Source: an uncultured Verrucomicrobiae bacterium (GTDB taxonomy: Bacteria; Verrucomicrobiota; Verrucomicrobiia; Palsa-1439). From it: a stretch of DNA of 64,000 nt. The notes beneath the pieces were generated by a model that worked only from the letters and a program-made list of their open reading frames with translations, was not told where the DNA came from and did not search any database. A program made the position numbers and the translations under genes. Where the stretch lies: NCBI GenBank assembly GCA_963817685.1, contig CAWFPN010000027.1, forward strand, positions 31,763 through 95,762, written 5' to 3'. This document shows positions 1-64,000 of this stretch, piece by piece. The first letter of the stretch is position 1; every line of letters begins with the position of its first letter.

Positions 1-881
1 AACAGGCCGATGGGAAATTGCATCAGGCGGAACGCGCAATTCAGGAACGTCACTGCGCCGTTGCCGAAGAAGGACGCGAACCAGTTGTCGGTGAACACAT
101 TGATCTGCACCGCGGCCACGCCGAGCACGGACGGACCGACCAGCCGGACCACCTGGCGAAAGGCGGGATCATGCCAGTCCAGCAGCGGCTGGTAGTGATA
201 ACCGACGGCGCGCAGGCTGGGCACCTGGACGAGCCATTGCATCGCGCCGCCGATGAGCGTGCCGATGCTGATGCCCACCATCGCGCGCGGCAGTTGCGTG
301 GTGTCGTGGAGAAAATTCGGCGCGAGGGCGAAGGCCAGTCCCACGCCGCCGACGATGGAACCGATATTGAACATCATCGACGCGCTGGCGGGCACGCCGA
401 ACTTGTGTTTCGAGTTGAGCATGCCCATCGCCAGCGCGGCCATGGCGACCAGCAACAGGAAAGGGAACATGATCCGGGTCAAGCGGACGGTCAGCTCCGT
501 CTTGCCCGGGATTTGTTGGAAGCCGGGCGCGATCAGGTTCACCACCACGGGGGCGAAAATGATGCCGATCACCGTGATGACGCCGAGCACCACCAGCAGC
601 GCGTTTAACACGAGATTGGCCAGCCGCCAGGCCGACTCCTCGCCTTCGGACGTGAGTTTTTGGGAGAAGGTCGTGACGAACGCCGCCGAGAGCGCGCCTT
701 CGGCAAACAGGTCGCGCAACAAGTTCGGGATGCGAAACGCGGTGACGAACGCGTCGAACTCGCGGCTCGCGCCGAAGATGGAGGCCAGCACTTGTTCGCG
801 GACGAGGCCCAGCAGGCGGCTGCCGAGGACGGCGAAGCTGACGGTGCGAGCGGAGCGGGCGACACTAGGCGGCTGGCTCAT
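1..881 (-). CDS. murJ: Lipid II flippase MurJ/MviN, N-terminal ~293 codons (3' end lies beyond the left edge)
   Basis: Not in the ORF track because it runs off the edge. My minus-strand translation from ATG 881-879 gives MSQPPSVARSARTVSFAVLGSRLLGLVREQVLASIFGASREFDAFVTAFRIPNLLRDLFAEGALSAAFVTTFSQKL..., the MurJ N-terminal signature, followed by TM-like hydrophobic segments. ATGA start/stop overlap with the upstream GT9 gene. Confidence 0.85.
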   Translation of the reverse strand, partial: MSQPPSVARSARTVSFAVLGSRLLGLVREQVLASIFGASREFDAFVTAFRIPNLLRDLFAEGALSAAFVTTFSQKLTSEGEESAWRLANLVLNALLVVLGVITVIGIIFAPVVVNLIAPGFQQIPGKTELTVRLTRIMFPFLLLVAMAALAMGMLNSKHKFGVPASASMMFNIGSIVGGVGLAFALAPNFLHDTTQLPRAMVGISIGTLIGGAMQWLVQVPSLRAVGYHYQPLLDWHDPAFRQVVRLVGPSVLGVAAVQINVFTDNWFASFFGNGAVTFLNCAFRLMQFPIGL

Positions 882-1942
882 GAGTGCGAACGGGCCTTCC
901 CAGTCGCGTCCCAGGCTTCCTTCACTGTCTGGGCGACCCGGTCGACTGTGATGCGCTCCATGCAGCGGAAATCGATCGGGCATTCGCGCAGGAAACAGGG
1001 GCTGCATTCGACCGGCTCGTGCACGACGCGGCTGAGCGGCAGCAGCGGCCCTGTTAATTCGGCGGAGGTGGACCCGACGATGGCCACCACGGGCGTGCCC
1101 AGGGCGTCGGCCAGATGCATCGGCCCGGTGTCGTTGGTCAGCAGTAGCCGGCAGATTTTGATCAACTGGCAGAGTTCCATCAACGTCGTTTTGCCCGCCA
1201 TGTTGACGATGGCACCCTCCTCGGTGATCGTGGCGCGCATTCGCGTTTCGATTTCGGCGGCGAGAGCAATGTCGCCTGCGCCCCCGAACAACAGCCAGCG
1301 GCAGGGGACCTCCTCGGCGACGCGCGCGGCGGCTTCGGCGAACCGCTCGGGCATCCAGCGTTTGGCCGGGCCGTACTCGGCCCCGGCGTTGATGCCGATG
1401 AACGGCCGGTCGTCTTCTCGCACGAATTGTGTCAGGTCCGACACGTCGCTGGGGGCGAGCCAGATGCGGGGCTGGACGAATTCGCGGTTGCCGCCCAGAT
1501 AGGAAATGATGTCCAGGTACCGCTGTGACTGATGGCGGAGCGACGGAAAATATTTCACCTGAAACGTCGTCCCGTTGACGGTCACGGGCTTGTGTTGCGG
1601 CTGTTCGCTGTCGGGTTCGTGCACGATATCGGTGAGCAGGTGTTTGCGCCAGTGGCCTTCGAAGCCGACCCGGCAGGGGATGCGGGCGCGCCAGGCTTCC
1701 CAGGCTGTGCGGAAGGAATTCGGGAAGAGGATGGCGACGTCGAACCGTTGCCGGCGGAGTTGCGCCATCTCGGGGACGGGATCGAACGGGATGACCTCGT
1801 TGAGGAACGGGTTATGCCGCCAGAGATCGTGGAGTTTGGCGTGGCAGAGCAGGGCGATGTGGGCGTCGGGTTCCAGTTCCCGGAGGCGTTGCACGGCGGG
1901 CATGCTCATGACCGAGTCGCCGATCCAATTCGTCGCGCGCAC
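878..1942 (-). CDS. waaF: ADP-heptose:LPS heptosyltransferase (glycosyltransferase family 9), RfaF/WaaF-like; start uncertain
   Basis: 354-aa ORF with GT9 motifs [16 protein letters not shown] and LLLTNDTGPMHLADALGTPVVAIVG. The conserved beta1 strand (RILV) is encoded upstream of the first canonical start (GTG 1942). Confidence 0.8.
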   Translation of the reverse strand: MRATNWIGDSVMSMPAVQRLRELEPDAHIALLCHAKLHDLWRHNPFLNEVIPFDPVPEMAQLRRQRFDVAILFPNSFRTAWEAWRARIPCRVGFEGHWRKHLLTDIVHEPDSEQPQHKPVTVNGTTFQVKYFPSLRHQSQRYLDIISYLGGNREFVQPRIWLAPSDVSDLTQFVREDDRPFIGINAGAEYGPAKRWMPERFAEAAARVAEEVPCRWLLFGGAGDIALAAEIETRMRATITEEGAIVNMAGKTTLMELCQLIKICRLLLTNDTGPMHLADALGTPVVAIVGSTSAELTGPLLPLSRVVHEPVECSPCFLRECPIDFRCMERITVDRVAQTVKEAWDATGKARSHS

Positions 1943-3128
1943 GAGGATGCGCGGGGCGTGTTTGCTAGCGATGGCAAATATTGCGCGACAGCCTCATCAA
2001 AGTCCTTTGCCCCGGCAATGATCCGGATTTCCACGCGCAGATAATAAATGGGAATGTCGCGCCGGTCGATCTTGGGGAAACGCACGGCGTCTTTTTCGGT
2101 GGTGAGAATGGCCTGCGCGCCGCTCCGGAGGCTGCGATTGATCATATTGATGATCTCCTGCTGGGAGTAGCGGTGATGGTCGGCGTAACGTTTCGCGTAG
2201 ATGACCTTCGCGCCCAGTCCGCGCAGCCCGTCCTCGAAACTTTCCGGCACGGCGATGCCGGAGATGGCGGCGACTTCCAGGCCCTGGAGTTTTTTCAAGG
2301 GAAGATGTTCGCCCGTGAAAACGTCCTGGAGGTAGAGCGGGTGGTGCGTGCACTCGATGATTTCGGCGGTCTCATTGAACTGGCGGATGGCCTTGCGAGA
2401 GTATTCGGCGCCGTGTTCGCTCGACTTGGTGATGAAAATGTAGTCGGCGCGTTTCAGGTTGGCGATCGGCTCGCGCAGCGTGCCGCGCGGCAGGAGGATA
2501 ATGGTTGCCGAACGGCGCGTTGCGGTCGATCAGGCAGATGTCCAGCCGGCTCTTTGAGTGCGAGATACTGGAACCCGTCATCGAGCAGGAGCGTGTCGCA
2601 GCCGAAATGCGAGATGGCGTAGCGGCCGCTTTTGACCCGGTCCTTGTCGACCAGCACGACGACGTCCTTGAGGTTGGAGGCGAGCATGTAGGGTTCGTCG
2701 CCGGCTTGTTCGCTGTCGAGCAGCAGCGATTGGCCGTCGGAAACGATCTTGGGCGGGACTTGGTCCTCCTGGAAGGTGATTTTGGCGAGGATACGCTGCC
2801 AGAGCGGGCGCGGGGTGCTTTTGTAACCGCGCGAGAGGATGGCCACGCGTCGTCCCGCTTGTTGCAGAGCGCGGGCGAAGACCTCGACAACGGGGGTCTT
2901 GCCGGTGCCGCCGACGGTGAGGTTGCCGATGCTGACGACCTGGCAGCCGAGAGTGTGATCGCGAAAGATGCGGTTGCGCCAGAGAAACAGGCGGATTTGC
3001 ACGGCGACTTCGTAGATGCGGGACAGGACGAGCAGAAACGCTCCGGCCACCCGCGCGCCAAAATCATGGCGCCGCTCAAAAATGACGTCCAGGACATATT
3101 GCTCGACGTTCTCAGTCCACTGCCACAT
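1906..3128 (-). CDS. lpxK: Tetraacyldisaccharide 4'-kinase LpxK, reading frame broken twice as assembled
   Basis: The N-terminal half is in ORF 2454..3128 (P-loop [20 protein letters not shown]). [18 protein letters not shown] is found only in a second frame. [25 protein letters not shown]...[20 protein letters not shown] is in a third frame and continues into ORF 1906..2298. Both changes are +1, near 2553-2555 and 2496-2497. Confidence 0.85.
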
Positions 3129-3161
3129 GGGGCGTCATACTGCCGCAGCGGCCGGGGAGGG

Positions 3162-5354
3162 TCAAGCCTGCCTCCGTTGCGCAGGCCGGGCGGTGGCGGA
3201 GGGCGCCTCGTTGACCACGCGGAAATCGATCTGGCGCTTGAAGACGTCGACGCGTTCGACTTGCACGCGCAGTCCGTCGCCGATCTGGATGATGCGCTTG
3301 GTGCGTTTGCCCACGAGGCGTTCCCGCTGCTCGTCGTAATGGTAGAAATCGTCATCGAGGGTGGAGATGTGGACGAGGCCTTGCACGAGGCTGTTGGTCA
3401 ATTCCACGAACAGGCCGAAGTTTCGCACGCCGGAGACGATGGCGTCCTGGGTGTCGAGCTGGCCGGTGGCCAGTTGCTGCTGGAAGTACTCCATCTTCTT
3501 CAATTCGACGGATTCCTTTTCGGCCTCGTCGGCGGTGCGTTCGGTCTGCGAAACGTGGTCGCAGATTTTGGCCAGTTCGCCCACGGCGTACCGCGTGAGT
3601 TTGCCCGCCGGATGCGCCGACGCGCCGAGCACGCTCAACAATGTGCGATGGACCACCAGGTCTGCGTACCGCCGGATCGGGGAGGTGAAATGGGTGTAAT
3701 ACTTTTTTGCCAGCCCGTAATGGCCGACCGGGTTGGGGGAGTAGCGCGCCCGTTTCAGCGAGCGCAGCAAGGCCAGGTTTACCGCGTACTCCTCGGGCTT
3801 GCCTTTGACTGCTTCCAGCAGCTTCTGCAGTTCGCGCCGGTGGGCCACGTCGCCGACTTTGTAGCCGAAGCTCTGGGCGTAGGCCCGGAAATCGCGGAGC
3901 CGCTCCAGGTCGGGGTCTTCGTGGATGCGGTAGAGGCAGGCGACCTGGAGGTTGCACAGGTGGCGTGCGGAGGCTTCGTTGGCGGCAAGCATGAATTCTT
4001 CGATGAGCTGATGGGAAATGTCGTTCTCGATTTTCTCGATGGCAATCGGTTTGCCGTTTTTGTCGAGCCGGACCTTGGTCTCGGGGAAATCCAGGCTCAG
4101 CGAGCCGTGCGCGAAGCGCTGGTGGCGCAGCTTGGACGCCAGCCGCCACATCTTTTTCAGTTCCCGCGTGAGTTCGTCGTGGTCATCGGAGGACTGGAGG
4201 CGCGCGAACGCCTCTTTATAGGTGAGCCGGTGGCGCGAGCGAATCACACTCAGGGAGAAGGAGACCTTGTGGGCCACAAGCTTGGAGTCGAATTCGATCA
4301 CGCAGGTCTGTGTCAGCCGGTCTTCGCGGGGGCGGAGGCTGCAGAGGCCGTTGGAAAGTTTTTCCGGAAGCATCGGCAGCACGCGGTCGACGAGATAGAC
4401 GCTGTTGCCGCGCGCCAGCGCTTCGCGGTCCAGCGCGCTTCCCGGCCTGACGTAGTGCGACACGTCGGCGATGTGCACGCCGAGCCGCCAGCCGCCGTCG
4501 GGCAACTCGTCCACGTTCACCGCGTCGTCGAAGTCCTTGGCGTCGTCGGGGTCGATGGTCACCACGAAATGGTTGCGGAAATCCGCGCGTTGTCCCAGGT
4601 CGCGTTCGGAGATGGTGTTCGGGATTGCCTCGGCCTCGGCCAGCACCTGCGGGGAGAACTGCATGGCCAGGTGATGTTTGCGGATGATGGCCAGGATATC
4701 CACACCCGGCGTGCTGGAAGCGCCGAGCACTTCGACGATTTCGCCTTCAGGATTGACGTGGCGGGATTTCCACTCGGCGAGTTTAACCACCACCTTGTCG
4801 CCGACCCGGGCGTTGCGGGTCTGCTTGGTGTAAATGTCGTGGATGATCCGGGGTTCGTCCGGGATGACGTAGTAAAACAGTTTGGTTTTCTGGAGCGTGC
4901 CGACGATGGTTTCGTTGGCGCGTTCCAAAATCCGGATCACCCGGCCCGAGCGTTTGTCCTCGGTCTTGAATCGTTTCGGCTCACGGTTCAGGCGGACGAC
5001 GACCTTGTCGCCGTGCATGGCAACCCAGGTGTCTTCCTGGCCGACATAAATGTCCCCGCCCGCCGTCGCGCCTTTTGGCTTTTCCGTGCCTTCAGGCTGA
5101 TCGGGAATGACGAAGGCGAACCCCTTTTCGTTGCACGAGATGCGCCCGATGACCAGGTCCGCTTCCTGGGGCGACACGAACCGGTCCTTGCGGACGCGGA
5201 CGATCTCGCCTTTGCGCAGCATGTCTTCCAGGACGCGGCGGAAGTCCCGGCGTTCCTCGGAGTTCAAGCGCAATTTCGAGGCAATGTCGGCCCGTTGCAG
5301 CGGATGATAGTCCGGCGCGGACAGAAGGGTCTGGATTTTGGTTCGGATGTCCAT
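3162..5354 (-). CDS. rnr: Ribonuclease R (RNB-family 3'-5' exoribonuclease)
   Basis: 730-aa ORF with an OB/cold-shock-like N-terminus, RNB catalytic region (FVVTIDPDDAKDFDDAV, HFTSPIRRYADLVVHR), a C-terminal S1 domain and a basic tail. Confidence 0.93.
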   Translation of the reverse strand: MDIRTKIQTLLSAPDYHPLQRADIASKLRLNSEERRDFRRVLEDMLRKGEIVRVRKDRFVSPQEADLVIGRISCNEKGFAFVIPDQPEGTEKPKGATAGGDIYVGQEDTWVAMHGDKVVVRLNREPKRFKTEDKRSGRVIRILERANETIVGTLQKTKLFYYVIPDEPRIIHDIYTKQTRNARVGDKVVVKLAEWKSRHVNPEGEIVEVLGASSTPGVDILAIIRKHHLAMQFSPQVLAEAEAIPNTISERDLGQRADFRNHFVVTIDPDDAKDFDDAVNVDELPDGGWRLGVHIADVSHYVRPGSALDREALARGNSVYLVDRVLPMLPEKLSNGLCSLRPREDRLTQTCVIEFDSKLVAHKVSFSLSVIRSRHRLTYKEAFARLQSSDDHDELTRELKKMWRLASKLRHQRFAHGSLSLDFPETKVRLDKNGKPIAIEKIENDISHQLIEEFMLAANEASARHLCNLQVACLYRIHEDPDLERLRDFRAYAQSFGYKVGDVAHRRELQKLLEAVKGKPEEYAVNLALLRSLKRARYSPNPVGHYGLAKKYYTHFTSPIRRYADLVVHRTLLSVLGASAHPAGKLTRYAVGELAKICDHVSQTERTADEAEKESVELKKMEYFQQQLATGQLDTQDAIVSGVRNFGLFVELTNSLVQGLVHISTLDDDFYHYDEQRERLVGKRTKRIIQIGDGLRVQVERVDVFKRQIDFRVVNEAPSATARPAQRRQA

Positions 5355-5397
5355 TAGATTCGCCCGCGCAACCTAACATGACCCGCACAGCCCACCA

Positions 5398-6687
5398 ATG
5401 AAAAAGTTTTTGCGCGATCTTGTGTTTGTCGCTTTGCTCGTGGCGCTGGGCTATTTGGGGTGGCGCACGCTGGAACTGAGCCGGCAAACACGCGACCTGC
5501 GCGACACGGTCGCCCAACTCGAGAAAGAGCGGCGCGAAGCCGAGCAGCAGCACTCCGGTGCCGTCGCGGATGTGAAGCCGGAAAACAGCGTCCGTGTACG
5601 GAGCGAAATCGAGCAGAACACCAGCGAACTTCGCGGCCTGCCGTTTAAAAGCCCGGTCAACTACAAGATGATCGACCGCGTCGAGTTGCGCGGGTTCCTG
5701 ATCAAGCGGCTCAAGGAACAGTACACCGACCAGCAGATGCGCGACTATAGCCGGTCGCTGGCGGCGTTTGGGCTGGTCCCCGACGGCATGGACTTGATGA
5801 GCACCGTGGTCGGCATGTATGACGAACAGGTCGGTGCGTTCTACGTGCCGGAGGAACGGTCGCTGTACACGTTCAAGGACCTCTCGTGGTCAGGCGGCCT
5901 GGACAAGATGCTGTTGTCGCATGAGCTGACCCATGTCCTGCAGGACCAGAATTACGATCTGACGACGTTTGCCTTGCGGGTGAAAAACAACGATGACCTG
6001 GCCCTGGCCACCACGGCGTTGATCGAGGGCGACGCGACGCTGCTGATGACGCGTTTTTACGCAGAGAACGTAGACCCGGCCCACATGTTGAGCGACCTGA
6101 CGGCCATGCTCGGACAGAACACCGCCAAACTCGCCCAGGCCCCGCCGTACCTGCGCGAGCTGCTGCTCTTCCCGTACCAGCAGGGCCAGCAGTTCGCCTC
6201 GGCCCTCTTCTCCGCGGGCGGCACGGACGCCTTGAATGACGCGTTCCGGCATCCGCCGATGACCTCACAGCAAATCCTGCATCCGGACAGATTCTTGCGC
6301 GACCGCCGCGATCCCCAACCGGTGCCGGTGCCGCCGATCAACGACCCGGACTGGCGGTTGATTGGCAACAATGTCTTGGGAGAATTCGGCGTCCGCAGCG
6401 TGCTGGAGCAGCCGCTGGGATTGTTCGAGGCGCAACAGATCGCCCAAGGCTGGGCCGCCGATCGCTATAACGTTTACGAACACGGACCGGGCGGGCCGAC
6501 GGGTTTCATTTGGATCACCGATTGGGACAGCGAGCCGGATGCCGCGGCGTTCCAGGACGCCTACCGGAACGCCACCCGCAAACCGGGTGTCACGGTCAAG
6601 GTCCATCAGGACGGCAAGCGGGTCAGTATTCAACAGGCGGCTGATCCCGCCTTCTTCACATTGGCGGAGGCGGCCCTTGCGCATTGA
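5398..6687 (+). CDS. Membrane-anchored putative zinc metallopeptidase (HExxH, MA-clan-like), family not recognised
   Basis: 429-aa ORF with an N-terminal TM helix plus short coiled coil, an HExxH motif (SHELTHVLQDQ) and a downstream IEGDATLL glutamate. Confidence 0.55.
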   Translation: MKKFLRDLVFVALLVALGYLGWRTLELSRQTRDLRDTVAQLEKERREAEQQHSGAVADVKPENSVRVRSEIEQNTSELRGLPFKSPVNYKMIDRVELRGFLIKRLKEQYTDQQMRDYSRSLAAFGLVPDGMDLMSTVVGMYDEQVGAFYVPEERSLYTFKDLSWSGGLDKMLLSHELTHVLQDQNYDLTTFALRVKNNDDLALATTALIEGDATLLMTRFYAENVDPAHMLSDLTAMLGQNTAKLAQAPPYLRELLLFPYQQGQQFASALFSAGGTDALNDAFRHPPMTSQQILHPDRFLRDRRDPQPVPVPPINDPDWRLIGNNVLGEFGVRSVLEQPLGLFEAQQIAQGWAADRYNVYEHGPGGPTGFIWITDWDSEPDAAAFQDAYRNATRKPGVTVKVHQDGKRVSIQQAADPAFFTLAEAALAH

Positions 6688-7927
6688 ACGATGGCGGCTT
6701 TTATTCTTCCTGGCGCTGCTGACGGCGGCGGGGTGCGGCTGCTGCTGCGGACGCGATTATCTCAACGACTTTGACCCGCGCGCATGGTCGCCTGACTGCG
6801 ATTGGCTCGCGTTCAACTGGCCCCAACAGGACGAATTGTTTTTCATCTCCATGAAATCGGGCCGGAGCTACCTGCTCAAGCCCGTGGGCCCGGTGGAATT
6901 GAAAACCTCGAACGTCTTCTCCAGCGGCCCGCCGTCGGCCGCGGCGCGTCACGAGGCGAAGATCGTCCCCAGTTGGGGCCTCGGTAAATTGACGGTGCTG
7001 GACTGGTCGCCCGACAGCCAGTCGGCCGCCTATCAGATCGGGCGCGAAAACGCCGGCCTCTTCTCCCTGCCGGACGAGTCCGTCGAAAAGCATTTTCCCG
7101 TGGGCACCTTGCTTCCCTGGCAAAGCACCAACGACCTGCGGTTCACGCTCGACTTACAGACAGAGACGGGAGGCCGGCTGGCCGTGCAGAAGCGCGACGG
7201 GACACTGGTGAAGGAGGTGCATTTCACCGATACCGACGAATTGATGCAGATCAGCCTGGCCCGCTACCACGACGCCGATTTGTTCTCGAACGCCAAACAA
7301 TTTCTGCTCTATCCCCGCTATCAGGCGGACCGCTGGCAATTGATGCTGGACCCTCTGGCCACCAACGCGCCCGCCCGTATCCAGGCCGATCTGGGCACGG
7401 AGCGGCCCTACGGCTGGAAGCTCACGCCGGACGACCGCGTCCTCGCCGTCGCCACGAAGGAGGTGCTCCGGGTGGGCGCCGTGGATGACTGGGCGAAAGC
7501 GCGGAAGTTCCCGTTGACCTATTCATCGATTGCCATGAGCTGGTCTCCCGACGGACGTTTTCTCGCCTACAACGCCAACCAATCACTGTACTGCCTCGGC
7601 CCCGGCGCCGATGCCGCGATGCTGATCACCACGAACTGCACCCAGCGGTTCTGGGGTTGGCGCGGCAAACGTCTCCTGTTCGGCGACGCGCGGTCCAACC
7701 GCACCGATCTCTATGGCTGGGACTCCGACACGGGAAGCAACGCCGTCCAGCTCGTCACCGCGCGCCACTGGCAAACAAGTCCGCGCTACGTCGGCATCTC
7801 CCCCGATGGCAACACGCTGGCCTGCCTGATCTCCGAGTTCGACGGCTCCGGCAACGCCGTCGCCCAACTCTGGAAAATCGCCCTCACGCCCGGCGCCGAG
7901 TGGACGGAGTTGTATACGGTGCCGTAG
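6677..7927 (+). CDS. Putative lipoprotein with TolB/PD40-like beta-propeller repeats
   Basis: ORF 6362..7927 trimmed to the in-frame TTG at 6677, because the upstream part lies inside the previous gene. Signal peptide with lipobox-like LLTAAGC followed by Cys-rich CGCCCG. Repeated WSPD(G)-type motifs (AWSPDCDWLAF, DWSPDSQSAAY, SWSPDGRFLAY, ISPDGNTLAC). Confidence 0.55.
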   Translation: MRIERWRLLFFLALLTAAGCGCCCGRDYLNDFDPRAWSPDCDWLAFNWPQQDELFFISMKSGRSYLLKPVGPVELKTSNVFSSGPPSAAARHEAKIVPSWGLGKLTVLDWSPDSQSAAYQIGRENAGLFSLPDESVEKHFPVGTLLPWQSTNDLRFTLDLQTETGGRLAVQKRDGTLVKEVHFTDTDELMQISLARYHDADLFSNAKQFLLYPRYQADRWQLMLDPLATNAPARIQADLGTERPYGWKLTPDDRVLAVATKEVLRVGAVDDWAKARKFPLTYSSIAMSWSPDGRFLAYNANQSLYCLGPGADAAMLITTNCTQRFWGWRGKRLLFGDARSNRTDLYGWDSDTGSNAVQLVTARHWQTSPRYVGISPDGNTLACLISEFDGSGNAVAQLWKIALTPGAEWTELYTVP

Positions 7928-7992
7928 TTGACCCGCTCCGGCGGACAGGCTATGCTGGGCGTATCCGATAGACTTCATAACCGAGGGCGCTT

Positions 7993-8574
7993 GTGAACAA
8001 TCATCCCGTGGACAAAAAGAAAATCAAGGCCGCCGTCCGGCTGCTGCTGGAGGCCATCGGCGAAGACCCCGACCGCGACGGGTTGAAAGAGACGCCGGAC
8101 CGCGTGGCGCGGATGTACGAGGAAATTTTCGGCCAGGGCGAAGAGGAACCGCACGTCAGTCTCAGCAAGAAGTTCGACGAACAACATCACGAGGTCGTGC
8201 TCGTCAAGGACATCCCTTTCTTCTCCATGTGCGAACATCATCTGATGCCGTTCTTCGGCAAGGCCCACGTGGCCTACATTCCCAACGGCCAGATCGTCGG
8301 CATCTCGAAGCTGGCGCGCGTCGTGGATGCGTTCGCCCGTCGGCCGCAGGTGCAGGAGCGGATGACCAGCCAGATCGCCGAAATCATCAACGGCGAACTC
8401 AAACCCAAAGGCGTCGCGGTCGTCTGCGAGGCGGTCCACACCTGCATGACCATGCGGGGCGTGAAAAAAGCCGGCACCACCGTCATCACCTCCGCCATGC
8501 GCGGCGCGTTCGAGAAAAACGTCACCAGCCGAACCGAAATCATGGCGCTGATCTTCGGCCAACATTCGCTCTAG
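7993..8574 (+). CDS. folE: GTP cyclohydrolase I
   Basis: 193 aa with motifs [22 protein letters not shown] and [10 protein letters not shown]. Confidence 0.93.
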
Positions 8575-8619
8575 CCAACGCAATTTCGCCGCTCTATACT
8601 CCGTCCCGCTCCTTTCCCG

Positions 8620-9987
8620 ATGAAACGCGTCTATATCAAGACCTACGGTTGCCAGATGAATGAGCGCGACAGTGAAGCGGTCGCCGCCATGCTGCGCGAA
8701 CGCGGCTACGCCGTCACGGACTCCGAAGCCGACGCCGACGTGATCCTGCTCAACACCTGCAGCGTGCGCGACATGGCCGAGCAGAAGGCGCTCGGCAAAA
8801 TGAGCATGCTCGCCCAGCTCAAACGCCAAAAACCGGACCTGGTCCTCGGATTCATGGGCTGCATGGCGCAGAGCCGCGGCGGCGAACTGCTGCAACAGCC
8901 CGGCGTCGATTTGGTCGTCGGCACCCAGCGCTTCCATCACGTACCCGATTACATCGACCAGATCATCGCGTCGCAGGAAAATGACGATTTGATGGAGCCG
9001 TTCCGCATCGTGGACGTCGCGGAAGAAGCGGGGAGCGAATCGACCATCAAGGACCACGTGCTCGGCACGAACGGCGACCGGCAAGTCACCGCCTACGTCA
9101 GCATCATGCAGGGCTGCGAGATGTATTGTTCGTTCTGCATCGTGCCCTACACGCGAGGCGCCGAACGCAGCCGCCCGATCCACGAGATCGTTGGTGAAGT
9201 CGCACGTCTCGTCGGGCAGGGGGTCAAAGAAATCACCCTGCTCGGCCAGATCGTCACCAGTTACGGACGCAAGACCATCCCGAAGAAGGACGGGAAATCC
9301 GCCTTTGTCCAACTCCTGGAAGCCGTCCACGAAGTGAAAGGGCTGGAACGCATCCGGTTCACCTCGCCGCATCCGAAAGGGTTCGGGGACGACCTGGTGC
9401 AGGCCTATCGCGACCTGCCCCGGCTCTGCGAGCACGCGCACCTGCCCGTCCAGAGCGGGTCGGACCGCATCCTCAAGGCGATGAACCGCGGGTATAGCCG
9501 GGACTGGTATTTGCGGATCATCGGCAAACTCCGCGACGCCCGGCCCGGCCTGGCCATTTCCACCGACATCATTTCCGGGTATCCCGGCGAGACCGAGGAA
9601 GATTTTCAACAGACCGTCACGCTGGCGCGCGACGTGCAATTCGACCAGGCGTATCTGTTCAAGTATTCGCCACGCCGCGACACACCCGCCGCCGGCCTGC
9701 CGGGCCAACTCGACGAAGAAGTGAAGGAGCAACGCAATCAACAGTTGCTCACCCTCACCAACGACTTCATCGCGCAGAAGAACCAACGACTCGTTGGGCA
9801 GACCATCGAAATTCTCGTCGAAGGCCGCAGCGAGAAGGGCGGCAAACGGTTCTTTGGCCGCACCCGCACCAACAAAATCGTTGTGTTCGACGGCGGCGAA
9901 CGCCAGCGCGGCGAATTGCTGCCCGTGCGCATTGAACGGGCGAACACCACCACCCTCTACGGCGACCCCGCCATCCATCATTTATGA
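8620..9987 (+). CDS. miaB: tRNA-2-methylthio-N6-dimethylallyladenosine synthase (radical SAM methylthiotransferase)
   Basis: 455 aa with N-terminal YIKTYGCQMNERDSE, a radical-SAM CxxxCxxC (CEMYCSFCIVP) and a TRAM-like C-terminus. Confidence 0.92.
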   Translation: MKRVYIKTYGCQMNERDSEAVAAMLRERGYAVTDSEADADVILLNTCSVRDMAEQKALGKMSMLAQLKRQKPDLVLGFMGCMAQSRGGELLQQPGVDLVVGTQRFHHVPDYIDQIIASQENDDLMEPFRIVDVAEEAGSESTIKDHVLGTNGDRQVTAYVSIMQGCEMYCSFCIVPYTRGAERSRPIHEIVGEVARLVGQGVKEITLLGQIVTSYGRKTIPKKDGKSAFVQLLEAVHEVKGLERIRFTSPHPKGFGDDLVQAYRDLPRLCEHAHLPVQSGSDRILKAMNRGYSRDWYLRIIGKLRDARPGLAISTDIISGYPGETEEDFQQTVTLARDVQFDQAYLFKYSPRRDTPAAGLPGQLDEEVKEQRNQQLLTLTNDFIAQKNQRLVGQTIEILVEGRSEKGGKRFFGRTRTNKIVVFDGGERQRGELLPVRIERANTTTLYGDPAIHHL

Positions 9988-10526
9988 CACGTTTAGCCAT
10001 CACTTCGACCCTGCTGGGGGCATTCATGGTGGCCACTCGATTCCCGGGAATCGTCTGGCCGGCGTCCTTTCGCAAACTGGTCCTGCAATTTCCGCGCTCG
10101 GTGTCGGCCGGGCGCGTCCTGATGGGGATTGCCGCCGTGATCGCCTGGGTGGTGATGTATCAGGCGGCGACGGATGAATGGGCCTGGGCGCGGCCGTTGA
10201 TCCTCATCGGTGTGCCGATCGCCTACATTCTTGTCATCCAATACGGTGACCAGTTTCTCTCGCTGCGGGCCACGGCGGCGTTGATCTTGCTCGTCGCCAA
10301 ACAGATGGTGGACGCCACCGACCTCAGCGATGCGCCGCTGCGTTTGGTGGTCACTGTGCTGGCCTATCTCATGGTCATCATGGCCGCCTGGGTGACGATC
10401 GCGCCGCACATCTTCCGTGATGTTCTGGGCTATTGCATGGCCAGCGACAAGCGCTGCCGGTTGACTTGCGGGGCTGGCCTGTGCGTGGGCCTCGGGCTGG
10501 TGGCGCTGGGCTTGTGCGCCTACTGA
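9984..10526 (+). CDS. Hypothetical integral membrane protein (about 5 TM helices)
   Basis: 180-aa hydrophobic ORF. ATGA overlap with the miaB stop. No family recognised. Confidence 0.5.
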   Translation: MTRLAITSTLLGAFMVATRFPGIVWPASFRKLVLQFPRSVSAGRVLMGIAAVIAWVVMYQAATDEWAWARPLILIGVPIAYILVIQYGDQFLSLRATAALILLVAKQMVDATDLSDAPLRLVVTVLAYLMVIMAAWVTIAPHIFRDVLGYCMASDKRCRLTCGAGLCVGLGLVALGLCAY

Positions 10527-10527
10527 G

Positions 10528-11466
10528 TTGCCTGTGAAAGAGCCGAGGATCCTGGTCGTACGAGGCGGGGCCATCGGGGACTTTATCATGACGCTCCCCG
10601 CGATTGGCGCCTTGCGTGAGCGCTGGCCGGAAGGGCACCTGGAGATCCTCGGTTACCCCCACACCATCGAACTGGCGCGCGGTCGGTACTATGCCGACGC
10701 GACGCGGTCGATTGAGGCCAAACCGATGGCGGGCTTTTTCATTCCCAACGCCGTGCTCGATCCCGGGCTGATGGAATATTTCGGCGGCTTCAACCTGGTC
10801 GTGTCCTACCTGTTCGACCCCAACAGCATCTTCGCCAACAACGTCCGCCGCTGCGGCGCGCGCCAGGTCGTCGAAGCCTCGCCCCGGCCGACGGAACTGC
10901 CCGCCGCGCAGCATTACTGCAAACCGCTGGAGTCGCTGGCGATCTATGTCGCCTCGCCTGAGCCCCGGATATTTCCGAACGAAGCCGACCGGGAAGCGGC
11001 CTCTCATTTCCTGCGCAACGCGGGTCGCGAACCGATTGTGGCGGTGCATCCGGGCAGTGGCAGCGAGAAGAAGAACTGGCCGGCGGAGAAATTCGCTTCG
11101 CTCTGCCGCTGGCTGGTGGATGAATTGGACGCGCAACTGCTGGTCGTGCAGGGCGAAGCGGATGGGCAGGCCACCGCCAGATTGCGGGACCTGGTGGGCT
11201 CCCGGCAGATCATTGTGGCCGGCGGACTGAAGTTGGTGGAATTGGCGGGTTTGCTGGAGCGCTGCGTGCTGTTTCTTGGAAATGATTCCGGCATTACACA
11301 TTTGGCCGCAGCCGTGAGAACGCCCACCGTGGCGCTGTTTGGCCCTGTGTCCATGGGTGTTTGGGAACCGCGTGGGGAGCACGTCAGCGTGGTGCGTTTT
11401 GGCGAACACGATATTGCCCAGGTTCGGCAGGCCATTGAGCGGTTTTGGAGCAAATCGGCAGACTAA
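10528..11466 (+). CDS. Glycosyltransferase family 9 (heptosyltransferase-like)
   Basis: 312 aa with RILVVRGGAIGDFIMTLPAIGALRERWP and C-terminal GNDSGITHLAAAVRTPTVALFGP. Confidence 0.8.
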   Translation: MPVKEPRILVVRGGAIGDFIMTLPAIGALRERWPEGHLEILGYPHTIELARGRYYADATRSIEAKPMAGFFIPNAVLDPGLMEYFGGFNLVVSYLFDPNSIFANNVRRCGARQVVEASPRPTELPAAQHYCKPLESLAIYVASPEPRIFPNEADREAASHFLRNAGREPIVAVHPGSGSEKKNWPAEKFASLCRWLVDELDAQLLVVQGEADGQATARLRDLVGSRQIIVAGGLKLVELAGLLERCVLFLGNDSGITHLAAAVRTPTVALFGPVSMGVWEPRGEHVSVVRFGEHDIAQVRQAIERFWSKSAD

Positions 11467-11499
11467 TTGCTGAAGTGCTTGGCGCACAGGCCATTTGGC

Positions 11500-11528
11500 T
11501 TGACGGCAACAGGGGCTGCCACTACAGT
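11500..11528 (+). promoter_or_regulatory. Candidate sigma70-type promoter (TTGACG-17 nt-TACAGT) for the 11588/IHF operon
   Basis: TTGACG at 11500-11505, 17-nt spacer, TACAGT at 11523-11528. Followed by the perfect palindrome GATAACC-caat-GGTTATC at 11536-11553. Confidence 0.35.
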
Positions 11529-11587
11529 GGCCCGCGATAACCCAATGGTTATCCGTAGGTTAGACCCCGGAATGCCAGGGAGTCTGG

Positions 11588-12103
11588 ATGCGCGATCGTA
11601 GCCTTGAAAAGAATATTCAACGGGTTGAGCAGTTCGTCGAGCGCTGGAAGCAGTTGAGCCTGTTTCTGGATCGCGGCTTTCAAGGCCGGGATTTCAAGGC
11701 CGAGGAAGAGGCTGCGTTTCTCGAACTGAAAAGCGCGATTGCGCAGGAACACGAAATGTTGATGGCGGCCCTGGGTGGGGCCGTGGAGAACGACGACAAG
11801 GCCCTGCGGCTGATCAATACGGTGCCCAGCCTGCAGTCGTTCAAGGACTTGAACGAGCCGATGGTCAAGAAGCTCGCCATCGAATGGCATAATACGTACA
11901 TTTCGTATCAGGCGTTGCTTGGCCGGCTCAAGGGACGGAAGGCCCAGTTGGCCAGCGTCAGCAGTTTTCGGCTGGGACTTAAGCGGGTGTTTATCAACCC
12001 GTTGGTGATCACACTCGTGATGTTGGCGGCGGCGTACGGAATTTATAAATTTACAGACGAATGGATCCCAAAACTAAAGGAAATAGTGGAGAGAAAACCA
12101 TGA
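11588..12103 (+). CDS. Hypothetical helical protein with a single C-terminal TM anchor
   Basis: 171-aa ORF with C-terminal PLVITLVMLAAAYGIYKF. Its stop overlaps the start of the downstream HU/IHF gene (ATGA). No family recognised. Confidence 0.5.
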   Translation: MRDRSLEKNIQRVEQFVERWKQLSLFLDRGFQGRDFKAEEEAAFLELKSAIAQEHEMLMAALGGAVENDDKALRLINTVPSLQSFKDLNEPMVKKLAIEWHNTYISYQALLGRLKGRKAQLASVSSFRLGLKRVFINPLVITLVMLAAAYGIYKFTDEWIPKLKEIVERKP

Positions 12104-12423
12104 CCAAACGTGACCTCGTCATTCGCATTAGCAACGACACCAATCTCATCCAGCAGGACGTTCTCTCGGTGGTCCAGAAGACCCTCGATTACGTTACCGA
12201 AGCGCTCATCAACGGCGAGACCGTCGAGTTGCGCAACTTCGGCGTATTCGAAGTCAAGCTCCGCAAACCCCGCGTCGGCCGCAACCCGAACGATCCCGGC
12301 AAGGACGTGCAAATCCCCGCCCGCGCCGTCGTGAAATTCAAGCCCGGCAAGGAAATGCGCGAACAGGTGCTTCACCTGACGGAGAAATACAATCCGCCGC
12401 GCCCGCCGCAGCCGCAGCCTTGA
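12100..12423 (+). CDS. HU/IHF-family DNA-binding protein (IHF-like)
   Basis: ORF 12061..12423 trimmed to ATG 12100. MTKRDLVIRIS...ELRNFGVFEVKLRKPRVGRNPNDPGKDVQIPARAVVKFKPGKEM shows the typical HU/IHF beta-arm. Confidence 0.88.
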   Translation: MTKRDLVIRISNDTNLIQQDVLSVVQKTLDYVTEALINGETVELRNFGVFEVKLRKPRVGRNPNDPGKDVQIPARAVVKFKPGKEMREQVLHLTEKYNPPRPPQPQP

Positions 12424-12506
12424 TCGTCCGGCATCCGCTCATTCATAGTTTCGAAGGAGTTGGCAGGCCACGGCTGGCATCCGCCCGAAGCGCAACGAGT
12501 CTTTAC

Positions 12507-13769
12507 ATGAACCCACTTCCCGGCTTCCGCGATTTTTATCCGGAGACGCTCGCCGTGCGCCGCCACATCTTTGCCAACTGGCGCGACGTGGCCCGGCGGT
12601 ACGGGTTCCGGGAATACGACGGCCCCCCACTCGAGTCGCTGGAACTTTATACGCAAAAGTCCGGCGACGAAATCGTCACACAACTGTTCAACTTCGTTGA
12701 TAAAGGCGACCGTCCTGTGGCGTTGCGGCCGGAAATGACCCCGACCCTGGCCCGGATGGTCGGCGCGCACCAGCGCGATTACAAAAAACCGATCAAGTGG
12801 TTCGCCATCCCGCAGCTCTTCCGCTACGAGAAACAGCAACGCGGCCGGTTGCGGGAACACTTCCAATTCAATGCCGATATTATCGGGGCTATCGAGGGCA
12901 ACTTTGGTGCCGACGCTGAACTAATCGCATTGGCGATCGACACGCTTCGCAGCTTCGGGTTGACCAAAGATGATTTTGTAGTACGTGTGTCTGACCGTCG
13001 AGCTTGGCAGAGGCACCTTTCTACGGCAGGCATGTCAACAGACCAACAGCGTGCCGCGTTTCAAGCCATCGATAAGATCGAGCGTGAACCAATTGATAGG
13101 ACTCGAGAGAAACTTTCGGCGCTTGGATTGAGTGATTCGCAGGTCCATGAGATTTTGGAGATTGCCCAAGGAGGCATGGTTGCAGTCGCTCCCGAGGTGG
13201 ACGCTACGTTGCTGAAACTGGGGTCGCTGGCGGAGTATTGCCGCGTGGACTTTAAGATCGTGCGCGGCCTAGCCTATTACACGGGCATTGTTTGGGAAAT
13301 TCACGACCGCAAGGGCGAACTGCGCGCCATTGCCGGTGGCGGGCGGTACGATAATTTGCTCAAGCAGGTGGGCGGTGTCGATTTACCGGCGTTGGGATTC
13401 GGGATGGGTGATGTTGTTTTGACCGAGTTGTTAAAAGACCGCAATTTGCTACCGAAATCGGATTGGGGACTGGATTGTTATGCAATCATCTGCGGAGAGT
13501 CGATGCGGGAGAAGGCCTTGAGGCTTATTCACGAGTTGCGTGATGCCGGGATTGCGGTAGACTACCCCCTCTCAGAAACGAAGGTAGACAAGCAATTTCA
13601 AATGGCGTCGTCTCTGGGAGCCCGTGATGCGGTTGTGATCGGGTCGAGCGAATGGGACGATGGCATGGTGAAGGTAAAGAATCTTGCAAACGGCTGGGAG
13701 GGGCGGGTGAAGGCGAACGCTTCTGAGATTGTTGCATGGTTGCGGAAGACGCCGGAAAACCCTGCTTAA
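12507..13769 (+). CDS. hisS: Histidine--tRNA ligase
   Basis: ORF trimmed to ATG 12507. Class II motifs GFRDFYP, RPEMTPTLARM, FRYEKQQRGRLREHFQFNADIIG, GGGRYDNL and GFGMGD, plus an anticodon-binding C-terminus. The 3' two-thirds is noticeably lower in GC. Confidence 0.92.
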   Translation: MNPLPGFRDFYPETLAVRRHIFANWRDVARRYGFREYDGPPLESLELYTQKSGDEIVTQLFNFVDKGDRPVALRPEMTPTLARMVGAHQRDYKKPIKWFAIPQLFRYEKQQRGRLREHFQFNADIIGAIEGNFGADAELIALAIDTLRSFGLTKDDFVVRVSDRRAWQRHLSTAGMSTDQQRAAFQAIDKIEREPIDRTREKLSALGLSDSQVHEILEIAQGGMVAVAPEVDATLLKLGSLAEYCRVDFKIVRGLAYYTGIVWEIHDRKGELRAIAGGGRYDNLLKQVGGVDLPALGFGMGDVVLTELLKDRNLLPKSDWGLDCYAIICGESMREKALRLIHELRDAGIAVDYPLSETKVDKQFQMASSLGARDAVVIGSSEWDDGMVKVKNLANGWEGRVKANASEIVAWLRKTPENPA

Positions 13770-13774
13770 ACAGA

Positions 13775-15562
13775 ATGAAACGAACACATCATTGCGCGGA
13801 ATTGCGGGCGTCGCACGTTGGGCAAAAGGTGCAACTGGCCGGTTGGGTGCACGTCTACCGCGATCATGGCGGCATTTTGTTCATCGACCTGCGCGACCGC
13901 GAAGGCATCACGCAGATCGTGTTCGATCCACAGCACAACAAACCGTCGGCCGATCTCGCGGGCCAGTTGCGCACCGAGTACGTCATTGCCGTTGACGGCG
14001 TCGTGCGCAAACGTCCGCCGGGCACGGAAAACAGCAGATTGCCCACGGGCGAAATCGAAGTGCTGGCCGATACGCTGGAGGTGCTCAACCCGAGCGAGAC
14101 ACCGCCGTTCCAGCTCGATGACACCGGCGGATCTCAGGCCGGGGAGGAGTTGCGCCTGCAATATCGCTACCTCGATCTGCGCCGGCCCGCCATGGCGAAG
14201 AACCTCGTCCTGCGCCACAAGGTCGCCAAGGCCGTCCGCGATTATTTCGACGCCAACCGGTTCCTCGAAGTCGAGACACCGATCCTGTTCAAGAGCACGC
14301 CCGAAGGCGCGCGGGAATATCTCGTGCCGTCCCGGGTCAATCCGGGAAAATTTTACGCCCTGCCGCAGTCGCCGCAGCAGTTCAAGCAGATGCTGATGGT
14401 GGCCGGGGTGGAACGCTATTTCCAGATCGCGAAATGTTTCCGGGACGAAGATCTGCGGGCCGACCGGCAGCCGGAATTCACCCAGATCGACCTGGAGATG
14501 AGCTTCATCACCCGCGAAGACATGTACGCGCTGATCGAAGGCCTGCTGGCAAAAGTCTGGCTCACGGCGCGCGGCGAGAAGATCCCCACGCCGTTCCCGC
14601 GCATGCCGTACCAGGAGGCGATGGAACGGTTTGGCAGCGATAAACCCGATACGCGCTTCGGCATCGAGTTGGTCGATCTCACCAAGGATTTTGCCGCGAG
14701 CGGTTTCAAAGTGTTCCGCGGCGCCGTCGATGCCGGCGGCGTGGTCAAGGCCATCAACGCCAAAGGCCTGGCCAGCGCCACCCAGGGCCAGATCGACGCG
14801 CTGACCGAGACCGCCAAAAGTTTCGGCGCGAAAGGCCTGGCGTTCATCAAGGTCGAAGGCGGCCAATGGAAATCGCCGATCGTGAAATTTTTCAACGACG
14901 CCGAGAAAGCGGCGCTGACCGAACGGTTGAAAATCGAGGAAGGCGACCTGATCCTCTTCGGCGCGGACAAACGCGAGTCGGTCTGGGAAGTGTTGGGCCG
15001 CCTGCGCTTGATCGTCGCCGAGATGCTCAAGAAGGAAGGCAAGCTGACCGTGCGCGACGATCAGTGGAACTTCCTTTGGGTGGTCGATTTCCCGCTGATC
15101 ACCTTCGACCGTGACGCCAACCGGCATCTGGCGACGCATCATCCGTTCACCGCGCCGGTGGCCGAAGACGTCCCGCTGCTGGACACCGACCCGACGAAGG
15201 TGCGCGGCCAGCATTACGACATTGTGCTCAACGGCGTCGAACTCGGCGGCGGCTCGATCCGTATCCATCGGCCCGACCTGCAGAAGAAGGTTTTTGAACA
15301 GGTGCTGAAGATCCCGCCCGAGATCGCCCAATCACGATTCGGTTACATGCTGCAGGCGTTCCGTTACGGCGCCCCGCCGCACGGCGGCATCGCCCTCGGC
15401 TTCGATCGTCTCTGCGCGATCCTCTGCGGCACCGCCAACATCCGCGACGTCATCGCCTTTCCGAAGACGGCGAAAGCGTTCGACCTGATGACCAACTCCC
15501 CGAGCGAAGTCGAAGCCAAGCAACTGCGCGATCTCCACATCAAGCTCGACGTGGAGGGTTAG
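13775..15562 (+). CDS. aspS: Aspartate--tRNA ligase
   Basis: ORF trimmed to ATG 13775. Motifs FYALPQSPQQFKQMLMVAG, FRDEDLRADRQPEFTQIDLEMSF, GGGSIRIH and PPHGGIALGFDR. Confidence 0.94.
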   Translation: MKRTHHCAELRASHVGQKVQLAGWVHVYRDHGGILFIDLRDREGITQIVFDPQHNKPSADLAGQLRTEYVIAVDGVVRKRPPGTENSRLPTGEIEVLADTLEVLNPSETPPFQLDDTGGSQAGEELRLQYRYLDLRRPAMAKNLVLRHKVAKAVRDYFDANRFLEVETPILFKSTPEGAREYLVPSRVNPGKFYALPQSPQQFKQMLMVAGVERYFQIAKCFRDEDLRADRQPEFTQIDLEMSFITREDMYALIEGLLAKVWLTARGEKIPTPFPRMPYQEAMERFGSDKPDTRFGIELVDLTKDFAASGFKVFRGAVDAGGVVKAINAKGLASATQGQIDALTETAKSFGAKGLAFIKVEGGQWKSPIVKFFNDAEKAALTERLKIEEGDLILFGADKRESVWEVLGRLRLIVAEMLKKEGKLTVRDDQWNFLWVVDFPLITFDRDANRHLATHHPFTAPVAEDVPLLDTDPTKVRGQHYDIVLNGVELGGGSIRIHRPDLQKKVFEQVLKIPPEIAQSRFGYMLQAFRYGAPPHGGIALGFDRLCAILCGTANIRDVIAFPKTAKAFDLMTNSPSEVEAKQLRDLHIKLDVEG

Positions 15563-15735
15563 TCTTGTAGTCGCGAACCGCATTTGTGGCTTTCCGGCAC
15601 TTTTGGCGGGAAGGTGTCGAGGCGGGTTCTTTAACTTCAGCGGGACGCATTGGCTCAACGCGCCATGGCATCCCGGCCCGATTTTGCTCGTATCGCTGGG
15701 ACTGGGTATCTATAACATCCGCCGGAGACTTTCCC

Positions 15736-17793
15736 ATGAAGCGAACTCTTGCTTCACTGTTGGCGCTGCTGTTGGCGGCGACATCCGCTGTCGCCCAGCA
15801 AACCAACGATGCTGCTGCCGCGCGGGCGGTGATCGAGAGGGCCCGCGCCAGGTACCGCACGCTGAAGACGTATCAGGACAGAGTCAGTGTGCGGTTGGAA
15901 ATCGTCTTCGCCAAGGGCACGAACAGCGAGGACGCAGGGCGGTCGTCCAAACAGTCCGGATCGCTGGCCTTCGCCTCCCCCAACCGCATCGCATTGGCTT
16001 CGGACACTCTGTGCGTGTATTGCGACGGCGAACATCTGCGGGCCTGCCTGCCCCGGAGGAACCAGTACACCGAGGCGGTTGCCCCGCCCGCCATCCATCT
16101 GCTTGAGGTATCGACGCTGCCGATGTTCATGATGATCCAGACGCATCCCGTCGCGTTGATGCTGACGCAGCCGCAGGCGGATTTCGCGGAATTGTTCCCC
16201 GCCGTCCACAACCTGCAGGGCGTGGCGGCGGAATCACGAAACGGTGAGCCGGGCCATCGCGTGTCAGGCACGTTCGGAGAGGACACGGGCGACCCCGATC
16301 GACCGGTCCCCCTCGTCAGTTTCTGGTTCAGTGACGCGACGGGGTTGCTCCGCGAGATGCGGGTCGATTTCACCGAGTCGTACAGGCGGGGCCTGGCCAG
16401 GTCGCCGAGGTACGACGAGGAGAACAAGCCGCCGAAGGTTGAAAAGGCTCAGGTCGTGCTGAGCCTGGACGATATAGTGTTGGACGCGCCCGTTTCCCCC
16501 GAGCGATTTGTCCTCGTGCCGGACGCGTCCTCGGTGAAGGTCGACGAATTGTCCTGGGGGACCGGGGATGATTCCCGGCAGTTGGAATTAATCGGCCATC
16601 CCGCGCCGGACATTTCGGGCACGAGCCTCGACGGCCAACCCGTGTCGTTGTCGGCGCTTCGCGGGCGTGTCGTGCTGCTGGATTTCTGGGCGATGTGGTG
16701 CGGGCCTTGCGTGCAAGCCATCCCGCAGGTGCAGGCAATTGCCGGGCAATTCACCAACAAGGCCGTGACCGTCCTGGGCATCAACCGCGATCCCAAAGGC
16801 TCGGAGAAGCAACTGAAGAAGTTTCTGGATCGAAAGAAGATCACCTTTCGCCAGTTCCTTGATCCCGGCGGCGATGTTTCCCAAAAATACAAAGTGAACG
16901 GGATTCCGTGCCGCGTGCTGATCGGCACCAACGGGATCATCCAGGCCATCGAAGTGGGTTTTCGCGGCGAAGAGGATGTGGGCGACCAAATCGAAGAGCT
17001 GTTGACGGGGAAAACGCTGTTCGACACCAACGAACCGACGGACGGTCAGGCGAAGCGGGGGGAGCCGGTCTCCTCGGCGTCAACGAACGCAGCCGCCAGC
17101 ACGCGGGTCGAGGAGATCAACCCCAACAGCCTCGCATCATCTTCATCCCTGGAAATCCAGGCCAATAGCTACGGGGCGCGGAAGCTGGATGTGGACGGCG
17201 ACGGCAAACTGGAATTGGTGATACCGGACTGGCAGGGAGGCCTCAGAGTTTTCAGCGCGGACGGCTTACAGACGCGGCGTATCCACTTCCAGGGCAAGGG
17301 AGGAATGGGGACGCAAATCAAGGCATTTGAGCCCGTCCGCGAAGGCAAGACACTGCGGTGGCTCGTGGGGTTTGTCAAATACGTCGGCAACGGCATGGCG
17401 CACTCTTCGGCAAGCGTTGGCCTTTACAGCAGCGAGGGCGAGACGATCTGGACGTACCAACCCAGCCTGCCTGAAACCGTCAGCTGCGAGTTTACTTCGG
17501 TCAGCGCCGGCGACCTCCGGGGTGATGGAAAGACGGAACTGATTGCCGGGATGACGGTTTACAATGTTCGACAACGCGAGGCGCACATGTGGGAGAACCT
17601 CAACTCGAACGGCTACCTTGCTATTTTCGACGAATCCGGCAACTGTCTGAGCCTCCGTCGGGTCGGGCAACGCATTGAACTTGTTCAGGTCGCTCCGAAC
17701 TCAGAACCGGGAAAGCCAAGCGCCATCCTCTGTTTGGTCGACAACAACCTGCGGCGATTCCAGTGGTCGGCTACGTCAAGTCCGCCTAAATAG
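15736..17793 (+). CDS. Secreted multidomain protein: LolA-like N-terminal region + TlpA/ResA-like thioredoxin domain (CGPC) + FG-GAP/VCBS-like repeats
   Basis: ORF 15586..17793 trimmed to ATG 15736 (signal peptide MKRTLASLLALLLAATSAVAQQ). Thioredoxin fold VVLLDFWAMWCGPCVQAIP...VNGIPCRVLIG. C-terminal LDVDGDGKLELV and GDLRGDGKTELIAG repeats. Confidence 0.65.
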   Translation: MKRTLASLLALLLAATSAVAQQTNDAAAARAVIERARARYRTLKTYQDRVSVRLEIVFAKGTNSEDAGRSSKQSGSLAFASPNRIALASDTLCVYCDGEHLRACLPRRNQYTEAVAPPAIHLLEVSTLPMFMMIQTHPVALMLTQPQADFAELFPAVHNLQGVAAESRNGEPGHRVSGTFGEDTGDPDRPVPLVSFWFSDATGLLREMRVDFTESYRRGLARSPRYDEENKPPKVEKAQVVLSLDDIVLDAPVSPERFVLVPDASSVKVDELSWGTGDDSRQLELIGHPAPDISGTSLDGQPVSLSALRGRVVLLDFWAMWCGPCVQAIPQVQAIAGQFTNKAVTVLGINRDPKGSEKQLKKFLDRKKITFRQFLDPGGDVSQKYKVNGIPCRVLIGTNGIIQAIEVGFRGEEDVGDQIEELLTGKTLFDTNEPTDGQAKRGEPVSSASTNAAASTRVEEINPNSLASSSSLEIQANSYGARKLDVDGDGKLELVIPDWQGGLRVFSADGLQTRRIHFQGKGGMGTQIKAFEPVREGKTLRWLVGFVKYVGNGMAHSSASVGLYSSEGETIWTYQPSLPETVSCEFTSVSAGDLRGDGKTELIAGMTVYNVRQREAHMWENLNSNGYLAIFDESGNCLSLRRVGQRIELVQVAPNSEPGKPSAILCLVDNNLRRFQWSATSSPPK

Positions 17794-17889
17794 TCTTTCA
17801 ATCTGCAGCGTGCCGCTTGCCATCGCTTGCGGGACGAGAACTTGAGTCAACCTGAGCCGTAGCTAGGGCCAGGCAACAAGATCCGAGGG

Positions 17890-17970
17890 TGGTGGAGGGC
17901 CACGCTCCCGCGTGGCCGTCAATGTTGTAAAGGCAACCGGTCGCGCTGGAGCGCGACCCTCCAGGCGCGA
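17890..17970. repeat. REP-like GC-rich palindromic element (two tandem hairpins) between convergent genes; likely bidirectional terminator
   Basis: GGCCACGC-tccc-GCGTGGCC at 17898-17917 and GGTCGCGC-tgga-GCGCGACC at 17939-17958, with overlapping alternative pairings (CTGGAG/CTCCAG). On the reverse strand it shares the core AATCGCGCCYGGARGG..GCGCTCC with the element at 18940-18999. Confidence 0.7.
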
Positions 17971-17985
17971 TTTTCTTAGATGCTC

Positions 17986-18786
17986 TTAGTGGAATTGGAC
18001 GGGCGGAGCGGGGGGGGCGTTGGTGTCCGCGGGTGCGCTCGGGACGGGCTGGGCCGGGGCCGGAGCGGGGGCCGGAGCAGCAGCAGCGGCGGGAGCGGGC
18101 GCTGGCGCGACTGCCGCGGCAGGCGCCGCAACGGGTGCTGGAGCAGGGGTTGCGGGAGCGGCGACGGGCGTTGGCGCCGGTGCGGGCACCGGCGGGGGTG
18201 GGACCGGGGCCGGTGCGGGCGCGGCTGCCTTGGTGGTGATATCCGCGGGCGCTTCTTGTTGTTTCAGCGCGGCTGCTTTGGCGCGGTTTTCCGACGGGGT
18301 GCCTTTCAGGAACTTGGCGGGCAATCCGGCCGGCGGCTGGTCCTTCCACTTGATTGCGAGAATGGTCACGCCTGGTTTGATGAGATCCGGGTTGAAGGTA
18401 TTCACCTGGGTCAACGTGGTGGCGGCGGCTCCGCCTCCTCCCGCGGCGTTGGCGTCGGTCGGTTTCGGGCCGTAGTTGGTGCTGAAATAGACCTGGCCGT
18501 CCACGAACACAATGGCGTCCGCATCAAGTTTCTGGGCTTCCTTGACCAGCATGGGCAGGTGGCCCTCTTCGGGTTGGGGATAGAACGGGCTGCTGATGCG
18601 CAATTCGCCGACGAGGTCGTAGGCCGAAGGGGGCAACGAAGTGAAAATGGGCAAGGCGTATCGCGTGTTGACGATGGAGCCGGTGGCGGTGGGCCAGTTT
18701 TGCTGTTCGCCGACGTAGGGCCGGACCACCGCGGAAGCGCAGCCGATGGACAAGGTCAGCAAGCACGCACAGAACCAGTTTTTCAT
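17986..18786 (-). CDS. Hypothetical lipoprotein with long C-terminal Ala/Pro-rich low-complexity tail
   Basis: 266-aa ORF with lipobox LLTLSIGC, a globular ~170-aa domain, then ...APAPAPVPPPPVPAPAPTPVAAPATPAPAP.... No family recognised. Confidence 0.6.
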   Translation of the reverse strand: MKNWFCACLLTLSIGCASAVVRPYVGEQQNWPTATGSIVNTRYALPIFTSLPPSAYDLVGELRISSPFYPQPEEGHLPMLVKEAQKLDADAIVFVDGQVYFSTNYGPKPTDANAAGGGGAAATTLTQVNTFNPDLIKPGVTILAIKWKDQPPAGLPAKFLKGTPSENRAKAAALKQQEAPADITTKAAAPAPAPVPPPPVPAPAPTPVAAPATPAPAPVAAPAAAVAPAPAPAAAAAPAPAPAPAQPVPSAPADTNAPPAPPVQFH

Positions 18787-18939
18787 AAGAAGTGCTCCCG
18801 GAAGATTATTGCGCTCGAACCATCCAGTCTCGGAACGTCTCTACCCCTAACACAGGCCGATTCGGTTTGTGAAGCACAAAGTCAGGGGGCGATTCAGTTT
18901 GCGCCGGCCCGCAGCTGGCGGCGCCCTTCATCCCAACTT

Positions 18940-18999
18940 GTAGGAGCGCCCTTCCGGGCGCGACATGTCGAAGAATCGCGCCCGGAAGGGCGCTCCTAC
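18940..18999. repeat. REP-like perfect palindrome (24-bp arms, 12-nt loop)
   Basis: GTAGGAGCGCCCTTCCGGGCGCGA at 18940-18963 and its exact reverse complement at 18976-18999. Each arm contains a nested palindrome GCGCCC-ttcc-GGGCGC. Lies between the accA stop and the lipoprotein gene start. Confidence 0.8.
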
Positions 19000-19039
19000 G
19001 GAAGACAATTGGGCAGCCTCCGCGTTGTTCAGCGGGCTG

Positions 19040-20065
19040 CTAGGCCTGGGTCGGGGCGGAAGCGGGCTGGTGTTCTTTCCTGGCGCGGGCGCCGCGTTTT
19101 TTCGGTTCCGCGCGGCCGAAAACGCCCATTTGGCGGTATTTCTTGTATCGTGCCTCGAGCATCTCGGCGTTCTTCAAGTCCAGCAATTTTTCCAGGTGTT
19201 TCAGGAGGGCCTTTTTGAGAGAAGCGGCCGTCTCGTCGAAATCCTTGTGCGCGCCGCCGAGCGGTTCGGGAATGATTTCATCGACCACGCCCAGCTCGAG
19301 CAGGTCCTTGGCGGTCAACTTCAGCGCCTGCGCGGCCTGGGCGGCGTTGGCGCGGTCCTTCCAGAGGATCGCGGCGCAGCCTTCGGGTGAAATGACCGAG
19401 TAATAGGAATTTTCCAGGATCAACACGCGGTCGCAGACGCCGATGCCCAGCGCGCCGCCGGAACCGCCTTCGCCGATGACGACGGCCAGCAGGGGGGTCT
19501 TGAGCACCATCATTTCGCGCAGGTTCACGGCAATGGCTTCGGCGATGTGGCGTTCCTCGGCGCCGACGCCGGGGTAGGCGCCGGGTGTGTCGATGAAACT
19601 GATCACGGGCAGATCGAATTTTTCCGCCATCTGCATCAGGCGAAGCGCCTTGCGGTAGCCTTCGGGGTGCGGGCTGCCGAAGTTGCGCATCAGGTTCTCT
19701 TTTGTATCGCGGCCCTTTTGCTGGCCGATGACCATGACGCGGCGGTCTTCAATGGTGGCCAGGCCGCCGATGATGGCGTGGTCGTCGGCGTAGCGGCGGT
19801 CGCCGTGCAGTTCGACGAAATCCGAGGCGATGCGCTGGATGTAATCCAGCATGTACGGCCGCTTGGGATGGCGGGCGAGTTGGACCCGCTGCCAGGCGGA
19901 CAAGTTGGTGAAGATTTCCTTTTTCGTCGCGTCGAGTTTGTCCTCGATGGACTTGATCTGCGCGGTCAGATCGATCTTCTGGTCGAGCGCCTGCTGGCGC
20001 AGCGCTTCGAGGGTCTGTTCCAGTTCGACGATCGGTTTTTCGAATTCCAGTGTGAAGATTCTCAT
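19040..20065 (-). CDS. accA: Acetyl-CoA carboxylase carboxyltransferase subunit alpha
   Basis: 341 aa with motifs RHPKRPYMLDYI, IGQQKGRDTKENLMRNFG and SFIDTPGAYPGVGAEERH. Confidence 0.93.
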   Translation of the reverse strand: MRIFTLEFEKPIVELEQTLEALRQQALDQKIDLTAQIKSIEDKLDATKKEIFTNLSAWQRVQLARHPKRPYMLDYIQRIASDFVELHGDRRYADDHAIIGGLATIEDRRVMVIGQQKGRDTKENLMRNFGSPHPEGYRKALRLMQMAEKFDLPVISFIDTPGAYPGVGAEERHIAEAIAVNLREMMVLKTPLLAVVIGEGGSGGALGIGVCDRVLILENSYYSVISPEGCAAILWKDRANAAQAAQALKLTAKDLLELGVVDEIIPEPLGGAHKDFDETAASLKKALLKHLEKLLDLKNAEMLEARYKKYRQMGVFGRAEPKKRGARARKEHQPASAPTQA

Positions 20066-20073
20066 CGTTTTCC

Positions 20074-20952
20074 TCAGTCGTGAATGGTGACGGGTGTTCC
20101 AATGGGCAACATCACGTACAACTCCGCGACGTCGTCGTTGAGCAGCCGGATACAGCCGGCGCTGGATTGTTTGCCAATCGAGTTGGTGTCCCAGGTCCCG
20201 TGGATGCCGTAGCCGGGCACGTTCAGGCCCAGCCAGTGGGTTCCCAGGATGTTCTCGGGATCGCCGTAGGGGATCGTCCGGCCGTCGGACCGGTACCAGG
20301 GCGGATTTTCCATCCGGCTGGTGGTCTTGAACTCTCCTTCGGGCGTTTTGCTGAATTGGCCGGTGCCGACCCGGTAGCGTTTGAAGAACTTCCCGTTATC
20401 GGTCACGGTCAAGGTGTTGGCGGTCTTGTTCACATCGACGGTGAAATGGCACTGGTAGATCCGCAGGCGGTCGCCGACGCGGATCAGGTCGCCGGACAGG
20501 CCATTTTCCTTTTTGATCAGTTCGACGGTGCTGTTGAATTTCTTGGCCAATTTGCCCAGGGAATCACCCGGGGCGATCGTATAATCGACCTTCTCGGGGG
20601 CCGGGGCGGGGGTGAAAAGGATCTGGGAATTGATTTCCCCGAGCAACGCCAGGACCTTGTCCGGCGCATTGGCGTCGGCGGCCAGCGGCTGGAGCAATTC
20701 GCGAGCATCGGCCCATTTCCCATCGGCCTTCAACGCCGTCGCGTGCTGGACAGCCGCATCAGTGGCGGCATCCACCGGCGCGGAAGCGGCGGTTGCCAGC
20801 GGGGCCGGGGGTGTGGGCGGAATGGCCGGGACATCGGCGGCGGCCGTCTGGCCGGTGGGACCGGCGGCGGCAATGGGCGCGGACGTGCTGGATGACTGGC
20901 TGCAACCGGCAAGCCAGACCGAAAGCAGGATTATACTGGACCAAAATTTCAT
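20074..20952 (-). CDS. LysM-domain L,D-transpeptidase (YkuD family) lipoprotein
   Basis: 292 aa with signal/lipobox LLSVWLAGC, an Ala/Pro linker, LysM (YTIAPGDSLGKLAKKFNSTVELIKKENGLSGDLIRVGDRLRI) and YkuD catalytic HGT...SAGCIRL. Confidence 0.88.
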   Translation of the reverse strand: MKFWSSIILLSVWLAGCSQSSSTSAPIAAAGPTGQTAAADVPAIPPTPPAPLATAASAPVDAATDAAVQHATALKADGKWADARELLQPLAADANAPDKVLALLGEINSQILFTPAPAPEKVDYTIAPGDSLGKLAKKFNSTVELIKKENGLSGDLIRVGDRLRIYQCHFTVDVNKTANTLTVTDNGKFFKRYRVGTGQFSKTPEGEFKTTSRMENPPWYRSDGRTIPYGDPENILGTHWLGLNVPGYGIHGTWDTNSIGKQSSAGCIRLLNDDVAELYVMLPIGTPVTIHD

Positions 20953-21827
20953 GTCTGCAGGTCGCGGACCACCAACCCCATCGAAGGGTAGCGGCGCGAC
21001 ACGTCTTTTTCAAGACATTTGAGGACCACGCGTTCGATGGAATGCGGCACGTCGGGCACGTGCATGCGCAGGGGCCGGAGATGCGTGTCGAACTCGGCGT
21101 ACTTGCGCAGGACCTCGTCGCGAGTGTTGCCGGTGACGGGTTTCTTGCCGGAAAGCATTTCGTAGGCGGTCACGCCAAAAGCGAAGATGTCGGCCCGTTC
21201 GTCGACCGGGCCGCGGGCGATTTGCTCCGGCGCGAGGTAGGCGGGCGTGCCCGAAAGCGTCGAGGCCCGCCGGGGCCGTGACGGGCGGGGGATGGACAGG
21301 TCGAAGTCGGTGATTTTCGGGTCGCAGCTTTTGGTGACGAGGACGTTCTCGGGTTTGAAATCGAGGTGGAGGAAGCCGCGTTCGTGGACGTGGGCCAGGC
21401 CGGCGGCCATGCCGCTGAGCAACTGGAGCTGGTTGCTGCGCAGCGAGAGGTCGTTGCGCAGGATGAGTTCCTTCAGATTGGCGCCGTCGATGTATTCGAG
21501 CACGGCGTAGCGGCGTCCGCTGAATTTGCCGTAGTCGAACAGGTGGACGACGTTGGGGTGGTCGAGTTGGCGCATGACTTCGCAGCCCCAGGTGAACCGG
21601 CGTTTACTGCGCCAGTGGAAGCGGAGTTCAGCCAGCAGCACGCGCAGCGCGAATTTTTGTCCCAGGTGGTCCGTCGCCAGATAGATGTCGGCCATGCCGC
21701 CATGGTTCATCCGCTCGTGGACTGAGTAGCCTGCGAAGCTTGTGCCGACGAGACTCATGGTGAGGTGGAACGGTACAGAACAGGGGTGGTTTTTGCAATA
21801 TTGATGATCGATTTTGCCGGTTTGCAC
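20949..21827 (-). CDS. Hanks-type Ser/Thr protein kinase domain protein, atypical (beta3 Lys replaced by Arg, DFG->DFD); start may be ATG 21758
   Basis: 292-aa ORF (GTG start). Motifs HLDFKPENVL, ITDFDLS, GTPAYLAPEQ and alphaC E...HPNVV. The VAIK position reads FALRV. No sensor or TM domain. ATGA overlap with the downstream L,D-transpeptidase gene. Confidence 0.75.
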   Translation of the reverse strand: MQTGKIDHQYCKNHPCSVPFHLTMSLVGTSFAGYSVHERMNHGGMADIYLATDHLGQKFALRVLLAELRFHWRSKRRFTWGCEVMRQLDHPNVVHLFDYGKFSGRRYAVLEYIDGANLKELILRNDLSLRSNQLQLLSGMAAGLAHVHERGFLHLDFKPENVLVTKSCDPKITDFDLSIPRPSRPRRASTLSGTPAYLAPEQIARGPVDERADIFAFGVTAYEMLSGKKPVTGNTRDEVLRKYAEFDTHLRPLRMHVPDVPHSIERVVLKCLEKDVSRRYPSMGLVVRDLQT

Positions 21828-21897
21828 GGGCGATTTCCCGGGGCAAAAAACCGCTTTTCTTCGTGATGTGCAACGTTTTCATGGGGATTCTGTGCGC

Positions 21898-21925
21898 TTG
21901 ACTTTTCCCGCCGTTCCTATATAAG
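21898..21925 (+). promoter_or_regulatory. Candidate sigma70-type promoter (TTGACT-16 nt-TATAAG)
   Basis: TTGACT at 21898-21903 and TATAAG at 21920-21925, about 45 nt upstream of the ORF starting at 21969. Confidence 0.35.
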
Positions 21926-21968
21926 GGGGACACGGTGAGTGAGTTTCATTTCTTAGGGACAGGGAGAA

Positions 21969-22337
21969 GTGGCTAAAGTGCGCTCGTACGCGGGATTGAT
22001 GTGCATCTTCTTCGTTGTAGCCAAAGCGTATATCCGCTATTGGCTCTTTCGGCCTGTCCACGAACGGCCTCCGTTTGCCCGGCATAATGAGACGCTGCGG
22101 GTGATCGAGCTGGCTGCGTGGCTGGCACTGATCGCGGTGTTTTTCTTTTCCCTGAACAGTTACAGCGTTGTCCGCACCTGCCTGATAGTCGCCGGCTTGG
22201 TGCTCTACGATGTGACGTTGCGCTACTGCTTTCTTCAGGTTGAAATCCGCCGGCTGCTGGCGCAGTCCCGGAAGTGGAGTTACGAAAGCGCCAGCCGCCA
22301 GGTGCTTCGGCGCGCGCGCATGCCGCTTGCTTCGTAG
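21969..22337 (+). CDS. Hypothetical small membrane protein (3 TM helices)
   Basis: 122-aa ORF (GTG start, alternative GTG at 21978). Hydrophobic segments LMCIFFVVAKAYI, LAAWLALIAVFFFSL and CLIVAGLVLYDV. No family recognised. Confidence 0.4.
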   Translation: MAKVRSYAGLMCIFFVVAKAYIRYWLFRPVHERPPFARHNETLRVIELAAWLALIAVFFFSLNSYSVVRTCLIVAGLVLYDVTLRYCFLQVEIRRLLAQSRKWSYESASRQVLRRARMPLAS

Positions 22338-22357
22338 CGGGCGGAGCGTGGCTCCGG

Positions 22358-23218
22358 TCATTTCCCCAGGTATTTGCCGATCAATCCTTGCAGCTTTTTC
22401 CGGGTCGCCGGCCGCATGGCCTTGGGGGAGGTCATGATCGCGGTGGCCAGGGCGTGGTGGCAGGGGCAATCGGCGGCGGGATCGATGGCGGCGGCCGCCC
22501 GGCGGATGATGTCCTGCGCGCGGTGGGCATTGTGGCGGAGGTTGGCGACGATCATGTCCACCGTCACTGTGTCATGCCCCTCGTGCCAGCTGTCGTAGTC
22601 CGTGACCATGGCCAGCGTGGCGTAACAAATCTCCGCCTCGCGCGCGCAGCGGGCCTCGCCGTAATTGGTCATCCCGATCACGTCCCAGCCCATCCGGTGG
22701 TGGAACTGTGATTCCGCCCGTGTGGAGAACGCGGGGCCTTCCATGTTCACGTAGGTGCCGCCCGCGTGCGTTGTGGCCCCGGCCGCCCGGGCGCAGGTGA
22801 CAAGCGATTGTTGCAGCCGGCGGCAAATCGGGTCCGCAAACGCCACGTGCGCCACGACGCCATCGCCGAAGAAGGTGAAGTCCTTGCTGCGTTTCGTGTG
22901 GTCGAAGAACTGGTCGATGACCACGATGTCGGTGGGTTTGTATTGTTCCTGGAGCGAGCCGACGGCGCTGACGCTGAGCAGGACGCCCACGCCGAGTTTC
23001 TTCATGCCATAGATATTGGCGCGATGGTTGAGTTCGCTGGGCAGGATCTTATGGCCGCGTCCGTGGCGGGGCAGGAAGACCAGGTCGCGGTTGCCGATGC
23101 GCCCGGTCAGGAACTGGTCGGACGGTTTGCCGAACGGCGTCGTGACGGTCACCCAACGTTTCCGTTCCAGCCCCTGCATTTCGTACAACCCGCTGCCGCC
23201 GATGACGCCGATTTTCAT
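22358..23218 (-). CDS. mtnP: S-methyl-5'-thioadenosine phosphorylase
   Basis: ORF 22358..23233 trimmed to ATG 23218. MKIGVIGGSGLY, FLPRHGRGH; PNP/MTAP family. Confidence 0.88.
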   Translation of the reverse strand: MKIGVIGGSGLYEMQGLERKRWVTVTTPFGKPSDQFLTGRIGNRDLVFLPRHGRGHKILPSELNHRANIYGMKKLGVGVLLSVSAVGSLQEQYKPTDIVVIDQFFDHTKRSKDFTFFGDGVVAHVAFADPICRRLQQSLVTCARAAGATTHAGGTYVNMEGPAFSTRAESQFHHRMGWDVIGMTNYGEARCAREAEICYATLAMVTDYDSWHEGHDTVTVDMIVANLRHNAHRAQDIIRRAAAAIDPAADCPCHHALATAIMTSPKAMRPATRKKLQGLIGKYLGK

Positions 23219-23339
23219 GCTCAACCCTTTCACTGGTTCACGGTTCCGTGATCCCGTCGTATCGGCTCTGGGATACGGAATTTAGCCGCGCACCGCAAGG
23301 CGATTCCGGCAGGAGCGATCCGCGCAATCCGCGGCGCTA

Positions 23340-25201
23340 TTATTCGACTGTCACGCTCTTGGCGAGGTTGCGGGGTTTGTCCACGTCGCAGCCGCGGAGC
23401 GACGGCGATGTGGTAGGCGAGCAGTTGGAGCGGGACGACGGTCAGCAGGGGTTGCAGACAGTCGATGGTGTCGGGGATGTAGATGACGTCGTCGGCTTTC
23501 TTGCCGATTTCCTTGTCGCCTTCGGTGGCGATGGCGATGACCGGGCCTTTGCGGGCCTTGACTTCTTCGATGTTGGCCATCACTTTGTCGTAGACGGGGC
23601 TGCGCGGGCAGATGAAGACCGATGGTGTGCGGGGGTCGACCAGCGCAATCGGGCCGTGCTTCATTTCCGCCGCGGGATAGCCCTCGGCGTGGATGTAGGA
23701 GATTTCCTTCAGCTTGAGCGCGCCTTCCAGCGCGACGGGGAAGTTGAATTGGCGGCCGAGGAACAGGAAGCTGTTGGCTTCGCAGTACTTCTTGGCGATC
23801 ACCGCGATGGCGTCGGTCTGTTTGAGGATGCTTTCCATCTTGGCGGGGATTTGCTCCAGTTCCTTAAGGATCTCCGTCCCGCGCGTGGCCGCCAGATGGC
23901 GCATGCGGCCCATCAACACCGCCAGCAACGTCAGGATCGTCACCTGCGAGGTGAACGTCTTGGTCGCGGCGACGCCGATCTCCGGGCCGGCGTGCATGTA
24001 CACGCCGCCATCGACTTCGCGGGCGATGGTGGAGCCGACGACGTTGACGATGCCGAGGGCCTTGTGGCCTTTGCGGCGGAACTCGCGGATGGCGGCGAGG
24101 GTGTCGATGGTTTCGCCGGACTGGCTGATGGCGAACACGAGAGTGTGTTTGTCCACGGGGAGCGTTGCGGTAGCGGAATTCGCTGGCGTAATCGATCTCG
24201 GTCGGGATGCGGGCCAGGTCTTCCATCAGATATTCGCCGACCATGCCGGCGTGAAGCGCGGTGCCGCAGCCGATGAAGATGATCCGGTCGGTCTGGCGCA
24301 ATTCCGCCGGCGTCAGGTTCAGGCCGCCGAGGCGCGCCGTCGATTCCTCGTGGTGGATGCGTCCGCGCAGGGCGTTCTGGATGGCGTGCGGCTGCTCGAA
24401 AATTTCCTTGAGCATGAAGTGCGGGAATTTCCCGCGCTCGACTTCCTCGGCGGCGAACTCGACCTCGCGGATCTGCGGGCTGACGGACAGGGCCTCAATC
24501 GTCGAGACCTGAAAATCGTCGCGGGTGAGCGTGACAATTTCGAAATCGTTGAGGTAGACCACGCGGCGGGTGTGCGCGATGATGGCGCTAACGTCGCTGG
24601 CCAGGAAATTCTCGTCGCGTCCCACGCCCAGCAGCAGGGGACTGCCCCGGCGCGCGCCGACGATCACGTCGGGATGATCGGCCTGGACGACGGCGATGCC
24701 GTAGGTGCCGACGACGTCTTTGAGCGCACGGCGGACGGCCTCGGTCAAAGTCGAGCCGTTCTTGCCGGGATTTTCGGCGCGGACCTGGTCGTAGTAGTCG
24801 CCGACGAGATGGGCGAGCACTTCGGTGTCCGTTTGCGAGACAAAGGTGTGGCCTTTGGCGATGAGGCGTTCCTTGAGGAGTTGGTGGTTTTCGATGACGC
24901 CGTTGTGGACGAGGGCAATTTTGCCGGACTGGTCCAGGTGCGGGTGCGCGTTTTGGTCGGTGGGCGCACCGTGCGTGGCCCAGCGCGTGTGGCCGATACC
25001 GGTGGTGCCCTTGGCGGGCTGCTGGCCGACGAGCGCGGCCAAATCGTTGATGCGGCCGGTCTTCTTGCGCAGGTCGAATTTGCCGTTGTTCAGGACGCAG
25101 AGCCCGGCGGAATCGTACCCGCGATATTCCAGACGACGCAGGCCTTCGAGAATGATGCTGGGGGCGGACTTGGAGCCAATGTAGCCAATGATGCCACACA
25201 T
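23340..25201 (-). CDS. glmS: Glutamine--fructose-6-phosphate aminotransferase, frame broken twice as assembled
   Basis: N-terminus MCGIIGYIG... is in ORF 23864..25201. The SIS region VDKHTLVFAISQSGETIDT... is in ORF 23230..24156. The true C-terminus LRGCDVDKPRNLAKSVTVE* is in a third frame ending at TAA 23342-23340. +1 changes at the run 24157-24160 and near 23399-23406. Confidence 0.9.
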
Positions 25202-25466
25202 ATATGTTTCACCTAGTTGAAGTCGCGCGATCGGGATTCAACCGAGCCCGTAACCAGGCTGTCGACGGCGGTGGCGAATCACAAGGCGTGGACTTCGATG
25301 CGTTTGTTTTTTATTGCCGTCGACGAGAACAAATATAAGCCAGTTTGACGGTTTGTCAATTGACGGTGCCGGGTGTCGTTGAAGGCTCTGGCCTCAGTCT
25401 GCTACGATGGTGCGCATGATTTCCAGCCAAGAGCGTGCGTGGACTTCGATTCGAGGCATCTGGAAG

Positions 25467-26441
25467 ATGATGGCCCTCGTCGCGTGCCTGGCGCTCCCTG
25501 CTGCGAGCCGGGCCGACACCTGCTCTGTCAGCGGTACCAATATATTGAAGAATGGTTCGGTCTGGGTCGGCGGTGGCGTGAATGCGTTTGACCAATTTGG
25601 GATCAGCGGCAAGACAGGCTGGGGGATCAGGATCGTGCGCGAGGTGGTTGATGATTTTTCGGAATGTCCGATTGCCGGCAGCGAGGGCACGCGCGCCACG
25701 TCCCTTGGGTATTTGCATCCACTGGAAGACGTCGTCAAAAACAATCGGGGCCAGGGGATGATTACGATCCTGTGTCCGTTTGGATGGGACGCGACCCGCT
25801 ACACCCAAATCCTGGGCGCGACACCTTCGGCGGAGCCCTGGTATGCCGCCTTCAAGGCGCGGCTGGCGGTTGTTGCCCGGAGGTTCGCCAGCCAGCCCGA
25901 CGTCTGGATCGAGGTTTGGAACGAACCGTATGCCTGGGACAATGCCGGGTTCACTGAAAGGCAGTGGTCGAGGGACATGACCGACCTCTACAACGTCATT
26001 CGCCTGGCGGGCAACAGCAACATTGTCCTCGTCCCGGGACAGGCCGAAGGCGGCCAGGAAACCGTGCTCGTGCATCAGGGCTCGTTCCTGACCGGCAAGA
26101 CCAACGTCGTGGCCACGATCCACTGCTACAACCGTTGGACGGGCGGCACACAAGCGGCCGGCGAGAACCGGATTCGAGCGGTCCGCGCCGCGGGATGGGC
26201 GTTGATCTTTGGAGAGGTTGGCCCGGACGCCTGGGTATCCGATTGCACCCGTCTCTTGAACGCCTCCGTCACGCAACAAGTCCCCTCGCTGGCATGGTCC
26301 TGGAATGCCGGCGACGGCTCGACGCTCGTCAAGGCCGGCGCCGCGACCGCCTGGGGCAAACAATTTTTTCGCTACCTCCCGCAATACGGCTCGTTGCAAA
26401 GCGCAACTACTGTGACATCGCCCGGCCGTAATTCGAACTGA
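25467..26441 (+). CDS. Secreted glycoside hydrolase family 5 (cellulase/mannanase-like)
   Basis: ORF 25407..26441 trimmed to ATG 25467 (signal peptide MMALVACLALPAASRA). Clan GH-A signatures VWIEVWNEP (acid/base) and ALIFGEVG (nucleophile). Confidence 0.75.
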   Translation: MMALVACLALPAASRADTCSVSGTNILKNGSVWVGGGVNAFDQFGISGKTGWGIRIVREVVDDFSECPIAGSEGTRATSLGYLHPLEDVVKNNRGQGMITILCPFGWDATRYTQILGATPSAEPWYAAFKARLAVVARRFASQPDVWIEVWNEPYAWDNAGFTERQWSRDMTDLYNVIRLAGNSNIVLVPGQAEGGQETVLVHQGSFLTGKTNVVATIHCYNRWTGGTQAAGENRIRAVRAAGWALIFGEVGPDAWVSDCTRLLNASVTQQVPSLAWSWNAGDGSTLVKAGAATAWGKQFFRYLPQYGSLQSATTVTSPGRNSN

Positions 26442-26491
26442 TCCGTTTTGCCAATTGACGGGGTTGGGGAGGGCGGGCTAGAGTCGGGGGC

Positions 26492-27799
26492 ATGTCAGGA
26501 TTGAACCTTAAGCCAATCACCCGGACGAATGTGCTGGGGGTGATCATGGGGGGCGGCGAGGGGCGGCGGTTGTTTCCGTTGACGAAGGAGCGGGCGAAAC
26601 CGGCGGTGCCGATTGCCGGGAAATACCGGCTGGTGGACATCCCGATCAGCAATTGCATCAATTCGGACATCCGCCAGATTTACGTGCTGACGCAGTTCAA
26701 TTCGGCTTCGTTGCACCGGCACATCCACCAGACGTATTCGTTCGACCGGTTCTCCCGGGGGTTTGTCGAAATCCTGGCGGCGCAACAGACCTTTGACGGG
26801 TCGACCTGGTACCAGGGCACGGCCGACGCGGTCCGGCAGAACCTGCGGACGTTTCTCCAGGACGACTACGATTACGTGGTGATTCTTTCCGGCGACCAGC
26901 TTTACCGCCTGGATTTTCGGCGGGTGCTCCAGCAACATTTGGAGACCATGGCGGACATCACCGTGGCGGTCATGCCGGTGAAGCGCCAGGAGGCAAGCTC
27001 GCTGGGCATCCTCAAGGTCAACGAAGAGAAACGCATTGTCCGCTTCGTCGAGAAACCGAAGGACCCCGCGTTCCTCGACGAGTTGAAACTGGAGGACCCG
27101 TTACTGTCGACTCTGCGGATCACCAGCAGCGAAGATCACATGCTGGCGTCGATGGGCATTTACGTCTTCAACCGCGAAGTTCTGAGGCGGGTGTTGGACA
27201 ACGACAAACCGGACTTCGGCAAGCACATCATTCCGGACGCGATCAGCACGCACCGGGTGTTCGGTTACATTTTCCAGGGCTACTGGGAGGACGTCGGAAC
27301 GATCAAATCGTTTTTCGAAGCGAACCTGGCGCTGTGCTCGTCCAAACCGTCCTTCAATTTGTTTGACCGCTCCGCGCCGATTTACACTCATGCGCGGTTC
27401 CTGCCGGCATCGAAGATCCTGCAGAGCCGGATCGACAACGCGATGATTGCCGACGGCTGCATCATCTTCAAGTCCCACATCGAGAACTCGATCATTGGCG
27501 TGCGGTCCTTCATCAGCGGCGAATGCGAACTGCGCGACACCATCACCATGGGATGCGACTTTTACGAGACGCACCCCCAGATCATGGAAGACCAGGCGAT
27601 GGGCATCCCGCATATGAGCATTGGCCATGGATGCAAGATCCAGAGGGCCATTATTGATAAAAATGTGCGCATTGGGGATTCCGTGATTATCACGGACAAG
27701 TCCGGATGCCCGGACTTTGACGGGCCGAACTATTATATACGGGACGGAATTGTGATAATTCCCAAGAATTCCGTGATTCCACCCGGGACCCGGATTTAG
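26492..27799 (+). CDS. glgC: Glucose-1-phosphate adenylyltransferase
   Basis: 435 aa with GVIMGGGEGRRLFPLTKERAKPAVPIAGKYRLVDIPISNCINS and a beta-helix C-terminus. Confidence 0.9.
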   Translation: MSGLNLKPITRTNVLGVIMGGGEGRRLFPLTKERAKPAVPIAGKYRLVDIPISNCINSDIRQIYVLTQFNSASLHRHIHQTYSFDRFSRGFVEILAAQQTFDGSTWYQGTADAVRQNLRTFLQDDYDYVVILSGDQLYRLDFRRVLQQHLETMADITVAVMPVKRQEASSLGILKVNEEKRIVRFVEKPKDPAFLDELKLEDPLLSTLRITSSEDHMLASMGIYVFNREVLRRVLDNDKPDFGKHIIPDAISTHRVFGYIFQGYWEDVGTIKSFFEANLALCSSKPSFNLFDRSAPIYTHARFLPASKILQSRIDNAMIADGCIIFKSHIENSIIGVRSFISGECELRDTITMGCDFYETHPQIMEDQAMGIPHMSIGHGCKIQRAIIDKNVRIGDSVIITDKSGCPDFDGPNYYIRDGIVIIPKNSVIPPGTRI

Positions 27800-27830
27800 A
27801 AAAGAATTGGCAGAAAGTTTAAGTCCGCTG

Positions 27831-27858
27831 TTGACAGAATTGGCGCTTCGTCTATAAT
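27831..27858 (+). promoter_or_regulatory. Near-consensus sigma70 promoter (TTGACA-16 nt-TATAAT)
   Basis: TTGACA at 27831-27836 and TATAAT at 27853-27858, in an AT-richer intergenic region upstream of tRNA-Thr/tuf. Confidence 0.6.
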
Positions 27859-27864
27859 TCGTGG

Positions 27865-27972
27865 ACTCCATTCGTTTGGGGGATGTCTAAGCCATAGAAG
27901 ACGTAAGGGAAAATCTGCTTACCTGTTTCTTCGAAAGAAAGACGGGAAACGGATTTTGCCGTCTTTATTTTT
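27865..27972 (+). ncRNA. Candidate ~108-nt small RNA or transcribed leader (unclassified)
   Basis: Bounded by the consensus promoter (predicted TSS near 27865) and an intrinsic terminator. Internal imperfect hairpin at 27897-27932 (GAAGA..GTAAG / CTTAC..TCTTC). I recognise no known RNA family. Confidence 0.35.
27938..27972 (+). terminator. Rho-independent terminator-like hairpin + T-tract
   Basis: AAAGACGG (27938-27945) pairs with CCGTCTTT (27959-27966) around a 13-nt loop, followed by TTTATTTTT (to 27972). Confidence 0.55.
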
Positions 27973-28029
27973 GTCGTTGCGAGAGAGGGCGGTAGAGAGT
28001 CGTTGGGGATGTTTGGCGATTCGTGGTTC

Positions 28030-28105
28030 GCCCACGTAGCTCAGTTGGTAGAGCACGTCCTTGGTAAGGACGAGGTCATCGGTTCAAACCCGATCGTGGG
28101 CTCCA
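28030..28105 (+). tRNA. tRNA-Thr (anticodon GGT), CCA encoded
   Basis: Acceptor GCCCACG/CGTGGGC, D-arm AGCTCAGTTGGTAGAGC, anticodon stem CGTCC/GGACG with loop TTGGTAA, T-arm GGTTCAAACCC. Confidence 0.93.
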
Positions 28106-28180
28106 GAAAACTAAAGGGACGTTGATGTAGGCGGACGACGAGATCAGGTTACATAATCTAGAGAGAGACAGGAGGAGAGC

Positions 28181-29376
28181 ATGGCCAAAGGTAAATTTGA
28201 ACGGACGAAACCACATCGCCAACGTCGGCACCATCGGTCACATCGACCATGGCAAGACGACGCTGACCGCCGCGCTGCTGCAGGTGTTGAGCAAACAGGG
28301 CAAGGCGGAGATCAAGAGCTACGCGGACATCGCCAAGGGCGGTACGGTGCGTGACGAGACCAAGACGGTGACGATCGCCGCGGCGCACGTCGAGTACGAG
28401 AGCGAGAAACGCCATTACGCTCACGTCGACTGCCCCGGCCATGCCGATTACGTGAAGAACATGATCACCGGCGCCGCGCAGATGGACGGCGCGATCCTGG
28501 TGGTCAGCGCCGCCGACGGCCCGATGCCGCAGACGCGCGAACACATTCTGCTGGCCCGCCAGGTCGGCGTGCCGGCGATTGTCGTCGCTTTGAACAAGGT
28601 GGACCTTGTTGACGATCCCGAACTGCTCGACCTCGTCGAACTCGAAGTGCGCGAGCTGTTGTCGGCGTACCAGTTCCCGGGCGACAAGACGCCGGTGATT
28701 CGCGTCAGCGCCTCGAAGGCGCTCGACGGCGATCCCGAGGCGGAGAAGCAATTGCTGGAGTTGGTCAAGGCGGTGGATGACTTCATCCCGCAGCCCACGC
28801 GCGAAATCGACAAGCCGTTCCTGATGCCGGTGGAAGACGTGTTCTCGATCACGGGCCGCGGCACGGTGGCCACGGGCCGTGTCGAGCGCGGCACGATCAA
28901 GGTCGGCGAAGAAGTCGAAATCGTCGGGTTGCGCGACACGCAGAAGACGGTCGTCACCGGCGTGGAAATGTTCCGCAAGCTGCTCGATCAGGCGGAAGCG
29001 GGCGACAACATCGGCGTGCTGTTGCGCGGCATTGAAAAGGAAGGCGATCGAGCGCGGCCAGGTGCTGGCCAAGCCCGGTTCGATCAAGCCGCACAAGCAA
29101 GTTCAAGGCGGAAGTGTACGTCCTGAGCAAGGAAGAAGGCGGCCGTCACACACCGTTCTTTAATGGATACCGGCCGCAGTTTTATTTCCGCACCACGGAC
29201 GTCACCGGCAGCATCGAAGTTGCCGGCGGGCGTGGAAATGGTGATGCCGGGCGACAACGTGAGCATGGAAGTCGAATTGATCACGCCCGATCGCGATGGA
29301 AAAGACGATGCGGTTCGCGATTCGCGAAGGCGGCCGAACGGTCGGCGCCGGCCGCGTGGCGGACATTATGGAGTAA
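28181..29376 (+). CDS. tuf: Elongation factor Tu, frame broken five times (+1 each) as assembled
   Basis: [12 protein letters not shown], then [19 protein letters not shown]... (ORF 28197..29126), [80 protein letters not shown] and [28 protein letters not shown] occupy successive frames. Sites near 28214-28218, 29043-29046, 29098-29101, 29216-29219 and 29286-29289. 1196 nt minus 5 gives 397 codons. Confidence 0.93.
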
Positions 29377-29405
29377 CGGCGGCATCGATCGGTTAGGAAC
29401 ACACG

Positions 29406-29561
29406 ATGGCGAGAGAAATCATTACGCTGGCCTGCACCGAGTGCAAGAGCCGCAACTACACGTCGACGCGGAACAAGAAGCAGGGTTCCGAGCGGCTGGA
29501 GTTGCGCAAGTTCTGCTCGAAGTGCGGGAAACATCTGCCGCACATCGCGAAACCAAGTTGA
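29406..29561 (+). CDS. rpmG: 50S ribosomal protein L33
   Basis: 51 codons, below the ORF-track cutoff: [51 protein letters not shown]. The canonical C-terminus HRETK is encoded in an alternative frame at 29543-29557. Confidence 0.85.
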
Positions 29562-29574
29562 CGTCGGATTGGAT

Positions 29575-29650
29575 ACGCCAGTAGCTCAATTGGCAGAGCG
29601 ACGGTCTCCAAAACCGTAGGTTGGGGGTTCAAGTCCCTCCTGGCGTGCCA
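29575..29650 (+). tRNA. tRNA-Trp (anticodon CCA), CCA encoded
   Basis: Acceptor ACGCCAG/CTGGCGT, anticodon stem ACGGT/ACCGT with loop CTCCAAA, T-arm GGTTCAAGTCC. Confidence 0.92.
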
Positions 29651-29675
29651 GTTTGCACGGCGGAAATAGAACACA

Positions 29676-29873
29676 ATGGCGAATCCACTTGTCAAAACAC
29701 GGGATTTTCTGGCGGAGGTCGTTGTCGAGCTGAAGAAGTCGGCATGGCCGACGCGCAGGGAGTTGGTGGATTCGACGATTGTGGTCATCGTCACGGTGTT
29801 GGTCCTCGGGATGTTCGTCGCGTTCGCGGACCTGGTGTTTTTGAAGTTTGTGTCGCTGCTCACGAAGTCGTAG
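29676..29873 (+). CDS. secE: Preprotein translocase subunit SecE
   Basis: 65 aa: KTRDFLAEVVVELKKSAWPTRRELVDSTIVVIV plus a single TM helix. Canonical position before nusG. Confidence 0.88.
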   Translation: MANPLVKTRDFLAEVVVELKKSAWPTRRELVDSTIVVIVTVLVLGMFVAFADLVFLKFVSLLTKS

Positions 29874-29888
29874 GAAGGATGACGGCCG

Positions 29889-30458
29889 ATGGTAGATCAA
29901 GAGCTTAAATCTGAATTCCAGTGGTTCGTGATCCACACGCTTTCTGGGCAGGAACAGAAGGTCAAGGACAGCATCGAAGGCGGCTCAAGGTCGAGGAGAT
30001 GACGGACCTGATCAAGGAAGTCCTGATCCCGACCGAGAAGGTGGCGGAGGTCAAGAAGGGCAAGAAGACGACCAGCACGCGCAAGTTTTATCCGGGCTAC
30101 ATCCTGGCGCACATGAAATTGCTGAATGAGAAGAACCAGCTGCGTTGAGCGGTCCTGGTATTTCATCCGCGATACGCCCGGCATCATTGGTTTCATCGGC
30201 GGGGAGCGTCCCGTGCCGTTGAAGCCGGACGAGGTGGACAGCATTCTGGCGCAGATCGAGGAGCGGCAGGAGAAGGTGGCGCCGAAGGTGGCCTTCGAGA
30301 CCGGCGAGGCGGTGAAGGTCACGGACGGACCGTTCCAGAATTTTACGGGCGTGATCGAGGAAGTCGACCCGGCCCGCGGCAAGTTGAAGATTTCAGTTTC
30401 CATTTTCGGGCGATCGACGCCGGTGGAGTTGGAATACTGGCAGGTCGAGCGGGCGTAA
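29889..30458 (+). CDS. nusG: Transcription termination/antitermination factor NusG, frame broken twice (-1 then +1) as assembled
   Basis: MVDQELKSEFQWFVIHTLSGQEQKVKDSIE, then RRLKVEEMTDLIKEVLIPTEKVAEVKKGKKTTSTRKFYPGYILAHMKLLNEKNQL (ORF 29921..30148), then ERSWYFIRDTPGIIGFIG...KOW...IFGRSTPVELEYWQVERA (ORF 30126..30458). Sites at 29976-29980 and 30145-30146. Confidence 0.9.
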
Positions 30459-30476
30459 TCATTAGATAGAGGACAT

Positions 30477-30908
<432 letters not shown>

Positions 30909-30920
30909 GCGGGAGTTATT

Positions 30921-31625
30921 ATGATCAATCACGGAAAACGATATAACGAGGCGGTCAAGCTGGTCGATCCGAAGCGCAACTACCTCATCGGCGAGGCGGT
31001 GGAGACGCTGAAGAAACTGCCCAAGACGAAATTCGACGAGTCCGTTGAATTGGCGTTTCACCTGGGCGTCGATGCCAAGCAGAGCGACCAGATGGTCCGC
31101 GGCACTGTCGCCTTGCCCCACGGCAGCGGCAAGAAGGTGCGCGTGGTCGTGTTCGCCAAGGGTACTGCGGCGCAGGCCGCAAAGGATGCCGGCGCGGACT
31201 TTGTCGGGTTTGAAGATCTGGTGAAGAAGTGCCAGGAGGGGTGGACGGATTTTGATGTGGCCATCGCGACGCCCGAGGCGATGCAGGAAGTCCGCAAGCT
31301 GGGCAAGGTGCTCGGGCCGAAGGGCCTGATGCCGAACCCGAAGACCGGCACGGTTACCGACGACACCGCCAAGGCCGTCAAGGAAGTCAAGGCGGGCCGC
31401 GTGGAGTTTAAGATGGACAAGGCGGGCAACGTGCACGTGGCGTTCGGCAAGCTGTCGTTCGAGCCGAAGGCGATTGAGGAAAACGCCAAGGCCGTGATCA
31501 ACGCGGTGATGCACGCCAAACCGCCCACGGCGAAAGGCCATTTTATCCAGAGTTGCACGCTGGCCAGCACGATGAGTCCCGGGTTGCGCGTGGATGTTCA
31601 CGAATTTACACCGAGCACGAGCTAG
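30921..31625 (+). CDS. rplA: 50S ribosomal protein L1
   Basis: 234-aa intact ORF with VELAFHLGVDAKQSDQMVRGTVALPHGSGK. Confidence 0.95.
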   Translation: MINHGKRYNEAVKLVDPKRNYLIGEAVETLKKLPKTKFDESVELAFHLGVDAKQSDQMVRGTVALPHGSGKKVRVVVFAKGTAAQAAKDAGADFVGFEDLVKKCQEGWTDFDVAIATPEAMQEVRKLGKVLGPKGLMPNPKTGTVTDDTAKAVKEVKAGRVEFKMDKAGNVHVAFGKLSFEPKAIEENAKAVINAVMHAKPPTAKGHFIQSCTLASTMSPGLRVDVHEFTPSTS

Positions 31626-31638
31626 AAGGCGGAATGTC

Positions 31639-32178
31639 ATGAGACAAGAAAAGAAATTGATCGCCGAAGAACTGAGCAAACAGGTCGGCTCGTCGCCCTT
31701 TATGCTGATGACCGATTACACGGGGATGACCGTCGCCCAGTTCTCCGATTTGCGGAAGAAACTGCGCGGGGCCAATGCCGAGTGCCACGTCGTCAAGAAC
31801 ACGATGTTGCGGCACGCGGCGAAGACGGCTGGACTCGGCGAGTTCGACGGGTCGCTGGGCGGCATGACGGCCATTGTCACCGGTTCGGAGAAATCCGACA
31901 TCAGCGCGGCGGCGAAGATTCTTAAGGAGTTCGGCAAGGAATTTCAACGGCCGAAAATCAAGATGGGTGTCATGGGCAGACAGCTGCTCAAGGCCGAGGA
32001 TGTGCTGGCGGTGGCGGATTTGCCGTCGCTGGACGCGTTGCGCGGGCAGTTGGTCGGCCTGTTGCAGACCCCGGCGACACGGTTGGCGGTGGTGCTGGGC
32101 GCGCCGGCCAGTCAGATTGCGCGTGTGTTGCAGGCGCGCGCGGACAAACAAGGCGCGGCGCAACCCGCCGCGGCATAG
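31639..32178 (+). CDS. rplJ: 50S ribosomal protein L10
   Basis: ORF 31594..32178 trimmed to ATG 31639. [16 protein letters not shown]...[18 protein letters not shown]. Confidence 0.92.
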
Positions 32179-32281
32179 CAGACAAAACAAATCAACGGGT
32201 TCCTCGTCGGGCTCGCGGCTTCGGCCCCCAATTGGTCCGAGGCTCCGGACCGCGACGATACCGACGGAAAGGCAGACGAAC

Positions 32282-32662
32282 ATGGCAGCGGATCTGGATC
32301 AAATCGTGGAACAATTGAGCGGGTTGACGGTCATTGAAGCCGCCCAGCTCTCGAAGAAACTGGAAGAGAAGTGGGGCGTCAGCGCGGCGGCCCCGGTCGC
32401 CATGGCGGCGGCGCCCGGCGGCGGCGCGGCGGCTCCGGCGGCGGAAGCCAAGACGACCTTCGATGTGGTTTTGAAGGAAGCGGGCGCGAACAAGATCGGC
32501 GTGATCAAGGAAGTGCGCGCGGTGACCAGCCTCGGCTTGAAGGAAGCCAAGGACCTGGTCGAAGGCGCACCGAAGACCGTGAAGGAAGGCGCCACAAAGG
32601 AAGAGGCCGAAGAGATCAAGAAGAAGCTCGAGGCGGCCGGCGCCAAAGTCGAATTGAAGTAA
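32282..32662 (+). CDS. rplL: 50S ribosomal protein L7/L12
   Basis: ATG 32282 within ORF 31874..32662. [33 protein letters not shown]...[32 protein letters not shown]. Confidence 0.95.
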
Positions 32663-32693
32663 CCGCTAAACGCAATAACCAGTCGGTCAACGC

Positions 32694-32716
32694 GCCCCGG
32701 TCGCAGCGGCCGGGGC
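32694..32716 (+). other. GC-rich hairpin in the rplL-rpoB spacer (possible attenuator or processing site; no T-tract)
   Basis: GCCCCGG (32694-32700) pairs with CCGGGGC (32710-32716) around a 9-nt loop. Confidence 0.25.
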
Positions 32717-32743
32717 CAGGGCAGGAGTGCCCAGGAAGTGGCG

Positions 32744-36542
<3,799 letters not shown>

Positions 36543-36544
36543 TT

Positions 36545-39500
36545 ATGACCACCACAAAAGTTGCCCCTGCCATTCCGTCCGCCGCCGCGGCCACCGCCGC
36601 GGCCCGGGCCGCACTGGGCCTGGAAAAGACGGAAGCCTTTGATCACGTCAGCATTGGGGTCGCCTCGCCGGAGACGATCCGCAGTCCTGGTCGCACGGCG
36701 AAGTCAAGAACCCGGAGACGATCAACTATCGCACGTTCAAACCCGAGAAGGGCGGTTTGTTTTGCGAACGCATTTTCGGGCCTGTGCGCGACTGGGAATG
36801 CAATTGCGGCAAGTACAAGCGCATTAAGCACCGCGGCGTTATCTGTGATCGTTGCGGCGTGGAAGTGACGCTGGCCCGGGTGCGCCGCGAGCGCATGGGG
36901 CACATTGAACTGGCCGTGCCGGTCAGTCACATCTGGTTTTTCAAGGCGATGCCGTCCCGCGTGGGGTTGATGCTGGACATGACGGCGCGCGAACTTGAGC
37001 GCGTGTTGTATTACGAGGATTACATCGTCATCGACGAGGGCAAGACGCCGCTCAAGCCGAAGCAACTCCTGACCGAAATGGAGTATCGCGAGGCGCGCGA
37101 GCAATACGGCGACGGGTTCCTGGCCAAGATGGGTGCGGAAGCCGTGAAGGAATTGCTGACGAGGATTGATTTGCGCAAGCTGGGCCACGACCTCGAACAC
37201 CAGCTTGATTCCACCAAGAGCAAACAGATCCGCAAGAAGATCGCCAAACGCCTCAAGCTGGCGAAGGGTTTCCTTGCCTCGAAGATGCGGCCGGAGTGGA
37301 TGGTGCTGGAAGTGTTGCCCGTGATTCCACCGGACTTGCGTCCGCTGGTGCCGCTGGAAGGCGGACGGTTTGCGACGAGCGATCTGAACGATTTATACCG
37401 GCGCGTGATCAACCGGAACAACCGGTTGAAAAACCTGCTGCAACTCAAGACGCCGGACGTCATCATCCGCAACGAAAAACGGATGTTGCAGGAGGCGGTC
37501 GACGCGTTGCTCGATAACGGCCGCCACGGCCGTCCGGTGACGGGCGCCGGCGGGCGTTCCTTGAAGTCCCTGGCAGACATGCTTAAGGGCAAGCAAGGCC
37601 GGTTCCGCCAGAACCTGCTCGGCAAACGCGTGGATTACTCAGGCCGCTCGGTTATCGTGATCGGGCCGGAGCTGAAATTGAACCAGTGCGGGTTGCCGAA
37701 GAAGATGGCGCTGGTGTTGTTCGAGCCGTTTATCATCCGCAAACTGCGCGAGATGGGCCTGGTCCACACGATTCGCTCGGCCAAGAAAATGATCGAGCGC
37801 CAGTCGCCGGAGGTCTGGGACATCCTCGAAGAGGTCAGCAAAGGGCACCCGGTGCTGCTGAACCGCGCGCCGACGCTGCATCGTTTGTCGATCCAGGCGT
37901 TTGAGCCGTTGTTGATTGAAGGTGATGCGATCCGCATTCATCCGCTGGTTTGTACGGCGTACAATGCCGACTTTGACGGCGACCAGATGGCCGTGCACGT
38001 GCCGCTTTCCGTCGAAGCGCAACTGGAAGCCCGCATGCTGATGCTGGCGACTAACAATATTTTCTCGCCCTCCAGCGGCAAGCCGATCACCACGCCGACA
38101 CAGGACATCGCGCTGGGCATGTATTACCTGACCCATGGCGGCCGGCCGGTGCGCGCCGGGGAAGCGAAGGTATTGAAGCTGTTTTCCGACAAGGAAGAAG
38201 TTTTCTTTTGCCGCGATGAAGAAGACGTGACGATCCATGAACGGATTCGACTGAAGAACCCTGATTATGGCCGTCAGACCGTTTACGGTGATCCAGTTTC
38301 AAAAATTATTGAGACCACGGTGGGCCGGGTTATTTTCAATGAGATCTGGCCGGCGGAACTGGGATTCAACAACCGGGCGGTGGACAAATCCAAGCTCGGC
38401 GACATCATCTGGCAGTGCTATCGCACCGTGGGCCACGAGCGCACGGTGGAAGTGCTGGACAAACTCAAGACCCTCGGCTTCGACAGCGCCACCAAGGCGG
38501 GTATCTCCATCGGGATCGAAGACATGATCGTGCCGAAGGAGAAACAACAGGTCATTGGCGAAGCGCTCAAGGACGTGGCCGAGGTCGAGAAACAGTACCG
38601 CCGCGGTATCATCACGGACGGCGAGCGCTACAACAAGATCATCGACATCTGGACGCATGCCACCGACAAGATTTCCAACCTGATGTACGCGACGATGGAA
38701 CACAACGGCGGCAAGCCGGACCTGAATCCGGTGTTCATCATGGTGGACAGCAAGGCCCGCGGTTCGCGCCAGCAGATCCGTCAGTTGGCGGGCATGCGCG
38801 GGTTGATGGCCAAGCCGTCGGGCGAAATCATCGAGCGGCCGATTCTGTCGAATTTCCGCGAAGGCCTTAGTGTGCTGGAATATTTCATCTCGACGCACGG
38901 CGCCCGCAAAGGTCTGGCCGACACGGCGTTAAAGACCGCTGACTCGGGATATCTGACGCGCAAGCTTGTGGACGTGGCGCAGGATGTCATCGTGCAGGAA
39001 GAGGATTGCGGCACCGTCAACGGCATCGTGGTCAAGCCGATTTACGAAGGCGAGGACGAAGTGGTGCGGCTCAGCGAGCGTATTATCGGACGCATCGCCG
39101 CCGAAGACATTACGGACCCGATGACGAAGAAGAAAATCGTCAAGGCGAATACCGAGGTGGACGAAGCGGCGGCGGAAGCTGTCACCAAGCTCGGCATCGA
39201 GCGGGTCAAGATTCGATCGGTGCTGACCTGCGAATCCCGGCGCGGTGTATGCGCCATGTGCTATGGCCGTAATCTGGCGACCAGCAAGCTGGTCAAGATC
39301 GGCCAGGCGATCGGTATCATTGCCGCACAATCGATTGGTGAACCAGGCACGCAGCTCACGATGCGTACGTTTCATATCGGCGGTACGGCCAGCCAGGTGT
39401 TCAAGCAGCCGCAGATCAAGGCCAAGAACGACGGTATTCTCCGGTATCACGATCTGCGCGCGGTGCGCCGGATCGAAGGCAACTGGATCGTGCTGAACAA

Positions 39501-40731
39501 GAACGGCCAGGTCGCAATTTATAACGAAGAAGGTCGCGAATTGGAGCGCTACTCCGTGGTTGTAGGCGCCGAGATCGCCGTGGCGGATGGCGCTCCTGTC
39601 AAGAAGGGCGATACGTTCGTCCAGTGGGACCCGTACAATGTCCCCGTGCTTTCGGAACTGGCCGGCAACATTAAGTTCCATGACATCATTGAAGGCATCA
39701 CAATGCGCAAGGAACTTGATGAAGCCACTGGCCTGATGGGCACGGTCATCATCGAGCACAAGGAAGACCTGCACCCGCAGATCAATTTGGTCAACGAAAG
39801 CGGGGAAGTGCTCGCGTTCTACGCGATCCCAGCGGGCGCGCACATTGTGGTGGAGGAAGGCCATAAGATTCAAGCGGGCGCGCTTCTGGCCAAGACGCCG
39901 CGAAAAGTTTTTCGAACAAAGGACATCACCGGCGGTCTTCCGCGTGTAGCGGAGTTGTTCGAGGCGCGCCGTCCAAAGGACGCGGCGGAAATCGCGAAGA
40001 TCGACGGGATCGTTGATTTCGCGGGAACGGTGCGGGGCAAACGCCGTATTTTAGTGAAGGATCCAAAGACCAACGCCGAGGAGGAGCATCTGATCCCGCA
40101 CAGCAAACACATCATCGTGTTTCGCGGTGACGCGGTGAAGAAGGGCCAGCAGTTGACCGAAGGCCCAGTGGTGCCGCACGAGGTGTTGGAAGTCTGCGGT
40201 CCTCAGGATTTGCAGGAGTATCTGGTCAACGAAGTGCAGGAAGTTTATCGTCTGCAGGGTGTCGAGATCAACGACAAGCACATCGAGATCATCGTGCGGC
40301 AGATGCTGCGCAAGGTCCGGGTGGTTGATCCGGGCGACACACGCTTCCTCTGGGACGACCAGATTGACAAGATTACATTCGAAGAAGAGAACCGGCGGGT
40401 GACGGAGGCGGGAGGCAAACCCGCCGAGGCGCAGCCGGTGTTGCTGGGTATCACGAAGGCTTCTCTGGGGACGGAATCGTTCATCAGCGCCGCTTCGTTC
40501 CAGGACACAACGCGTATTTTGACCGAGGCGGCGACGCTTGGACGGGTGGACAATCTGCGCGGCTTCAAAGAAAACGTGATCATGGGGCACTTGATTCCTG
40601 CCGGGACGGGGTATTACAAGCATCGCAACGTGAAACTGGTGCCGCTGGGAGAACCGGTGGAACAGGCCGAACCATTGGAAATCCTCAAGGAGGAGAAGCC
40701 CACGGAAGAGGCTGCCCAGGCGGCGAATTGA
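36545..40731 (+). CDS. rpoC: DNA-directed RNA polymerase subunit beta', one -1 frame change near codon 47 as assembled
   Basis: [47 protein letters not shown] (ORF 36545..), then [45 protein letters not shown]... (frame of ORF 36757..40731, which contains [12 protein letters not shown]). Junction at 36683-36688. Confidence 0.94.
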
Positions 40732-40760
40732 GCGGAAACGTCGAGGGTGCCGAAAAGGGC

Positions 40761-40788
40761 TTGCGCAGCACGGGTACGTGTGATAATT
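40761..40788 (+). promoter_or_regulatory. Weak candidate internal promoter ahead of rpsL (TTGCGC ... TGtGATAAT)
   Basis: TTGCGC at 40761-40766. Extended -10-like TGTGATAAT ends at 40787. The spacer is 15-16 nt. Confidence 0.25.
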
Positions 40789-40827
40789 TTCGCGTTCCTT
40801 TGCGACAGGGCAAGAGGTTTTTAAAAG

Positions 40828-41226
40828 ATGCCAACGATTAATCAATTGGTGAGAAAGGGACGTTCGAGGTTGCAGGCGAAATCGAAAGCGCCGGCCTTGG
40901 GTAATTGTCCCCAGCGACGCGGCGTATGCCTGCAGGTGATGACTCGCACGCCGAAAAAACCGAATTCGGCGTTGCGTAAGGTCGCCAAAGTGCGGCTCAC
41001 CAACGGCGTTGAAGTCATCGCGTACATTCCCGATGAGGGACATAATTTGCAGGAGCACTCGATTGTGCTCGTGCGTGGCGGACGTGTGAAGGATTTGCCG
41101 GGTGTGCGTTACCACATTGTTCGCGGCACGCTTGACGCGATGGGTGTGGAAAAGCGTCGGCGCAGCCGCAGCAAGTATGGCGTGAAACGGCCCAAGGATG
41201 CGGCCGCACCGAAGGCGGCAGCCTAG
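40828..41226 (+). CDS. rpsL: 30S ribosomal protein S12
   Basis: 132 aa: [12 protein letters not shown]...[20 protein letters not shown]...[18 protein letters not shown]. Confidence 0.96.
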
Positions 41227-41238
41227 AGATTGGGAGTT

Positions 41239-41709
41239 ATGCGAAGACGAAGATCAGAAAAAAGAGTAAGGCCTGGCGATCCGCGGTTTAACAGTGCGTT
41301 GGTCACGCGGATGGTCAACACCGTGATGCGCGACGGTAAGAAGTCCGTCGCGGAGCGCGTGGTGTACGGGGCGTTCGATCTCATCAGCGAAAAGCTTAAG
41401 GACAAGAACCCGATTGATGTGTTGCAAGCCGCGATGGACAACGTGAAGCCGCGTTTGGAAGTGAAGTCGCGGCGTGTCGGCGGTGCGAACTATCAGGTGC
41501 CGATCGAAGTGTCGACGGATCGGCAGGAGGCATTGGCGTTGAGGTGGATGATTGATTACGCCAAGGCGCGCAAGGGCACGGCAATGATGCAGGCCCTGGC
41601 GTCCGAGATTGTGGATGCGTCGAACAACACGGGTGCGGCCGTTAAGAAGCGCGAAGACATGCACAAGATGGCGCAAGCCAATCGGGCCTTCGCCCACTAC
41701 CGCTGGTAG
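41239..41709 (+). CDS. rpsG: 30S ribosomal protein S7
   Basis: ORF 41230..41709 trimmed to ATG 41239 (GGGAG SD). [12 protein letters not shown] and [23 protein letters not shown]. Confidence 0.95.
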
Positions 41710-41774
41710 TCCTGCAGCGCAATCACGAAGAGAACGGGAAACGGTATAACTTTCGTCACAGTTTAAGAACGGAC

Positions 41775-43932
<2,158 letters not shown>

Positions 43933-43936
<4 letters not shown>

Positions 43937-44241
43937 ACAATCAACGAATTCGCATTCGCCTCAAAGGCTACGACCATCGGCTGCTCGATCAGTCGGCCCA
44001 CGACATTGTCGAGACGGCCAAGCGCACCGGTGCCAAAGTGGCCGGCCCGATTCCGCTACCAACCGACATCTGGCGTCACACGGTCAACCGGTCGCCGCAC
44101 TGTGACAAGAAATCGATGGAGCAATTCGAAATGCGCACGCACAAGCGGTTGCTTGACATCATTGACCCGACGGCCAAGACGGTGGATGAGTTGAAGAAGT
44201 TGAACCTGCCGGCCGGCGTGGACATTACCATCAAGATTTAG
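43933..44241 (+). CDS. rpsJ: 30S ribosomal protein S10
   Basis: 102 aa: [44 protein letters not shown] overlap with fusA. Confidence 0.96.
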
Positions 44242-44243
44242 TC

Positions 44244-44903
44244 ATGGAACTGCTAGGCAAAAAAATCGGAATGACGCAGTTGTTCGATGCGAAGGGCAAT
44301 GTTGCCGGTGTGACCGTCGTCGAACTCGGTCCCTGCACGGTTCTGCAGAAGCGCACACCCGAGGCGGACGGCTATCATGCGTTGCAACTCGGGTTGGGCG
44401 AACGCAAGCCGAAGCATGCGACCAAGGCGCTGGCAGGCCATTGCAAGAAGGCCAATGCAGCGCCGGCGCGGTTTATTCGCGAGTGGCGCACCGATGAGGG
44501 CGTGGCGTTCAACGTCGGGGACAAGATCACAGTAAAGGAATTTCAGGCGGGCCAGTTTGTGGACGTTATTGCCACCAGCAAGGGCAAGGGATTTCAAGGT
44601 GTTGTGCGCCGGCATAAGTTTGCGGGTGGCGATATGACGCACGGGGCGAAGGGATGGCATCGCCGGGGTGGCGCCATCGGTCAGCGTCTGTTTCCCGGCC
44701 GCGTGTTCAAGAACATGAGGATGCCCGGCCACATGGGGCACACACGTATTACCACCCAGAACCTGCGAGTGGTACAGGTGCGCGAAGCGGACAATTTGAT
44801 CTTCATTGAAGGTTCGGTCCCTGGTCCGCGAGGAGCGTTTGTGATTGTACGGCATGCGAAGAAGAAAACCAAACCGGCAGCCAAGGCGGCATCGGCGACA
44901 TGA
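44244..44903 (+). CDS. rplC: 50S ribosomal protein L3
   Basis: 219 aa: LLGKKIGMTQLFDAKGNVAGVTVVE...KGKGFQGVVRRHKFAGG. Confidence 0.96.
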   Translation: MELLGKKIGMTQLFDAKGNVAGVTVVELGPCTVLQKRTPEADGYHALQLGLGERKPKHATKALAGHCKKANAAPARFIREWRTDEGVAFNVGDKITVKEFQAGQFVDVIATSKGKGFQGVVRRHKFAGGDMTHGAKGWHRRGGAIGQRLFPGRVFKNMRMPGHMGHTRITTQNLRVVQVREADNLIFIEGSVPGPRGAFVIVRHAKKKTKPAAKAASAT

Positions 44904-45532
44904 AACTTCCCGTGATTAACATTTCAGGCGCGGCCAAGGGCGAAGTCGAATTCGACGACGCGTTGCTGATCAAGGACGGCAAAGGCACACAGGCCGTCCA
45001 CGATGCGGTCACCGCATACATGGCCAACCAGCGCCTGGGCACATCGAAGGTCAAGCAGCTGAGCGAAGTGCGCGGCAGCGGCAAGAAGCCCTGGAAGCAA
45101 AAGGGGACGGGCCGGGCGCGCGCGGGTTCGTTTGCGTCACCGTTGTGGCGTGGCGGCGGCGTTGTGTTTGGTCCGCATTTGCGCGACTACACGATCAAGG
45201 TGTCGAAGAAAACAAAGACGCTGGCGTTTCGCAAGGCGTTGAGCGAACGGTTGGCGGCGGGGGATGTGATCGTGTTGGACGAGTTGAAACTCGGCAGCCG
45301 TAAGACGAAGGAATTCGTCGGCATCGTCAGCAAGCTGACGGCGGAAGGACAGACGATGCTGATCGTGGCCGACCAGGTCGATGAGAATTTGAAGCTGGCA
45401 TCGCGGAATGTGCCGGATGTGCAGATCGAGCAGGCGGATTCGTTGAACGTGTACGAACTGCTGCAGTTTGACAAAATCGTGGTGACCAAGGCGGCCTTGG
45501 TGAAGATCCAGGCGCGATCGGGGAAATCATGA
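44900..45532 (+). CDS. rplD: 50S ribosomal protein L4
   Basis: 210 aa: SGKKPWKQKGTGRARAGSFASPLWRGGGVVFGP. Confidence 0.95.
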   Translation: MKLPVINISGAAKGEVEFDDALLIKDGKGTQAVHDAVTAYMANQRLGTSKVKQLSEVRGSGKKPWKQKGTGRARAGSFASPLWRGGGVVFGPHLRDYTIKVSKKTKTLAFRKALSERLAAGDVIVLDELKLGSRKTKEFVGIVSKLTAEGQTMLIVADQVDENLKLASRNVPDVQIEQADSLNVYELLQFDKIVVTKAALVKIQARSGKS

Positions 45533-45813
45533 AAGATCCGTACGACGTGATTAAAACCGTTCGCGTGACGGAAAAGGGAACTGGCCTGGTCGAGAAGGCG
45601 AACCAATATCAGGTTGTCGTCGATAAGCATGCGAACAAGATTGAGATCAAACAGGCGGTGGAAAAGGTGTTCAAGGTGAAGGTTGTGCGCGTGAATACGA
45701 TGCACGTGCGGGGCAAGGCCCGCCGCGAGCGCACGGTTCAGTTTGGCCGCACACCGGCCTGGAAAAAGGCGCTGGTCACGCTCAAAGAAGGCGATAAAAT
45801 CGAGATTTCGTAG
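45529..45813 (+). CDS. rplW: 50S ribosomal protein L23
   Basis: 94 aa. YDVIKTVRVTEKG...KIEIKQAVEKVFKVKVVRVNTM. Operon position. Confidence 0.93.
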   Translation: MKDPYDVIKTVRVTEKGTGLVEKANQYQVVVDKHANKIEIKQAVEKVFKVKVVRVNTMHVRGKARRERTVQFGRTPAWKKALVTLKEGDKIEIS

Positions 45814-45819
45814 GCAATC

Positions 45820-46658
45820 ATGGGCTTAAAATCATTCAGACCGTTTACACCGTCGCTGCGCGGGACCGTGCTTCCTGATTTCTCGGAGATTACGAAACGC
45901 AAACCCGAGCGGAAACTGACGGTCGCCAAGCGCAAGACCGGCGGACGCAATTGCCATGGACGGCTGACGTCGCGGGGCATTGGCGGCGGCCACAAGCAAC
46001 GATATCGGATCATCGATTTCAAGCGCGACAAGGTCGGCATCCCGGCGACCGTAGAGGCGATTGAGTACGACCCGAACCGCTCGGCCCGTATTGCGCTGCT
46101 GAAGTACCAGGACGGGGAGAAGCGTTATATTATCGCGCCCATGGGCCTGGAGGTGGGGGCGAAGGTCGTCAGCGGACCGGACGCGGAATTGGCCATCGGC
46201 AATTCGGTGCCGCTACGCAAGATTATGTCCGGGCTGCCCATCCACAACATCGAGTTGCACAAGGGCCACGGCGGCCAGCTTTGCCGGAGTGCTGCGATGG
46301 CGGCGCAGGTGATGGCGTGTGGAAGGCGATTACGCGACCGTGAAATTGCCTTCGGGCGAAATCCGCAAAATCCATGCGGATTGCTACGCCACGATCGGCC
46401 AGGTAGGAAACCCGGACCACATGAACATCATGCTGGGCAAGGCGGGGCGCAGCCGGTGGCTGGGGATTCGTCCGCATCACGCGCGGCATGGCGCGCAACC
46501 CGGTCGATCATCCGATGGGCGGCGGCCAGGGCAAGAGCAAGGGCGGCGGCGGCTGGCATCATCCCGTTTCCCCTTGGGGCAAACTGGCCAAGGGCGGCAT
46601 GACGCGGCGGAAGAAGAAGTATTCGAACTCATTGATTTTGGAGCGAAGGAAGAAATAA
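45820..46658 (+). CDS. rplB: 50S ribosomal protein L2, frame broken twice (+1, +1) as assembled
   Basis: [15 protein letters not shown]...[26 protein letters not shown] (ORF 45820..), then [51 protein letters not shown] (ORF 46319..), then [59 protein letters not shown] in a third frame ending at TAA 46656-46658. Sites near 46318-46322 and 46474-46476. Confidence 0.92.
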
Positions 46659-46937
46659 ATGGGACGCTCACTGAAAAAAGGTCCGTTTGTCGACGAGCAT
46701 CTGTTCGGCAAGGTGCAGAGGATGTCCGCGTCGGACAAGAAGCCGATCAAGACGTGGTCACGGCGCTCGATGATTATTCCGGAGTTTGTCGGTCATACAT
46801 TTTTGGTGCACAACGGCAAGCAACATACGCCGGTGTTCGTGACGGAAAACATGGTCGGCCATCGTCTGGGTGAGTTTTCTCCCACGCGAACGTTCAAGGC
46901 GCATGGCGCGCATACGGAAAAGGCGGCTGCGAAGTAA
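46659..46937 (+). CDS. rpsS: 30S ribosomal protein S19
   Basis: 92 aa: [15 protein letters not shown]...[48 protein letters not shown]. Confidence 0.96.
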
Positions 46938-46955
46938 GGCCGTGGAGAGTGCATC

Positions 46956-47714
46956 GTGCTAAGCGGACGAGCACGAGCGGGAATTTGGTTGCTGGTTGTT
47001 TTGTTCTTTGGATGGGTTGGACCTTCGAGGGCGGAGGAGTTGCCGCAGATGCAGATCGAGGAGTTGCGTCTGGCTGTGGAGAAGCTCCGCGCCGAAGACG
47101 CCGACCTCAAGCAACAGCTTGGGCAGCGCGATGCGGTGATTCGTGTCGTGCAGGAAAATCTGGCGATCGCGCGGACGGAAAGCGAGCTGTTTCAAAAGAA
47201 ATGGACAGAGGCGCGGCTGCGAGCGCAAACGCTGGGAGTCAATTTTGACGATGCCAACGGGACGGCCGGGCAGCGCCAGTTAATCGAGAGTCTAAGGGCT
47301 CTCTATTTGGCGCAGACCGAAGAGCAGCGTCTGGCAGCGCAGTTGAATGGACTGCTGGCGGCCGTCGAGTCAAATCGGGACGTGGCCGTTCAGGCGGAAC
47401 GGACACGGAGCCTGCTCGCGGCCCTGGACGACAAGAAGCAGGGGCCGGCGGCCGAGACAAAGCCCTCGACATCGACACTGCAGTCGGCCAAGGTGTTGGA
47501 CGTCAACGCTACGTTGCAGATGGTCGTGCTCGATGTCGGAGAGTGGCAGGGGGCGCGCATCGGGATGCCGTTTGCGGTGGTTCGCAAAGGCAAGGTGATC
47601 GCCGGGTTGCGCGTCATCGAGGTCCGGCGACGGATCTGCGGGGCGTTGATCGAGCAGGCGAAGGACGAGACAGTGCCTGTGCCGGGAGACTTGGCGCGGG
47701 TGGTGAAAAATTAG
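46956..47714 (+). CDS. Hypothetical exported coiled-coil protein embedded in the S10 operon between rpsS and rplV (no family recognised)
   Basis: 252-aa ORF. GTG start is preceded by GGAGAG (46944-46949). Signal/anchor GIWLLVVLFFGWVGPSRA, a ~150-aa Q/E/R/L-rich heptad region, a polar linker, and a C-terminal beta-rich module KVLDVNATLQMVVLDVGEWQGARIGMPFAVVRKGKVIAGLRVIEVRRRICGALIE. Same strand as its neighbours, with 18-nt and 8-nt spacers. Confidence 0.6.
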   Translation: MLSGRARAGIWLLVVLFFGWVGPSRAEELPQMQIEELRLAVEKLRAEDADLKQQLGQRDAVIRVVQENLAIARTESELFQKKWTEARLRAQTLGVNFDDANGTAGQRQLIESLRALYLAQTEEQRLAAQLNGLLAAVESNRDVAVQAERTRSLLAALDDKKQGPAAETKPSTSTLQSAKVLDVNATLQMVVLDVGEWQGARIGMPFAVVRKGKVIAGLRVIEVRRRICGALIEQAKDETVPVPGDLARVVKN

Positions 47715-47722
47715 AAATTTAT

Positions 47723-48058
47723 ATGGAAGTCAAAGCGATAACAAAATACGCGCGGATGAGCCCGGCAAAGATGGGCGAAGTGACGCGCATGATCCAGGGT
47801 TTGAGCGCGTCGCGGGCGCTCGAAGTGTTGCGGTTTGTCCCGCGAAAGTCGGCGCGCATGGTGGAGAAGACGCTGAAATCCGCCATTGCCAACGCCACCA
47901 ACAACGCCAAGCTGGGCGCGGACTCGTTGCGCGTGAAGGAAGCGGTGGCCAATGAAGGGCCGCGCTTGAAACGTTGGCAACCGAAGGCGCGCGGGAGTGC
48001 GGGGCCGATTATTAAGCGGACCAGCCATATTCAGATCATCCTGACGGACGGACAATAA
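47723..48058 (+). CDS. rplV: 50S ribosomal protein L22
   Basis: ORF 47543..48058 trimmed to ATG 47723. MEVKAITKYARMSPAKMGEVTRMIQG...RWQPKARGSAGPIIKRTSHIQIIL. Confidence 0.95.
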   Translation: MEVKAITKYARMSPAKMGEVTRMIQGLSASRALEVLRFVPRKSARMVEKTLKSAIANATNNAKLGADSLRVKEAVANEGPRLKRWQPKARGSAGPIIKRTSHIQIILTDGQ

Positions 48059-48061
48059 TTT

Positions 48062-48745
48062 ATGGGCCAAAAAGTAAATCCAGTGGGATTTCGTGTGGCG
48101 GTCACCAAGGACTGGCTGTCGAAGTGGTATGCCGACAAGAGGGACTACGCCCCGTTACTGCTGGAGGACATTAAGGTACGCGAGATCGTGAAGGCCAGGC
48201 TGGCCTCCGCCGCCGTTTCCAAGATTTTGATCGAGCGGTATGCCAACCGGGCGCGCATCACGATTTTCACGGCCCGGCCCGGCATTGTGATCGGCCGCAA
48301 GGGCGCGGAGATTGACAAGCTGAAGGAAGAACTGGCGCGCCTGACGGGCAAGGAGATTTATGTCGACATTGTCGAGATCAAGACGCCGGAATTGGATGCG
48401 CAGTTGGTGGCTGAGAACATTGCACTGCAATTGGAGAGGCGCATCAGTTTTCGGCGCGCGATGAAGAAGTCGGTGCAAACGACGATGGATTTTGGAGCGC
48501 AGGGAATCAAGGTCGCCTGCGGCGGCCGGCTGGGCGGGGCGGAGCTGGCCCGGCACGAGAAGTATCGCACAGGCAAGATCCCGTTGCACACCCTGCGGGC
48601 CGACATTGATTATGGATTTGCCGAAGCGACCACGGTGTACGGCAAGATCGGCGTGAAAGTCTGGATTTGCAAGGGTGAGCGTCCGTTGAAGCAACAGCCG
48701 TCGGCGGTGACGCCGGTCGGGCCGACAGCGCCCGCAGTAGCGTAA
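48062..48745 (+). CDS. rpsC: 30S ribosomal protein S3
   Basis: 227 aa: [18 protein letters not shown]...[31 protein letters not shown]. Confidence 0.96.
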
Positions 48746-48757
48746 GAGGAATTTGCG

Positions 48758-49168
48758 ATGCCATTGATACCAGCCAGAGTGAAACACCGCAAGGCGCAAC
48801 GGGGCAGCCGCACCGGCACGGCCTATCGCGGGGCCACGGTTGCGTTTGGTGAGTACGGATTGCAGGCGCTGGAGCGGGCGTGGATCACCAACACACAGAT
48901 CGAGGCGTGTCGCGTGGCGTTGTCACGCAATATGAAGCGGCGCGGCAAGCTGTGGATCCGGATTTTTCCGGACAAGCCGGTGACGAAGCGGCCGCCCGAA
49001 ACGCGCATGGGCAAGGGCAAGGGCAACCCGGAATTCTGGGTGGCCGTGGTGCGGCCGGGCAACGTATTGTTTGAGATGGGTGGCGTGACGGAGGTTCTGG
49101 CACGCGAATCTCTGCGCTTGGCCGCGTCGAAGCTGCCGATCCGGACGCGATTTTTAACGAGACGCTAG
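48758..49168 (+). CDS. rplP: 50S ribosomal protein L16
   Basis: 136 aa: [13 protein letters not shown]...[25 protein letters not shown]. Confidence 0.96.
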
Positions 49169-49170
49169 AG

Positions 49171-49377
49171 ATGAAATCAAAAGAGATCCAGGAATTGACG
49201 GAAGCCGAGGCGCAAGCCAAGTTGCGGGACCTGCGTCAGGAGTTGTTCAACCTGCGGCTGCAGCAGCAGACCGCTAGGCTGGAGAGGCCGAGCCACCTGC
49301 GGGAAGTGCGCCACGACATTGCCCGGATTCAAACCAATTTGAGCCAGCGCCGGCTGCAGAGCGCTGTCAGTAAGTAA
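49171..49377 (+). CDS. rpmC: 50S ribosomal protein L29
   Basis: 68 aa. [27 protein letters not shown]. Operon position. Confidence 0.92.
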
Positions 49378-49393
49378 CGAAACGGCCAGGATT

Positions 49394-49684
49394 ATGACGG
49401 AACAAGCACAAAGCGGCGTAAACAAAAAAGAGGTTGTCGGCGAAGTGGTCAGCGACAAGATGGCGAAGACCATCGTCGTGGAGGTTGCCCGCCGGGTCCG
49501 CCATCCGCGTTATCACAAGGTGATGACGAGATACAAAAAGTTTTACGCGCACGACGAAAAGAGCGAAGCGGGCGTGGGGGACACAGTGCGCATCGTTGAG
49601 TCGAGGCCGCTGAGCAAATTGAAGCGCTGGACGCTGGCGCAGGTGATGGAGAAGGCGCCGCAGATTGAGAAAGTGGAAGCATGA
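49394..49684 (+). CDS. rpsQ: 30S ribosomal protein S17
   Basis: 96 aa: [42 protein letters not shown]. Confidence 0.94.
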
Positions 49685-50046
49685 TTCAGATTCGCACACA
49701 TCTGGATGTGGCTGATAACACGGGCGCGCGCGTTGCATGGGCGATTGGCGTGCTGGGTCACCAGAAGCGTTACGCCCGCATCGGGGACGTGATCAAGGCC
49801 CATGTCAAGGAAGCGTCGCCGGACGGCACGGTGAAAAAGGGCGAGGTGGTAACGTGCGTCGTGGTTCGGACTAGGTCCGTGTTGCGTCGGGCGGACGGCT
49901 CTTACCTTCGTTTTGACAGCAACGCGGTGGTGATTATCGACGACCAGCATAATCCGAAAGGGACGCGCATTTTCGGTCCTGTCGCCCGCGAGCTGCGGGA
50001 CAAGAATTTCACCAAAATTATTTCGCTGGCGCCCGAGGTGTTGTGA
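49681..50046 (+). CDS. rplN: 50S ribosomal protein L14
   Basis: 121 aa: [16 protein letters not shown]...[28 protein letters not shown]. Confidence 0.96.
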
Positions 50047-50048
50047 CC

Positions 50049-50330
50049 ATGAATCACTTGCATATCAAACGAAATGACATGGTGGTGGTGCTCTCCGGTG
50101 AGGAAAAGGGCAAGTCCGGCAAAGTGCTGGCCACGTTTCCCGAGAAGCAGCGGGTGCTGGTTGAAGGCGTCAACATGATCCGCAAGACGTTGCGCAAAAC
50201 GCAGCAAAACCCGCAGGGCGGCATTGTCACCAAGGAAGCGCCGCTAGCCTCCGCGAAGGTGATGCTGCAAGAGAAGTACGAGATCCGCCGTAAGAAACGG
50301 GGCGGGCCGACAACCGAGGCGAAGATTTAG
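50049..50330 (+). CDS. rplX: 50S ribosomal protein L24 (alternative GTG start at 50043)
   Basis: [23 protein letters not shown] (KOW motif). Operon position. Confidence 0.92.
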
Positions 50331-50335
50331 CGATT

Positions 50336-50872
50336 ATGTCCCAGCTTTACGAAACATATAAGAGCCAGGTGGTGGAACAGCTCATGAAGGGCGGCCAGTA
50401 CACCAACCGCATGCAGGTGCCGAAGGTGGAGAAGGTTGTGCTGAACATGGGCATCAACTCCAACCACGAGAAGGACGTGATTACAGAGGCGCAGCAGGAA
50501 CTGGCCACCATTACGGGCCAGAAGCCGGTTGTCACGCGCGCCAAGAAGAGCATTTCGAATTTCAAAGTGCGCGAGAACATGCCCGTGGGCGTCAAGGTGA
50601 CGCTGCGCGGCTCGCGGATGTACGAATTCCTGGAGCGGTTTTTCAATGCCGCGCTGCCGCGCATCCGCGACTTTCGCGGTGTGTCGCCGCGTGGATTCGA
50701 CGGACGCGGCAGTTATACCATGGGCGTTCGCGACCAGGCGATTTTTCCGGAAGTGGAGTTGGACAAGATCAAGCACAACCTCGGCATGGATGTGACCATT
50801 GTCACTAGCGCGAACACGGACGCCGAGGCGAAGGAGTTACTCAAACTGTTGGGCATGCCGTTCAGCAGCTAA
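50336..50872 (+). CDS. rplE: 50S ribosomal protein L5
   Basis: 178 aa: [13 protein letters not shown]...[32 protein letters not shown]. Confidence 0.96.
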
Positions 50873-50886
50873 AGGATCGAACAGTT

Positions 50887-51072
50887 ATGGCGAAACTTTG
50901 TTTAATGGTGAAGCAATCGCGCCCGGCGAAATTTTCGTCGCGACGCTACAACCGCTGCAAGGTCTGCGGACGGCGCCGCGGTTACGTCCGTCGGTTCCAG
51001 ATCTGCCGCATCTGCTTCCGTGAGCTGGCCAGCCAGGGCAAAATCCCGGGCGTCGTCAAGGCAAGTTGGTAA
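50887..51072 (+). CDS. rpsN: 30S ribosomal protein S14, short zinc-binding type (type Z)
   Basis: 61 aa with CxxC...CxxC: [39 protein letters not shown]. Confidence 0.94.
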
Positions 51073-51075
51073 CTC

Positions 51076-51474
51076 ATGAACATCACTGATCCTATCGCAG
51101 ACATGTTGACGCGGATCCGCAACGCCAATCGTGCGGGCAAGGCGGAAACGGTGATGCCGTTCTCCCGGCTGAAGGCCGAAGTGGCCCGCGTGCTCAAGCA
51201 GCACGGGTACATTGCGGATTTTTACGCGGAGAAACTGGAAAGCGGCCGGCAAGTGCTGAAGGTTCAGTTGAAGATGATTGGCAAAGAACGCTCGATCGTC
51301 GGCATCAAGCGCATCAGCAAGCCGGGCTCCCGCAGGTACGCCGGCGCGAAGGAGATTCCGCGTGTCCTCGGCGGCATGGGGATTTCCATTCTTACGACTT
51401 CACGAGGTGTGATGGCCGGGCACGAGGCGAAGAAGGCCAACTTGGGCGGCGAAATTTTAGCGTACGTTTGGTGA
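51076..51474 (+). CDS. rpsH: 30S ribosomal protein S8
   Basis: 132 aa: TDPIADMLTRIRNAN...GISILTTSRGVMAGHEAKKANLGGEILAYVW. Confidence 0.96.
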   Translation: MNITDPIADMLTRIRNANRAGKAETVMPFSRLKAEVARVLKQHGYIADFYAEKLESGRQVLKVQLKMIGKERSIVGIKRISKPGSRRYAGAKEIPRVLGGMGISILTTSRGVMAGHEAKKANLGGEILAYVW

Positions 51475-51477
51475 GTT

Positions 51478-52035
51478 ATGTCACGGATTGGAAAAAAGCC
51501 GGTTGAGATCCCCGCGAAGACGAAAGTCGAGATCAAGGGGCAGGCCGTTGTCATTGAGGGCCCCAAGGGCAGGCTTGATTGGATCGTGCCTGCGCCGATC
51601 AAGGTCGAGGTCAAGGACGGCAAGATCCTGGCCACAACGTCACAGATGGATCGCACGGGCAAGTCGCGCTGGGGATTGACGCGCAGCCTTCTGGCGAACA
51701 TGGTCAAGGGCGTCAACGAGGGCTACTCGAAACAATTGCTGGTTGAAGGCGTTGGGTTTAAGGCTGCGGTGCAGGGTCAGAACCTGCAATTACTGCTCGG
51801 GTATTCGCATCCTGTTGTATTTTCGATTCCAAAAAACATCAAGGTCTCCGTGGTGGATACGGCGGACAAGAAGCCGCAGATCACCATCGAAGGGGCGGAC
51901 AAACAGATGGTCGGCGAAGTGGCGGCGCGGATCCGCCGGTTCTATCCGCCCGAGCCGTACAAGGGCAAGGGCATTCGCTACGTGGGCGAACAGGTCCGGC
52001 GCAAAGCCGGCAAGACGGTGACCACAGCGGGGTAA
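51478..52035 (+). CDS. rplF: 50S ribosomal protein L6
   Basis: 185 aa: MSRIGKKPVEIP...YPPEPYKGKGIRYVGEQVRRKAGK. Confidence 0.96.
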   Translation: MSRIGKKPVEIPAKTKVEIKGQAVVIEGPKGRLDWIVPAPIKVEVKDGKILATTSQMDRTGKSRWGLTRSLLANMVKGVNEGYSKQLLVEGVGFKAAVQGQNLQLLLGYSHPVVFSIPKNIKVSVVDTADKKPQITIEGADKQMVGEVAARIRRFYPPEPYKGKGIRYVGEQVRRKAGKTVTTAG

Positions 52036-52042
52036 TTGAGCT

Positions 52043-52399
52043 ATGAGACCCAGAACAAAGATTGCGCTTCGAGATCGCCGACATTTGCGATTACGGCAGA
52101 AGATCACCGGCACGGCGCAACGACCGCGCATGAGCGTGTGCTTTACCGGTAAACACATCTATGTGCAGTTTGTTGACGATGCGGCGCGGCGCACACTGGT
52201 GGCCGTCAGTACGCTCGCGGCGGATGCGAAAGGCACGAAGGCCAACTTGGCGGGGGCGAAAAAAGTGGGTACCCTAGCGGCCGAGAAGGCGAAAGAGAAA
52301 AAAATTGCGGAAGTCGTGTTTGACCGCGGTGGGTTCAAATATCACGGCCGCGTCAAGGCGCTGGCCGATGCCGCGCGAGAAGCGGGGTTGAAATTTTAA
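52043..52399 (+). CDS. rplR: 50S ribosomal protein L18
   Basis: 118 aa: [31 protein letters not shown]...[28 protein letters not shown]. Confidence 0.95.
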
Positions 52400-52401
52400 T
52401 T

Positions 52402-52992
52402 ATGCCAGCAGATAAAAAGCCGAAGATTGCCAAGCCGGTTGTGCCGAAGGACAAGGAAACATCGCCGGTGGTCGCGGCGGAAGAACTCGGCATTGAACTG
52501 CAGCACCAGGGCGAACTTGTCGAGAAGGTCGTGTATGTCAACCGCAGCGCCAAGGTTGTCAAGGGCGGCCGCCGGTTCCATTTCAGCGCGTTGGTGGTCT
52601 GTGGAGACCGCCGCGGGCGGGTAGGATACGGGTTTGGCAAGGCCAATGAAGTGGCGGATGCGATTCGCAAGGGGACGGAACGGGCCAAGAAAGCCTTGGT
52701 CCCTGTGAATTTGAAAGGCACGACAATTCCGCACGAAGTAATTGGTGTGTTTGGCGGCGGCCGCGTGTTGTTGCGGCCGGCGTCGCCTGGCACGGGCATC
52801 ATTGCCGGCGGCACGGTGCGGGCGGTGATTGATGCCGCTGGTATTCGCGACGTGTTGAGCAAATCACTCGGCTCCAGCAATGCGGTCAACGTTGTGAAGG
52901 CGACGATGAACGCCCTGTTCCAGTTGCGGCCGAGGTCCGAAATATTCCGGGTGCGCGGGATCTCGCGGCCTGTGGCGGCAGGAGTGGACTAG
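52402..52992 (+). CDS. rpsE: 30S ribosomal protein S5
   Basis: 196 aa: [41 protein letters not shown]...[16 protein letters not shown]. Confidence 0.96.
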
Positions 52993-52993
52993 C

Positions 52994-53494
52994 ATGACCA
53001 TGCGTTTGCACAATTTGAAACCCCGGCCCGGCGCGAAGCATCGCACGAAGCGGTTGGGTATCGGTGAAAGCTCCGGTCACGGCAAAACCAGCGGTCGCGG
53101 CGGCAAGGGGCAGACGGCCCGTTCCGGCGGATCGATTCGCCTGGGATTTGAAGGTGGCCAGATGCCGTTGCTTCGGCGCATTCCGAAGCGCGGGTTCAAC
53201 AACAGCGTGTTTGGCACCGAGTTCTCCGTCGTGAACGTGGAAGCATTGAACGTGTTCGAGGACGGGGCGACAGTGACACCGGAAGCGCTGGTGGAGCAGG
53301 GTCTCCTGAGGAAGTTGTTGGATGGCGTCAAAATCCTTGGCACAGGAGAGTTGAAGAAGAAACTGACGGTGAAGGCACAGAAGTTTAGCGCGACGGCGCG
53401 CGAACGCATCACGAAGGCCGGAGGGCAGTGTGTCGATCTTCCGCTCCCGGGCATTCATCACAAGGAAGCTGCGGCCCCGGCTGCAGAGAAGTAG
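52994..53494 (+). CDS. rplO: 50S ribosomal protein L15 (no rpmD/L30 gene between rpsE and rplO)
   Basis: 166 aa: [42 protein letters not shown]...[15 protein letters not shown]. Confidence 0.95.
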
Positions 53495-53512
53495 TCCAGC
53501 CACCTGGAAGCC

Positions 53513-54868
53513 ATGTTTTCTGCCTTCGCCAATTGCTGGAAAATCCCCGAGTTAAGGAAGCGGATACTTTTCACTCTGGGCATTGTCGCGCTGGCTCGAC
53601 TCGGGGCAAATATTCCGTGTCCGGGTGTCGATCCGACTGCCTTGACGGAGTACATCGGTCGCGTACAGAGCCAGGTGGGCGGCAGCTTTGTGGGGATGGC
53701 GATCCTGCTGACGGGCGGCGGGATTTCCCGTTGCGCTGTATTTGCCCTTGGCGTGATGCCGTATATTACGTCCACCATCATTATGCAATTGTTGACGGCG
53801 GTTTTGCCGTCGCTTGAGCGGTTGCGACAGGAAGGCCAGACCGGACAAACAAAGATTATTCAGTACGGACGGTACATGACCGTTCTGATCTGCGTGATTC
53901 AGGGATTCTTCCTGGCGAAGGCGTTTGAGCACCCCGACAAGTTGTTTCCAGGGTTCACTGGCGTGTTGGTGGCGAGTCCGGGGATTGGATTTGAGGTTCT
54001 GACCGTCCTGACGATCACCAGCGGCAGTGTGCTTTTGATGTGGTTGGGCGAGCAAATCACCGAGCGCGGGATCGGCAATGGAGTCTCGTTGATTATCACC
54101 GTGGGAATTGTCGACCGTCTTCCCAGCGCTATCGGGCAGGCGTGGGCGTTGTTTTTTCCGGGACCGGGCGGGGAGAGTCAATTCAACATCCTGCATGCGA
54201 TTTTGCTGCTGATCATGGCGGTGGCAGTGACGGCGATTGTGATTGCCGTAACCGAGGCGCAGCGGAAAATTCCGGTGCAATACGCCAAGCAGGTTATTGG
54301 CCGCAAGGTTCGGGGCGGCGGGCAGACTTTCATGCCGTTGCGGGTGAACTATTCGGGAGTGATGCCGATTATTTTCGCTCAGGCGATTTTGCTTTTTCCA
54401 CAGAAACTGCTCTCGTTTTCTCACCTGGCCGCCCTGCAAAAGATGGCGCGGGCCTTGACCGAAGGCGAGTTCCTGTACCTGACGTTGTACGGGATGATGA
54501 TCCTGTTCTTCTCGTATTTTTGGGTGGCGACACAATTTAACCCGTTGCAGATAGCTGACGATTTGAAGAAGTACGGCGGGTACGTGCCCGGGATCCGTCC
54601 GGGCAAACCGACTGCCGAGTTTCTCGATCATACGATGACCCGGATCACGCTGGCGGGCGCGGTGTTTCTGACGTTTGTCGCCGTGATTCCGTACATTCTG
54701 TCGCACCGGTTTCGATTGCCGTCTTTGACGGCTAGTTTCTTTGGCGGGACGAGCCTGTTGATCACCGTGGGTGTCATGTTGGACACGATGCGGCAGGTGG
54801 AGTCTCACTTGATCATGCGTCACTATGATGGATTCCTGCGCAAGGGCAAGATGCGCGGGCGTCGTTGA
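53513..54868 (+). CDS. secY: Preprotein translocase subunit SecY
   Basis: 451 aa, 10-TM pattern. LGVMPYITSTIIMQLL, ITERGIGNGVSLII, KYGGYVPGIRPGKPTAEFL. Confidence 0.96.
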   Translation: MFSAFANCWKIPELRKRILFTLGIVALARLGANIPCPGVDPTALTEYIGRVQSQVGGSFVGMAILLTGGGISRCAVFALGVMPYITSTIIMQLLTAVLPSLERLRQEGQTGQTKIIQYGRYMTVLICVIQGFFLAKAFEHPDKLFPGFTGVLVASPGIGFEVLTVLTITSGSVLLMWLGEQITERGIGNGVSLIITVGIVDRLPSAIGQAWALFFPGPGGESQFNILHAILLLIMAVAVTAIVIAVTEAQRKIPVQYAKQVIGRKVRGGGQTFMPLRVNYSGVMPIIFAQAILLFPQKLLSFSHLAALQKMARALTEGEFLYLTLYGMMILFFSYFWVATQFNPLQIADDLKKYGGYVPGIRPGKPTAEFLDHTMTRITLAGAVFLTFVAVIPYILSHRFRLPSLTASFFGGTSLLITVGVMLDTMRQVESHLIMRHYDGFLRKGKMRGRR

Positions 54869-55569
54869 CGGCGGCTGCGAAGGAAATGGGCGCGGCACAC
54901 AAGGCAACGGGTGACGCAGAGCGCCCTCGGATTGTCCTGCTGGGGCCACCGGCTTCCGGCAAGGGAACGGTGGCGACGGAATTAAGCGCTGCCTTGGGCG
55001 TGCCGCACGTATCGACGGGGCAGGTGTTCCGCGAAGCCATGCGAAAAGGCGGGCCGGTCGGGGAATCGGCCGGGCAGTTCATTGACAAAGGGCAATTGGT
55101 GCCCGACAAAGTGGCTGTTGAAGTTGTCCGCATGTGGCTGGACGAGCACCGCCGCGATGAGGGCTTTATTTTCGACGGGTTTCCACGCACCGTTTCGCAA
55201 GCAGAAGCGTTTGATCAGCTGTTGGCGGAACGAGGTATCCCCATCACCTTGGCGGTAGTGTTGGAGTTGAGCGAGGCGGAGATTATTGAGCGCATTTTGG
55301 GGCGACTGAGTTGCGAGACATGCGGAGCGCAGTATCATGCGACCCGGATGCCGCCCAGGCAAAACAGCATTTGCGACAACTGCGGCGGGGGACTGATTCG
55401 GCGAGCGGATGACACCGAAGCTACGGTGCTGGAACGACTGCATGTGTACCAGCAGTTGACTTTGGGTGTGGTTGATTACTATGAGCGCTCTGGGGTGTTG
55501 AGGCGTGTCAGCGGCAGCGGCTTAAAGGACCGGGCGTTTGCCGAGATTATGCGGTTGGTGAAGCCGTGA
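54865..55569 (+). CDS. adk: Adenylate kinase (zinc-lid type); start uncertain (TTG 54865 or ATG 54886)
   Basis: RIVLLGPPASGKGTVA, FIFDGFPRTVSQAEAF, lid CETCGAQYH...CDNCGG. Confidence 0.92.
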   Translation: MTAAAKEMGAAHKATGDAERPRIVLLGPPASGKGTVATELSAALGVPHVSTGQVFREAMRKGGPVGESAGQFIDKGQLVPDKVAVEVVRMWLDEHRRDEGFIFDGFPRTVSQAEAFDQLLAERGIPITLAVVLELSEAEIIERILGRLSCETCGAQYHATRMPPRQNSICDNCGGGLIRRADDTEATVLERLHVYQQLTLGVVDYYERSGVLRRVSGSGLKDRAFAEIMRLVKP

Positions 55570-56346
55570 TTCCGATTAAGTCAGCGTCTGAGATAGAGCG
55601 CATGCGGGCGGCGTGTACAGCTGCGGCCGCAACCTTGGCTGCGGTTGTCACCTTGGTGGAACCGGGCCGGACAACGGCCGAGTTGAACGAAGCGGCCGGA
55701 GAGTTTATTAGAAAATGCGGCGGCAAAAGCCCGTTTTTGGGGTATAAAGGGTACCCGGGCCAGATTTGCGTCTCGGTCAACGAGGAAGTTGTCCACGGCA
55801 TCCCGGGCAAACGACGTGTGCAATACGGTGACATTGTCAGTCTGGATGTCGGTATTATTTTAGACGGATTTGTCGGTGACAATGCGACCACTGTTGCGGT
55901 AGGAGTGATCGCGCCGCGGACGCAGGAGTTGCTGCGCGTGACCGAAAGCGCCTTACAGGCGGGCATCGCGCAGGCGCGGGCCGGCAATCGTGTGAGCGAT
56001 ATTTCGCACGCTGTCCAGAGCGGTGTTGAAGTAAATGGATTTTCAGTGGTCCGGGAGTTTGTGGGTCATGGCGTTGGCCGCAAGATGCATGAAGAACCGC
56101 AGATCCCGAACTATGGCCGGCCCGGGGAAGGGCCGAAGTTGAAGCCGGGGATGACCTTGGCGATTGAGCCGATGATCAATGCAGGTGTCAGCGAGGTGAA
56201 GATGTTGAGCGACGGCTGGACGGTGGTCACCGCCGACGGTGCGCCCTAGCGCGCATTTCGAGCACACGGTGCTGGTGACAGAAGGAGAACCAGAGATTTT
56301 AACGTGGCGAAAGAAGAGCCCATACGAGTCGAAGGCACAGTTGTAG
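55566..56346 (+). CDS. map: Type I methionine aminopeptidase, one +1 frame change near the 3' end as assembled; 3' end uncertain
   Basis: ORF 55566..56249 ([50 protein letters not shown]) stops at TAG 56247-56249. The conserved [19 protein letters not shown] continues in the +1 frame from 56248. Junction at CCC 56244-56246. Confidence 0.88.
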
Positions 56347-56522
56347 AATTGTTGCCGAATACAATGTTTCGGGTAGAATTGCCGAATAAACATCGGATTT
56401 TGGCGCATATCTCCGGTAAGATGCGACTGCATTTTATCCGGCTGATGCCGGGCGACAAAGTGATGGTGGAAATGTCGCCGTATGATTTGAGCAAAGGCCG
56501 AATTACGTTTCGGCAGAAGTAG
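56304..56522 (+). CDS. infA: Translation initiation factor IF-1
   Basis: 72 aa (GTG start): [64 protein letters not shown]. Confidence 0.95.
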
Positions 56523-56533
56523 GAACGGAAAAC

Positions 56534-56647
56534 ATGAAAGTAAAACCGTCAGTCAAGCGATTGTGCGAACGCTGCAGGATTGTGAGACGCAAAGGCGTGG
56601 TGCGGGTGATTTGTAACAACCCCCGCCACAAACAGCGTCAAGGCTAA
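56534..56647 (+). CDS. rpmJ: 50S ribosomal protein L36
   Basis: 37 codons, below the ORF-track cutoff: [37 protein letters not shown]. Confidence 0.93.
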
Positions 56648-56659
56648 GAGGTTTGTATT

Positions 56660-57049
56660 ATGGCACGAATTATAGGCGTTGAAATTCCCGACCAGAAGAA
56701 GGTCGGTATTTCCTTGCGGTACATTTACGGGATCGGCCCCACGACGGCTGTCGAAGTTTGCATCAAGGCAAAGGTGGACCCCGACGTGCGCACCAAGGAT
56801 TTGAATGACGAGCAGCTCACGCACCTGACAACCGCGTTGCAGAGCTACCGCATCGAAGGCGATTTGCGGCGCGAGATCCAGACGAACATTAAGCGCAAGA
56901 TGAGCATTAATTGTTATCAGGGCAGCCGTCACAAGAAAGGCCTGCCGGTGCACGGCCAACGTACATCGACCAACGCGCGTACACGCAAAGGTCCGCGCAA
57001 GACCGTCGGTGTCGTCCGCAGCAAGGAAGCAAAGGCCGGAAAAGTTTAA
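56660..57049 (+). CDS. rpsM: 30S ribosomal protein S13
   Basis: 129 aa: MARIIGVEIPDQKKVGISLRYIYGIGPTTA...YQGSRHKKGLPVHGQRTSTNARTRKG. Confidence 0.96.
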   Translation: MARIIGVEIPDQKKVGISLRYIYGIGPTTAVEVCIKAKVDPDVRTKDLNDEQLTHLTTALQSYRIEGDLRREIQTNIKRKMSINCYQGSRHKKGLPVHGQRTSTNARTRKGPRKTVGVVRSKEAKAGKV

Positions 57050-57065
57050 CGGTTGAAGGAGCACG

Positions 57066-57620
57066 ATGTCAAAAGACGCTAAGAAACCAGAAGAACCGAA
57101 GGCGAAACCAGCCGCACCAGCGGAAGCTGCCGCCGCCCCGGCCCCCAAGGCCGAGGCCGCCCCGGCGCCTGCAGCAGCAGCCCCGGCTGCCTCGACTGCC
57201 CCGGCAACGGCCGCCGCCGCCTTTGCCGAAGGCGAAGTCGTCAAGAAGGTCATCAAGGCCAAGCACAGCAAGAATGTGATTCAGGGCATCGCGCATATCA
57301 TGGCGACCTTCAACAACACAATCGTTTCGATTACGGACCACAACGGCAAAGTCATCGGCTGGTCGAGCGCTGGGCGGGTCGGTTTCAAAGGTTCGCGTAA
57401 GAGCACAGCGTACGCGGCGCAACTGGTCGCCCAGGACGCTGCCCGCCAGGGAATGGCGCACGGATTGCGCGAAATAGAAGTCTGGGTAAAAGGCCCTGGG
57501 AGCGGGCGCGAAGCTGCCATTCGGGCGCTCCAGGCGATTGGCCTGGAGATCACGGTGATCAAGGATGTTACGCCGATTCCGCACAATGGCTGCCGCCCGC
57601 CAAAGCGCCGGCGCGTTTAG
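57066..57620 (+). CDS. rpsK: 30S ribosomal protein S11 with ~55-aa Ala/Pro/Lys-rich N-terminal extension
   Basis: 184 aa. Core [30 protein letters not shown]...[44 protein letters not shown], preceded by the low-complexity stretch [37 protein letters not shown]. Confidence 0.93.
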
Positions 57621-57638
57621 TCAGGAGATTTCAAAAGT

Positions 57639-58250
57639 ATGGCACGATATAAAGGACCACGAGTTCGCATTAGCCGGCGATTTGGGCAGCCGATTTTCGG
57701 CCCCTCGAAATATTTGGAGCGGCGCAGCTATCCGCCTGGTGTGCACGGCCCGAAATCGTCGCGGCGCAAGCACAGCGACTACGGTATTGGCCTGGCCGAG
57801 AAACAGAAGCTGCGCTACCAATACGGTCTGCTGGAACGGCAATTCCGCAGAATGTTCGAAATCGCGCGTAAGAAGCGCGGTGTGACGGGCGAGACACTGT
57901 TGCAATTGTTGGAGACCCGTCTGGACAACGTCGTCTATCGGATCGGCTTCGCCAGCACCCGGCCCTTTGCGCGCCAGGTAGTCAATCACGGTCATGTCCG
58001 CGTGAATGGACGCAAAGTCAGCATCGCTTCGTTCAACGTGAAGCCAGGCGATGTGATCGAGATTCGCGACACGGCGGCCTCACGGCAACTCGTGGCCAAG
58101 AGCCTGGAGTCGGCGCAAATCCGGCCGGTTCCGGACTGGATTACGTTCAATCGCGACGCCATGCGGGCACAGATTATTCGGATCCCAACGCGCGACGAGA
58201 TCCAGCCGATCGTCAACGAACAATTGATTGTAGAATTTTATTCTAGATAA
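57639..58250 (+). CDS. rpsD: 30S ribosomal protein S4
   Basis: 203 aa: MARYKGPRVRISRRFG...LETRLDNVVYRIGFASTRPFARQVVNHGHVRVNGRKV. Confidence 0.96.
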   Translation: MARYKGPRVRISRRFGQPIFGPSKYLERRSYPPGVHGPKSSRRKHSDYGIGLAEKQKLRYQYGLLERQFRRMFEIARKKRGVTGETLLQLLETRLDNVVYRIGFASTRPFARQVVNHGHVRVNGRKVSIASFNVKPGDVIEIRDTAASRQLVAKSLESAQIRPVPDWITFNRDAMRAQIIRIPTRDEIQPIVNEQLIVEFYSR

Positions 58251-58321
58251 CCAGAATCAACAGAGTTGTTGGTCCGCGTTTCTAGGCCGCGGGAAACCCA
58301 ACTCACAGGAGGAAGTACATC

Positions 58322-59359
58322 ATGCCAGTTCGTTTAGGCCGATTCGAAATGCCGAAACGGTTGACCCGTGAGGAGTCCACCGCGACGCCGACGTACGCGA
58401 AATTCATCGCCGAACCGTTTGAGGCCGGCTATGGCCACACGATCGGCAACTCAATGCGCCGGGTGTTGCTCAGCTCGCTGGAAGGGGCTGCGATCACCTC
58501 GATTAAACTCGAGGGTGCGCCGCACGAGTTCACATCGATTCCCGGCGTGGTGGAAGACGTGACGGACATCATTTTGAACCTGAAACGGGTGCTGCTCAAG
58601 TCGCACAGCCGCGAACCGCATGTCGTCTACATCTCGGCCAGCAAGGAAGGCCCGGTGACGGCGGGTGACATCAAGAGCGATCAGGTTGTCGAAGTGCTTA
58701 ATCCCGGCCAGCACATCTGCACGCTGGACAAAAAGACGCGCTTTGAAGGCGAGTTGGAGATCAAGGTTGGTCGCGGGTTCTGTCCTGCCGAGCAAAACAA
58801 GAAGCTAGAGCAACCTATCGGCGTGATTGCTATTGACGCCTTGTTTTCACCCGTGCGGCGCGTGCGCTACACGGTGGAGAATACGCGTGTCGGTCAGCGG
58901 ACGGATTACGACAAGCTCATCGTGGAAGTGTGGACCGACGGCCGGATCACTCCGGACGATGCCATGGTACAATCCAGCAACATTTTGCGGCACCATCTGG
59001 ATTCGTTCTGCGACTATGACAAGGGCATGGTGATTGAGTTCGAAGAAGCGGCGGAAAAGGTCAGCGCCGAGCAGGCCAAGCTCAAGAAAATCCTCAATAT
59101 GAGTGTCAATGAGATCGAATTGAGCGTGCGCGCCGCGAACTGCTTGAACAACGCGAACATCACCACGGTTGGCCAATTGGCCATGAAAACCGAGCAGGAG
59201 ATGCTCAAGTACCGCAACTTCGGCAAGAAGTCCCTCAATGAGATCAAGGAAAAGCTCTCAGGTTTGGGACTGACGCTGGGGATGAAGTTTGATGCCGCCC
59301 TGTTGGAGGCCCCTGCCGCACCGGCGGAAGTGCCCGCGCTGGCGATGGAAGAGAAGTAA
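58322..59359 (+). CDS. rpoA: DNA-directed RNA polymerase subunit alpha
   Basis: 345 aa: GYGHTIGNSMRRVLLSSLEGAAITSIKLEG...ELSVRAANCLNNANITTVGQL...NFGKKSLNEIKEKL. Confidence 0.96.
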   Translation: MPVRLGRFEMPKRLTREESTATPTYAKFIAEPFEAGYGHTIGNSMRRVLLSSLEGAAITSIKLEGAPHEFTSIPGVVEDVTDIILNLKRVLLKSHSREPHVVYISASKEGPVTAGDIKSDQVVEVLNPGQHICTLDKKTRFEGELEIKVGRGFCPAEQNKKLEQPIGVIAIDALFSPVRRVRYTVENTRVGQRTDYDKLIVEVWTDGRITPDDAMVQSSNILRHHLDSFCDYDKGMVIEFEEAAEKVSAEQAKLKKILNMSVNEIELSVRAANCLNNANITTVGQLAMKTEQEMLKYRNFGKKSLNEIKEKLSGLGLTLGMKFDAALLEAPAAPAEVPALAMEEK

Positions 59360-59386
59360 GAGGGTTGCCTCGGAGAGGGAATTGCT

Positions 59387-59878
59387 ATGCGACACCGTAA
59401 ACGCACCGCCAAACTTGGCATGAAGTCCCAGCATCGGCGAGCCACGCTCGCCAACATGGTTTGCAGTCTGATCGCGCACAGCAGCATCCGCACCACCGTG
59501 GCCAAAGCCAAGGTGGCGCGGCGTTGGGCTGATCGCATGGTCACGCTGGCCAAACGGGGCGCCCTGCATGACCGGCGCCTGGCCCTGGCGTTCCTGCGAC
59601 ACAAGCCTTCCGTGACGAAACTGTTCACCGAGATCGGCAAACAACACGGCGACCGCAACGGCGGTTACACCCGGATCATCCGGGTTGGCCCCCGTCCCGG
59701 CGATGCTGCTGAAATGGTGATCCTGGAGTGGACCGGCACCGTGGCACCCGCGCCCGTGCCCGAGACGGGCAAGCAGGCCGAAGAGCCAAAGCCCGCCGAA
59801 GCGGCGGCTAATGAGGCGAAACCGGCCAGGAAGAAGAAAGCCGCGGAGAAGAAGGAAGAGGCCGCGGCCACGAAGTAG
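59387..59878 (+). CDS. rplQ: 50S ribosomal protein L17 with Ala/Glu/Lys-rich C-terminal extension
   Basis: 163 aa. MRHRKRTAKLGMKSQHRRATLANMV...GDRNGGYTRIIRVGPRPGDAAEMVILE, then the low-complexity tail PETGKQAEEPKPAEAAANEAKPARKKKAAEKKEEAAATK. Confidence 0.95.
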   Translation: MRHRKRTAKLGMKSQHRRATLANMVCSLIAHSSIRTTVAKAKVARRWADRMVTLAKRGALHDRRLALAFLRHKPSVTKLFTEIGKQHGDRNGGYTRIIRVGPRPGDAAEMVILEWTGTVAPAPVPETGKQAEEPKPAEAAANEAKPARKKKAAEKKEEAAATK

Positions 59879-59898
59879 CAAGAATTATTAACCAAGGC

Positions 59899-59938
59899 GA
59901 CACGGTTTCCTCGTGAGAGGAAGCCGTGTTTTCTTTTG
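59899..59938 (+). terminator. Rho-independent terminator closing the ribosomal supercluster
   Basis: ACACGGTTTCCTC-gtga-GAGGAAGCCGTGT stem (one G-T pair) followed by TTTTCTTTT. Convergent with the minus-strand gene ending at 59997. Confidence 0.75.
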
Positions 59939-59996
59939 GTGTGGACTGTGACTCTGCCAGAGCGAGAGAAGAGTCGCTGTTAATCGGGCTGGCCGG

Positions 59997-60377
59997 TCAG
60001 ATATGCCGGCTGTCGTGTTCGTTCTTGGTTTGGTAGCCGGAGTCCTGGCGGTCGAGATTGACTTTGTGCTTCTTGGTGTAGGCCTCGTAAAGATCGTCGG
60101 GGGTCATCTCCAGGACCTGTGCGATGGAAATCAGGAAATGCATCAGGTCGACCATCTCTACACGGGCATTCTGCTTGTCGAACTTCTGGTACTTGGCCCA
60201 CCACTTCCAGGGAACACTATCGGTGAGTTCTGCGATTTCCTGACTCATGGCGCGGCAGTAGTTGAGCACCCATTGCTGGCGCTGCTCGTCGGTCATCTCA
60301 GAGGTATTGACCCCGATGCGCTGGTTCAGGGCCTGTTGAAGCCGGAAGATTTCATCAAGTTTATCAGGCGTCGTCAT
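59997..60377 (-). CDS. All-alpha NTP pyrophosphohydrolase, dimeric dUTPase-like (MazG superfamily)
   Basis: 126 aa. MSQEIAELTDSVPWKWWAKYQKFDKQNARVEMVDLMHFLISIA resembles the dimeric dUTPase (dUTPase_2) pattern E..E..D...WKWW....E..D..HF. Assigned by motif memory only. Confidence 0.55.
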   Translation of the reverse strand: MTTPDKLDEIFRLQQALNQRIGVNTSEMTDEQRQQWVLNYCRAMSQEIAELTDSVPWKWWAKYQKFDKQNARVEMVDLMHFLISIAQVLEMTPDDLYEAYTKKHKVNLDRQDSGYQTKNEHDSRHI

Positions 60378-60460
60378 ACGTGGCGCAGAGTATTGGCGAA
60401 AGTTACTGAAAAATCACGGCTTTTCTGCTACCTTCACCGGCATGTCCGGGGCAGCAGCTT

Positions 60461-63061
60461 ATGAAATTGTTTGATTCGACTTCGGCGACGCCCAAACCGT
60501 TGCGCGAAGTGCGTCTGACGGCGATCAACTTCATCGCCGACGCCGTCAATCGCACTCTTGATCTCAAGGAGATCGCTGATAACGCCTTGCACGCTATTTT
60601 GGCGGTGACCCAACTCGATGCCGGCGCTGTCTACATGTGGCAGGACAGCGATGAAGTGCTTCGCTTGTTTGCTTGGCGCGGGGTCTCGGAGGCCTTTGTC
60701 CGCCAGGTCACCACCATCCGCAAAGGCGAGGACGTCACCGTTGACGCTGTGCTCGAAGGCAACACCAAGGTGATCGAGGATTTCACGCTGACGCCGCATA
60801 CGTTACGCATTGATGTGGTGCGGGCCGGATTTCGCTCGGCCATCATGTGCCCGATCCGCGCGCAAGGGTTTGTGGTCGGCCTGCTCGCCCTGGGGGCCTA
60901 CAAAGTGCGCGAGTTTGAGGGCGACGACATCGATCTGATCGAGGTTATCTCCAACCAGATCGGTAACGCAATGGTCCACGCCCAACTGGAAGCGGACTTG
61001 CGGGCCAGCGAGGAACAGTACCGCAGTCTCGTGGAAAACTCGGATGACGCGATCTATATCGCCGGGCCGGACGGCCGTCCTCGATTCGCGAATTCAGCAT
61101 TCCCCCGCATTTTCGGATTCGCGACGGAAGAGTTGGCAGCCATCGACCCGTTTGACCGGGTCCATCCAGACGACGTGGAGGCTGTTCGCAGCGCCTTTGC
61201 CAAGCTGGTGCACGGTGAATCAGTGCACAGTCTGGAGTACCGGTTCTGCCGCCAGGACGGCCAATGGATCGATTTGCAGTGTAACGCCAGTATTTTTTCT
61301 CGCGACGGCGACAAGCCGGAGGAATTCCAGTTTGTGGTGCGTGAAGTTACCCAGATGCGGCAGCGCCAGCAACAGTTGCTGCGGCGCAACCGGCAACTGG
61401 CCGCGTTGACCACGCTGGCCGCCGTTGCGAATTCGTCGCTGAATATTGAAGAAATCGCCCGCAACACGTTGGAAGTTGCGCTGGAAAGCACCGGCATGGA
61501 GGGCGGCGGCATCCATTTGGCGGACCCGGACCAGAAGCATTTGCGTTTATATATCCACACCGGGCTGCCGGAGGAATTGGTCGAGCAGCTGCGTCTGGTG
61601 GCTTGGGGCGAGACTGTGACCGGGACCGTCGCAGCGTCGGGGCAGGCCAAGATGGTCAGCGATCTTAGTTCCGAAGCGCCCATGGCGCGTCCGGCGGCCC
61701 GTAAACACGGATTCAAGGCGCTGATCGTGGTGCCTGTCAAAGCCAAGGGGGAAATCCTGGGCACGCTTGGATTGGTCAGCAAGCGCGAATTGCAGTTTGC
61801 GCCGGACGTTGTGGAAATGGTGACGGCGATGGGCAATCAGCTGGGTATTGCGATTGCCAACGCACGGCTCTATGAGACGCAGTTGCGCGAAAACGAGAAA
61901 TTGAACGCGCTCGTGGACATTAGCAGTGGCGGAGCGCAGCGGCTCGAGTTGGAGCCGTTGCTGCAGCGCATCCTGGTCAAGTCCGCCGCCCTGCTAAAGG
62001 CCGACGCTGCGTACATCATCCGCTACGAAGAAGATCAAGCCGAAGTCGTCGCGGCGACCGCTGGATTTGAGCGTTTGATTGGGACCAGGTATCCGAGCTC
62101 GGTCGGGTTATCAGGCCAGGTCCAGACGCTGCGCCAGGGGAAAATCTTCACCCGCGAGGAAGTGGCCAGCCAAGGGCAGAGCCCGATCCTGCGTGAAGCC
62201 GACGTACGGTCGGTCCTGGTTGCGCCGCTGATCTCACGCAATGAATTGATCGGCGCATTGGGACTGACGCGCGAAGCGGAAGCGACGAGCGATTTTACGG
62301 CGGCGGATTTGGAATTGATGGAAGCCTTTGCCAGCCGCGCCGCAGTGGCGATTGACAACGCACAACTTCTCAAGGATTTGCGTCGCAAAAACGAGCTGCT
62401 GGAGCTGTTGATCGAAGAGGCGCACCACCGCATCAAAAACAACCTGCAAATGATCTCAGGATTGTTGCAGCTGGAGGCGGAGCTTTCGGAGGGGGGCGGC
62501 ACCGCGGAACGATTGCGGCAGGCGATCGCACGCATCCAGGCGATTGCGCAGGTGCATAATCTGCTGAGCGAAGAGATGCCGGAAAAGGTCGATGCATACG
62601 CCTTGATCACCACCATTATCAATACGCTGGTCAGCTCGGCGCCCAGCGCAAATGGACCACCGGAAGTGACGCTGGAGTTGGAGCATCTTTGGCTCAACGC
62701 TGATCAGGCAGTTGCGCTTTCGCTGATCGTCAATGAATTGGTGGCCAACTCACTCCTGCATGGGCGGCCGCCAGTCGGCGGACGGTTACATGTGAAAGTG
62801 CAGTGCCGCCAGCACGGGGATAAAGTGGAGCTGACGGCCCAGGACAACGGCGGCGGGTTTCCTGCTGGGCGAGATTGGCGGTCGTTTGCGGGGCAGGGAA
62901 TGAATATTATTCATCAGTTGGTGCAGGTCAATTTACGAGGCCAATTACAGGTGGACTCCCGCAACGGTGGCGTCTATGCCGAACTGCATTTTGAAATGGG
63001 CGGACATCTGGCCCCACGCGGGCCCAAACGGGCTGAAACACCGGTGGAGAGTGGAACTTGA
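60461..63061 (+). CDS. Cytoplasmic sensor histidine kinase, GAF-PAS-GAF-GAF + HisKA_2-type (HWE/PdtaS-like) kinase core
   Basis: 866 aa with no TM segments. Repeated GAF-like blocks, a PAS block (EEQYRSLVENSDDAIYIAGPDGRPRFANSAF), phospho-acceptor EEAHHRIKNNLQMISGLL typical of HisKA_2, and an ATPase region NELVANSLLHG...QDNGGGFP. Confidence 0.8.
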   Translation: MKLFDSTSATPKPLREVRLTAINFIADAVNRTLDLKEIADNALHAILAVTQLDAGAVYMWQDSDEVLRLFAWRGVSEAFVRQVTTIRKGEDVTVDAVLEGNTKVIEDFTLTPHTLRIDVVRAGFRSAIMCPIRAQGFVVGLLALGAYKVREFEGDDIDLIEVISNQIGNAMVHAQLEADLRASEEQYRSLVENSDDAIYIAGPDGRPRFANSAFPRIFGFATEELAAIDPFDRVHPDDVEAVRSAFAKLVHGESVHSLEYRFCRQDGQWIDLQCNASIFSRDGDKPEEFQFVVREVTQMRQRQQQLLRRNRQLAALTTLAAVANSSLNIEEIARNTLEVALESTGMEGGGIHLADPDQKHLRLYIHTGLPEELVEQLRLVAWGETVTGTVAASGQAKMVSDLSSEAPMARPAARKHGFKALIVVPVKAKGEILGTLGLVSKRELQFAPDVVEMVTAMGNQLGIAIANARLYETQLRENEKLNALVDISSGGAQRLELEPLLQRILVKSAALLKADAAYIIRYEEDQAEVVAATAGFERLIGTRYPSSVGLSGQVQTLRQGKIFTREEVASQGQSPILREADVRSVLVAPLISRNELIGALGLTREAEATSDFTAADLELMEAFASRAAVAIDNAQLLKDLRRKNELLELLIEEAHHRIKNNLQMISGLLQLEAELSEGGGTAERLRQAIARIQAIAQVHNLLSEEMPEKVDAYALITTIINTLVSSAPSANGPPEVTLELEHLWLNADQAVALSLIVNELVANSLLHGRPPVGGRLHVKVQCRQHGDKVELTAQDNGGGFPAGRDWRSFAGQGMNIIHQLVQVNLRGQLQVDSRNGGVYAELHFEMGGHLAPRGPKRAETPVESGT

Positions 63062-63124
63062 CTTTTCGGGCGCAGAGAACCTAAGATTCGACCGAGGGCA
63101 GCTCAGGCGAACTAATTGTCAGTC

Positions 63125-63757
63125 ATGAAACCTTTACGTGTAGTCATTGCCGACGACGACGGTCTGACGTTGATGGTCTTGCGCAAAATCCTGATCGCTA
63201 TGGGTCATGAAGTTGTTGCGGAGGCCGGGGATGGTCAGCAGGCAGTCAGCTTTGCGCAGGAAAACCATCCCGACCTTGTCGTTCTGGACATCCGGATGCC
63301 GAAAATGGAAGGGCTGGAGGCGGCCCGTCTCATTCAGAGCCACCGGCCAACCCCAGTGATCATCCTCAGCGCGCACACCGAGCCAGGGCTGGGAAGTGAG
63401 GCGGCCAGCGCCGGCGCGCACGCATATTTGGTGAAGCCGTTTACCGCCGCCCAGCTCAAGCCGGCGATTGAGCTGGCGCTCACCAACTTCGAGCGCTCAA
63501 AGATCCTGGAAGAGAAACTGCAACAGGTCAACGAGGCCCTCGAGTCCCGGAAACTCGTCGAACGCGCCAAGGGGATCCTGATGCGCCAGACAGGTCTCGA
63601 TGAAGAGGCCGCGTATCTTAAGTTGCAGAAGACCGCCCGCAACGAAAACAAGAAGCTCGTGGATGTGGCGCGCGCCCTGATTTTGGCCGAGCAAATGAGG
63701 CGGGAAAGCGGCGGCCGCCCGTCAGCCCCGCGCAATCCCGGCCACCCGGCCCGCTAG
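63125..63757 (+). CDS. Response regulator with ANTAR RNA-binding output domain (PdtaR/AmiR-like)
   Basis: ORF 63116..63757 trimmed to ATG 63125. REC motifs VVIADDD, LVVLDIRMPKMEG and YLVKPF. ANTAR LESRKLVERAKGILMRQTGLDEEAAYLKLQKTARNENKKLVDVARALI. Confidence 0.85.
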   Translation: MKPLRVVIADDDGLTLMVLRKILIAMGHEVVAEAGDGQQAVSFAQENHPDLVVLDIRMPKMEGLEAARLIQSHRPTPVIILSAHTEPGLGSEAASAGAHAYLVKPFTAAQLKPAIELALTNFERSKILEEKLQQVNEALESRKLVERAKGILMRQTGLDEEAAYLKLQKTARNENKKLVDVARALILAEQMRRESGGRPSAPRNPGHPAR

Positions 63758-63856
63758 CGAGGCATCCGGCTTCGGCCTTGACCGGCTGTGGAACTTCCCG
63801 CTAGTGTCTCGCATCTCAATTTCCTGCAACAACAGGCGAAACGGAATGGATTGGTT

Positions 63857-64000
63857 ATGGAAAACGTAGTCATTATTGGTTCGGGTTGTGCCGGCTGGAC
63901 GGCGGCCTTGTATACCGGACGCGCAAATCTGAACCCGTTGGTGCTCACCGGAACGCAGCCGGGAGGGTTATTGACGACAACGAGCATCGTCGAAAATTAC
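63857..64000 (+). CDS. trxB: Thioredoxin-disulfide reductase, N-terminal 48 codons (continues beyond the right edge)
   Basis: My translation: [48 protein letters not shown] (FAD GxGxxG plus GGQL-like motif). Confidence 0.8.

Follow-up and report, generated by a model that had tools for sequence, protein, structure and literature searches.

A gene residing between rpsS and rplV in the S10 operon of Verrucomicrobiota encodes a predicted exported stalk-and-barrel protein

Introduction

Bacterial ribosomal operons carry a few passengers which do not encode ribosomal proteins: secY, adk and map belong to the spc operon, rpoA to the alpha operon, and secE-nusG stands upstream of rplK. These passengers are near-universal, and they are situated at operon ends or between operons. 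The adjacency of rpsS and rplV, the genes of ribosomal proteins S19 and L22, is among the most stable gene neighbourhoods in bacteria.

MreC (PF04085), a rod-shape scaffold, consists of a transmembrane anchor, a coiled coil and two tandem periplasmic beta-barrels. EnvC-type periplasmic regulators have a signal peptide, a coiled coil and a C-terminal globular domain. FlgT has a three-domain N-M-C architecture (PF16548/PF16539/PF16538), and adaptors of the HlyD family are built from a lipoyl domain, an alpha-hairpin, a beta-barrel and usually a membrane-proximal domain. Proteins exported with a type I signal peptide carry a positively charged n-region, an h-region of 7-15 residues and small residues at positions -3 and -1. 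The Verrucomicrobiota are bacteria in which the organisation of the envelope and the periplasm is unusual.

In this article we describe a gene, hereafter the slot gene, which splits the rpsS-rplV pair in a stretch of 64,000 nucleotides from an uncultured Verrucomicrobiae bacterium (the window; all features below lie on its forward strand). Like secY, adk and map it is non-ribosomal, collinear with its neighbours and devoid of visible signals of its own, and like SecY its product is predicted to be destined for the envelope. Unlike the classical passengers, it lies inside the S10 operon and appears restricted to one lineage.

Results

The slot ORF (46956..47714) encodes 252 amino acids, starts with GTG and ends with TAG. 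Its upstream neighbour is rpsS (46659..46937, a 92-aa ORF with a TAA stop codon) and its downstream neighbour is rplV (47723..48058, a 111-aa ORF starting with ATG). The window S19 is 64-92% and the window L22 is 50-95% identical to the respective proteins of related loci, the rpsS orthologues of which (L036-L045, L126-L128) correspond to Pfam Ribosomal_S19; the remaining S10 operon genes in the window follow the canonical order. The upstream spacer of 18 nt (46938..46955) contains the Shine-Dalgarno sequence GGAGAG (46944..46949), 6 nt ahead of the GTG at 46956, which is the earliest start codon available after the in-frame stop. A GGAG-type motif and a GTG start recur in close orthologues, and in several relatives the slot gene starts only 2-3 nt past the S19 stop codon. 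The downstream spacer is an A/T-rich stretch of 8 nt (47715..47722), and rplV of the relatives has a comparable A/T-rich leader without a Shine-Dalgarno sequence. A consensus scan of 43500..50000 detected no site resembling a promoter or a terminator within the slot ORF or next to it, and its GC content and skew run continuously into the flanks. The preliminary description of this DNA had given the same coordinates, spacers, GGAGAG motif and GTG start, all of them exact on re-reading the sequence; it had also seen no promoter, no terminator and no compositional discontinuity, in agreement with the scan and with the GC and skew profiles. A fusion of S19 with the slot ORF by stop-codon read-through was considered and rejected, since the frame is shared here but not in L005 or L006.

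It was clearly demonstrated that the slot ORF is a real gene under purifying selection. In a protein search 253 homologues were obtained at E<=1e-3, the majority about 250 aa long and 48-100% identical, and the alignment of 25 slot-family members (A1) has 40 invariant columns. The dN/dS values against eleven orthologues were 0.16-0.39, which are rough figures because dS is near saturation; the flanking ribosomal genes gave about 0.07-0.10 for comparison. Public data hold an identical protein called from Met32, that is without the leader, and most homologues extend through the conserved hydrophobic N-terminus.

The window assembly is rich in indels: tuf, rpoB, fusA and rplB are split across frames and rpoC appears without its N-terminus. 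This feature of the assembly speaks for regarding the slot ORF as artefactual or recently inserted, be it a spurious GC-rich reading frame, the product of misassembly or part of a mobile element, and it is the reason why a check against independent sequence matters here. An independent Logan contig (L036) matches the window from 46523 to 48312 with one mismatch and no gaps, and reproduces both ORF junctions, so the misassembly at the junctions which the preliminary description had named as a way in which it could fail is excluded. Another such possibility, a spurious ORF, is excluded by the number of homologues, the conserved position (see below) and the dN/dS values, which are below 1. Furthermore the ORF is unbroken and runs collinearly with its hundreds of homologues, its C-terminal barrel is modelled confidently, and a position fixed across deep divergence together with the absence of a compositional break contradicts an insertion. 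The probability that we leave to an artefact or a recent insertion is negligible, and this explanation is already refuted.

The position of the gene is conserved in every sample that was analysed. A scan of species-representative genomes gave 35 homologue loci, labelled as Verrucomicrobiota, Verrucomicrobiia or Verrucomicrobiae MAGs, and in 35 of 35 the homologue sits between S19 and L22, in an S10-to-S17 series which is otherwise standard. With alignment A5 as query 80 metagenome loci (28-82% identity) were collected; S19 is directly upstream in all 66 where the flank is long enough, and L22 is directly downstream in all 67 where flanking sequence exists. Ten divergent representatives possessing signal, coil and barrel were sampled and all ten occupy the rpsS-rplV slot, among them one from a single contig of 2.37 Mb, which is separated from the S19 stop codon by only 2 nt, and another from a 1.46-Mb contig that bears the name Terrimicrobiaceae and so that of a different NCBI class. 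In two further representatives the gene calls run the barrel straight into L22. The gap between S19 and L22 measures 556-1087 nt and is taken up nearly entirely by one ORF at every locus examined, the spacers flanking the slot gene elsewhere being 2 to about 90 nt long. Since S19, L22, S3 and L16 of the carriers descend to 50-79% identity with those of the window, the rpsS-slot gene-rplV arrangement must be ancient. When the diverse alignment A3 served as the profile, the search led back to the same clade.

These results show that in Verrucomicrobiota the slot gene belongs permanently to the S10 operon, where its place is between rpsS and rplV. The comparison of S10 synteny which had been proposed earlier found the slot kept in every S19/L22-flanked locus tested, and the view that the ORF is native was upheld by the 35 genome loci and the divergent carriers. 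The word "inserted", under which the ORF had been introduced, is misleading, because the gene is fixed across deeply divergent Verrucomicrobiota and no recent insertion took place.

The structure of the protein was modelled by AlphaFold2 from the family alignment. The model has a hydrophobic N-terminal helix (aa 5-20), a helical stalk of about 130 aa (aa 31-161, 47046..47438; helices 31-92, 104-138 and 143-161), a polar linker of low confidence (aa 162-177, 47439..47486; pLDDT below 50 at aa 162-173), and a C-terminal six-stranded beta-barrel (aa 178-252, 47487..47711; strands within aa 178-249). The pTM of the full-length protein is low (0.34), therefore we make no claim about the packing of the helices. 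The most conserved helical motif is ENLAIARTESELFQKKW (aa 67-83, 47154..47204), where the A1 columns are invariant or nearly so; distant members show it in the form L-[TS]-E-[SN]-L-A-x-A-x-x-E, and even short-form relatives with a single helix of about 50 residues still carry it. Helix 1 and helix 2 are separated by the conserved break TLGVNFDD (aa 92-99, 47229..47252), of which L93, G94 and D99 are invariant in A1 and where the model interrupts the helix at aa 93-103. The linker varies in length and sequence across the slot family. Searched against Pfam, the stalk gave generic coiled-coil noise only, and heptad periodicity was significant in helix 1 alone (shuffle p about 0.005). A tethering through a C-terminal lysine, as in Lpp, was rejected, the C-terminal residue being unconserved (KN, KS, ARR, AQQ).

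The barrel is the invariant module of the family. Modelled alone it reached a pLDDT of 90.4 and a pTM of 0.81, and G195, G203, M204, R224, G244 and D245 are invariant even among members with 20-30% identity. When this C-terminal domain was used by itself as a profile, 1305 cluster representatives were recovered at E<=1e-3 and 324 at E<=1e-10; most have a length of 160-310 aa and carry the domain at their C-terminal end. The best Foldseek matches of the barrel were FlgT and the N-terminal barrels of F1/V1-ATPases, with query-normalised TM scores of 0.64-0.71; the FlgT entries 8z5n_0 (0.71) and 3w1e (0.68) have weak E values of 2e-3 to 7e-3, and the matches overall are weak (E 2e-3 to 2e-2) and directed to a generic small barrel. 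Structures of MreC were absent among the best 50 matches. According to a review (PMC4446572) the C-terminal domain of FlgT, the N-terminal domain of F1-beta and the barrels of periplasmic adaptors share one six-strand topology; these barrels are made up of six strands and a short helix, as is the slot-protein barrel, and in the cited complexes the barrels of FlgT, F1/V1-ATPase and MFP proteins sit in multi-subunit assemblies. As modelled, the barrel belongs to this FlgT-C / F1-ATPase N-terminal / efflux-adaptor fold class. In distant members weak matches to the Pfam FlgT_C and MreC-barrel profiles fall on the G...G.R.GMP hairpin.

The four-part architecture put forward in the preliminary description was thus reproduced by the model. 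Its small C-terminal barrel returned as six confidently modelled strands, and the AlphaFold and Foldseek search it had called for gave FlgT and the ATPase barrels as the nearest folds. The heptad-rich coiled coil was retained in part: the helical stalk and the heptads of helix 1 stand, while the other helices have no clear heptads.

At the other end of the protein, residues 1-26 (46956..47033) form, by inspection of the sequence, a Sec-type signal peptide, MLSGRARAGIWLLVVLFFGWVGPSRA, followed by EE. Its n-region is positive (R5, R7), the hydrophobic core IWLLVVLFFGWVG comprises 13-14 residues, and the small residues at -3 and -1 (S-R-A/EE, where the slash marks the putative cleavage site) are followed by acidic residues at the start of the mature chain, so that the type I sequence features are all present. 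Homologues without any likeness to this N-terminal sequence keep the same n/h/c layout, with ASA/AE, AFA/AE, TYA/AD or THA/DS at the site, which bears out the earlier reading as a signal peptide or N-terminal anchor. A few relatives (P0230, P0204) have a lipobox in place of the cleavage site; the slot protein has none, and its assignment as a lipoprotein was rejected. The leader shows the pattern of a cleavable Sec signal, both cleavage and location being predictions. Whether or not the signal is cleaved, the positive n-region and the acidic stretch behind the core would leave most of the protein on the periplasmic side by the positive-inside rule.

This bears on the possibility that the hydrophobic N-terminus is no export signal and that the product is a lineage-specific cytoplasmic factor of the ribosome or of translation. 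The gene resides within the ribosomal operon that is conserved most strongly, basic residues outnumber acidic ones in the barrel (12 K/R against 8 D/E), and the barrel fold alone does not require export, since cytoplasmic F1/V1-ATPase subunits carry the same fold class. Against a cytoplasmic factor, the signal-peptide layout with its acidic mature start is kept family-wide and some members have lipoboxes, an uncleaved signal would still leave the body of the protein outside the cytoplasm according to the positive-inside rule, and the slot protein matched none of the ribosomal or translation-factor profiles of Pfam and NCBIfam and no PDB chain by sequence. We regard a cytoplasmic role as very improbable, and the predicted periplasmic location argues against direct binding of the ribosome.

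The slot protein has no family match in Pfam or NCBIfam, where it and 25 homologues drew coiled-coil noise alone. Against the sequences of the PDB, neither the full-length profile nor that of the barrel produced a meaningful match, the best being 31 residues of a MexC-like adaptor (E=0.22); the preliminary description, too, had recognised no family. The automatic JGI names of homologues are MreC (two proteins) and EnvC (one); chromosome segregation ATPase and NADH dehydrogenase subunit also occur, and this inconsistency probably reflects coiled-coil bias. EnvC and the slot protein have in common an export signal and a long helical part ahead of a C-terminal domain rich in beta structure, but the slot protein lacks the LytM/M23 domain of EnvC, and for this name coiled-coil bias is the most likely source. 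In the case of FlgT the barrel fold is found in the model, but the N and M domains are missing, none of the Pfam FlgT domains matches the slot protein, and the gene has ribosomal protein genes as neighbours in contrast to a flagellar neighbourhood. Relatives reach 14-21 bits with FlgT_C, which is sub-threshold, and the four-repeat relative P0186 27.3 bits against a cut-off of 27. Compared with the ATPases and the adaptors there is neither an ATPase domain nor a lipoyl or MPD domain, no HlyD-type Pfam match was obtained, and the barrel hangs on a helical stalk behind a signal peptide.

It also has to be considered whether the slot protein is a divergent, relocated MreC, an elongasome scaffold which has lost one barrel. 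The common plan includes an N-terminal hydrophobic segment, a coiled coil, a periplasmic barrel and a hairpin of the G...G.x.GMP type, and to this can be added the two JGI names, a 22-bit match of a four-repeat relative to the MreC barrel core, and the NCBIfam MreC model (NF010520), which gives the slot protein E=0.24. The latter score amounts, however, to 10.7 bits against a cut-off of 343, and Pfam MreC matches neither the slot protein at E<=10 nor any of the 25 A1 members at E<=1. The slot protein has one barrel (aa 178-249) where MreC has two, a short signal-peptide-like leader where MreC has a transmembrane anchor, and its gene is at home in the S10 operon instead of mreBCD; the absence of MreC from the best Foldseek matches points the same way. 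Neither by profile, nor by barrel number, nor by neighbourhood does it thus qualify as MreC. Relatives outside the operon are also informative: a low-GC locus (L040) carries two tandem paralogues between rluD and murA-mreB-mreC, with true membrane anchors, one of 381 aa with two barrels and one of 254 aa with one barrel, and a canonical Pfam MreC is encoded three genes away, downstream of them. Because these paralogues coexist with a canonical MreC, the slot family is not simply MreC. We consider a relocated MreC decidedly unlikely. This neighbourhood, a single locus, gives a hint of cell-wall growth. The gene neighbourhood of a four-repeat lipoprotein relative was uninformative. The slot protein resembles a loose class of periplasmic stalk-plus-barrel scaffolds, and it is a member of neither MreC nor FlgT.

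Discussion

The layout of the slot gene is that of an operon passenger: it has the same strand as its neighbours, minimal spacers and neither promoter nor terminator of its own. As the spacers are too short for such sites and none could be detected, it is natural to infer from this layout that the gene is co-transcribed on the S10 polycistron, in which case its synthesis would rise and fall with that of the ribosomal proteins. It would be carried along by the S10 operon in the way that the adjacent spc operon carries secY, adk and map. An exported envelope protein is therefore probably made in step with the ribosomes. The codon adaptation of the slot ORF is 0.61, compared with 0.59-0.77 for ribosomal proteins and 0.60-0.62 for secY, adk and map, and it is uninformative about this ORF since the organism has a weak codon bias; the GTG start and a codon adaptation unlike that of the ribosomal proteins would allow a protein level much lower than theirs.

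The same super-cluster of the window contains secY (53513..54868), which raises the alternative of a periplasmic factor associated with the translocon or with secretion, which would serve newly exported proteins as a holdase or release factor on the outer side of SecYEG/YidC. A place in the ribosomal cluster would mirror those of secY and secE, expression tied to translation would be sensible for a secretion helper with a predicted export signal, and the combination of long helical arms with a small barrel at the core bears a loose resemblance to periplasmic chaperones. However, Pfam, NCBIfam, PDB sequence and Foldseek searches revealed no likeness to Skp/OmpH, PpiD, YfgM or SecDF, and the sole neighbourhood outside the operon that contains a pointer, L040, has cell-wall and not secretion genes. 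We consider such a secretion factor unlikely. The preliminary description had offered two functions as possibilities, namely a coupling of the envelope to growth rate and a factor associated with the ribosome or the translocon.

The best explanation, in our opinion, is that the slot gene is a co-transcribed resident of the S10 operon encoding an abundant periplasmic scaffold which ties envelope building to growth rate; we give it about an even chance of being correct. With respect to the function itself, an abundant periplasmic scaffold is the most likely one, and we propose it with modest confidence. The Sec signal would place the body of the protein in the periplasm, where the helical stalk would mediate self-association into an oligomeric scaffold, and the invariant loop face of the barrel (G-x3-G-x-R-x-G-M-P, R224, G244-D245) would dock onto an envelope partner, which could be a component of cell-wall synthesis or of outer-membrane assembly. 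Through its ribosome-linked synthesis the scaffold would tie the capacity for envelope building to the growth rate. A more far-reaching proposal, namely a phylum-wide and hitherto overlooked periplasmic protein with a dosage hard-wired to ribosome synthesis, which would serve the Verrucomicrobiota specifically as an envelope scaffold or spacer coupled to growth rate, is put forward tentatively and is rather unlikely.

Neither the slot family nor any gene separating rpsS from rplV in Verrucomicrobia turned up in full-text literature searches, and those on the Verrucomicrobia S10 operon and on PVC signature proteins found nothing relevant. Operon passengers and the barrel fold are already known; the new elements are the unnamed family, which has no curated model either, and its unprecedented, deeply conserved position. 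It should be emphasized that this positional conservation points to selection on co-expression with the ribosomes, beyond selection on the protein itself.

The slot protein is a candidate for an abundant component of the envelope in a phylum which is ecologically major and poorly studied, and its gene offers a simple genomic marker of the lineage in metagenomes. It also provides a test case for the way in which bacteria match envelope growth to translation capacity. If the phylum-wide scaffold proposal is true, the slot gene would be a clean synapomorphy for Verrucomicrobiota, and it would constitute a direct genetic link from ribosome production to envelope growth.

Genomic setting and integrity of the locus

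The window represents a single long canonical translation super-cluster, since tuf, with tRNA-Thr(GGT) (28030..28105) on one side and tRNA-Trp(CCA) (29575..29650) on the other, comes before the ORFs of rpoB and rpoC (33725..40731), after which the operons str, S10, spc and alpha succeed one another. Reading-frame breaks hit the essential genes rplB, fusA, tuf and rpoB of this stretch. Relative to locus L001, rplB (45820..46658) carries two 1-nt insertions near 46316 and 46473; fusA (41775..43936) and tuf (~28181..29400) are each spread over three frames, rpoB (33725..36542) appears as two overlapping ORFs in place of one, and rpoC (start at 36757) is without its N-terminus. All these defects, that of rpoC included, look like the outcome of an indel-rich, perhaps long-read, assembly and not like pseudogenes. 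Unlike the affected genes, the extra gene between rpsS and rplV (46956..47714, + strand) is uninterrupted. The S19-ORF-L22-S3 junctions were confirmed by an independent Logan contig (L036, run ERR11571142), which matched window positions 46523..48312 with 1 mismatch and 0 gaps.

When the translation starts were inspected, related loci being compared as well, rplV and rpsC were found to be preceded by short A/T-rich leaders (47715..47722 and 48059..48061, respectively) without Shine-Dalgarno sequence, whereas the extra gene possesses a clear GGAG and a GTG start; therefore the initiation signals differ inside one operon.

Family variants and distant carriers

Two different S10 operons (L004 and L031), each with the extra gene, were present in the metagenome-assembled genome SMAG_U14747 (DATKNW01), which suggests a mixed bin. 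Their extra-gene proteins share 57% and 46% identity with the window protein.

A cell-wall gene context was seen among the family members only for a tandem pair of paralogues at locus L040 (1975-3912), located between lgt-rluD and murA-mreB-mreC on a 40%-GC contig; both have real transmembrane anchors and one of them contains two barrels. Short-form relatives (P0230, P0204 and P0225) comprise 160-210 aa with one helix of ~50 residues, and in some of them a lipobox (VFAG|C, VAGG|C) replaces the type I signal. P0230 keeps the S19-L22 slot.

L22 itself is 157-215 aa in the distant carriers (L038:5002-5523, L039:4764-5411, L041:4284-4757, L126:2328-2819) versus 111 aa in the window, thus it bears long C-terminal extensions in these lineages. 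In the gene calls P0175 and P0213, two proteins of the representative library, the C-terminal barrel continues in frame into L22; an absent stop codon, an error in the sequencing or a call made at the edge of a contig may be responsible. Whatever the cause of this run-on, the two proteins confirm that the order of barrel and then L22 is found in distant lineages as well.
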